Source: Gekko japonicus (Eukaryota). From it: a stretch of DNA of 55,333 nt. The notes beneath the pieces were generated by a model. It saw only the letters and a program-made list of their open reading frames with translations, made no database searches and was not told the origin of the DNA. Shown piece after piece: positions 1-55,333 of this stretch (position 1 is the first letter of the stretch; each line of letters opens with the position of its first letter). A program made the translations under genes and the position numbers. The DNA lies in assembly GCF_001447785.1 (NCBI RefSeq), contig NW_015173690.1, forward strand, positions 905,080 to 960,412. Reading direction: 5' to 3'.

Positions 1-1359
1 GTGGGACTTAACTTTTCCCTCAGTGGCTGTTGGTGGGGATAATGAAATGGCAGTTACCTGTGTTTGTAAGATGGCTGCTGGGCTGCTGTCTGTGGTTGTT
101 TAAAATGTTCCGCCATAAGGTTTAATTGAGCTGTAGTTCCAGAGAGGTCTCACTCACTGGGTCGAATGGGGCTTCCTCATCTGCTGGACTACAGTTCCCA
201 GCTGCCCCAAGGCAGAAAAGGGCGGGAAAACAGGGGCTGTCCCAACACGCGGGGCGGCATCAGTATAGACTGCAGCCCATCCAGGGAGGAGGCCCTCTTC
301 ATCCTACAGGAGGTTAGGAAAGGCTCCTGCTTGCTGCCTGTGCTGATCGAGCTGTCCAGGCCACAAGCCAGCGACGTGGGGGAACCCTGCTCTCTTGGGC
401 CAGAGAGAGAGGGAGAGGCTAGAGCAGAGAGCCAAAGGCCAGCGTGTAAGGAAAGAGGATGGCGTTTAACCCCTGTGGGTTTATGCTGTGCTGGTTCATA
501 CAGTTGGTTCATGCACTCCTACAGTGAGTGTACACGCCCCATAACTGTATAGTTAGATAAATTCTTTTATTTGGGCTAATAATCTGTGTCGTGCTCTGAC
601 CACATAGTCTCCCCCGCTCTGCACAATAACAAAGGGAGGGGGTAGCCCAAGGAGGCAAGGAAAGGCCAGACCCTTGGGTTGCCAACTTTCCAGAGATCCC
701 CCAAAGACTGGGGATTCCATCTCCAAATATGGAGATTTGGCCAGAGGGGTCTCACCGTCCCTCTAAAAAGGCAGTGACAATTCAGTGAGTCGTGGGAGGA
801 AATTTAAGGAGTGAGATACGCCCACGGGACGAGGGTGGGAGGCAAACAGCTGAGTGGTAAACTGGAGCCCGTTTCGCCACAGTAGGCAACCAAGCTCGGT
901 TCAGACAAAGGAAGGAAACCCTTTGCAGGCCTTTGTGAGGAACTCATTGGGGCCAGTATTGAGTCTAGGGTTGCCAGCTCCAGGTAGGGAGATTCCTGGA
1001 GATTTTCTGGAAGAGTCTATGGAAGCCAGGGTTTGGGGAGGGGAGAGGCCTCAGCTGAACAGAATGCCATACAGCCCACCTTCTAAAGCAGTTATTTTCT
1101 CTGCGGGGGAGATCTGTTAAGTCTCCAAAGACTAGAAATTTCTTTTTCCAATATTCAGTTTACTGGATGCAATTCAAACGCCATCAACACCAATGGATCA
1201 TGCATATCATCTCGTTTCGTGTACAACTTTTGTCAGTGAATAGTCGAAATACAAGACTAATCAATTTAACAAACTCACTGGTAGTATTTTAAAATCCATC
1301 ATGGATTTTGAAGAATGTCACTATGAAATACTACCAGTGAGTTTGTTTCCTTTTCCACA

Positions 1360-2163
1360 ATCTCCAGGTGAGGGCTGGAGATCACTCAGAATTAAAACTG
1401 CTCTCCAGATGGCAGAGATCAGTTCTCCTGGAGAAAATGGTGGACTCTGTGGCAGTCAGGGCTTCAGAGCATGGAAAATGGTGGACTCTGGCAGCCAGGG
1501 CTTCAGAGCATGGGAGAGGCTGCAGGTGTGCGTGTGGGGGAATNNNNNNNNNNNNNNNNNNNNNNNNNNNNNNNNNNNNNNNNNNNNNNNNNNNNNNNNN
1601 NNNNNNNNNNNNNNNNNNNNNNNNNNNNNNNNNNNNNNNNNNNNNNNNNNNNNNNNNNNNNNNNNNNNNNNNNNNNNNNNNNNNNNNNNNNNNNNNNNNN
1701 NNNNNNNNNNNNNNNNNNNNNNNNNNNNNNNNNNNNNNNNNNNNNNNATGCAAAGCAGATAATGGCAGGTTGATGCTTGGCTGGGAAAGAGATAGGGTTG
1801 CCAACTCCAGGTTGGGAAATTCATGGAGATTTGGGGGGTGGAGCCTGGAGAGGGTGAAGTTTGAGGATGGGTGGAACCTCAGACAGGTACAATGCCACGG
1901 ACTCCACCCTCCAAACCACCCATTTCCTCCTGAGTAACAATTGTTGCCAATCTCCAGGTGAGGGCTGGAGATCACTGAAAATCACAACTGCTCTTCAAGT
2001 AGCAGAGATCAGTTCTTCTGGAGAAAATGGTGGACTCTGTGTCATTATACCCTGGTGAAGTCGCCATGGCATATTGACGCTGAGTGCCCAAGGCCTTGGC
2101 ACTCTCCAAGAGCCTCTTGCTAGAGCTTGTTGTATTTATTTCCACAACGGGCCTTATTTCTAG
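1360..2163 (+). mobile_element. Helitron 3' portion (same family); 5' end not identified
   Basis: Same 3' terminus (...CACAACGGGCCTTATTTCTAG|T), abutting a CR1 fragment. Confidence 0.65.
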
Positions 2164-2412
2164 TCATTAATAAACTAGCTAAAAAGCATCGGACCGAGTA
2201 CTGATCCCTACAGTACCCCACTGCTTACCACCCTCCACTGAGAAAATTTCCCATTTATACTCACTCTCTGTTTCCTATTAATTAGCCAGTTTTTGATCCA
2301 TGAAAGGACTTGTCCTTTTATCCTGTGATTTTTGAGCTTACTTAGGAGCCTTTGATGAGGAACTTTATCAAAAAACTTTCTTGAAGTCATGGTAAACAAC
2401 ATCTATTGGGTC
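2164..2412 (-). mobile_element. CR1 LINE fragment (RT region)
   Basis: Translates FDKVPHQRLLSKL...WIKNWL..RKQRVSING..SQWRVVSSGV. Confidence 0.9.
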
Positions 2413-2618
2413 CAATGTTCCCTCTAAGCTATGGAGTCTTGTGAACAAAAATTCTACTTTGTGAGCTACTGGCATTAAAGTTGTGAGCAAGCTATTTGGC
2501 TACTGCATAAATTAGTTTGCTCTGGAGCCATCTTTCCTGAGCTAAGAGAAAAATGTGTGAGCCGGAGGCTAAAAAACTGTGAGCTAGCTCACACTAACTC
2601 AGCTTAGAGGGAACACTG
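2413..2618. mobile_element. hAT-type MITE
   Basis: TIRs CAATGTTCCCTCTAAGCT / AGCTTAGAGGGAACACTG. Perfect 8-bp TSD ATTGGGTC (2405-2412, 2619-2626). Confidence 0.9.
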
Positions 2619-4547
2619 ATTGGGTCCTCCTTGTCACATCTTCCCCTTTTGGAAGAATATTAAACAAAGCTCATTTGACCTTTTATCTGAACTTGATAAA
2701 AAGTTCATCCCAGGCTAGATAATTTACCAGATAAACATAGCACACCCCTAAACACATTTACTCAGACGTACATCCCACAAAGCACTATGTATTTTCTTAC
2801 AACTGAGCAGAGGTGCAACTTGAAGCAGCCAAGAATAAATAATATGTATGTAAACTGGAAGTTGTAAATGATCCTACATATGCAACCAAATAAGAATGAT
2901 TATATTCATACACTATGGAAAACCAAGATGTTTATGACCAGTTAATATCTTATTTTACATGGGATTCAAAATATTTTGTAACGCCCCCAAATCATAAGAG
3001 ATTTTTAGCACTTCCTTTTAAAAGCCTATTTCATAACTTTATACATTCATGCAGAATAAAAAATGTCTAATTTTTGTATTGAGTTGTTATACTTTTAGCT
3101 GCTGTATATGTACTGGAATTCACTGCAACCAAACCATATCAGGGCAATTAAAGTGTGCTTTATTAATTAGTGAGATCTTTATAAATTTGGATTGTAATAA
3201 AGAAAACAACAATAAAACTAGATATCATAACCAGATCAGTATTTATTTTCAACAGTTATGTCAGTATCAAGACAGCTCTCACAATATTTACATTTATGTA
3301 ATTCCTTTATCAGTCTATTTGTAATTTACTTGAAAATTTGTACTCTGAAGTTTCTTGCCCAACAACTGTTTGAAGTAGCCACAGTTCATTGTACCAATGT
3401 CCACTAGCTGGCCCTAGCACTGTAAAACATCTGCAGTATAGCTGAGCTATCAATTGCTCTCCACCTGTAATATAGCATAACAAATACTAAAAAAAAAATG
3501 ACACATGTGCATGGCTGGGGCTTCTAATGGACTTCAGGTATAATACCCTATGAACCTTTTTCAAGCCATGAAAACTACAGCTCTTGGCACAATCCTTTTC
3601 TGACCTCATCTTAAAGTTAACTATTTTAGACTATATTTATTTTGCCTTTTACCCTCTTTAAGTAGGAGTAGGATATCTCAGCTTTGGCAGTCTTTGCTTG
3701 CATTGTCATATTTTGATATGATTAAGAGACTGGAATATTAGAGAAGTTCTTTGTTGATACCAGGCACAAGTATCACTGATTTCAATAACTGTATTGAAGA
3801 ACAGGATTAAATTAATCCCATTGATATAATGTGAATAAGAAACATTAGAGATACTTCTTGCAAATTTCTGATGAAGGCAGGTGACTGTAATGCAACTTCT
3901 CAACTCAAACATTCTCAAACCTTTTTCAAGTCAGAACCAGAGCTCTAAATCAGGGCCTAATTCAAAACTGGGTCTACTATCTGTGCTTCCTGGAAAACTG
4001 ACTGTGTGTGTGTGTGGGGGGGGAGAGATGATAACCAATACTGCGCAAGAGCTTGTTAAACACAGGATATACTCTTGCAATTCTGATCTCGGCTGTCACT
4101 GCCTGCCAATGTTTATGCGAACTGTAGTTCTTTTTACCTTATAATTTTCTTGGCCTCCTAGTTCAAACTATAATTTTAATCTATTTTGATAGGAAATGAT
4201 AACCAGGAATACTGAAATTGGGATTACCACCCCTAATACAATGCTGGTTACTTGCAAAGGCAAGGACTATTGCTGAAACTGGGTGGGAGTGAGATGAGCA
4301 AGGTAGTGGGGGACAGGCATCTGTTTGTGGCATGGAGGGATCTGTTGCAACCATCCTTTTTGAGCAACTGCAGAAACCCTAGAACTTTTTCAAGGGTTCA
4401 GCTAGGTCACATATAAAATAATATTGTTTTTCAAGTTAAGCACAGGGATGGATTTGCTCCATCATTTCTAAAAGTAATAAAATGCAGATTAACACATTCA
4501 AGATCAATTAGAAACCTCCATGACTCATCACATTGATGAACAACATA

Positions 4548-5849
4548 TTAGGATACATCTTCCCACCACTTTCTTTGCATTTGCTGCCTGAAGGAGTTCC
4601 CTGCAAACTGGTTGCTTGCCTTTTCTCGTCCACCTGTTTTGTCAGACACCCTCATTTTCTTCACCGTCTCAAACTGATGATTTGAATAAGAGGCAGGGTC
4701 TACAAAGCCAGAATGTTTCCTTCTTGGAACAAACTGCAAAGCTTTCATCCAATCCCCAGTGTCTTTCAAACTCATTAAGATTTGCATCATTTGGTCTAGA
4801 GTAAGGTTTTTGGCACCTTCCTCCCACTGCAAGTATTTGTCCAAAGGAAGCCGTGCTGTTGCCAGTTTCAGCCGTTTTGCCTGGGCGAGAGAGACTCCTT
4901 TCTGTATTGACTTGTCAACTAGGGATCCAATTATATAGATTTTATCATGCTCAAACTTTTCCATTATGTTAGGAGAATCAGCAGTTAAGTAGACAAGCTG
5001 ATCTCGTGGGAAGACTTCAACATGACTCTGTTCTGTCACTGTCACAAACAACTTATCCCATGCTTCTCCATAGCGTTTGAGAAACACTTTATGATAAGGA
5101 CCATCCATGTTGAGATTACAGTAATGCAAATGAAATGGGTCTACAGCTCTACGATTGACCCCTTCAGCTTCCATCATCTGTTTCACTGCATTTTCCATTT
5201 CTCTGTGTGACATGCTGTTTTCATAGGCCATATCGAACACCAGAGGCTGACCAAAGAGCATAGACTGAGCAGCCCGCCAGTTGAATATAGCATCCCCTGA
5301 CTTGGACCAAAACATCATCAAAAATGTATTCTTTACCTCACCATCATTATTTTCATTAGCTTTTTGTATCTCTTCCTCCCTTATTTGCTTTTTTTTTTCA
5401 CGCTTTTCTTTCTCGGCTCTCTTTTTACCTTCCTTTATAGCCAGGAATTTTAAATACTTGCTTTTTGAAGCCTTACTAGGATATTCCATTAAGGTTTTGA
5501 ATTCTTCTTCACTGATATGTTCTGGAACAGCTCTACCCAGCAATCTCCACAACTCAATCAATTCTCTAGTAGCTGCTAAATTGGAGTCGTCATCATTCTC
5601 TGATGTTTTCTCACTGATTTCTTCTTGTGAAACAGATCGCACAACACGTTTCCATCCATCCAAATCTAATTTTTCAGTGCTGGCTGACGAGGAATCCTTA
5701 CTCAACCAAGGAGACAAAACAAATGTTCTGCAAGTAATTACTTTGCAAGGCTTTATAAAAAATGACCCCCTTTTTATCCCATCTTGTAGAGCTAAAGGGA
5801 AGACAAGTCTTCTAACAACATTAAACAGATGCTTGTTGGAAATGTTCAT
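4548..5849 (-). CDS. TRMT10C: tRNA methyltransferase 10 homolog C (mitochondrial RNase P protein 1), single coding exon, 433 aa
   Basis: Long ORF with Trm10 SPOUT motifs (FGQPLVFDM, LVYLTADSP, IYIIGSLVDK, ATARLPLDKYLQW, NLTLDQMMQIL, FVPRRK). The first ATG is at 5849, just after a splice acceptor (exon begins at 5877). The track's start at 5870 is a TTG. Confidence 0.97.
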   Translation of the reverse strand: MNISNKHLFNVVRRLVFPLALQDGIKRGSFFIKPCKVITCRTFVLSPWLSKDSSSASTEKLDLDGWKRVVRSVSQEEISEKTSENDDDSNLAATRELIELWRLLGRAVPEHISEEEFKTLMEYPSKASKSKYLKFLAIKEGKKRAEKEKREKKKQIREEEIQKANENNDGEVKNTFLMMFWSKSGDAIFNWRAAQSMLFGQPLVFDMAYENSMSHREMENAVKQMMEAEGVNRRAVDPFHLHYCNLNMDGPYHKVFLKRYGEAWDKLFVTVTEQSHVEVFPRDQLVYLTADSPNIMEKFEHDKIYIIGSLVDKSIQKGVSLAQAKRLKLATARLPLDKYLQWEEGAKNLTLDQMMQILMSLKDTGDWMKALQFVPRRKHSGFVDPASYSNHQFETVKKMRVSDKTGGREKASNQFAGNSFRQQMQRKWWEDVS

Positions 5850-6560
5850 TTTTGGAAATGTGGTATCCAACAGTTACCTGCAATTATATATAGAAAGATA
5901 ATTGCAAATTAGCAGACATACGCAATAGTGAAACTGTTTCTAAGCATATCTTAAAATATTATAACAGAAATATATACGTCCCTGGCTACAGATTGCCAGT
6001 TGAAGTACATATTCAAGTCTTGCAATACCTCAAGGAAGAATGGTTAAAACTGTTTAAGAAAGCAAGAAGCCTTTAGGCAGCTAAAGATGATGGAGTGAAG
6101 GTTATGGGCTATAAGAAAGCGGTGGTAATTAGCTGTGATGCTTTTGCAAAGCTATTTACTGAGAAAGTATCTCAAATACTCTGATTTGAATAATGGTGAT
6201 AATACAGCTGAGACAAACCTCAACACTGCATCCAGCCACTTTATGGATCACCATGAGCTAGTTATTGTGATATATACAGCCAAGATGCTAGAATCTGTGG
6301 ACGCCAGCTCTTGTGCATTACACTCTTGGCTATTCTGGATATTTAAAGCTTATAAACATCACATCAATGAGTCCATCATAAACCAATCCCCGACCCAGGG
6401 TACATTTAATTGTGCCTTAAAACAAGCGATCATTTGTCCATTACTTAAACAAAAATGCAGCTAATTTTTGCTCTGTCTGTAGCTTGCCCTTCCTGAGCAA
6501 AGTGATATTAAAATTGGTCAGTCTGGTTTCATGTCTGGCTATAGGATAGAATGGCACTGG

Positions 6561-6864
6561 AGTTGTAGAAAAAGAGCTGCCGGAGCTCATTAGCATAACT
6601 CATTAGCATAACTTATTTGCATATGCCACGCCCCCTGACATCACCGGAAGTGACAGAAGGCCACACCCCCTGACATCACCGGAAGTGTGTCAGAAGGCCC
6701 GGCTACTTACCCTCCTGCTTCATCCTCATTCCCAAACGGAATGAGGATCGAAGCAGAGGGCGGGGTAAAGAAGGGGGCGGGGCTTCACCACGTGACCGCC
6801 CCGCCCCCTAGAGGTTCTCTTCCGGAGCTCCGTACCTGAGAGCTCCCCCCCGACTAGAGCCCTG
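6561..6864. mobile_element. MITE-like insert flanked by a 17-bp direct duplication
   Basis: GGATAGAATGGCACTGG at 6544-6560 and 6865-6881. Ends in AGCCCTG (hAT-like TIR) and has an internal hairpin. Confidence 0.7.
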
Positions 6865-7306
6865 GGATAGAATGGCACTGGTGGCTTTACTACATGATCT
6901 CATGTTATTCAATAGCTATGTGAAGCCCTTGGGAAGAAATAATTTGTGGATTTGGCAAGGGGTGCCACCAATATGCTGATGAAACCTAGCTCTACATTTC
7001 TTTATTCAAATCGCACGGTGATGCTATAGAGTGTCTGTAGCTGAATGGCTAAGGGTAAACAAGCTGAAAGTTAATCCAGACAAGATGGAGATAATGTTGA
7101 CTGGGAAGGCTGAGGTCCTAAAGAGCACGAGGCTCCCCACTTCCGATGGAGTCCATCGTCTTGGTTAAGAGGCTAAGGGCAAGTCTGGATCTAGTTTTAC
7201 TGCTGCAGAAGCAAGCTGATGCAGCCGCAACTCTACCAACTCTACTTAGCATGGAAAGTGGCCCCCTACCTTGATTCATCTGACCTGGCTGTGTAGATTC
7301 ACAGTA

Positions 7307-7564
7307 GGAGGAGGAGATTGAATTTATACCCTGCCCTTCACTACCCAAAGGCATCTCAGAGCGGCTTACAAACTCCTTTCCCTTCCCCTCCCCACAACAG
7401 ACACCCTCTGAGGTAGGTGAGGCTGAGAGATCTCTGACAGAAACGGCTCTTTTTCAGGAACAGCTGTGCCAGAACTACAGCTTGCCCAAGGTCACCCAGC
7501 AGGTGCATATGGAGTGGGGAATCAAAAACCCTGCTCTCCAAAATTAGAGTCCACGCACTTAACC
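7307..7564 (-). mobile_element. tRNA-derived SINE (Squam3-like)
   Basis: Reverse complement of the copies at 8748, 13487 and 33895. Confidence 0.85.
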
Positions 7565-8747
7565 TTGAGACTACTAAAGTACCTGGTCTCGCCATCTACA
7601 GTCTGTGCTTGCTGTGAATCTAAGGAAAGACCAATGAACTGACCAACAAGACAGATCACCGGATATGTTAATATGACTGTCACAATCAACTTAAGCAGTA
7701 TTGACTACAGATCCTGCTAGCACTTTATATTATAATATTATAATTTTGTATGGTTTTAGAAGGTTTTATGATTGCATAACTGTTATTTATGTGGTTTATT
7801 TTCATGTAAGCTGCCCTGAGCCTGCTTTGGCGGGGAAGGTGGGGTATAAATTTGAATAAACAAATACATAAAGCACTCTATGTGGGTCAGCCCCTTAAAG
7901 ACAATTCAGAAACTCCAGCTGGTGCAGAACATTGTAGCCTAACTATTATTGGGTGTTAAGTGGAATCTTCGTATCACTCTGACTCTGCAGACACTCTGTT
8001 AGTTACTAATCAGTTACTGGGCTCAATTCAAGGATGTAGGTATCACTTAGAAAGCTCTTAACAGCACTGAATCCATGCACTCAGACTATCTCACCTGCTG
8101 TTTTTCACTGTGATACCTTTGCTCATCAGAGCAAAGCCTTCTGAAGGTGTCACCTGCAAACATGTAAAATCGGCAGCTGCCCATTCATGTGCATTCTCTG
8201 TAGTAGCTCCCACATTGTGGAATGGTCTGCTTGAGGCTATTAGAAAGGCCTCCATTCTTCTGTTGTTTTGCAAAATGTGAAAAACAGAATTGTTTAGGAG
8301 GGTATTTATGTAGTGAGAGTACAGGTGTGGTGTAATGGAACAGCCTGGTAAGTGACCTGTATTATTAGGAATAATGTGCTTTCCCCCTCCAGTTCTTTAA
8401 TCCCAACTCTACTGCATTACATTGTTTAACTAGGAATCTCTGATGTTAGATTCAAATGTTGTTATCATTCAAATGATATCATATTTTGTTATCGGTTTAC
8501 TGATTGACAGAATAGTTCTGTGATACGTAATCCACCTAGAGTCTCTGTGAGAAAGGCAGACTATAAATGAAAATAAATAAAATTAGGATTAAGACTGCAA
8601 TGGGCAAGAAAGTACAATACTTTAAAGACATTGATAAGGAATTTATGCAGGTCATGGAAGAAAATGAAAACAACACAGAAATTTGAAGAAAGGCATCACA
8701 GTTCTTTAGCCTGTTACCATGATAAGCCTTTGCCTACCTGATCTTAT

Positions 8748-9020
8748 TTTGGTGTAGTGGTTAAGTGCGCGGACTCTAATCTGGGAGAACCGGGTTTGAT
8801 TCCCCACTTCTCCACTTGCACCTGCTGATGTGACCTTGGGTCAGTCACAAGCTCTGGCACAGCTGTCCTTGAAAAAGAGCAGTTTGTGTCAGAGGTCTCT
8901 CAGCCCCACCCACCTCACGGTGTCTGTTGTGGGGAGGGGAAGGGAAAGGAGTTTATAAGCCGCTCTGAGACTCCAAGTGAAGGGCGGGATATAAATCCAA
9001 TCTCTTCTTCTCTTCTTCTT
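8748..9020 (+). mobile_element. tRNA-derived SINE (Squam3-like)
   Basis: A box TGGTGTAGTGG, B-box-like GGTTTGATTCC, CTT-rich tail. Confidence 0.88.
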
Positions 9021-9789
9021 TTTAAATGACCAAAACACAGACTAGTCAGTATGGTACCAGCTTCTCCTTTGCAGACATCTTAATTTACAACAATGTAGCA
9101 ATAATCCATTTCCAAAGCCTGAAGTAATTTTTTTTTACAAATCTACCTACCCATTTACAAAGAAAAACCAAGTGACTAAAAACTGCTGTATGTGATTATT
9201 CTACTTATAAGGATACAGAATGGCCTGCTGGAAGAATAAAAGTCAGGTGGCACTAATATATAGTGAAATAAATGAAAATGGATGGGACAAGATAGCAGCC
9301 GGCTTTAAAAAGAAGGCTGTCCTATTTCAAAACATGGATGTTTTGTATGCTGGAAGGCAGTTTGACAATGGTTAAGAATTCTCAGTGTGACTGTGTATTC
9401 CTGATAGGCTATATGGTCACTTTATTTATTTTAACATATTTCTTGCCTGTTGTTTACCACCTTGATCCTTTGGATAAAATCAGCACAAACATGTTTTACT
9501 ACAAATGAGCAATCTTCATGTTGCTTTGTGGCCAGTATCTTTCCCTTCCCCTCATGTTTTTTTTTCATTCCCCCCGCACTTTCAAACATTATGATTGTTA
9601 GGCACCGTTTATGTAAGATGCTCTTGTGTTTTTTAAAGGGAAAAAGTTGGGAGGCCCCTGGGGAAGAGGGGGAAAACAAATGGGAACTCAGCTCCTCAAC
9701 AATAGCAGAAAATTGTGAAGACATATTAACAGTGTCCTGCTTGTCTAGTTTTATAACTCATGCAGTCTAGTGCTATAACCCAGATAGTA

Positions 9790-10133
9790 AAAGGTAAAGG
9801 TTCCCTTGCTCGAAAGCCAGTCGAATCCGACTCTAGGGTTGCGGTGCTCATCTCCGTTTCAAAGCCGAAGAGCCAGCGCTGTCCGAAGACGTTTCCGTGG
9901 TCATGTGGCCGGCATGACTAAAAACCAAGGCGCACGGAACACTGTTAGCTTCCCACCGAAGTGGTACCTATTTATCTACTTGCAATTTCTTGCTTTTGAA
10001 CTGCTAGGTTGGCAGGAGCTGGAACTAGAGACAGGAGCTCACCCCGTCTTGCGGCACCCGGGTCTTGAACTGCTGAATTACTGACCATCCACAGCCTGCA
10101 GTTCAGCGTCTTAACCACTTGAGTCACCGCAGC
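9790..10133 (-). mobile_element. Sauria SINE, full length
   Basis: (ACCTTT)n tail, Bov-B-like 3' end and tRNA-like head. Near-identical to the 23280 copy. Confidence 0.85.
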
Positions 10134-10203
10134 TACTGTAGTAATTAATACTGATTTTTGAGTCTACATGAGCAGAAAGCTGCTCATTTATCTCCGAATC
10201 TGA

Positions 10204-10560
10204 GGTCCCGGTCACACAGCGAATTTGCCGCGGGAGAGCCACGGGTGGTGGGCGGATTATTGGGGTGTGATCACACCGCAACATCTGGCAAGTGGAGCGC
10301 ACCCGTGGCCAACCTGTGGCATACCGCTGAAAAAGTGCAATTAAAAAACAGTACCTCGCATGTAGTGGCAAACGGTTTGCCATGGGCTGCCTCTGGACTC
10401 CTGCGGTGTGATCACACTGGCCCCTCGGTAATGCGCAGGTGGGGAGGACAGGACCCGTGGTTTGCCGCTGATGCGTCGGATTGTGTTCTGGCAGCTCTAA
10501 TTGCACGGGAGCAATTAGCCACGCCTCCCCCCACGTTATCCGGCCTGTGTGACCGGGGCC
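10204..10560. mobile_element. Palindromic MITE (PIF/Harbinger-like)
   Basis: TIRs GGTCCCGGTCACACAG / CTGTGTGACCGGGGCC, internal GTGTGATCACAC palindromes, CpG-rich. Confidence 0.75.
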
Positions 10561-11299
10561 TGTGTAATGCAATACAGGAAAGAAGAGCATTTTTACCATC
10601 CTTTCTCAGTCATATCATATGAAAGAGCATGGGAAGAGGGGATTATTGCCACTTTTCCTTCAAGGCTAATAAATCCTGCTCCCAAGTGACTCAGTGGTAA
10701 AGGGGGATAAGAGTCCTTAAAAGCTTGCAGCATCCTAAACTGAAGATGAATGAGTGCAGAGAATTAGTGACAAAAGGTTAATACCTTCCTGGGCAATAAT
10801 GTCCCATTCCAGGATACTTAGAAAGTCTATCAAATTCTCCCTCTCATGCCTTAAAAAAAAAGTTTGACACTCAGCCACTTACAACATTCCATAGCTGCGT
10901 GCAGAAACAAGCATACTAGTCCTTGTTAGGCCATGGGGAAGGGGGGGGGCTTTAACAAAATGCATTCTAATGTCAGGAAACACACAGAAAATCCTCATCT
11001 TCTCTCTGTGGCCTTATTTCCTGCTCCACTGGAATACTTGCGAGTATCAAATTGGCAGCTAAAAGGCCGAATGGGATTTATAAAAAAATCCATTTCCGCT
11101 TAAGAAGTTATAACAATAACTTTTTCCTGAAGATCTATACAACGTCAATGGCCTGATGGGGTCTTTAGCATTACGCCAAGCAGCTGATGACATAGACTCT
11201 GCGCTACAGGGGTGGAGGAGTCCTCTCTTGTATCAGAATGTATCTCAGTCTATCTTTTCAAAACTCGAATGCTAATTGTTTTCTCTCTCTCCATCCCCT

Positions 11300-11790
11300 A
11301 CCGTAATACTCACCTACAGTAACTGAATCCACGCGCTTCCTCACGCCACACTTGCCCAGTCCGTTACCAATCGCCTTCCCGCCGGAAGCGAGAGCAACAC
11401 TCTCATCGGAAGTTACGACTCGGCACGACGGCTCCGCCAACGGACAAGTTCCGCCTTGATCGGGGTAACTTTTGAGAGCGAAGGGAATCGCTTCCACTGA
11501 TTGGAGAGCTACTAAGCCAATCACTAAGTGCTAGAACAACCTACTAAGCGGGTGCTGAGGGAAGGTTTTGCGATCGTTCCCTTCCTGCGGGCTTCTGGGG
11601 CTTGTGCGCATGCGTCGTGGGTGTTAGTTTTATCGTTGGCTTCGGAGAGCTCTGTAGGAAGGGTGAATGTTGCTTTCAGGCTGAGTCGTCATGAGTTTTC
11701 TATTGCCCAAACTAAGCAGGAAAAAGGAAGTGGACGAGGCTATCAAGACCGTGGCCGAGAAAGTCCTGGTGCTTCGCTTTGGCAGAGATG
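11300..11790. promoter_or_regulatory. CpG-island bidirectional promoter TRMT10C/TXNL4B
   Basis: CpG-dense against a CpG-poor background. ETS/GABP CGGAAG sites at about 11382 and 11406, CCAAT boxes at about 11500 and 11517, and an NRF1-like TGCGCATGCG at 11605-11614. Confidence 0.8.
11314..11420 (-). other. TRMT10C: TRMT10C non-coding first exon (5' boundary approximate)
   Basis: Strong donor TAG|GTGAGT on the minus strand (GT at 11313-11312) at the edge of the CpG island. It pairs with the acceptor at 5879-5878. Confidence 0.65.
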
Positions 11791-11822
11791 AGGATCTTGT
11801 CTGCTTGCAACTGGATGATATT
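11691..11822 (+). CDS. TXNL4B: Thioredoxin-like 4B (Dim2), coding exon 1
   Basis: Translates MSFLLPKLSRKKEVDEAIKTVAEKVLVLRFGRDEDLVCLQLDDI, followed by a GTGAGC donor. Matches the Dim2 N-terminus. Confidence 0.95.
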
Positions 11823-12239
11823 GTGAGCAGGTGTTTGGGTCTGTAGATCGAGCACTGGGGTGTTTTGCATGTTATTCGTATTTATTTGTCATGGTGTACT
11901 GGATTAAGCATTTCCCGGGAATAATTTTCTACCACAGTTAAAATAAAAATATTAAAACGTCAAGTGAAGCCCTTACTTTCTCCGCTCCTCAAAAGGAGTT
12001 TCTGTGTACCTCCCTCTGTGGTCGTTTACGGCTCCTTAAAATAAATATTCTTTATCCATAATTTCGTAGGACTTTCAAGGAAGAGTTTTCTTGGACTATT
12101 TTATTGATTCTATTTTATGGATTTATCTGCAGGTACAGGAAAATATTGAATTCTAAATTGCTTTGGACGTTATTTAAACAATCACTTTAAGAGTATTTGT
12201 ACTGATGTAAGCTGCCTTCAAAGCAGGGAAAAGGTGAGA

Positions 12240-12455
12240 TGGTGGTGGAAAGTGCTGTCAAGTCACTGCTGACTTATGGCGACCCCACAGAGTTTTCAGG
12301 GCAAGAGACGTTCAGCGGTGGTTTGCCATTGCCTGCCTCTGTGTCATGAGCCTAGCATTCCTTGGAGGTCTCCTATTCAAATACTAGCCAGGGCTGCTCC
12401 TGCTTAGCTTCTGAGATCAGATGAGATCAGGCTAGCCTGGCCTACACAGGTTAAG
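12240..12455 (-). mobile_element. 5S rRNA-derived SINE
   Basis: Reverse complement of the family at 44095 and 48997. Contains 5S-like GATCTCAGAAGCTAAGCAGG. Confidence 0.75.
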
Positions 12456-13486
12456 GCAGAGGTGGGATACAGACTTTTAAATACAGTGGTGTAAGCATGT
12501 ACACACTTAAGAGTAAGTCGTATTGACCTCAATGGGATATATTTACAAGTCAATAGATATAAGATTGCAGTGTGTGTGTGTCTAAGTACATGCCCACAGT
12601 AATACATTCCTATTTCCATTAGTATTGGCCAACAACTTCTATGGTGGAATAAACTCCTTATTAGCATATAGCAGAACAAATGGTGAAAGCTACAATTCTA
12701 CACATTTGTTTGGGAGCTGGCCAATTCAAGCCAGAGGGACATAGTACTATGTAAACATGCTTAGGCTTCTACTGAAAGTGTGCTGTGTGACTAGAGATGT
12801 AAAATTTCCGGAAATTTTGAAGCTTGGAAAAAAACCCGGGTTTTTTCCGTTTTTTTTTCGGGGAAAAACGGAAATTTTCGGGAAAATGGAAAAAAATGCT
12901 ACATTAGCATTTATTTTGTCTTTTCTAGATTGAAAGTCATTCTGTTACTTTAGGAACATAAAATATGACTATGGACATTTTTACTTGGCATGAAATTATC
13001 ACAACTAGCATATTAAAAATATAGTGTATCCAAACAATTGTTACAAACAGAATACCCATCCACATGCAAAAACAAACCTGAAACCTTTTTATTTTCTTCT
13101 GACAATAGCACCTCCTAAAGAAAGAAATGCATCTTGTTCTTGCATTGGAGAGTTCAGTTTGTAACCTAGGACTTGCTTGTCCTCAGTGCACAGAAATTAG
13201 ATCAATCTGATGTCATATATATATATTTTAGAAATTATTTGGAAAATATTTGAACACCTTAAAAGATTTTATTCATCATGTTAAAATAAAACGTTCCATA
13301 ATCAATTTCTTTTCTTTTCTTTTCTTTTTTCAATGTTTCCAATTTTTATTAAATGAGTGAAACAGTCACATAAATGTGTAATACCCCAAACAATTACCAT
13401 CTCAGCTTTAATTATGTAGTTTGACAATACCAAGCGACACTGCCATTAGCCTCATGTATTCAGATAACATCATTTCTTCATGCCTT

Positions 13487-13750
13487 GTTTGGTGTAGTGG
13501 TTAAGAGCAGCGGACTCTAATCTGGAGAACAGGGTTTGATTCCCCACTTCTCCACATGTAGCCAGGTGGGTGACCTTGGGTCAGTCACAGTTCTCTCAGC
13601 TGTTCTCTCAAGAGCAGTTCTCGCAGAGCTCTCTCAGCCCCACCTACCTCACAAGGTATCTGTTATGGGGAGAGGAAGGGAAGGAGATTGTAAGCCGCTC
13701 TGCAACTCTGAGTGAAGGGTGGGGTATAAATCCAACTCTTTTTCTTCTTC
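13487..13750 (+). mobile_element. tRNA-derived SINE (Squam3-like)
   Basis: Same family as the 8748 copy. Confidence 0.88.
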
Positions 13751-13886
13751 ATAAGACACAGTTGTATTGCACCTTCAGTTTTCATCTTACTTTCAACAGT
13801 GAACTAAAAATTGTTGTAGTGATTTAAGACTCCATTTCTTATCCTCTCATATAAGACCTAATATCTTTCCCTCTGAATTTCTACAG

Positions 13887-14038
13887 CTCGCAAAAACAGC
13901 TCATGACTTAAGTAAAATGGCTACAATTTACTTGGTAGACGTAAACAAGGTGCCAGTATACACCCAGTACTTTGACATCATTTATATTCCATCAACAGTC
14001 TTCTTTTTCAATGGACAGCACATGAAAGTGGATTATGG
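13887..14038 (+). CDS. TXNL4B: TXNL4B coding exon 2
   Basis: Acceptor ctacag, then LAKTAHDLSKMATIYLVDVNKVPVYTQYFDIIYIPSTVFFFNGQHMKVDYG, then donor gtaagt. 152 nt, phase-consistent. Confidence 0.95.
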
Positions 14039-15037
14039 GTAAGTTGCTTTGCATACGTTTATCTCACCTACTGACAACCCCACTTTATATCAAAGTCATT
14101 TATGAAGTTTCCAAGCTGCATCAACACGTAGAAGAATAGTGTTCAAACTGGGAGAGATGTGATTTAGTATAAGGCTAATATTTGTCTGTATTCAAAATAG
14201 TTCAATCCATAACTTGACTAAATAAAAAGTAATTCTGGAAGAGCAGCTATATACATGGAGCAGCCCCCCCCAAAAAAGTAAAAGTAACAAATGAAGGCAT
14301 TAGAGTAATTCCTTACGAAGAAATTAACACATTTGTGTTTTCTTTGGTTTAGGAGAGGGAAAGCTGGGAGGCATGCCAGAGATTTATGAAATTATGCCTA
14401 CAGTAAAGACATTTTTCTCATTATATAACACTAGAGCTTGGGGTCATCCACTAAAATTGATAAGGAAGTAGATTCAGGACTGACAAAAGAGAATGCTTTG
14501 CATAAAACAACATTCATATTAAATTTACTACCATTAATTATGACCACTGACTTTAAAAGGGGATTAGACAAATTCTAGGATGTTAGGTCTCTTAATGGCT
14601 ATTGGCCCTGATTGCAAAAAAGAACCTCTAAATTCAGAAGCAATATATTTGTGGATAACCATTGTGTTATGTGCTTTCTAGAAGCATCTGGCTGGAAACT
14701 ATCTTAGGAATGTCCTGATACCTTAAAAGACTGAAAAATTACTGATTGAACTGGTGGAGTACACTGGCTAAGAGAATGAAGTGTGACCTGGGAAGTTTTA
14801 TTTCTGCCAATAATTCACTAAGTGGCCTTAGGCAAGTTGCTCACACCAGCCCCAGCAAAATGAAAATAATACTAACTAAACTTACAGGGCTATTATAAAG
14901 GGATTAAAACATAAGCATGTGTTTGAAGTACTTTGAAGGGCACAATATAATTCGTCACACTTCAAATAATAAACGTTTCAGAATGTAAATTTTGTAGAGT
15001 TGTAATCTGCTGCCACTTGCCTTTCTTTCCTCTGTAG

Positions 15038-15203
15038 ATCTCCAGATCATACTAAATTCATTGGAAGTTTCAAAACAAAACAAGACTTCATAGATCTGAT
15101 TGAAGTGATTTACCGTGGAGCAATGTGTGGAAAACTCATTGTCCAAAGTCCAATTGATCCTAAGAATATTCTGAAATATGACCTCCTCTACCAGGACATT
15201 TAA
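15038..15203 (+). CDS. TXNL4B: TXNL4B coding exon 3 (terminal)
   Basis: Acceptor ctgtag, then [54 protein letters not shown]. Total CDS is 450 nt (149 aa). AATAAA at 15453-15458. Confidence 0.95.
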
Positions 15204-16644
15204 ATGACCCTATGGAGATGAACAAATTTTGGGATGTGAACTTCAGAAGTCTGCTTAGCCCAAACCTTCTTCAAATGTGTAACAACGTTTGAGATCAGAG
15301 GAATTCAGACTTATCCTCAGAATCATATTGGTCACTATTGGAAGACGGATATTCTGTCATGAGTTAACAGGAACAGCTATTCTCACTAAATTAGGTTACA
15401 TGATTTATTCCTAATCTATTAAAGTAAAAGAACCTCTTATACGGAGGTTCTAAATAAATATGTCAAGGCTACTTCTACATAGTAATCTAATGTTTAAATG
15501 TTGCTAATTCTTTAAAATTAAACTAGTTCTATTAACTGGTGTGATTTTCTTAGCAATCAAATGAGCATCACCATGAACAAAACTAATCTTCAGAAATGTA
15601 AGACATTCTGGTGTTGCTTATATTAAAATGGATAGTAGGTTCTCTGCTAAAGAATGGTGATAGAAGCTTATTGTTTATGGACTTAGGTTGGCTTCTTACA
15701 GACTCAATAGTGTTTGGATTGTTGTTCAGTTCTGCATATCTTTAATTCAGGTGTTTTTAAGTGCAGTGCTGCAATAGGGAAACCTGAGTAAGGCTAAACC
15801 TAACTTCAGACTAGGTATTTTGCACTTATTATTTGCATCATTTGTGCCCCACCCTTCTCCCTAAGTGGGAACCCAAAGCAGTGTACATTGTACTGCTCTC
15901 CTCCATTTAATCTTCATCACAACCCTGTGAGGTAGGTTGGGCTGAGTGTGTGACTGGCCTAAGGTCACCCAGCATGCTGCCATAGCAAATTCAGGATTAA
16001 AACCTAGATTTTCCAGATCATAGTGTGAAACTCTGGCATCACACTGGATCCTATGTACTAAACTATCCCTTCATCTACATCTATTAACAGTGCCATACAA
16101 AGCAGAGTTACACAGCCACTAGGCTTAAAAGGGTACAGTTCTACTTAGGATGGCACAGTAAGTGGGTTAGTTTTTCACTAGCTCAGGGAAGGTCATTCTG
16201 CCTCCCCCTTCAAAGGCTGTAACAAGGACTGTGGGAGCTACATGGATAAAGGTCACATGAGGCAGGGCTGTAATGAGAAGGGCAGTTGGTTGAGATTGCC
16301 CCTGCCTCCTGTTGTGGCAACAGACATCTGGTAGGATGCAATCTAGGGGGTTTCTAAAACAGGTTCACACCAATATTTTTCAAAGAAAACTCTGCCATAA
16401 ACTCTGTTTATTTTATGATACTGTAAAACTAAGGAACAGCTGCTACATTCCAAAAGACACAAGTTTCCATTAAATAAAATGTAACTATAATTCAGAATAA
16501 GACTTTACAGAATATTTTCATGATTATTAACTCTTCTTCATGTCTAAATAACATTTTGTGTGTAATGTTACACAGGTGAGCTGCAGCAGCTATAAGGCAA
16601 TATGCCACTTTTACTAATGACAGGAGTATGAGCAATATGTGAGT

Positions 16645-17661
16645 TTAAGTTTTTTTCATAACTCTTCTACTCCTTGTTGCAATAGGAGAACGAATAACGT
16701 GTGCTTTAGTGCTGATTTTCAGTTCATTCTTAAGATATTTGAAAATGGACTGTAGACTAGAGGAAGGAGCAAAACCACGCTTTTCAGTTCCTGTAGAGAC
16801 TGTAGGACAATCTGTTTTCATGGAGTGGCCTACTGCTTTATCTAGAAGTTTATTATTTGATATCCATTTACGGCAATGCCTCTGGATCCATTCCTGCACT
16901 TGGCAATTACCTTGTGTCTGGTGCATTGTGTGGTGAGTAGAGTCAACAAGAGCAACAGCATATACCTTGTTCATAACCTCAGCAGTTCTCTGCATGAGCA
17001 AGTTAATGAAAACCAATCCTCCATAGCCATGAGCAATGAAAGCCACCTTCCCAGCTGTACTCTTTGAAATGAAGTGGTCCCAAACATACGTCATATGCTC
17101 TTCAGGGCTACTGTTGTGTCTTTTGGAAATTACATGTGATGACGTTAAAACACAAGAAGATTTTTCATCTGTCTTCAGAGCAAGGAAATTGTCATTGGGA
17201 TTTAGCACAATCACTTCCCAACTGCACTGTAGTGCCATTGTAATGAATGGTATCTGAGTACCATGTTGGAGCCCTTCATGAATTGTGGCCTTTTGATCCC
17301 ACTGACCAGCACGAAAGACTCCTCGATCTTGAAGAAGAACAACTAGAGTCGTGCAGTTCCTTAATACATTCTCACTCATGAAAATGAAACTCTTAGGCTC
17401 ACTGTCTAGAGCATCTATTGGGATGTAAATTTTTTGCAATTTGCAAACCTGTTCCAAAATTTCATAAACATACTGGGTAATTAAGTGTCCAAGAACTTCA
17501 TAACGTTCATGATTATTGTTACGTGAATTGCTATAATTAAAAATAAAAGGTTCATTGGTATCTACATGCCTAAGTTCACCATTTTTATTAAAGTCATAGT
17601 TCAGTTTTTCTGGGCACTTGGAACCATATATTAGTTTTCTGAAGCTCAGATCCTCAATCAT
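16645..17661 (-). CDS. FAM172B: FAM172B / ARB2B, Arb2-domain alpha/beta-hydrolase-fold paralogue of FAM172A, intronless CDS
   Basis: FAM172 motifs (YDFNKNGELRH, RYEVLG, SFIFMSE, RAGQW, GTQIPFI, VIVLNPNDN, SSPEEH..YVWDHFI, AHGYGG). Acceptor tttgtag| with the exon starting at 17670, ATG at 17661. Position between SENP7 and TRMT10C matches human FAM172BP. Minus-strand AATAAA at 16412-16407. Confidence 0.92.
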   Translation of the reverse strand: MIEDLSFRKLIYGSKCPEKLNYDFNKNGELRHVDTNEPFIFNYSNSRNNNHERYEVLGHLITQYVYEILEQVCKLQKIYIPIDALDSEPKSFIFMSENVLRNCTTLVVLLQDRGVFRAGQWDQKATIHEGLQHGTQIPFITMALQCSWEVIVLNPNDNFLALKTDEKSSCVLTSSHVISKRHNSSPEEHMTYVWDHFISKSTAGKVAFIAHGYGGLVFINLLMQRTAEVMNKVYAVALVDSTHHTMHQTQGNCQVQEWIQRHCRKWISNNKLLDKAVGHSMKTDCPTVSTGTEKRGFAPSSSLQSIFKYLKNELKISTKAHVIRSPIATRSRRVMKKT

Positions 17662-18863
17662 TTTCAACCACTACAAATAAAATAGATGGAGAGAGGCTAT
17701 GTCATAAAGGCATACTTTTTCAGGGAAATATTTTCAAGTTCTTTCAACATCAAGAATATGGTTGACTGTCAAGACCTGATTTTTCATTAGATATTGACTC
17801 AAATCTTAGTTTTAGTAAGAGAAATAACAATTCTCAGCATCCTCCACATCACCCCCTCATCAGGGCATGACAGCTTACAAGATCTAATTAAATTAGACAT
17901 GTTTACACCTCACTGATTTCAGTGTGCAAACTGGGCATACTTCTAATTGAAAACAATGTGATATACACTGTGATCTTAAACAGACCCTCCAGAAAGGGTT
18001 AGTGTTTAGTTAACATTTATAGTTATTGATTTACAGTAGTGCTTAGAGTGTTGTACTAGGACCTGGAAGACCCAGATTCAGAATCCCACTCTGCCATGGA
18101 AGCTGGCTAGATAATCTGGGGCCAATCACACGTTCTCAGTCTAACCTACCTCACAGCATTGGCACGAGGATAAAATAGAGGAGAACAACATAACCTGCTA
18201 TGTATAAAATTATAAAATATATGTAAATATATACTTACATTCATGCTTCCTGAAAGTAATCGCAAAGGCTTCTAGGCACTTCTGTTATTCTTCAGAGGTC
18301 CGTCTAAACAGATGCAAGCATTATGATGGGCTACAGATCAATGTCTCCCTTTGTCTCTTCTAATAAATGTGTAATTATAGTTCCAATTCCAAGAGTCTGA
18401 AGCAATTTATAAATAGACCATTGTTCAATTATTTCTTTAAAATCAGATGTAAAATATGTACTATTTGCATATACTGAGAAAAATGTAAGCCATTTGCCAC
18501 AAATCAGTGCTTCTTAAGCTTGTTTACTAAATACCACAATTCTGGTTTCTTTATGTTTGAATACCACCACGTGGCATAACCACCATGTTGGCAGAACTCT
18601 TAAAAGACTCCCATATTATATCTACTAGTGGTTTTTTTTTTAGTACGAACATAAGAAAAGCCATATTAGATCAGGTCAATAGCCCATCTAGTCCAACACA
18701 CTGTGTCACACAGTGACCAAAACCCAAGGGCCATCAGGTCCACCAGCAGGGCCAGAACTCCAGAAGCCCCCTTACTGTTGCCCCCCCCAAGCACCAAGAA
18801 TACAGAGCATCACTGGCCCAGACATAGTGTTCCATCTATAATTTGTGGCCAATAGCCACTGAT

Positions 18864-19060
18864 GCACCTTTGAGACTAGCAAGATTTGGGGGGTATAAGG
18901 TTTTGAAAGAAAGCTCCCTTTGTTGGATATTGCATATCCAATGAAGGAAGCTTTGATTCTCAAAACCTTATACCCCCCAAATCTTGCTAGTCTCAAAGGT
19001 GCTACTGGACTGGAATCTAGCTGTTCTACTGCAGACCAAATGGCTATCTTCTGAAACTAC
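18864..19060. mobile_element. Penelope-like fragment in inverted arrangement
   Basis: 43-bp perfect inverted repeat (18864-18906 / 18960-19002) and the ...AAAGGTGCTACTGGACT pLTR-like motif. Confidence 0.7.
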
Positions 19061-19364
19061 CTCCTAAGTGTGTCTCATCAAGGACAATGCTCATTTTCTG
19101 GCACCCCAATCCTCAGAAGCAGATGCTGCATTTCCCCTTGCACTTGGGGCCAAAAGGTTACCTCTCAAAACACTGTTCTGTCATTATTCTATAATAAATG
19201 TATAATTTTAATATTTTTTTTTTTTTTAATGTTGTAACCTGCCCGGAGTCTCAATAGGAAAAGAAAATGATAAATGAAGTAAAATTAAAAAATCATCAGA
19301 TGCAGTAATCCAGCAGGCACGGGTCCTTGAGCATGACAAAAATGAGTTCTGTATGATGCCAGCT

Positions 19365-19529
19365 ATGGAGCTGCGGTGGCTCAAGTGGTTAAGACGCTGA
19401 ACTGCAGGCTGTGGAAGGTCAGTAGTTCAGTGGTTCAAGACCCGGGTGCCGCAAGACAGGGTGAGCTCCTGTCTCTAGTTCCAGCTCCTGCCAACCTAGC
19501 AGTTCGAAAGCAAGAAATTGCAAGTAGAT
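19365..19529 (+). mobile_element. Sauria SINE 5' half only, with 13-bp TSD
   Basis: TSD TATGATGCCAGCT at 19352-19364 and 19530-19542. Confidence 0.85.
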
Positions 19530-19879
19530 TATGATGCCAGCTGCGGTTCTGTCGAAATTGCATTTAAAGGGTTTCAGTGCGAAGCTAGACATTGGTTTTT
19601 AGCTTACTGTCAAACTTACTTTTCGTCTAATAACAACTTTTAAGGACTTCCTATTTCAGATAGTTGTGAGATATGGATCACCTCTTTGAGCTACAGCTGC
19701 TGATACAGGTAAACCTAAGTCACAGCCTTCTCATTTATTAGCGTTTTAACTCGCAATTTGCTTCACTGGGTTCGAGTCCACAAGGGCTGGGACAAATAAT
19801 AATAAAATAAATCTGCCATGGCGATTCGAATGCCCCAGGCATGACACACTGAAGAAAGCCCCACCAACTCAGAAAGAAC

Positions 19880-20710
19880 TCGCTAATGCCAAGTCCACCG
19901 CCTACGGCGTATAGAAGCAGCCTTTGGCTCCGTTTTAGGGGGGGAAGACAATTTTGCATGCTACGCCGAGGGGGCGGTGTGAGAATAACGGAAGTAAATA
20001 GCGGCGAAAGGGGCGTGTAGTTGAAGGAATCTGGAGACTAACGCAGCAAGCCAGCGTCCGAGATGCCGAGAACTGTTTCGTCGTAGAGGCCCGAGAAAAC
20101 CCACTTTGACGCGCAGAAAGTGAGGCAGAGGCAGAGCCCCAACGGTGCTCGACAGCTGGGCCCGGAGAGAACCTAGAAAGGGGAAGGCGAGGGGAAAGTG
20201 GCCTTCGGCAACAAAACCGCTTACCGCGGCTCTTCCGGTCTCCTCCAGAGGGGCGGCGCCTGTTTCGGAAATGGCGGGTGTCCCTGCTCAGGGAGAGGCC
20301 GGCCGCTGCACTCGGAGGGCGCAACAAAGGCGAGCGGCGGGGGAGGATTTGCGTGGACTTTTCTGGCCAGGTGAGAGAGACGAAGGGGGGCGGGAGGCGT
20401 CGTGGCCTCGTTGCCGTCTGCCGTAGAAAGGCCCTCCCTCCCTCCCTCCGCGGGGTTGTTGGCTCATTGTAGGAGGGCGAGCAAAGAAAAAAGGCTTCGA
20501 TACAACTGGTCGTCGCGCGGGAGGCTCGTCTGTCCCTTCGTTGACAGGTGTTCGCGAGCGAGACGAGATAAGCAGTCCGAGCTTGTTTACTCGGAAGTAA
20601 GCCCTGCTAGGAGTCGATTGCGGCATTACTGTCAGATCAACGGGAGAAACAGACGATATATGGTTTTATTTTCTGAAGTCTTTTTTTAGTGCTGCCTCGC
20701 ACTGTACGGT
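19880..20710. promoter_or_regulatory. CpG-island bidirectional promoter FAM172B/SENP7
   Basis: High CpG and GC content. ETS motifs (ACGGAAGT about 19988, CTTCCGG about 20232, TCGGAAGT about 20591) and GC boxes. Contains SENP7 exon 1. Confidence 0.8.
20271..20370 (+). CDS. SENP7: SUMO-specific protease 7, coding exon 1
   Basis: ATG in good Kozak context (gaaATGG), MAGVPAQGEAG...GLFWP, then donor CAG|GTGAGA. Phase 1 fits the next exon. Confidence 0.7.
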
Positions 20711-21267
20711 GTTAAAGGCTCTTCGATTTTGTGTTTTAATCCGGGCTAATCAGCTCCTGTGCTCATTTGTTATTTTTGTGTCCTACAAGAAACATCACAG
20801 TGATAGGGGGGGAAAGCAGTCCAGGGGTACTCTTGACACAAATAGGATTCATTGCAGTATAAGCTTTAGTGAGTCAGTACTCACTTCATCACATTTAGTT
20901 TGCCTTGTTTCTTCAGGTTCAGGGTATTCATTGATGTATTTTTCTGTCAGAATTTCTGTCACCTTAAGATTTGTCTGATAGACTGGAATCTAGCAAGTGG
21001 AGCATACATTATGACCGGCTTCATCCTAGGAAAAACTGTTTAATTTCTGCAGGGTGACAAATGCTTAATGTGTTAGAGGTCCCAATAAAAGAAAGTTTGA
21101 AACCTTTGAGTGGATCCTAAGAAGCTATATTTTGTGATTACACACAGCTTCTGTTATTCCCTTCTCCAGTTGATTATTGATCTGTGCCACATTTGTATTC
21201 TTCATTAAAACAACATCCCCCTCCCAAAAGCTGCTGTACCCTACTTCTTACAGTTGTTAGAAAGAAT

Positions 21268-21533
21268 TTGTTGTTGTTCAGTTGCACAGAAGTCCGACTC
21301 TTCGTGACCCCATGGACCACATCACGCCTGGCCTTCCTGTCCTCCGGAGTTTGCTCAACTTCATGTTCATTTCATCGATAACACTGTCTAACCATCTCAT
21401 CCTTTGCTGTCCCCTTCTTCTTTGAGCTTCAGCTTCAGTATCCAGCCTTCCAGGGAACAGTCAGGGTTGATTTCCTTTAGGATTGACTAATTTGATCTCC
21501 TTGCAGTCCAAGGGACTCTCAAGAGTCTTCTCC
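21268..21533 (-). mobile_element. Bov-B (RTE) LINE 3' fragment
   Basis: Characteristic GATCTCCTTGCAGTCCAAGGGACTCTCAAGAGTCTTCTCCA and GACCCCATGGAC, with a (CAA)n tail. Confidence 0.85.
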
Positions 21534-22339
21534 ATATCTGTATTTTCTTCATATCTGTATTTTCAAAAAGAAGTGTGCATTTAGAAGGTGCAGAAAAATC
21601 TATGCTTTACTATCCTAATTATAACTGTGATAAAGTTGTTTATTAGCTCAAAATGCTTACTAACCTATATTAAACAGTATTGTTTATGCATATGTATTTT
21701 GTGACATAGCTTCAGATCACAGGCTATTAGATTGTCAGATTCAGGTTCAGATAGCACCTGTGCAGTGATCTTGGGCTACTCACGTTCTCGACCTAACCTA
21801 CCCCACAGGGTGTCATGAAAATAAATAAAACGATGAAGGGAAACAAGTCTGCCACTCTTAGCACCTTGAAGAGAAGGGAGGATGAAGATATATTAGAGTG
21901 ATAAATTCATTCACAGAGAATAGGCATTAGGTTATTAATTGATGGATTTCATAGTGGAACCCCTTATACAGGGACAGCTAAAACTCATTATAGAAACATT
22001 CTTTACATAGCTTAACACTGATAACAAATTCTTGTGTGTAGGGGGAGGTAATCAGTCGAATTTAGGTACTGGAAACAATCAGAATGTTCAAGGAGAAGGC
22101 AGACGTCTTTTTTTGGAGAGCACAGTTGTCAGCCCAAAGACTCCACATGTTTGTTGAATATAAGAGAGCATATAGTATTCTGTTCCTGTAGGATGTTTTT
22201 TGAGTGGGAGGGGGTGTCCCTCCCAGCATGCAAGATCAGCTTTCTCATTCTTTTGGTAAGCCTATCTGGATACACATGGATCTCTGCTCTATGTTTATCC
22301 AATTCTCTCTTGAAGCTGTCTACCTTCTCTATCATATGC

Positions 22340-23142
22340 GTAATTTTTGTAAACCTCTATCATGTCACCCCTCAGTTGTTGTTTCTCCAAGCTAAAGAGC
22401 CCTAACCTTATTAACCTTTCTTCACAGGGAAGGTGTTGCATCCATCATTTTAGTTGCCCTTTTTTGTACCTTTTCCAATGCTATAATATCTTTTTTGAGG
22501 TATGGTGACCAGAACTGTACACAGTACTCCAAATGAGGTCGCACCATTGATTTATATAGGGGGATTATGATACTGTCTGATTTGTTTTCAGTCCCCTTCC
22601 AAATAATCCTCAGCATAGCATTTGCCTTTTTTATTGCAATCTCACACTGAGTTAACATCTTCAGTGAGTTCTCTACCAAAACTCTCTCTTTCCTGGTCAA
22701 TTACTGCCAGTTCGGACCCCATCAACGTATATTTATAGTTAAGATTTTTGGCTCCAGTGTGCATTACTTTGCACTTGCCTACGTTGAACTTCATTTGCCA
22801 CATTGCCACCCACTCTCCCAGCCTTGACAAATTCCTCTGGAGCGCCTCACAGTCCTCTGGTGTTCACAACTTAGTATCTGCAAACTTAGCCACTTCACTG
22901 CTTACTCTCAGCTCCAAATCATTAATGCGCAAGTTACAAAAACCACCAGACCTAATACCAAGCCCCACAGTACCCCACTGCTTACCACCTTCCACTGTGA
23001 AAATCGCACATTTATACTCACTCTCTGTTTCCTGGTAATCAAACAGTTTTTAATCCACAAGAGGACTTGTCTCATGACTGCTAAGTTAGGAGACTTTGAT
23101 GTGGAACTTTATCAAAAGGTTTCTGTAAGTCTAAGTAAACAT
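22340..23142 (-). mobile_element. CR1 LINE fragment (RT C-terminal region)
   Basis: Translates WQMKFNVGKCKVMH and LYKSMVRPHLEYCVQFWSP, frameshifted. Confidence 0.92.
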
Positions 23143-23279
23143 TGACATCAGTGGGTTTCAAAGGGCATAGTGCTGTATAGGATTGTACTGTTAACAGGCT
23201 TTTCTGAGGGGTGGACCTTCTCCATCAGGTACTTTTATAAGGTTGTAGCCCAAAGTGGACTCTGGCTCAGAAAAGCTTA

Positions 23280-23640
23280 AAAGGTAAGGTAAAGGTTCCC
23301 TTGCTCGAAATCCAGTCGAGTCCGACTCTAGGGTTGTGGTGCTCATCTCCGTTTCAAAGCCGAAGAGCCAGCGCTGTCCGAAGACGTTTCTGTGGTCATG
23401 TGGCCGGCATGACTAAACACCAAGGTGCACCGAACGCTGTTACCTTCCCACCGAAGTGGTACCTATTTATCTACTTGCAATTTCTTGCTTTCGAACTACT
23501 AGGTTGGCAGGAGCTGGAACTAGAGACGGGAGCTCACTCCGTCATGCGGCACACTCGGGTCTCGAACTGCTGAACTGCTGAACTACTGACCTTCCACAGC
23601 CTGCAGTTCAGCATCTTAACCACTTGAGCCACCGCAACTC
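23280..23640 (-). mobile_element. Sauria SINE, full length with 14-bp TSD
   Basis: TSD CTCAGAAAAGCTTA at 23266-23279 and 23641-23654. Confidence 0.9.
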
Positions 23641-25307
23641 CTCAGAAAAGCTTACATAAAAATAAATGTGCTATAAATAAAAATAAATGTCTTAGTCTTT
23701 TAAAGTTTAGGATGAGGAATAAAAACAGTTTTCAGTTAATATTAATCGTGCTTTGGATTAACCTACGTACTTAAGAAAAAAAATGAAATATATAGAGTTG
23801 TAGTAAAATGTGTTCACCACATGTGCTGGCCTACCCTTTAGAGTATAAATTGTAGCAGTGATATGGACAGTCTCTGAGGTATGTGGATTCTAACTCATGA
23901 ATGGCTTTAGATATAAGACCTTGAATTAAGGCCAAAAGCTAATTGGCAGCCAGAAGAGTTGCTACAAAAGGAGTTCCTAACCTGTACTAGACTGATAGAT
24001 TCATTCACAGAGAACAAGCATTAGGTTATTAATTGTTGGAACTCACAATGTAATGTTACAGACAAGGGCAGCATATGTCTTGTAAAAACTCAATGTAGGA
24101 ACATTTTTTACATAGCTTAGCAGTGATAACAAAAATTGGGGGGGGGGATCAGGGGTTTTACTACCCCATCTACCACAGGAAGATCCACTTTTCCCAAAGC
24201 ATTGAGATTACATACCGGCATCTTGTGTGGATTTCATCCTTTTAAATTTTATCCATTTAGAACAGCTACTCCAAGATGGGTAGTAATGAAATATTGGTAA
24301 CGTCCAACTCCAGAATCTGGAAGTCCCTCCTTCATATGAGAAAACATTAGTCCCCTTCATTCCACATGCATCAGCAGTGATGGTCCAATAAAAAGAATGG
24401 TACCACATAAGAGCCATCTCCAACACACAAACCAGTTACTGAAGTTGTATAAATCTCTGCATCGAGAGCAGCTGAAGTACAATCCTGTACAGAGTCATTT
24501 TATTATATGTCCATTGAAACTAGTAAGTGTAAACTGAACTAACTGCCTAGATTATAAAAACTTAATAGATCCAAAACTGGTGTTAACCCAAAATGCAGAC
24601 TTTGGTGATAATTAAGATTAATCCTAACCATAACTCAGGAAATTTAAGCAAGAAAGGAGAGAAGGAACAGACAAGCCTGAATAGAAAAAAGGAGGAAGGT
24701 GAAAAGCCTATGAGGTATCCTTGGGATCCTAACTATAGTTAGAAGATTTGATGGCATTATCTGCACTCTACCTGTATACAACCTGTCAGTCTGTATCCAT
24801 GACAGAAAAATAATATGCGAATTACAGATATGTGGGACTTTTTCTTTCTTTCTTTCTTTCTTTGCCAGATACTACCAAAGAAAGAAAAAAAGGAAAGAAA
24901 AAGTTTGCTGTTATTCTAATCTCTGCTCTCCTATAAAGTTAAATTGGTTGGTATTCTAATCTGCATCTCTATTTAGTTTAGAACTTTCCAAACAAAGAAT
25001 TATATAGACCTGCTTATATGATCAGACAGTGTCCTTGAAATAGCAAAAAGTAATGGGAGCCTAGTTAGCATGCCTTCCGTATTTATTGGCAACCTTATGA
25101 ACAAGAGCAGTTATCTTAGAGCAATGTGTAGATTTAGGAAGCAATGGTCAGAGAAGGTTTCCTGTTCACAAGGAATAGGAATATCTTTAGCATCTGAGAA
25201 ATGCTTATTATCGTCTAAGGATACTGTGAAACTTAATTACCTGCTTTTGAAAATGCTAATTATAGCATGATGCAAAATGCTGCTATTTTCTGTCTTGTGT
25301 CTTTCAG

Positions 25308-25351
25308 CAACAGCTGTGGAAGGGTATGGAAAAAATGCAAGTCAGCTTAAA
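25308..25351 (+). CDS. SENP7: SENP7 exon 2
   Basis: tttcag| 44 nt (A)TAVEGYGKNASQLK |gtaagt. Bridges phase 1 to phase 0. Confidence 0.75.
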
Positions 25352-27230
25352 GTAAGTTTTCCTTGGTTTGTATCCATTATTTGGGGGGAGGGGTTCAGGT
25401 CATAAATTTCTGCAGTGGTTGTGTAACCCTTGGGGCAGAACACACTATTAAACTGGGATGTGAGAGATCTAGGTTTGAAACCCCACTCTACCATAGAAGC
25501 TAGCTGGATGAGCTTGGGCTCAGCCATTCATTCTCTCAGCTGTTGTGAGGAGAAAATGGAGGTGGAGGAAATGTTATATGCTGCTTTGAGGCCACACAGG
25601 GGAGAAAAGTAGAGTATAAATAGCTAAATAAATAAATAATGTGAACAAACATACCTGCTTCTAAGAATATGTTTAAGAATACTGTTTTCAAAATGCTTTG
25701 ATTGTTGAGAGCACTATACAAAATACTAAGTAGTTGTGTTATACTCACACACAAAACATTCTAAGAAAAAGTACATGGTCTGAATACGGTTCTATAGCAA
25801 CAAGATTCTAAGTAGCACTAACGATACCTTCAGAATTATCTCTCTGCTTCTTCTCTTTCCTCGTGTGCTGTAACTGGCTTTTTGCTATTTTTGCTAGGAT
25901 AACCCAAATATATTATAAAATAACATGAACAATAAAATAATTTGTTGAAATTTCCATTCTCTCTGGTTTTCAGTGTTGGTCAATGTGCCATCCATTCTTC
26001 AGAGGTTTTCTTTTTTAAAAAATTAAGTTTGTAATCTCAGTGTCATTTTTATTCTTCTCTTTGTTCTCTTTCCTGTCTTATCCCTAAATCATGGCTTTTC
26101 TCATTTCCAAAATTTATTCTTTTATTTCTGTTGATGTTGCTCTTATAATGAATCATCCTGGCTGTTGTTATGCTTTGTTCACTGCCCTTCTCCTTTCTTT
26201 GAAACCTTTAATGTTGAGTTTTACTTCTGCCTTATTGCCTTTCACTTTGATCACAGTTGTTCCTATTTCTTATTTCCTTCTTTGGTTGTTACTCCTTGTG
26301 CTCAGTCAATAGTGATGGAGTAGGAGCTCTTTCGTTTTGGTTACAAGTGTGTTATGAGTTTGTGAAAAACAGCCTTGGGGGCAGCAACCACCAGGATTTG
26401 GTAACAGTAGAAGGAAACTTGTGTTTCTTTCCCCTGGACAACCTGCAGATGTAGGGATGAAATGTGTACAAAATGTAACCATTTTGTGGCACTGTGAGGG
26501 AACACAGAAAACAACCTTTTTTAGCACTTGCGCTGCTTCCACATGGGTATCCCCCCCACACATGGAACACAAGAAGTCCACAAATTAAACAGGAATGTTC
26601 ACATAATACTGTGCTTGTTCTAAGCATGACTTATGAGCTTCCTGGGCTTTCCCCATTAAACCAGGCTAAAAAACTTTTGATCTGGTTCAAAGGGGGAGCT
26701 GCAGGTGGAATGTCTTCCTGAAGAACTCAGCCTCAAAATAGCATGGGGCACCTTGGTCCTGTGCACCATTCCCCACATCCTTTAAAGTCTCAGCAGTGGA
26801 AGTGAAAGGGAAGGGACTGGGATCCGGGCTGCAGGGAAGTGTTTGCAGTTGCTGTCTTGATGGAGGGAATGGGGAATGTGGATGCTATTCCTGACTGCTC
26901 CCACTCTACTTGCTGCTGTTGTGTGAGGTACATTTTGGCTTCCCGTATAAAAATGCAGTCTTGGTCTTTATTCTCAGGTGTGTGAGATGCCCCAGGAAAG
27001 ATATTGATGAAGGCTATACGGTTATTAGTTTTAAAATCTACAAATATTAAAGATTGGTTTCATATATCATTGCTGATATATTGTTTACAGTCCTTTATTA
27101 TGAACATAATAATGCCATCAGTAGGTTCCAACATCTTAAGTTTTAAAAAATCTATATTTCAGTGTTTGGAGATATCGTTTTCCTTTCTCTGTATATGTGT
27201 AACAAAAGTGAATGTAATGTCTTATTTCAG

Positions 27231-27338
27231 TTTAAAATACCAAAGAAGAAAGCCAGTACACAATCAGATGAAGTCCATATTCAGTCTCCGTTGTCCAGAC
27301 TCACTGATGCCCACCAGTTTGACTATCCTTTAAAAGAG
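27231..27338 (+). CDS. SENP7: SENP7 exon 3
   Basis: tttcag|FKIPKKKASTQSDEVHIQSPLSRL...LKE|gtaaag. Resembles human EDVHVQSPLSK. Confidence 0.88.
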
Positions 27339-27861
27339 GTAAAGAGAAGCTACTTGCTGTCTGGTGTATATGCTGATACTAGATTTTATTTCTTTTTAAA
27401 ACAGTAAACAGTTTTTCTTTTATGTAATGGGAAAAATATCTTTAAACAGTAAAGAATGTTCATTGTACTATATTGCATTTTTAAATGGCATCTTGTGAAA
27501 CTGACATTTGCCTGTTATGAACAAATATTGTGAAAGTTAGCCATTTGGTCTTTTCTTTTGGCCTTTCTTTTATGTATGTTGGTTTATTTATTATCCTTTT
27601 CTCCCACTGGGCCTGCAGTGTGGCTTAAAACATTGTTGTCTCTACCTCCATTTTGTCCTCACAGCAACAACTCTGTGAAGCTAGTTAGGCTGAGAGGGAG
27701 CAGTGAAATAACCCAGATCACGCACCGCGCTTTCATGGCAGGCAGTGTGAGCTGGGCCTTTCTTTTTTCCCTAAGAAAAATAAAGGGGGGACGGGACAGA
27801 AGCTGATATGAGAAGGATGTGGTGATGTCCGCAAGCATGTTGTTGTTAGCCATTCAGTCAT

Positions 27862-28131
27862 GTTCACAAGCATGAATGGGGTTAAAAGGAGATTAGACAA
27901 ATTCATGGAGGATAGGTCCATTAGTGGCTACTGGCCATGGTGACTAAAGGGAACCTCCACATTCAGAGGCAGTAAACTTCTGAATACTAGTGCCAGAAGG
28001 CAAAATCAGAAAAAGGCCTTGCCCTCTGTATCCTGTTGTTGGCCATCCAGAGTAGCTGATTGGCCACTGTGTGAGACAAGATGCTGGACTAGAGGGACAA
28101 CTCATTGATCCAGCAGGGCTCTTCTTATGTT
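27862..28131 (+). mobile_element. CR1 3' UTR fragment
   Basis: GATTAGACAAATTCATGGAGGATAGGTCC...CTTCTTATGTT. Confidence 0.75.
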
Positions 28132-29160
28132 AGAAAACAAATTTTGTAATAAGGAAAATAAGTCTGTTATGTGAACAGAAAAGTTTAATGTAGTTACAAG
28201 AGGTAGAACTAGCAGCACATTATATATAGCATATTAATTGCTGCTCAGATTATTCACATTTAAACAATAAAGATATCCTTGAAAATAATTTGTGCGTGTG
28301 TCTACAGTGTACCTTGGAAATACTGTTACCTAATGCTGTAGATGGTCTTACATAAAAATGAGGCTATATATTTTGAATGAGTAAAACCTTGTCTTATAAA
28401 GCCTTTAACTAATTGAAAAAGACAAAAAAATCTTAGTTTTTATCTGAGCTTCCAATTTTTCCATTGAAAAAATTCCTCGTACTTTTTCATGCAATACATT
28501 CCGAGTAAGTGAAATGTTTTCTTTGAAATTTAATTTATTCATTCCAAAGTAGAAAATATTTCATAGGATGGTTTGTTTTCAATGTTCTCTGCCCGTAATT
28601 TCCCAGGTTTTCAATTGGAACAAAATTGCAAAACAATGTCTGGCGGCAGGGAGTGTGTATAATACAGTTTCCCCTCCAGGCCTTTGTGTCTCTACTCATG
28701 GGGCAATCTGCCAGGTTTATTTTAATACAGAGGATTCTATTTCCTCTGTTGCCACAATATATTAAGTCTTAAATGAAGATGTAATAGATGCATTTGGATA
28801 ATGTTACTTATCTTCATAGAGGGAGAAGATCATTTGGAGACTGAAAACAAGCATATTATATATACTCATAAGACAAAAATTCCCAGTCAAGTTGTCCTGC
28901 AGAAATAGTTAAATTTATTTTTCCTTGATAATGAAGAGTTGCTTGTTTGTTAACAGCCTGGATGATGTTTAGATTTGTTTATACCATGTGTGTTATCATT
29001 TGGGTAAACTGAATGGTGAGTTCCTTGTACTGCTGTCCTCTTAGTGCCTGTAATTTTTTCACAGTTTCAAGGCATACCTCCTTTTTCATTAATTTATTCT
29101 GCCATCTTTTCACATCTTTAACTATTTTAATTCAATTCTTCTCCCTATGATCCATTTTAG

Positions 29161-29258
29161 TGGAAGTTGGAAACTAGAAATAATTTGTATCATACAAACG
29201 GGAAGAGAAAAGGACACTTTGAGAAACGTCATATAAATGATGAAGGAGCAGCATTTAG
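29161..29258 (+). CDS. SENP7: SENP7 exon 4
   Basis: ttttag|WKLETRNNLYHTNGKRKGHFEKRHINDEGAAF(R)|gtaagc. 98 nt, phase 0 to 2. Confidence 0.82.
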
Positions 29259-29870
29259 GTAAGCAAGGGAAGCTTTGAACTCAAGATCAGATATTTTTGT
29301 GCTATAATTTGTGTAACACAGTAATTTAAAAATGGTCAAATGTAATCAAGCAGCAGATTTCCAATGTTTAGAATTATTTTTAGCACAAGGGCTTATAGAA
29401 ATGGCATATGGCAGTCAGGGGAGGAATTCCCTCTTTTCTCTTTCACATATAGGATTACCACTTTTAAGGTGATATTTGCAGGAATCTATATGTGCATTAT
29501 TTAAAAACAAAGGACATATTTTCCCCCTTCAAAACAATTGCTTTACGGCTATGTGTATTCATGCAAATTTAATTGGTGAATCTGCTAGCTGATAAAACAT
29601 ACATGATGAACCCTGCCTGTTGAAAATTGATCTGAAGAAGAAAATCTTGCTAATACTTCCTCAGCATTATTGAGTTTATGCTTTGATGGATTTCTGGGGG
29701 ATGGGAATTTAAAGATTGCAGATTAGCAATTGCCTCTCTGTGTGGTCTTGCTGTTACTATTTGGACCATGGATTCTGATAGAACATGAGGTAGTTGTGGA
29801 TGATGATCTCTAAAATACATATATGGGAATGAGATTAGCCTCAGAAAACATAGCTGCTGTGATAACCTAA

Positions 29871-31373
29871 TCTCTCTTTATACATAATTGCATTTTTGTC
29901 TGGCAATATTCTATGCAATCCAAAATCATTTGGCTCCGTGATGTGTCAATCACAAGGTGTCTCTATCAACTGGCTGTGTTGCCTGAGTTCTCTCCCACCG
30001 ACTGCAGCCTAGGCCACTCTTCTCTGATTGGGCCAGCATTTCAAGGTCATTTGCATATGGAAACTGATTGGACTTCACTCCATTCCACACCTCAACCCCC
30101 CCCCCTCACGTGACAGTTGTAACTGTCAGTTGCATATGCGACCTGGTGTATTCTGAGGTAAAATATGTTTTCACCCACAACACATCACTTCCCCTTCAAA
30201 AGAAACAAACCTGATAACACAACCATGCCGCACCACAAAAGAGATAGATCACACCACAAGCAGAATACCACAAGGCAAAAAATGATAGGAAAAGGTGCCA
30301 GCAGTCACCCCATTTCTGCCACAGATATGTACCTGAGAGCGCTTCAGAGGATGGTGTGCAGGTCCCAGGTTCATGTTTTAAAAGCTGCCTGGGGGATTAT
30401 GGATCATTCACACACTTTCAACCTTAACATACCTCACAGGGTTGTTGTGCGGATCATACAGGGGAGAGGAGAATGATGTCAGCTGCTTTGGTTCCCACTG
30501 CAGGGAAAGACTGTCCTTTCCCTAGGCAGAGGCGGGGGGTGGGGATGGAAACCTGAAGACATACAGGCAGATAAAGGTAGGCTAATGGTTGCCTGGAAAG
30601 GACATAGGGTTGCCAACTTCAGGTTGGAAACTTCCAGGATATTTTAGGGATGAAGCCTGCTGAGGGTGGGGTCTGAGGAGGAGGAAGAGGGGGACCTCAG
30701 ATAGATACAATGCCATAGACCCCACCCTCCAAACAAGCTGTTGCCAATCTCCAGGTGACAGCTGGAGAGCTCTTNNNNNNNNNNNNNNNNNNNNNNNNNN
30801 NNNNNNNNNNNNNNNNNNNNNNNNNNNNNNNNNNNNNNNNNNNNNNNNNNNNNNNNNNNNNNNNNNNNNNNNNNNNNNNNNNNNNNNNNNNNNNNNNNNN
30901 NNNNNNNNNNNNNNNNNNNNNNNNNNNNNNNNNNNNNNNNNNNNNNNNNNNNNNNNNNNNNNNNNNNNNNNNNNNNNNNNNNNNNNNNNNNNNNNNNNNN
31001 NNNAGCAGGAACCTCCCTATGGAAGCTGCCTGGGTGATTTTGGACCAGCCCCAGACTTTCTGCCTAACCTACCTTGTAAGGTTGCTGTACAGATCACAAA
31101 GCAAAAGAGGAGAATGAAGTAAGCTGCTTTGCTCCCCACTAACAAGAAAGACAGAACTTTGCCTAGGAAGAGGCTACTGAGACGGGAGGAGATAAAGTTG
31201 CCATCTTTAGGTATCGAAATTCCTAGAGATTTGAGTGGTGGAGCCTGGAGAGTGTGTAATTATACCCTGTGTCATTATACCCTGCTGAGGTCACCACAGC
31301 AAATTGACGCTGAGTGCCCTGGCCTCTTTCTAAAGCTCGTTGTATTTATTTCCAGAACGAACCTTATTCCTAG
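29871..31373 (+). mobile_element. Non-autonomous Helitron, longer composite copy (spans an N gap)
   Basis: A|TCTCTCTTTATACATAATTG 5' end and ...CCTAG|T 3' end. Shares internal and 3' blocks with the 33204 copy. Confidence 0.7.
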
Positions 31374-32334
31374 TGTTAATATAAATGCCTATTGGACTGG
31401 ATCCAGTATTTCTGTTTCACTAATGGGGAGCCATTTTCTGGCATGAGGAGCCTTTCGCCAGCAGAAAATACCTCTTGCTCCAAAGCAAAGCTCCTTGCAC
31501 TGGTTGAAGACTCCACCATTAGCAGGTCATAAATGCTGGATCCAGTCCATTAAATCTATGTTATGTTTGTAGTGGTTCATGAATCTGTATGATTGGTATA
31601 AACCCTGGGGTGCATGTTGTACATCTATTATCTTTCTTGGCAATTCCACTGATTCCTAAAAAACTTCTACAATCTGTAATTGAGCTGTGTCCCCAATCAT
31701 AAATATGACATGTTATATAGTAAAGATCAAACAGTCCCTTAACAATTTATATGATGGTACAAAATGATTGCTCAGTGTTTTATGTTCCAATCTGAGTGAA
31801 GTTTGAAAACTTTCAGTAGACTACAGTGAGTAGGAGTAATTGCCTGACGTGTCATGTGATGGAGACTTGTTTCTGATTCTCTCTTACCAGGAGTGTATTT
31901 CTTCTTTCCGTGGCTCTATTCAGATAACATGATAAACCACTCTAATTCGCTGTTACATCCCAATTCAGGCTGCCCAGCAAACTGTTGTTTGATGGTAGGC
32001 ATTAAATGGGGATTCTAAACCTTGTTTATACCTGTTTTGTTGACTGTAGTATGTTGTGATATTTGAATCCCAATTAGATCAGTATATTTCTCATACTTTT
32101 TCTTAAAGAAGTGGTTAAATAGAGCAAAAGTGAAACCTAGCCACTTCTGTTGCATTCAGCTATCAGTGGGACAACATCTTCTCTATCTGCTAGTGACTAT
32201 GCAGCTCCAGCCTGTCCTGAGGGGCAATTTAAAAGGCATTTTACCAACTTACAGAAAATAAAATTGCTCCCCATGAAACATTATTTCACATCCCACATAC
32301 TGCCATACCTCTCCCCCAAAGGGAGTGCCCCCAC

Positions 32335-32540
32335 CAATGCTCCCTTTAAGCTGTGAAGTCTTGTGAGCAAAAATTCTACTTTGTGAGTTACTGGCATTAA
32401 AGTTGTGAGCGAGCGATTTGGCTGCTGCATAAATTAGTTTGCTCTGGAGCTATCGTTCCTGAGCGAAGACAAAAATCTGTGAACCAGAGGCTAAAAAACT
32501 GTGAGTTAACTCACACTAACTCAGCTTAGAGGGAACACTG
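32335..32540. mobile_element. hAT-type MITE, second copy of the 2413 family
   Basis: Same TIRs and body. TSD GCCCCCAC/TCCCCCAC. Confidence 0.88.
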
Positions 32541-33203
32541 TCCCCCACTAAACTATTTCCAATGATCCAGCAGCTGGTTAGTGTCCTCTTTTTAAGCTTT
32601 TATCTTCTCTCTGAGGAAAAAAACAACAACCAAGAAAAGGTTCTGTGGTAAAATAGCAGATGAGGGTGCTGTAAGATCTATTTTGAGTTTCAGGGGGTTG
32701 CAAGTTCTATTTTGAGTTTCAGAGTGCTTAGGGAATATTTTGAAATGATTTGATATGCAGAATAACTGATGGATGATTTGTAACAGAGTAGGAAGCTTAG
32801 TCTGGCCTCATCTTTCCCACCCTTTCCCTGTCTATTCATTGCAGCTGACTAATAGTGAGCAGGCAGCATATGTAGTGAACCAACAACTGGGCAGTGCTGG
32901 GGTGCGTGGAGTAAAACTGTGGGGTTCCACTTGGAGATGGGAAAGGAAGCAAACAGCAGACTAATGGGGAACTATATATGTTTGGTAGTCTTTGTGCAAC
33001 AAACTGTGGCTCAAACAAAGCAGTTTATTTTGACATATGAGTGCAGGATGTTTGTAAAATCAGAGTTATGTGAGTTAAATTCCTCAAGCTCTGTCTTTCA
33101 AACTATTCTGTAGTCTTATTTTCCAACGCTTTTAGTTTTTAATTTATTTATCAATCACATTTATATCCTGCCCTCCCAGCCGAGGCCGGCACAGGGCGGC
33201 TTA

Positions 33204-33711
33204 TCTCTCCTTATATATAATTGAATAGTGGGTGCCAAAGTTCTAATTCTAAAATGCACTCCCTTAGTGTATGGCTGATGGCACTGCTCCTCAGCATATA
33301 TCGCCACCAATCAGAAGGCAAAGCCCGGGTCCCGCCCACACCACAACTGCTGCGACAACCTGGTCTTTTGCATATGGAAGCTGATTGGACTTCAGTCCAT
33401 TCCACACCTCAAACTCCCCCCCCCCCGCAAGGCAGTTGGAATTTTCAGTTGCATAACATACCTCATAGGGGAGAGGAGAATGGGTAACAATGGTTACCAC
33501 TCTCCAGGTGAGGGCTACAGATAACTCAAACATACAAATGCTCTTCAGGTAGCAGAGATCAGTCCCTCTGGAGAAAACAGTGGACTCTGTCATTAAACCC
33601 TGCTGAGGTCGCCACAGGAAACTGACACTGTTTGCCCAAAGCCAGAGCACTCTCCCAGAGCCTCTTTCTAGATCCCGTTGTATTTATTTCCGCAACGGGC
33701 ATTATTTCTAG
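33204..33711 (+). mobile_element. Non-autonomous Helitron, complete (508 bp)
   Basis: 5' TC(TCTCCTTATATATAATTG), 3' hairpin CCCGTTG...CAACGGG followed by CTAG. Inserted between host A and T with no TSD. Confidence 0.8.
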
Positions 33712-33894
33712 TATAAAAAGATAAAACACATCAGTAACAATTTAAACAATCCTAAAATCATCTAAAACAAACCAACATTATTTGTTGCTATACACATTGG
33801 GTGATACTGGTGGTAGTCATTTATTTTTAACTTGGTTGGTAAAAATTTCTCTCTTTTGAATATTCCAATTAATTCTCTAAAACACAAAAACATG

Positions 33895-34169
33895 AGAGCT
33901 AGTTTGGTGTAGTGGTCAAGTGTGCGAACTCTAATCTGGGAGAACTGGGTTTGATTCTCCATTCCTCCACTTGCACCTGCTGGATGACCTTGGACAAGCC
34001 ATAGTTCTGGCACAGCTGTTCTTGAAATAGAGCAGTTTCTGTCAGAGCTCTCTCAGCCCCACCTACCTCACAGGGTGTCTGTTGTGGGGAGGGGAAGGGA
34101 AAGGAGTTTGTAAGCCGCTCTGAGACTCCCTTGGGTAGTGAAGGGCGGGGTATAAATCCAATCTTCTTC
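33895..34169 (+). mobile_element. tRNA-derived SINE (Squam3-like)
   Basis: Same family as the 8748 copy. Confidence 0.88.
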
Positions 34170-34188
34170 AAAAACCAGGATGTTTTCT

Positions 34189-35033
34189 CTATACAAGCGA
34201 AAAAGAAAAGGAGGGGGGGGATGAATTGAGCGGACAGTGATGTTTTCCTTTGATGTATTTGAAAGCGAGAAACTTGTCTCTCTGGAGCACATTTTAAGAA
34301 CTTTTTAAAAGTAAACAAAAAAGAAAAGATGTCGGAGCTGGGCAAAAGCGAGCGGAGAAGGAGGGAGGGACTTCCGTCTGGGCGTTTGTTTGTGTGCAAG
34401 AGCCGGCTGTTGAATGTTTGGACTGTTTATGGCTGTGAATCCGACGGGAGTTTTGCAAAAAAGATAAGTTGGAATTGTGACAGCGAAAAGTGCCTGATAA
34501 GCGCTTATAAGTCAACAATTGCGAGGAGGACCCATAGAGAGTCTGGGAGCGAATATAAAAGCGAAAATGAAATTATACCATTCTCGAAAATGGGGACCTC
34601 CGGGGCATGAAAGGAAGAGGATTTATAGTACATGAACTGAGCGTATTAACAACAACCCGAAGGAGGATCTAACAAGCCGGAAGGAGAAGACACAGAGGAA
34701 GCTCCTCCACGTCAGCGATAGTAAAAGTACCCAGCACGCAAAGAAGCGGTTCTGAATGTGCACAGAAGAGACCCTTTTTATTAACAGAACTTCAAAGGAA
34801 CATTACTAACATACTAACAGAGAATTCATGTAACAAGACTAAGAAAAGAAGTTTGGCAACACACAGAAGAAGCCCAAGAAGATTAATTGGACATTACTAA
34901 CAGTTTAATTTACCAGTTTATATATCACTCAGCTTTCTCTTTCTCCCACTGTCTACCCCTTCCTTTTTTTCTTTTAAGCGAAATACCTCCCCTTTTTAGG
35001 GGAGCCAATAAAACCTTTATTAAAAAAAAAACA
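34189..35033 (+). mobile_element. Unclassified polyadenylated retro-insertion (about 845 bp)
   Basis: TSD CAGGATGTTTTCT at 34176-34188 and 35034-35046. AATAAA at 35007-35012 and an A-tract at 35022-35031. Confidence 0.75.
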
Positions 35034-37052
35034 CAGGATGTTTTCTAGAGATGTGCAAGCAGAAACATAAACAGACTTAGAGTTCCATTTGCACAAGATC
35101 TTGTGCAATACCCAGCATTTTACTCCCTATATGCTAAAGTGTCCAGAAATTGGTTGCATAAATCTTGTGTGAGTGGAAACTCAAATGAGGATACAATAAG
35201 TTTGACTTAGCACAAACACCACAATCTTTCTTGGATTTTTGTTTGTGCAAGAGCGCTAGACCAATGGAAATTTTGCACTAGATCCAACGCAATGTCAGCA
35301 TAACACAATATTCTTTGAGGTAATGTTGATCTGGCTGTTGGTATGCCGCATGCTCAGTGCACTGGTACAGCAGGTCTCAGATCAGGCTATTTATGTTGAT
35401 TTTCCTACCTTCTGCTTTTTAAGGATGCACTTCACTTTTAAGTATGTCCTTCTCTTAATTCTTGTAGCTACATAAGTATCCTTATTTATGTAATGTATTT
35501 GGATTAATATTTAAAAGATGAGCTAGTGAAATGCCCATCATGATGACAGATGAGAGTTGATGGGGGGAAAAAGAGGATTTTGCAAAGACCATTTGGGAAG
35601 TACTGGGAAGTACTGGGTGGTTACTTGGAATGATGGAATCTTAGGTTTTGAAGAATATGACTTCAGTGGAGAGGTTCAGTTTACTTGTGTCACATGTAAA
35701 CACTGTAAATAAAAGATTAGATTTAAACATACTGGTTTATTTAGGTTTATCCAGGACAGCGTTGCTAGAGTGTGTCCTATTTGCATTATTTTCATTTTAC
35801 TTTCACATTAGGTTTCAAGCAGTATTGTTTGATCAAACAGTTGCTGTTGTTGCCAACATTTGAAGAGAAACACATGAATTCTTACGTATGAAGTTAATGC
35901 TGCAGTTCTGTGGGCACTGGGATTAGCTTTGTAACGTGATTCTTGGAAGATCAGAATGCTGGTAGTTATACTCTATAAAAGAACTAGTTTTTCATGTTGG
36001 TAACACTGATAAAAGGAATCCTAGTGAATTTGAAGCTCTCAAAACTTTAAATGTTACACATATTAATACATGCATGTAATATTTTGACAGAAAACTAGTT
36101 GTGTCATATATGATAGACCTCGATACATAATGCATACTTTTTTTTCAGCCAAAGTTTCTATGTGCAGATTTTAATCTGGCCATCTCTTTGTGGCCTTATT
36201 TACATGTTGCAGTTGTATTAAAAGCATGATTACCTCAAAGGAAATCTCATTATGTTCTATGAAGCATTCATATATTTCCCTGAACACTTGTTATAGGCCA
36301 GGATAATACTCTCTGGGATACAGTGCTAAAAATGTTAGGGATACTCCTCTGCCACTGTTGAACAACTCAGGTCTGCAATTGGACTTCGAAACTGCCAAAA
36401 AGGAAGGCTATCTGTGTACTACTGAATTCACATAGTGTTTCAGGATAGACTGAGTTGGACTCAAAGAAAGGAACTATAGGTTTTGCCGAACTTCTAGCCG
36501 AATTGTCTGTTTCCTTCCAGGACTGAGCCCTGATTTCTCTGGCTTCCTCTGGATCATTCCATGATTCAAGGAGACTTAAGATATAAGCAGTGCTCCGCTA
36601 TTTATTGCATATTCCAACACTGTTGTTCATAATACTTCAGTGGAGATGTGCAGTTACTTTTGTCACACATAAGCACTGTAATTAAATTATTAGATACTAT
36701 ATTGTATTTATCAGGTCCCCAAACAAAAATATCAGATGTAATTTGCTAGCATCAGAATAAAGAGTTTTTAATGCATTGCTCATGCATTAAATACACAGTA
36801 GATAAAAAGCCATCTCAGGGAAGAATATATTTAAAAAGACTAACTGTAGAATGAAAAGTAGACACAGCTAAGGTAATCCACCTTAATTTCCACGTCTTCA
36901 GAAAGATTCTTTACAAATCCTTGGCTGAGATCTTTGAAGTGAAAATATAACTTTGAGATTATTAAGTTCTCTAAAGAAAGTTTGTTGGATTCATGTATCT
37001 TATTTAGATTTCATTACTTTACTTATCAACACTATTATTATATGTATGGCAG

Positions 37053-37250
37053 GCAACCCAAAGTTATGTTGACGAATGTCCTGAAGACGGAAGTAGGAAG
37101 AAAATACATAAAGACACAGCTTATAACTGATGCTAATTTATCTCATGCTGTCAAGTTGCAATCAGCTCGGCAAACCTCATCATCTGTTGACAGTATAGAG
37201 ATATGGCAAATATTAAGTTCACCTCACCAAAGCCTTTTTATATCTAAAAG
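37053..37250 (+). CDS. SENP7: SENP7 exon 5 (first PxVxL HP1-box repeat)
   Basis: QPKVMLTNVLKTEVGRKYIKT...QSLFISK(R), 198 nt, symmetric phase 2. Compare human QLKVMLTNVLWTDLGRKF. Confidence 0.93.
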
Positions 37251-39358
37251 GTATGTTTGGTTAACTCAATCTCAGACATAATACATCTTTACCTATTTAC
37301 TATTGAAAAATGCATGTAATTGTTTTCCATGAGCAAGTATTTTTTGTCGTCTTGTGGTCATAAGCCATTTTTCACATACAGCACATCTTTTTGAGAGATC
37401 TTAACCGTCTTGTTGAATCACTTAGTTTGAGAGGGAATTTGTCTACTCATATCTCTTGTAAAACTTCATGTTAGTTTCTAGCAAGTTTCAGGAATACTAG
37501 AGGGAATATTTCTGCCTATTTGAAATATTAGATGATGAGTTCTTGTCATAAATATCTTTTTAAAAGTATATTTACACCTACAAGAGAGATCTGTTCATAA
37601 TGTTATCGCTTTTTCCCAGAAAATAAATAGTTATACTATTTCATGTAGGGTTTATTATTCTTGGAACTTTTTTACATCCACAGTCCTTAATTTTGCAGAG
37701 AAGACAGAGTTGTGTTGCTACTAGAAACTTACCCATTCCTCTGTGAATTGTTTGGTTTTCCCATAGGACTTTTTATACACTTCTCAACGGAACAGCGTAT
37801 TTCGTAATGAAAACATCCTTTGAGATAGATAGATATATATATACTGTACAGCAGGAAAATGCAGAACATTAAGAAACTGACTGATAGACTACAAAGAAGG
37901 ATTAGAGAACAGCTAGAAGATGCTTGTGTTCAAACAGCAAAATATAAATTAGCTCCAGTAACACTGGTTTTTAAACTGTGGCCCATGGCCTACCAATAGT
38001 ATGTGATGTACCTACTGATGAAAATACAAAGTACCAATTTACAACTACAAATATTGGAGGGCTTTTCTAGAATGAACAATAATGAACTTTGAATTTAAAT
38101 TCAAATTATGCTACAGTTTATTATAGCCATTCTGAACTCTGTGGGCAAATGTAAGGATGAATGAAGTGGCCCTGAGTAGTATAGTCTCCATTGGAGACAG
38201 CCCTTCTGGAACAGTGCAAGTCTCCCCTTTCTAAAGGCAGCCATGATGGTCAGGAAGTTTTGGGAACAAGGTGGGATCTGGCATAGAAGGCTGCTGCTCG
38301 GGGGGGGGGTGTCACCTGAAACTGTTCTGTTGCATGAGGGGGAAGGAAATTTCAGCTGATCCACTGTCTTACTGCAGTCCCTTGCACTGCATACCAAACA
38401 ATTCTTGAAGGGCCCCAAACCTTAAAAAAAACTTTTTTGAGGGGGGCTGCTCTGGAAACGGGGTTGGCATCAAAGGCCTCTTTCATTTACTTGCTCAGTT
38501 TGTGGATCCAGCTCATGGAATATATACAGACGTAGCATAGTTTACCTGCTGTTTTACAAAGCATCCCCTTTCCCTTTATTATCTATGGTTTCACTGGAGA
38601 GAACACTGAATTGCATTTTAATTTAGAAGCCTTTCAGAAATTTTCCATGTGGCTGTGGCCTGTGAAAATATAGTAGTCTTCAAAGAATGGAAGAGTAAAC
38701 CCTACACACCTCAAAGTGTAGGAATTGCTGACATAAGAAATCACCGTGGGAAGGCATTGCCTTACTTGTTAAGCACAAGTTCATAGTTCATTGTATCAGT
38801 CTTACATACTCAGATAAGAAATATTTTGCTGCTATTTTTTTTTGTTTTTAATCAAATACCATGGCTGCTGCATTTTTTTTTTTTGGTGTTTCTATTCTCA
38901 AATAAAAACAGATATATCTGTCAGAGTGGCTTCTGGAAGAGATGACACAATCACTGTTCAAATTTTTTGTTGCTGACTTTTATATATAAAGGCTGTCAAC
39001 TTTAGGTAGATAAATAGCAAGATGTGCTCTTTTGAGCTTTGTGAAAACTACATTCATAGTTAATTTCCTTAGTTTATGTGCTACATTTTTACTCATGCTG
39101 GCAGTTTTTCATGATATTTAATGGCATCATCTAAAATGTTGAAATTCAAGCCCAACAATAAAGTTTTATTTGGTCTTTCCTTATTCTGTGACCCATCTGT
39201 ACTTTGGGACACTTCACTTGTCTTCCATCTGTTTTCATGAAGTTGGTTTAAGTTATAGTTAGTAAGATTTTGAGATTACCCAAACATTTATGATACATGA
39301 ATTCAACCAAACATTCTTTGTACAAGTTCCAGAGTATTAATTATTGTATGTATGGCAG

Positions 39359-39550
39359 GCAACCCAAAGTTACCTTGACGAATATTCTGAGGACGAAAAC
39401 AGGAAGAAAATACGTGCAAACTCATCTTTTAGCTGATGCTAATCTATCTGATGCTAGCAATTTGCAATCAGATGAAGAGCCCTCCTCATCTGTTGCCAGC
39501 CAATCATGTCAAAAAATAAGTTCTCAACAAAGCTGTATTTTATCAAAAAG
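39359..39550 (+). CDS. SENP7: SENP7 exon 6 (second PxVxL HP1-box repeat)
   Basis: QPKVTLTNILRTKTGRKYVQT...SCILSK(R), 192 nt, symmetric phase 2. Compare human IPRVILTNVLGTELGRKY. Confidence 0.93.
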
Positions 39551-42126
39551 GTATGTCATCCAGCATAGTATTTTTGTGATTTTGGTCCTTAAACTAATAT
39601 TGCTAAAATATGATTCGGTTGCAACTAACATTTACAAGGATGTACATTTGAAATTGTGAACATATGATACAGTCCCCCTAAAGTTAAATGCTTTAACAGT
39701 GCAACCCTAAGCAGTGTTCTACCAGACTAAAGCCATTAATTTCAATGTACTAGATTGGAGTAACTGCATAGGATTGCACTGTGAGAATTACACACATACT
39801 CAACTGTCTAACTGAAATAAATGGGATTCAAAATAACTTAAACTGTAGCTCACCTTTTTTGTATTTTGTGTGTTCACATGCATGTTTGCATGCTTCTTCA
39901 GTGCTTCTCTAGTTTCCATAGATGTGCTTTGGGAATGATTTCCATGGAGGAATATTCATGGAGACTGTTGTGGGGAAATTGTCATTATAATATCCTATCA
40001 TATAATAAAATAAATTGAATGCTTGAAGTTTAGGGATTATTTATGTTGCTGCCATCAGAATTCAGTGGTTCGCACCACTGTGGTCAGTATAAATTAGTAG
40101 CCATGTATTGACTCTGTCATTCTAAAGTCTTCTGTATGAATTTATATGTAAGAGGGGGAATTACTTGCCGTTTACTTTATAATATAGGCACCTTAACCAA
40201 AACAGAATAGGGGAAGAGTACATATTTTAAAAATATATTATTTTAAGACTGTTATGAAGCCTTTTGCAGGATTACAAAAAGTTTATTTAGTATGTTAATT
40301 ACTCCTTAGTTGATCAGTTGGTGAGAGCCAAGTAATGAGTGGATCTGAGAGTTAAAGGTACACATTTATCTCTTGAGGTTCTGTTAGTCCCAATGAATTA
40401 CTGTATGGAAAAAGAAAATATTAAAAGTGGCCTTTCCCTCTAACAGAGAGCTTTTGTTCATTGAACTGTAGTTTTGCTAATAATTCCTTTACTTGTGATG
40501 CAATCCTATGTGGAGTCATTCCGGTCTAAGCCCACTGAAATATTTAAAAGCTACCTATAGGGAAATTTTGGCAGGAAGCAAACTTATTTATAATTAATTA
40601 ATTGATTTACTAGGTAATGGTTTAATCAATTAAATTTCTTCAATTTGTTGCTAGCCATAGTACTATGATGGTGTGTTATGTAAAGTTCACAAGCTGTTCT
40701 AGACTATCAGGGAAAGATAGGGTAATAAGGAACATCAATATGGAAGTGGGAATCCTTTTTATTATTAATCTTTTTCAGTTATGGAAGTGCATCTACGAGT
40801 CACTTCAATGAGGAAAATGGTGTCAGAAGGACTTGTACCCATGACTGTTTACTGCACAGGGGTTCCAAAAATCCCAGTTACAGTCATAAGTGACCCCTAA
40901 ATTATTCTGTCTGTAATTTGTCATTTACAAATGAGTAAACGTGGTGGCATAAAAAGTTCTCCTTAATCAGGAGACGTTGTTTCTGAAAGCTACAGGAATG
41001 TATATAAAGTAAATGCTGAAGTAGGCTCTTTCCACTTTCCAGGGAGGTGTGCAAATTACACTAACAAGGTGCAACTGAAAGTGCAGATCAGTTTGAAGCA
41101 GTTTGAGGCTCATACCTGGGCTTTGTAAAAGTGAGTGGACACCTGGGTCTGTGATTTGTTGTAAAACAGAAGAGCAGGAACAGTCATTTGGCATTACTTT
41201 CTCCATTCGTTGTACAAAATAATTGCAGGCGAAAAATAAGACTAGAGGGAAGGAAATCAGAAGAAGAGAAAGTGATATAGTGAAACTTAAACATTAGCCT
41301 CGTATTTAAACTCCTGTCCCAGAGTTCCTGCCAACAATGCTGAAATCGTGAACATTGATTGTTGCTTTTCCTACATTACAACTGCATAAGATATTTGATT
41401 CCCATTCTGTTTTTAAAAAGTGGGTTATGTTAAAAAGAAAAAGTGGGTTATGTTTATTTTTGAAAGTGCTGATTCGGGATAGATAATGTTTCAGAATGAG
41501 TACTTTTGTATATAATTTCAAGAAATGGGGCATTTGTCTTTTTGGATTTACTAATATAATGTCTGAAAGTGGAAAGATATGTGGTGTTAGGGGTTTGGTC
41601 TTCTGTTGGCTTGGTCCCAGGAGACTCCCACAAGGGCCTACAAGTACACAGAAGTTATATATCTAATGGGGGGGGGGCAGTCTGCGAATACGTAAATCTG
41701 CAGGTTAGGCTCACTTCCATGGAAAGAAGATTTTTCAGCGAACTTGGGGGGAACCCCCTGGTTTGCAGAAAAATCTGAGAACTTCAAACAAAAATGGAGA
41801 GGGTGGATTAAATTTGCCAGAAACACTGTAAGGCTGTCCACGCTTGCACACAGAAGACAACTATCCTCTGGCTTCATTGCTCTCCTTGCAGTGAAGGCAG
41901 CAGTTGTAGTAGTGGCTGTTGCCATCTCTTGAGCTAGGCAGGTAGAGGCTCTATGCAGAAGGGGAGCCAAAGGGAGGAGGGGGGGGGCTTGAGGCAGTGG
42001 CTGCCCTTCTGATAGGCAGGTGGGTGAGCAGGGAAGGAAGAGTGGGAACTGGTTCCTTCCACCTCCGTGCTGAGCTGCAGAAGCAAGAACAGCAGGAGCC
42101 AGCAAGTGGGTGGACATGGGCGGGGG

Positions 42127-42374
42127 TAGGGTTGCCAAGTCGACTTACCTCTCCGGCGGGGGACTTTGTGGCGGCTCCTGGCATGTGCGCGCGCCACATG
42201 TACGTCACCTCAAATGGCTGTGCCCCGCCCCCAGCGTGCCCGGCGTCATGACATCACTTCCCTGTGACGTGCATCCGGGGGTGGGGTTTCCCCTGGGGCC
42301 CGATTCTGCGGGGGCGGAAATTGGGCCTCCAAAGCGGGGGGAAATCCGCCCCCCGGGGGGATTTGGCAGCCCTA
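42127..42374. mobile_element. GC-rich hAT-type MITE
   Basis: TIRs TAGGGTTGCCAA / TTGGCAGCCCTA, imperfect 8-bp TSD. Confidence 0.75.
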
Positions 42375-42397
42375 GCAGGGGGAGAAGGAAAGAGAGA

Positions 42398-42550
42398 AGG
42401 GGCGTTTTCACACATGCTATATAATGCATTTTCAATCCACTTTAGCGACTGTTTGCAGGTGGATTTTGCCATTTCACACAGTAAAATCCAGTTGCAAAGT
42501 GCATTTGGAAGTGTATTGACAGTGTGTTATTTGTGTGTGAAAGCACCCCT
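42398..42550. mobile_element. Short palindromic MITE
   Basis: TIRs AGGGGCGTTTTCACACA / TGTGTGAAAGCACCCCT. Confidence 0.7.
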
Positions 42551-42604
42551 AAGGTAACAGGAGAGTGTGTGAGAGAGACAGAAAGGATGCAAAAAAAATT
42601 AATA

Positions 42605-42606
42605 AC

Positions 42607-42637
<31 letters not shown>

Positions 42638-42700
42638 AACCAGAGGGACTGAGAAAGAAAGAAATGTGTGTGTGTATGCCTGTGTGTGAGAGAGAAAGAC
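42605..42700. repeat. (TG)n/(GA)n microsatellite
   Basis: Directly visible dinucleotide runs. Confidence 0.8.
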
Positions 42701-44094
42701 AGGGACAGAAGGCTGTCCCATCCCTGAGGGAATAACAGCTGCTCACTTGAGCACAGCTGGAGTGGAGTTGAGTTCTGCGTTAGGGAGACAGCAGTGAGAA
42801 CTCAGGTCTGGCTCATGAAAAGAGCAGACAGAGTGAAGGGTAGCTCTGCTTGATAGTGTGGCAGAGTGGTTGGGCTCTACTTCCGACAGAGAATAGAGTA
42901 CCCAATTGTTAGGCCTGTCTCTGGCAATGAGCAGACCTTGTGCCATTTAGTCTGCCTCTTGGGAAAGGGCAGGCTGGTGTGGGTGGAATCCTCTGTGTGT
43001 ATGAGGATCTAACCTAGTGGCTAATCAGTAAAAGCCTGTTTATGCTTGAAAATTGAAACTAAATTAATGTGCCTCAGCCAAGTTTCTCTTTTGTCTATCT
43101 GGAGTCCTGTGCTGCTGAATTGTTCATGGAAACTAGTCTGTAAATAAACAAATCTTCTTTGTGGTTAATTTACAATTCCTGCCTCAGTGACCTCCATACT
43201 CTACTACTGCACCACAAAACTTACCTCAAAGCAGCGAACCCAAAGTCTGTACACTCGCTACCTTTAGAACACCTGGTAATTGAGGGGAAGGGTTATAGTT
43301 TAAAATAAACCTGGTTCCCTCAAAATCATAGGAGGCTGTGTGGGTCCCCTCAGGTGATAGAAACGGCCTGTCACAGTGTGCAGGTGCACGCATGTGAGAG
43401 TGGGATGGAGAAAGAGAAATTAAGGACACAGTGTTTGCATGTGTGAGGCCCTAGGGACATGGAAAGAAAGAAATCAACAATGGTGTGTGTGTTTGATACG
43501 AGGGCATTTGGGGGATGAGAATTTGTGTTTCAGGAGGCATGGAGGTTCTAGAAGGAGTGGCAGCAGAGGTTAAGGGGACAGATAGCAAGAGAAAGACAGA
43601 TATTGAGGAAGGGAGAACTAGAGAGAGAAGACTAAGAAGAAGAGAGAAACAGAAAGAGAGGAGGAGAGGCAGAAGTAGAGAGGAAGCAAGAGTGGACAGA
43701 ATGTGATGGCTGCTTCCACAGTTTTCGTGCAGGTCTCCACTTGTAACTTATAAGAATATATCAAAGGAAGGAATTCTGCAGGTAGTAGTTCTTCCTTCTC
43801 TTCTTTCTCTGTCCTTTCCAGCATAGCTTGCAGAGAAAAACTCCACCTCATGCATGATTTTATAAACCTCTCTTATGTTTCTCTTTAGCCATCTTTTTTC
43901 TTAACAAACTCTTCAGTTCAGGGGGTTCTCCACTCCCTCAATCACCTTGGGTGCCCTCTTCTGTAGTTTCCAGCTCTGCAGTATCCCTTTTGAGACACGG
44001 CAACTAGAACTGCATGTGATATTTGCACTGAAGCTACACCATAGCTCTGTATAAGAAGGGCATTATAATATTGACCATTATAATATTGGCCTGG

Positions 44095-44288
44095 CCTGCC
44101 CTGGATGGCCCAGGCTAGCCAAGCAGGGTCAGCCCTGGTTAGTACTTAGATGGGAGATCACCAAGGAATTCCAGGATTGATACGCAGAGGTAGGCAATAG
44201 CAAATCACCTCTGAACATTTCTTGCCTTGAAAAACCCTACAGGGTCACCATAAGTCGGCTGCAACTTGATGGCACTTTCCACCACCAC
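44095..44288 (+). mobile_element. 5S rRNA-derived SINE inserted in a CR1 fragment
   Basis: AAGCAGGGTCAGCCCTGGTTAGTACTTAGATGGGAGA (5S internal control region) and a CCACCACCA tail. Confidence 0.8.
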
Positions 44289-44599
44289 ATAATATTGATC
44301 ACTTAATAATTCCCAGCATGGAGTTTACCTTTTTCATTGCTGTAACACACTGATTTGACATTCTCATCAAGATTTCTGTTGCAGAATTTACTCCTAAATG
44401 AGACTAGGCCTTTTTGAGCATCATCTGGAATTGGCTTTAACATCTGTTCTTTGGTGCAATATCACACAAGGCTTTGCACCCGGCTAGTGCTATATTATTT
44501 CAAGTAAGCATTGCCCTGCATATGCCCTTGGCATATGAGCATAGTTAACATTCCAGGAGACAAGGGTACCAGGCTCAAATCTAAACATATAGATTATCA

Positions 44600-44762
44600 A
44601 ATTTAGAGTCCAGCGGCACCTTTAAGACAGCAAAGCTTTATTCAATGTATGAGGGGAAGGGAAAGCTCATACCTCGAATAAACTTTTGTTGGTCTTAAAG
44701 GTGCCACTGGACTCTAAATTTGTTCTACTGCTTCAGACCAACATGGCTGACTACCTGGATCT
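44600..44762. mobile_element. Penelope-like fragment, inverted, with 13-bp flanking duplication
   Basis: ATATAGATTATCA at 44587-44599 and 44763-44775. Internal inverted repeat AATTTAGAGTCCAG..CTGGACTCTAAATT. Confidence 0.72.
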
Positions 44763-46321
44763 ATATAGATTATCAGTTTATGTGGCTCCTTAGCTCCCTA
44801 TCCTTGATGAAGAGGCTGTCTAGAGCCTCTTGACCTCACAGATAATAAACTAACTTTGGGCAAAGTTCATACTGCCAACATATGAGGGGCTGGGTCTTGT
44901 CAAGCTCCTCACATTCCTAATTGACATCTACATTTGATTCTATAGACTGCAGATCGCTTGTGCTTGCATTGCTCTGGGCTGCATGCCAACAACTCCCGGT
45001 GATTCTCTGTGGGTCTTGGTAGGCAGACAGACTATATTCCAATTGCATGTATTCAGGGCACTCTGTCTGAGGTACTGGGTTTTTCTTTGTACTGTATGTT
45101 ACACATTAAGGTTTTCTGCAAGTTTCTGAAGTTCAATAAATAGTTCTAGTGTGGCACAACTGCTCTTTTCTGTTCCTCGGAAAAGATTTGGTCTCTAGCC
45201 AGCCTCCATCCAGCCCATTGAACTCTGGTGAGGCCTGAGGTCCCAAGGAACACTCCTGGGCTCAGGAATTCCTCAACACTTTCCACCAGAATCCCAAAAT
45301 CTTTCCATCTTAATCTCACTTCAGACCCCATCAGCAAAGTTAGTTTTTTGTAGTTGTTGTTCCATTGTGCATAACCTACACTTACCAATATCGAACTTCA
45401 TTTGCCACACTGTTTTCCAGTCACCCAAATTAGAACCTTCAGTGGTTTTTACAATTTGTCCTGCTTTTCACCATCCTGAATACTTTTGTAACATCTGCTC
45501 TCCCCCAGTTCAAGAGCAGTTATAAATAAGTAGCGCTGGTCCCAGTACCAATCCTTGTGGGATCCCACCACTTACTTCCCTCCACTGTGTGGATAACCAG
45601 TGTTTCTTTACAATAGCCCTCCAAGAACAAGGCACACCTGCCTGCAATCATGCATTGCCCATCAAGAATTTGAACCAAGAATATAAGCAACTCCTTAGTC
45701 TGGCCTTTTAGAAGAAATCAGTGTTATTCATAGGTTTAGTTCTCACTGAATTGGTAATCCTGTGCCTGTGTTGTACCACTTCAAACTGCAGGTGGCAGGT
45801 CATATGATTCAGTGCTGTTTCGTATATATTTAAAAATCCCCACATACAGAGAACTAGCAAGTCAAAAAGAAGACTGGGTTAGAACCATTTGTGTAGAGGA
45901 ACAGTCTGTATAGCTTCACTTTCACTAACCTTGCTGATATGAGAACTAGACCTTAATCTTGGTGAATATGTAAAAAGTCCTAAGAGGACTCATAAATATG
46001 TTTATACTCACTTTATGATCTTTTAAATTGCCAGGGCACTGCAATGCTTATACAGTATAAATGAAAATATCTTTTAATCTTTCTGAGGAAATTAGTTCAC
46101 TAAATCAATAGCTACTTAATGCACGTGAGGCATGAAATTGTATTTTTAACATCTGTATGTAACAGCCAGTTACTTAGATCACATATATAGTGATCTGAAC
46201 CCCCCCCCTTGTTCTTGAGTGTCCAAGAGGTGATGTTAGATCTGTGTTTGTGTGAGGAAGTTTGCACTCACTTGCCTCCTCCCCTCCTGCTGTATAGGGT
46301 GGAACCTGCCACCACTCAGAC

Positions 46322-46580
46322 TTAATTGCCTGCCTTTGCTGTTAGCACCATCACTGAATCCCCCACAGTAAAGGTGTGTAAGCATGCCTTTAAGTCATAA
46401 TAAAGTTTTTGAGTGTCCTGGGCTGCAGCAGATTTTTCACACATCAGGGTGAATGCATCCCTGAGAGAATATTGCCAGTTATCAACATAGCTCATCATGG
46501 AAGTAGAATCTGTAGCCAGCTCCTGCTCCCAGTGAGCCTTACTTACATCCAATTACTTCCTGGGGTGTTAAGCAAGGCAT
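46322..46580 (-). mobile_element. Degenerate Ty3/Gypsy integrase C-terminal fragment
   Basis: AAQDTQKLYYD...FTVGDSVMVL motif typical of the region after the Gypsy integrase core. Confidence 0.6.
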
Positions 46581-46868
46581 CCTGCAATTCCCAATCAGAA
46601 CAATATAATTAGTATATGTGTCTTTCTCTCCACACATGTGCTGACTGAAAGAAGCGGGGAGAGGAGAATGCAACTTAAATATGCAATCTGACTTGATAGT
46701 AGGTTTATGAGTTTTCTTGAAATCTGACTGAAGGAGGATTCAATTAGTTTTAAATTTAGTGAACATTGAGGTTTACATATCAAGGAGGAGGTTGGATCAT
46801 CTGTAAACATTATTAATCATTGTTAAAGGTTTAAGTGAGATTAATGACTTTGGTTTCTCCCCTTCCAG

Positions 46869-46978
46869 GCATGGAAGATATCATAGAAGGCCAAATGACC
46901 ATCTTCTGAAACCCTCTAAAGAGACAGAAAGTAGCAATTCAGTACCGACTCTAAGAAGATGTGATGTGGTGCTAGAAG
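46869..46978 (+). CDS. SENP7: SENP7 exon 7
   Basis: ccttccag|HGRYHRRPNDHLLKPSKETESSNSVPTLRRCDVVLE|gtttgc. 110 nt, phase 2 to 1. Confidence 0.75.
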
Positions 46979-47401
46979 GTTTGCAATTAAGACATTTTAT
47001 AATGCATTTCACTATTTGGATGTGACATTTAAACTGAATGGATTTGCTAAGGTAGAATTCTTCTTGTCCAGATTGAGATACAGACTGAAAGTTCTGTTCA
47101 ATAGATTATCCAAATCCTTTTATTTCCACAAACATAATAGGAATCCTTGATGTTATTACTGATCATTTCATCCTTGAATTTAGTCCCACAGACTGCTGTG
47201 TAACATATTTTAATTCAAGTTTGTTATGCAGCAATCTTTAGCTTACTTACCTGAATGCAGTATAGTTTATTCCTGTTAAAGTACTAGAAATTTAAAATCA
47301 CCCAGTTAGTTACCTACACTCAGTAACAGTGGAACAGGATGGATGTGTAAAGAAAAATGGTTCCTTGCTCTGTTCTGTAAAATAAAATCTTTGGTTCAGG
47401 C

Positions 47402-48313
47402 TGTCAAAAGAATCTTCCCAGAGATGGTTAGAGATATCATGGTGACCTTGCCAGAGCTAAATTGTTTTCAGCTGAAGGTAGTACCAACCGCCCTTGAACC
47501 TCTAATTAGCACATTCCAAGCAATTGAGCTCTAGACACCTCTGCGGGGGCAGGGACAGACCTATCTGTAGTGTGGTTTCATTGCTCTCCCTCTTTCTCTT
47601 GTTCATCCTTGGATGTCATATGCCTAGCAACTCAGAGAGGTACATCACCTTTCGGGTATCTCATTGGTGTAAAGGCCTAAGACCAATCAGAGAACCTTTT
47701 CCTATAAATCTAGTTAGCCCTTACATTATGGCTAGCGGAGCTTGTGACTACTTGACACAACATTATGTCAGTGGTTCAGAGCTCCCAGAATGGCATCCCA
47801 CTTGATTCCTGCCTGTACTGGCTAATGTTGTGAACATCTTGTCTCGCTGGAACTGACTGCCTTTGCTGAACCTGGAACCTTGTTTCTGTATGTTTAGCTA
47901 TGCTGGAAAAGCTTAGGTTTAATTGTTTTATTTCCTTCACTATGTTTTATACATTTTTGCACCTTAAATAAATAATTCTATTTTTACTCTGTCGTGGTTT
48001 TTGCCTTCAATAGCCTCAAAGCCTTAAATCCAGAGCCTTGGCTCTTGACTGCCTACCAGTTAACTGTTTTGTCTTGGAAACTCAGGCTGCAGTCCCACTC
48101 TGCAGGGCTGACTTTTCTTGTTCAGTTCCCTGAGAAGCCGGGAGGCTTGGTCTTTCACTCCTGGGCTGTTGGGATAGATTGGAAGATCTGGTGGCAACCT
48201 ACCAAGACTAGGGTGAGTTTTAGACTCTCTCTGGTACTTTGTAACTTTGTTTTGCAACGCACTCCCCTTGCACCAAAAGTCCTTACCCGGGGTTGAGACT
48301 GGAACTTTTGACA
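47402..48313 (+). mobile_element. Solo LTR (about 912 bp)
   Basis: TGTCAAAAG...CTTTTGACA termini, CCAAT about 47683, TATAAA about 47703, AATAAA about 47968. No clean TSD. Confidence 0.65.
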
Positions 48314-48663
48314 GGATGTTTCCCTATTCTTTTAGTATGTGTTTATACATTAAGTTACAGTCTGTATTATAATGACTGTGAGTACAGAACTGGAAGTGCT
48401 AATTATTTCAGATATATTTAATGCAGTAAAAATTGCATAAATTATTCTTGCATGTCTTACGTGTAAGTATTTCTTAACATACTACTGATTTGGAAACTAA
48501 GTAGATTTTCTAGATGAAGTAAATTAGGGTAATAGGGTGAAGACACTGGTTTTTGGTCCATCTTCATATCATTATGCCTTAAGCAGTGGGTCTAAAGTAG
48601 TGTCAAAAGTGTATTTCAATCTACCTTTACTTGACTGTTCTATTTTTAAAATTTTAAATACAG

Positions 48664-48842
48664 ACTGTAGCATACAGAATAAAGAAAGAGATAATCAAGA
48701 TAGAGGAAGAAAAGATTCAAAGAATGCCTCTGCTGATTGGAGGGAAATATGCTTTCAAAATAATGAATGCAGAAAAAGAAGAAGTGAAGGTTTTTCAAGT
48801 CAGTGGAATGTACATTCTCAAAAAAAATCATTATTGTGTAGT
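48664..48842 (+). CDS. SENP7: SENP7 exon 8
   Basis: atacag|(D)CSIQNKERDNQDRGRKDS...KKSLLCS|gtgagt. 179 nt, phase 1 to 0. Confidence 0.78.
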
Positions 48843-48996
48843 GTGAGTAATGTTTATATGTTTTAGTCACAGTAATTAAAAGAATGATAAGTTGTACCAA
48901 TAACTAATATATTGTTTTGTCTTAGATATAATGTGTGCATAAATATATGCTGGTATATGTACCAAACTAGTATATTTGCCAGTCTCTAGAAATACC

Positions 48997-49213
48997 AGCC
49001 CTGACCTGGATAGTCCAGGCTAGCCCAATTTCATTAGCTCTCAGAAGCTAAGCAGGGTCATCCCTGGCTAGTAGATTGATGGAAAATCTCTAAGGAATAC
49101 CAGGATCATGATACAGAGGCAAGCAATGACAAACCACCTCTGAACATCTCTTGCCCTGGAAACTCTATGGGTCGCCATAAGTCAGCTGTGACTTGATGGC
49201 ACTTTCCACCACC
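48997..49213 (+). mobile_element. 5S rRNA-derived SINE
   Basis: CTCAGAAGCTAAGCAGGGTC...GGAATACCAGG. Same tail as the 44095 copy. Confidence 0.8.
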
Positions 49214-49691
49214 CTCCCACCTTTTCCCCACTTTGAAGGCTGCTGACATCAGTACAAATACTCTAAAAGTAGCAGTGATCATTTAAATAACAGCCAGAGC
49301 AATTTAAAATTCAAAATTTCTCTGTACCTGCAGGTAGATCCAGAAAATAGACTCAGTCCCAGAAAACTCTTCCTTGAAAGTCTTATGAAATTATGGATGA
49401 AGAATATTTATTTTAAGGAGCCATAAACAACCACAGAGGGGAGGGTACATAGAAACTCCTTCTGAGCTGTGACTTGACGACAACAGCAACAACAGAAATA
49501 TCACGTTGAGACATATTTCAGTGTGGGGCATTTCTGAGTCCAAGTGAAATGTCCCAGATTTTGAAATGTCATGGGGGGGGGGGATCCTGAGCGGACCGAG
49601 GCTTTGGTGTGCATGTGATAGTACTGGCAGGCCCATGGCAGGGTAAGGCAATGTCTGATCTTGCAGCATCTTTCCCAATGCAGGTTGTGTT

Positions 49692-50846
49692 CTCATAAGA
49701 ACATAAGAGAACCCAATGTTGGATCAGGCCAATAGCCCATCCAGTCCAACACTCTGTCACACAGTGGCCAAAAATACCAGGTGCCATCAGGAGGTCCACC
49801 AGTGGGGCCAGGACATTAGAAGCCCTCTCACTGTTGTCCTCCCCCCCAAGCACCAAGAAGATAGTGCATCACTTGCCCCAGACTGAGAGTTCCTATCTAT
49901 ACCCTGTGGCTAATAGCCACTGATGGACCTCTGCTCCATATGTTTATATAATTCCCTCTTGAAACCATCCATGCTTGTAGCCGCCACCACCTCCTGTGGT
50001 GGTGAATTCCATGTGTTAATCACTCTTTGGGTGAAGAATACTTCCTTTTATCTGTTCTAACCTGACTGCTCAGCAATTTCATTGAGTGCCCACGAGTTCT
50101 TGTATTCTTGTAAACCTCGATCATGTCACCCCTCAGCCGTCGTTTCTCCAAGCTAAAGAGCCCCAGGCGCTTTAACCTTTCTTCATAGGCAAAGTGTTTC
50201 AACCCTTTTATCATTCTAGTTGCCCTTTTCTGCACTTTTTCCAATGCTCTAATATCCTTTTTGAGGTGTGGTGACCAGAACTGTACACAGTATTCCAAAT
50301 GAGGTTGCAGCATTGATTTATACAGGGGCATTATGATACTGGCTGATTTGTTTTCAGTTCCCTTCCTAATAATCCTGAACATAACGTTGGCCTTTTTTAT
50401 TGCAGTTGTACACTGTCTCGACATTTTCAGTGAGTTATCTACTACTACTCCAAGATCTCTCTCTTAGTCAGTCTCTGCCACTTTGGACCCCATCAACGTG
50501 TATATATAGTTAGGATTTTTGGCTCCAATGTGCATCACTTTGCACTTGGCCACATTGAACCCCATTTCCCATGTTGACGCCAACTTGCCCATCCTCGACA
50601 GATCCCTTTGGAGTGCCTCACAATCCTCCCTGGTTCTTACCACTCTGAACAACTAAGTTCCATCTGCAAATTTAGCCACTTCGCTGCTTACTCCCAACTC
50701 CAAATCATTAATGAACAAGTTAAAAAGCAGTGGACCAAGTACTGATCCCTGTGGTACCCCACTGCTTACCACCCTCCACTGAGAAAATTGCCCATTTATA
50801 CTCACTCTCTGTTTCCTATTAATTAGCCAGTTTTTGATCCACAAAA
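49692..50846 (-). mobile_element. CR1 LINE 3' about 1.15 kb with (TTCTTATG)n tail
   Basis: Translates GVPQGSVLGPLLFNLFINDL...KFAD and PHLEYCVQFWSP. Tail at about 49695-49708. Confidence 0.93.
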
Positions 50847-51220
50847 GGACTCCACATTGCACTGTCATTTGGATGAGTCCATTTGGGTTAATGAAGGAGT
50901 CTTTGATTCGTACTAGGAGTGGTTGCCTCTGGTGTGCCCTGAGGACATCATTGAGGGGTTGCCAGGACCCAGAGACATCATTGTATCTTGCTACATTCCC
51001 AGAATTGATTTTTCCACTGTCCTTTGTTGTTCACATTGGTCTTGGAGGGATTAGGTCTTGTTCAGCACTTATTGGTAGCTGTCGGTGTACAAGCTGGCAA
51101 ACTTTGTGCCATGAGGTCATCCTATTATTTAAGTATTTCTACTGTGCTTTTCTCCAAGTGGGGACTTCTGCAACCTCTTTTTTTTTTTAAACAGCGTTTT
51201 GTTTTGTTTTATTTTTATAG

Positions 51221-51569
51221 AAAGGACAGAGCACAAAACCAATTGAGTCACCTTGCTGCAGATGCCCAAGTGAGAATCACCAGGGTCAAGAACAAAACCC
51301 TCAGCAGGCAAACATAAAAAAACCTTTGGAACTGGACCATTGTAAAACCTTCACGACTGCTAATCAGGATACTGTTGTCAGTTGTCCAGCTGAAAGCTGC
51401 TCAAATATCTCTCCAAAAAGAAAGCAGCACTCTGTCATCAGTAAGGATGTCCAGATATCACCCCTAGTTAATTCTCCTAAGAAACAAGAAGTGAATACAG
51501 CTCAGCCTTTGGAGGAGCCTGGGAATATATTGGAAAATAGTAAACAGACCGATGATTCAGCAGAGCCGA
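51221..51569 (+). CDS. SENP7: SENP7 exon 9
   Basis: ttttatag|KGQSTKPIES...QTDDSAEP|gtatgt. 349 nt open frame. Its end matches human SAEP. Confidence 0.88.
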
Positions 51570-51793
51570 GTATGTAACACTGTCCTTCTTTAGAAACTTT
51601 GAGATAGGTAGATATAATTCACATCAATGTATGTCCAAATTACTATTTTATGATGCTGTTTCTTTCAGATGATTTATGGGTTGACTTTTACCAGTTATAG
51701 ATTAGAGCTCAGATCATTATTCAAGCATTTCATCAATTTTATTTGAAAATATTGTTATCTGATTAATCCTGCACTGTTATTTCCTTGCTTTAG

Positions 51794-52020
51794 TTGTCCT
51801 TTCTAGTGACGATGAAGAAGATACTGCTGAAGCAAAGGATACAAAGTCCTGTCTCCAGACTGGGAAAGGCCACAAACCTGAGAATAAAGGAATAGAACAA
51901 GAAAATGTGCTGCCTTTGTCAGAAGAGCTATCACAGGGTTTAACTGAAAGCAAGACTGAACAAGTAATAAACCTTTCCCATGTTGCCTGTTGTACTCTCT
52001 GTCAGAGGCAACCACTCCTA
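51794..52020 (+). CDS. SENP7: SENP7 exon 10 (SIM: EPIVLSSDDEE)
   Basis: ctttag|(I)VLSSDDEEDTAE...QPLL|gtatgt. An alternative in-phase donor (gtaata) follows position 51963. Confidence 0.82.
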
Positions 52021-53591
52021 GTATGTTCACCAGGACATGCAGGAATAATTTATGTAATTTTTGCAGAAACCATATACCACCCCAGTGTTCCTCTGTGATA
52101 AGTTCCACAGAATTCATACACCAATTCTAACCCCTTTGGTTGTAAATGAATCCCACAGATTTCAGTGGAACCGACTTCCTAAAGTTGTACTTAGCACTGC
52201 AGCCTTACAGAATTTACACTTCTTCTTTTTCTTTTTTCATATATTTTCTTTTCTTTTTGTACATCGTTTTAATGCATTTAGGCTGAAATGTATAGTTCTG
52301 TGACTCTTGTCTGTGTAGGCTTTCTTTTATCAGGTGAAGCAACTGTGGTTAGCTTCAGTTCTTTCCAAGGCATTTGGCGGCTTAAAATTGCACATGTCCT
52401 CCTGCTTTGCTACCTAAGATTAAGATTTTTTTTTAAAGGTATGGGGACATGTAGCATTTGTATTTTCAGAAGAAAAGCAATGGGGTCTTAGGAGTCTTGA
52501 GCCAGCAAGTAAAGACACTCCTGCTCACTCTGAAGCTAACAGTTGCTTTGTCTGATACAAGAAAGTCCTTGAGCAAAAAAGCACTGCAGGACTACATGTA
52601 ATCCCACTTTAGGAACACTTTCAATTCTGCTTTAGTTGATGATTATATAAATGAGAATGCCGCGGGGCAAAAAAATACCAACATCAGTTTCTGAATTCAT
52701 TAGTGTGTTTTACTACCTTAAAGGGCTGTTCTACACATTACGGAGGCCAGGGATCCAACCCATGGCTGCCAATTCCATTTTAGAGGGAAATTTATCCATT
52801 GAAAAATTGCTATGAGGTCCACACAGCAGCAGCACCACCAGTTGACTTTGTTCCCTGTTTCGAAATAGCCTTGTTTCAGCACTTGAAAATTTGGGTGGGG
52901 AGATAGTTTAGTACTACTGCAGCATGGGCCTGATCAGGACTGGGCCCTTGCAGCAGTTTTTAAATGGCTAAATTTTCCTTTAAAATGACATAATGTAGTT
53001 TGGCTCTCATTGGCAGTAAATGCCAGTAAAAAGAGCCAGTGTAGTTCAGTGAATACATGAAGCTGCCTTACACTGAATCAGAACACTGGTCCATCAAGGT
53101 CAGTACGGTCTGTTCCAAGTGGCGGCTGCTGTTCAGGGTCTCAGGCAGAGGTTTTTCACATCACCTGCTACCTGATTCCTTTTAACTGGAAATGCTAGAG
53201 ATTCAACCTGTGATCTTTTCCATGCACAGCTCTACCACTGAGCCACATCCTCTCTGCTCTCTGATGGTTAGAGTAGCAGATTACAACCTGAGGGGATGTG
53301 GATTCAAATCCCCACTTTGCAGTGAAGCATAATAGTTGTTAAGCTAACAACCATGGGGAGGGAACCATGTATGCCACCCTGAGCAGCCTGGATAGATGGG
53401 ATAAAAAGTTAATAAATTTGTGTGTGTCCCCCCCCCCCAAAAAAAAAGCAACACCTTCCTGGTTGTTATTGCAAGCCTGGAATATGGGGTGGTGGTGGTC
53501 TGTTTTTAATAGTATGTATATAATTATTGTTATAGCTGTTGTTATTTGGTGGGAGGGAGAGATATTTAATCTCTTTTTCTTTATTTCATAG

Positions 53592-53726
53592 GTTTCCACT
53601 GAATCACTTATGCTTAAGGATACTTCTGACTGTAAGACCAGTGAACAGGTGGATCTTTTCTTAGATGTAAAAGCTGCCATGCTTTTTATTGGAAACTTTA
53701 AAGGGACAGCAACAGGTTGTGCCAGA
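53592..53726 (+). CDS. SENP7: SENP7 exon 11 (gene continues past the window)
   Basis: ttcatag|VSTESLMLKD...VDLFLDVKAAMLFIGNFKGTATGCAR|gtaagt. Compare human [23 protein letters not shown]. Confidence 0.88.
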
Positions 53727-55051
53727 GTAAGTTTGCTGTGACTGAGTGAGACTCACATTCAGAGAACCATAAAGCTGCATATATACCTGTTCTGGTGAGG
53801 TGGGGTTAGGGACAGTTGCATAAAGGAGATGTGGGGCCTCTCTCTTTCTGGTGCCACCCTCTGGCCATTGTGCCATTTTCAGTCCTTGGGTCTCCCCAGA
53901 CCTCAGAGTAGAAATGAGGGGAGGGTTGTGTCACCGAAGTCTGCCCTCTCTTTCCTGGAGCATTTCCCTTGGATGGGCAGTACAATGCTCTCTCTCTTCT
54001 CCCTGTCCTGGTTGTGGAACTGCCACTCCTTGCCCCACCAAAGCCCCAGCCCTGGCTCTGCCCCTTTGGCTTGAGCCCTTATCTGGGCCAGGAGTTGGAG
54101 TACCACTCTCTCCAGTCTGCTGCCCCAATCTTGCTGCCCCTGCCTCTTTCTCTCGCTGGCCTGTTCCCTGGAGGCCTTCAGCCAGGACCTCCCTGCATGG
54201 CTTCTCCCAGGTTCTTGCATGGCTGGACCCCTCCCATGCTCTACCCAGGTCATCAGGGTTGGGCTTCTGCTGGCTTGCCAATTGGCCTGATGTCCTCTGA
54301 GGCTCACTCTTCCTTAACATCATCTTTGATATCCGGCACCAGGGGATGACATTGTCAGGCAGTGCCCAAAGTTCTGGAGTCCAGGAGGGAGGTGGCAAGT
54401 CCCAGGTCTGGTTGCTGCAGGTATCTGCTGCCCAGGATCCTGCCCTGGGAATTTTGGCCAAGTTGATAGTGGCTGCCTGAGGTATGAGTGAGTGGATGGA
54501 TCCCACTAAGCTCCTGCTGCATCAGGGAAGTCCCTGTCTTGGGGGCAGGTGCCTTTGGCTGAGGATGGGCCAGATGCTGGCCCTGGACAAGAAGTAAGTT
54601 AAATTGTTCACTAGAGTAAAAATGGAAGACCCTTGCTTGAATGGCTGTTTTGATCCTGGTTATAGTTTCTATATGCACAACTGTCCGTGCCTGTGTCCTG
54701 CTGAAATCAATATGCAGCATTGCTGTCTGGGATTATATAATATTTTTAATGTGTTTTTATGCCATCTCCCAACAGAAGGATGTCAAGGCAGCTTACAATA
54801 AAACACAGTAATTATAAATGCAGAGGAAAAGGTGAACATCAATATAATAAATAAAATCAGGACCTTCATTAAAATACAGTTCCCCTTCCCACAAGCCCCA
54901 TCCCAGTAAAACGGCTGACCACCACTGCTATATAACTGTCAGTAGGCTTGCATGGGGAAAAGGCTGAACAAGATTTACCCTCCTGCAATAACTCTGGAAA
55001 ACTAAAATGTCTTCATTTGATGCCTAAATTTCAAAAGTCTATACCAAAATA

Positions 55052-55333
55052 TCTATATATCTAATAGCAAACTTGCCCCCGAAGTGCGGATCGCTAAATC
55101 AGCGCTCCAGGGGCAGCTGGGGGGCTGGGGGAGGTTTGTGTACACGTGGGCCAGTCCCCACGTGTGCACAAAAATTAAAAAAGCTGAAAAAAATCTCGGG
55201 GGGATGTTTAAAGCTGCCAGGAGACGCTCTGTAACTACCGCCACCGCTTGGGAGGGAAGCGGCGAGCGGCAAGCAGGGAGGGGGGGCTTGCTGATCGGCC
55301 CTCGGTTCAGAGCCGGAGGGGGGGTGGGGAGAG
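55052..55333 (+). mobile_element. Probable Helitron 5' end (GC/CpG-rich, runs off the window)
   Basis: A|TCTATATATCTAATAG start and an abrupt shift to CpG-rich sequence. Confidence 0.5.

Follow-up and report, generated by a model that had tools for sequence, protein, structure and literature searches.

FAM172B and its relation to FAM172A and SENP7

In the window (the whole stretch of 55,333 nucleotides that was analysed, from Gekko japonicus contig NW_015173690.1), the minus-strand gene next to SENP7 is FAM172B/ARB2BP, for which reptile, bird, mammal and amphibian annotations already exist. Taken as a whole, the data are probably best explained by an intact, retrocopy-derived, non-catalytic paralog of FAM172A that is functionally unrelated to SENP7. 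The features of the window are shown in Table 1.

Table 1. Features of FAM172B and its neighbours in the window.
Feature	Position	Strand	Details
TRMT10C, single-exon ORF	4548..5849	-	ORF and profile match
TXNL4B (Dim2), 149 aa	11691..15203	+	coding exons 11691-11822, 13887-14038, 15038-15203
SINE-like repeat	15874..16046		inverted pair with 18034-18202, one copy on each side of the FAM172B ORF
Candidate polyA signal AATAAA of FAM172B	16407..16412	-	about 230 nt past the stop
FAM172B main coding exon	16645..17670	-	341 codons and stop; Arb2/alpha-beta-hydrolase fold
SINE-like repeat in FAM172B intron 2	18034..18202		clustered A>G differences on +
FAM172B exon 2, 65 nt	18239..18303	-	likely ATG 18244; strong GTAAGT donor 18238
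CpG island with first exons of SENP7 (+) and FAM172B (-)	19751..20750		GC, CpG o/e
SENP7 exon 1	20025..20370	+	ATG 20271; donor 20371, joined to 25305
FAM172B non-coding exon 1, minimum extent	20225..20266	-	junction reads; GT donor 20224; inside SENP7 exon 1

Identity and exon structure of FAM172B

The uninterrupted FAM172-family ORF of the preliminary description was confirmed: 16645-17661 on the minus strand encodes 338 aa without a stop, and its 341 codons from stop to stop have a random expectation of about 3e-11 under the base composition. The ORF matched Pfam Arb2 (PF22749) with an E value of 6.8e-59 and 199.8 bits (curated cut-off 26.8). The existence of the gene is no surprise since it is in the databases, where the 343-aa product is present in NCBI/UniRef. 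It is the ortholog of the RefSeq and Swiss-Prot family members (ARB2P_HUMAN, 'putative protein'), with 85-87% identity to the named gecko entries. Nothing different in kind separates it from the other members of this uncharacterised family; its NPNDN-SPEEH loop is short (26 aa, range 26-50).

The acceptor AG at 17670, with a pyrimidine tract of 86%, was found as described. The main exon is intact, but the claim that the whole CDS lies on it probably does not hold, the start codon being likely on the 65-nt exon 2. When 18303-18239 (ATG-AAT) is joined to 17670, the translation is identical to the database protein P0002 (343 aa), so the CDS likely consists of 2+341 codons rather than a single exon. 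This agreement, together with the squamate N-termini (14 of the 17 named orthologs begin with M-[NS]-W-[LF]), suggests the donor at 18238; none of the eight runs showed the 18238-17670 splice. Position 17661 was rejected as the conserved start, because many mammals and birds have Val, Ile or Thr in place of this in-exon Met. A leader left unspliced from 18303 would contain 16 upstream ATGs. The sole minus-strand AATAAA or ATTAAA from 15912 to the stop is the candidate polyA signal noted earlier.

Age and origin of FAM172B

FAM172B/ARB2BP-named orthologs were the best 120 of 340 matches, with identities of 88-50% from geckos to salamanders, and members were found in catshark, chimaera, bowfin, milkfish, arowana and elephantfish. 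A preservation special to the gecko, as had been proposed, is contradicted by this presence across tetrapods, sharks and bony fish. In the tree, the B clade (22 of 47 rows) was supported at 100/100 and the A clade at 100/96, with the non-jawed-vertebrate rows, including one lamprey, on a third side (94/82); the AU test did not reject grouping FAM172B with tetrapod FAM172A (p 0.057).

The gecko's own FAM172A has 10 coding exons spread over 371 kb of another contig. All eight FAM172A introns within the span of the single B ORF are missing in gecko FAM172B, which is therefore likely a retrocopy of FAM172A. In addition, exon-skipping at FAM172A boundaries was found in 48 of 118 A models vs 2 of 189 B models. 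The earlier reading of an old, still functional retrogene thus stands as far as an old, intact, constrained and intron-less paralog is concerned, while we infer the retroposition itself. After so long a time, a poly(A) remnant or a target-site duplication would not be expected to persist.

That the gene arose in early vertebrates through duplication at the DNA level (whole-genome or segmental) and lost its introns later via cDNA recombination is unlikely, and this would leave the protein reading of FAM172B the same. The age of the gene fits the vertebrate genome duplications, the chimaera model P0329 departs from the family sequence exactly at the last FAM172A intron, and catfish models splice out near another. 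However, the internal introns are absent throughout the gecko ORF, A-type skips are nearly confined to A models, bowfin FAM172B isoforms vary at the N-terminus only, and the neighbourhoods of SENP7 and FAM172A are presumably not paralogous. P0329 and two bird models that skip the span of one FAM172A exon are probably annotation artefacts; a fish-level intron in FAM172B would weaken the retrocopy reading.

Altered hydrolase residues and absence of the AGO2-binding loop

A serine-hydrolase motif was reportedly described in FAM172A (Belanger, PNAS, 2018). The elbow residue is G in 120/120 FAM172B vs S in 72 of the 73 FAM172A rows holding the motif. With the numbering of the 338-aa ORF, Q111, D112 and G212 were present in 70/70 B rows, the corresponding H, G and S occurring in 29, 30 and 30 of the 30 A and outgroup rows. 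In the predicted model, G212 sits at the E205-211/H213-224 turn, the nucleophile-Ser place of the strand-elbow-helix. D240 is retained in 66/70 FAM172B, and the triad His column contains R in the gecko, H in 27/70 B and H in 30/30 A and outgroup rows, the acid and His columns being assigned by conservation and not by coordinates. Judged by its residues, FAM172B would not be an active alpha/beta serine hydrolase, for which a nucleophile Ser and a triad acid and His are expected.

The model (pLDDT 88) has the ARB2 alpha/beta fold, and its best structural matches were yeast Clr3 (5IKK, Z 19.6, rmsd 3.3, 214 aligned) and the ARB2 domain of Hda1 (5J8J, Z 18.2), followed by hydrolases. No match under E 0.6 was obtained in a PDB sequence search with FAM172B, and the protein-cluster atlas search returned only Arb2 clusters. 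Both yeast domains have a non-catalytic hydrolase-like fold; they differ in being C-terminal domains of class II HDACs with 14-19% identity to FAM172B. Dimerisation and histone binding are established for Hda1, which FAM172B resembles in predicted fold.

FAM172A/ARB2A, a vertebrate cotranscriptional regulator and AGO2 import adaptor, shares the Pfam domain, the fold and 40-44% identity with FAM172B. It differs in having 10 coding exons, the HG/S/D/H residues, an N-terminal extension, an EEL-type end and a CK2-NLS loop of 64 aa that includes E228. FAM172B is without these introns, carries Q-D/G where FAM172A has H-G/S, lacks KRE[RK]K and has a basic xTR[SG] C-terminal tail (65/70 orthologs). 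In FAM172A, AGO2 is bound by this loop, with a CK2 motif, a bipartite NLS and E228/E229 (PMC10205598). The KRE[RK]K stretch housing E228 was found in 0/120 FAM172B vs 99/120 FAM172A, and only 4-5 residues remain at this position in teleost FAM172B members. With the CK2 motif and the bipartite NLS with E228/E229 missing, FAM172B appears unlike an AGO2 import adaptor of the FAM172A type. Since the catalytic Ser and the AGO2 loop are both missing, FAM172B is likely a non-enzymatic binding protein.

Transcription from the SENP7 CpG island

The CpG island (GC 0.55-0.63; CpG o/e 0.91-1.10 vs 0.27 for the window) is common to FAM172B and SENP7, as previously suggested, and the first exon of FAM172B is spliced from it. 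A minus-strand junction 20225 to 18303 (CT..AC on the plus strand, shorter side 42 nt) was supported by 3 reads with 3 starts in one (X21) of three raw RNA runs. The junction formerly expected, from the island to 17670, was not borne out, and a direct 20225-17670 splice was rejected because the observed junction ends at 18303. Position 17670 was crossed unspliced by contigs of X1, X8 and X16 (unstranded libraries, or contigs). Runs X1-X16 are presumed to be RNA, the three raw runs belong to one study, and contig depths give no ranking of genes; neither X2 nor X15 has contigs over the FAM172B ORF, and 15048-15795 is uncovered in every run (filtered records).

SENP7 exon 1 matches the Heteronotia RefSeq N-terminus from ATG 20271, its contigs start at 20025, 20026 and 20066, and its junction 20370-25305 was present in contigs of 3/4 runs; the PF02902 profile search missed this SENP7 locus (short exons). 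FAM172B exon 1 (at least 20225-20266) lies antisense within it, and the opposite-strand starts are less than 1 kb apart in one island, the FAM172B 5' end being a minimum extent. Of the borrowed divergent SENP7 promoter proposed earlier, the location in the SENP7 island is retained, but the layout is not divergent, since the first exons overlap.

Retro-derived genes commonly gain a promoter by capture (PMC3670739). Like other retrogenes that recruited the CpG-island promoter of a neighbour (PMC3670739), FAM172B has an intron-less CDS and two upstream exons leading into the island. Unlike typical cases, it is very old (jawed vertebrates), its first exon overlaps exon 1 of the neighbour, its start codon is likely on a new exon and its ORF probably lies under the 3' UTR of a third gene. 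Island sharing would be ordinary promoter recruitment with at most loose SENP7 co-regulation, and FAM172B likely just starts its transcript there rather than being a partner of SENP7.

The third gene is TXNL4B, overlooked in the preliminary description, which is tail-to-tail (convergent) with FAM172B and ends 1.4 kb beyond the FAM172B stop. Its 3' UTR probably continues over the FAM172B ORF in antisense orientation, and the unspliced RNA over this ORF is probably largely TXNL4B 3' UTR; the X1 contig extends into the last TXNL4B exon.

Constraint on FAM172B and the human copy

In 15/15 squamate species pairs, the identity of FAM172B (69-83%) was higher than that of SENP7 (59-73%) and lower than that of FAM172A (80-97%). 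Among 9 variants in the ORF there was no stop and no indel, while the flanks have 3 indels; the ratio of 6 non-synonymous to 3 synonymous was not different from neutral (P 0.29). The human Swiss-Prot entry ARB2P_HUMAN ('pseudogene') has the full 362 aa and is identical to chimpanzee and bonobo, and primate divergence is about 1/4 of the neutral expectation. The chances that the human ARB2BP copy is a constrained coding gene are about even.

It is very improbable that the gecko ORF is heading for silence and that TXNL4B 3' UTR accounts for essentially all RNA over it. The small number of sense junction reads, the unspliced contigs at 17670, the entry of X1 into TXNL4B and the pseudogene label of the human locus would fit such a decay, but gecko branches are short (0.06-0.08), identity among geckos is 85-88%, the splice sites and start exon are intact, and none of the variants found is disabling.

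Very improbable, too, is the AGO2-associated factor of the preliminary description, which would be expressed together with SENP7 and form with it a heterochromatin module directed at HP1: the first exon is inside the SENP7 island, the ARB2 fold also occurs in the heterochromatin deacetylase Clr3, SENP7 carries two PxVxL motifs and deSUMOylates HP1-alpha (PMC7349378), and FAM172A E229Q reduced but did not abolish AGO2 binding in vitro (PMC10205598), so that a second AGO2 surface could exist, but the AGO2/NLS loop is absent in all FAM172B examined and nearly gone in teleosts, PxVxL was not found in gecko P0002 and matched in only 1 of 70 orthologs, promoter capture is commonplace, and TRMT10C and TXNL4B form a second head-to-head pair of unrelated function in the window. 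Such a module appears unlikely because FAM172B lacks the KRE[RK]K loop and the gecko protein has no HP1 motif, and no link between FAM172B and SENP7 was found.

Proposed role of FAM172B

For the non-catalytic paralog, a FAM172A retrocopy likely arose in the jawed-vertebrate ancestor, losing its introns presumably via retroposition, and was kept in sharks, bony fish and tetrapods. A low-level transcript begins inside the SENP7 island and its exon is spliced to 18303; the 18238-17670 splice would then supply the start codon, and the mRNA would be translated. The ARB2-fold product, without hydrolase Ser and AGO2/NLS loop, is likely a non-catalytic binding protein. The ARB2 domain of Hda1 binds histones and is non-catalytic (PMC5036196); by analogy with Hda1 and Clr3, FAM172B may, with roughly equal odds for and against, be a nuclear chromatin-associated adaptor, with the xTR[SG] tail as its likely targeting signal.

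A further, improbable proposal is that ARB2BP is a working jawed-vertebrate gene whose product, without enzyme activity or loop, pairs with FAM172A via the ARB2 surface and damps the nuclear import of AGO2 driven by FAM172A, its level being set by the SENP7 exon 1 overlap and the antisense TXNL4B 3' UTR. A complex of turtle FAM172A (47-400) and gecko FAM172B (1-322), predicted without folded controls, reached ipSAE values of 0.00 and 0.30 (mark 0.34) and was given no weight.

In the open-access literature, no report was found of the jawed-vertebrate age of FAM172B, of its fixed loss of the Ser kept in FAM172A and invertebrate homologs, of the absence of the AGO2 loop, or of a full-length, apparently constrained human 'pseudogene' entry. 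If true, the human locus would be a coding gene under a wrong label, and the FAM172A/B pair would be a natural experiment on the hydrolase site, AGO2 import and the ARB2 scaffold in CHARGE-related biology.

Neighbouring genes and repeats

FAM172B is syntenic with TRMT10C and SENP7 in the window, the SENP7 adjacency being that of this genome, and the human locus probably has the same order. Catfish gene models fuse FAM172B-type sequence to TRMT10C, indicating an old adjacency of the two.

In contigs of 4 runs, A>G differences on the plus strand were clustered within 18034-18202. The cluster was rejected as proof of plus-strand editing and is a weak hint only, since the inverted copy reads G at 3/4 sites and the differences could be alleles or mis-placed repeat copies. 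The inverted SINE-like pair scored 118, vs a maximum of 37 in 200 shuffles.

Gene structure of FAM172B and its neighbours

Next to SENP7 lies an intact, constrained ARB2-fold gene, FAM172B, with its first exon in the SENP7 CpG island; the gene is real, ordinary in kind and was annotated in databases before. The uninterrupted 338-codon FAM172-family ORF of the preliminary description was confirmed by its stop-free frame and a Pfam Arb2 match (PF22749, E 6.8e-59), and 341 codons are open when counted from the AG at 17671-17672 (chance about 3e-11). The closest named orthologs, among the best 120 of 340 matches, were from Heteronotia, Eublepharis and Paroedura, in keeping with a gecko source, and a FAM172A exon of the same genome proved identical to a Gekko japonicus protein. 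SENP7 was likewise upheld as the neighbour, since three results agree: an internal plus-strand exon matched SENP7 alone (24/24 matches), gecko SENP7 proteins aligned exon after exon starting at 20271 (+), and 20370 was joined to 25305 in contigs of 3/4 runs.

Features located in the window
Feature	Position	Strand	Remarks
TRMT10C CDS	4548-5849	-	single exon; acceptor ~27 nt ahead of ATG
TRMT10C candidate donors	11313/11344		in CpG island
TXNL4B/Dim2	11691-11822, 13887-14038, 15038-15203	+	PF02966; 149 aa
AATAAA	16407-16412		candidate polyA signal of FAM172B
FAM172B ORF	16645-17661	-	338 aa
Palindrome	18864-19002		FAM172B intron 1; near-perfect, 139 nt, MITE-like; 43-nt arms 100% complementary, plus inner 26-nt arms
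CpG island	19751-20750
SENP7 exons	37051-37266, 39357-39554	+	mutual copies, ~53% identity; PxVxL-type motif opening each
LINE-like ORF	50020-50424	-	resembles C-terminal part of LINE reverse transcriptase, presumably CR1-type

FAM172B transcript and RNA over the ORF

The RNA check drew on 8 of the 22 listed runs, three as raw RNA reads and five as contigs. A single minus-strand GT-AG junction was observed, from 20225 to 18303 (3 reads with 3 starts, run X21), placing the first exon in the SENP7 island as had been proposed; the proposed target at 17670 was wrong, as the junction runs to 18303. The 65-nt exon from 18303 has ATG AAT at its end, followed by a GTAAGT donor, and joining it to the 17670 exon yields a protein identical at every residue to P0002, a database entry of 343 aa; no 18238-17670 junction was seen among the 8 runs. 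In annotation models, M-[NS]-W-[LF] is the N-terminus of 14/17 named squamate orthologs and W-[LF] falls within the first 60 residues in 76/120 FAM172B orthologs, the variable sequence ahead of it being as expected with a conserved acceptor. The in-exon Met formerly taken as the start is another residue in many birds and mammals. Since SENP7 exon 1 contigs start at 20025, 20026 and 20066, FAM172B exon 1 (at least 20225-20266) is antisense within SENP7 exon 1; these contigs carry no strand information, so a SENP7 start at 20025-20066 is graded as likely.

Contigs from X1 (15801-17935), X16 (16266-18123) and X8 (17511-17969) cross 17670 unspliced. The X1 contig continues 910 nt further left beyond 15801, of which 763 nt span the last exon of TXNL4B and the remainder 147 nt of its 152-nt exon 2. 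TXNL4B, missed in the preliminary description, is transcribed towards FAM172B, tail-to-tail with it. Its 3' UTR is the simplest source of the unspliced RNA (a two-gene contig is not equivalent to a single transcript) and probably extends over the FAM172B ORF on the opposite strand. At 18101-18125 four runs show A>G differences, which fall in a SINE that recurs in inverted orientation at 15874-16046 and weakly hint at edited plus-strand RNA. Because unspliced RNA over the ORF is ambiguous, sense expression of FAM172B rests on the three junction reads. At the 11.0-12.0 kb CpG island TXNL4B stands head-to-head with TRMT10C. A full-length match to the DIM1 family that lacks introns (G000:C1834:69776-70171, -) may be a retrocopy.

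Origin and age

In the same genome FAM172A lies on a separate contig, where its 10 coding exons cover 371 kb; the introns at residues 70, 103, 125, 189, 262, 302, 341 and 370 fall in a stretch that FAM172B has as a single ORF. Exon-skip deletions at FAM172A exon boundaries were found in 48/118 FAM172A models versus 2/189 FAM172B models. The old-retrogene claim therefore stood as regards an intron-less ORF against a multi-exon FAM172A, with retroposition itself the likely route of origin. Later loss of the introns is a less likely alternative, kept in view by a chimaera FAM172B model that diverges at the last FAM172A intron. Promoter capture via new 5' exons has been described for retro-derived genes (PMC3670739).

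Each of the best 120 of 340 matches was either FAM172B/ARB2BP or an unnamed relative, the species being reptiles, birds, mammals and amphibians, and a representative search (best 150 of 1214, names checked for 20 of those 150) added members from catshark, chimaera, bowfin, milkfish, arowana, elephantfish and catfish. The shark members indicate that FAM172B predates the bony/cartilaginous split. In a 47-row tree, 22 FAM172B rows formed one side (100/100), 11 FAM172A rows a second (100/96), and 14 rows including lamprey, Capitella and Nematostella a third (94/82); grouping FAM172B with tetrapod FAM172A was not rejected (AU test, p 0.057). Two catfish models fuse FAM172B-type sequence to TRMT10C, so that this adjacency is old. 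In Naja naja the FAM172B model (P0330, P0397) is missing its central part and departs from the family at positions that are fixed elsewhere; it may represent a copy in decay or simply a badly built model.

Constraint and the human entry

FAM172B identity lay between SENP7 (lower) and FAM172A (higher) in 15/15 pairs from six squamates. Nine ORF variants in the runs comprised 6 non-synonymous and 3 synonymous changes (P 0.29), with no stop or indel among them. One 362-aa sequence (P0266) is shared by Swiss-Prot ARB2P_HUMAN and the chimpanzee and bonobo RefSeq entries, and differs from gorilla, orangutan, macaque and marmoset at 3, 6, 14 and 22 positions; primate ARB2BP divergence is ~1/4 of a neutral expectation based on background divergence values. 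The human locus is labelled a pseudogene despite its full Swiss-Prot entry, although curation of such an entry may have bridged over a lesion; judged from these sequences, the label is possibly mistaken.

Predicted function and the proposed SENP7 module

The FAM172B structure model (pLDDT 88) best matched Clr3 and Hda1 ARB2, followed by alpha/beta hydrolases. FAM172A and non-vertebrate homologs have H, G ahead of RAGQW, elbow Ser and late His in 29, 30, 30 and 30 of 30 rows, whereas FAM172B has Q111, D112 and G212 in 70/70 aligned rows and a variable late-His column. By motif search the elbow is Gly in 120/120 FAM172B sequences and Ser in 72/73 FAM172A rows with the motif (47 isoforms lack it). 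A low or tissue-restricted three-exon mRNA would encode a 343-aa dead hydrolase. A basic xTR[SG] tail is conserved in 65/70 FAM172B sequences. By analogy with the Hda1 ARB2 domain, which binds histones (PMC5036196), the product would likely be a binding adaptor.

According to PMC10205598, FAM172A binds AGO2 mainly via E229 (human E228) in its CK2-NLS loop and imports it using the NLS of that loop. In the 416-aa FAM172A proteins of turtle and duck, position 228 falls on the E within KRERK. The KRE[RK]K motif occurs in 99/120 FAM172A but 0/120 FAM172B sequences, and the loop measures 64 aa in FAM172A against 26-50 aa in FAM172B (4-5 aa in teleost members). FAM172B would hence be predicted to lack AGO2 import in the FAM172A manner, which argues against the suggested Argonaute-associated factor. 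In the lamprey homolog (P0341, P0484) the hydrolase Ser is retained and the loop is long and charged but lacks KRE[RK]K, which suggests loop growth before duplication and later shrinkage in FAM172B. HP1-alpha is a SENP7 target (PMC7349378); the gecko FAM172B protein has no PxVxL and nothing in this analysis tied the two products, making the proposed AGO2-HP1 heterochromatin module with SENP7 very unlikely.

Among open-access papers, none was found that treats FAM172A together with a serine hydrolase, or SENP7 together with HP1 and a bidirectional promoter; the mentions of the gene in passages of PMC12491267, PMC10094043 and PMC13116134 are gene lists. What remains of note is the paralog itself, a pseudo-enzyme that is ancient yet uncharacterised, along with a human pseudogene whose label may be wrong. 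Elsewhere in the genome, Peptidase_C48 matches with long open frames of 250-420 aa (G000:C12358, C12305, C17332 and others) are possibly transposon-borne Ulp1-like genes.
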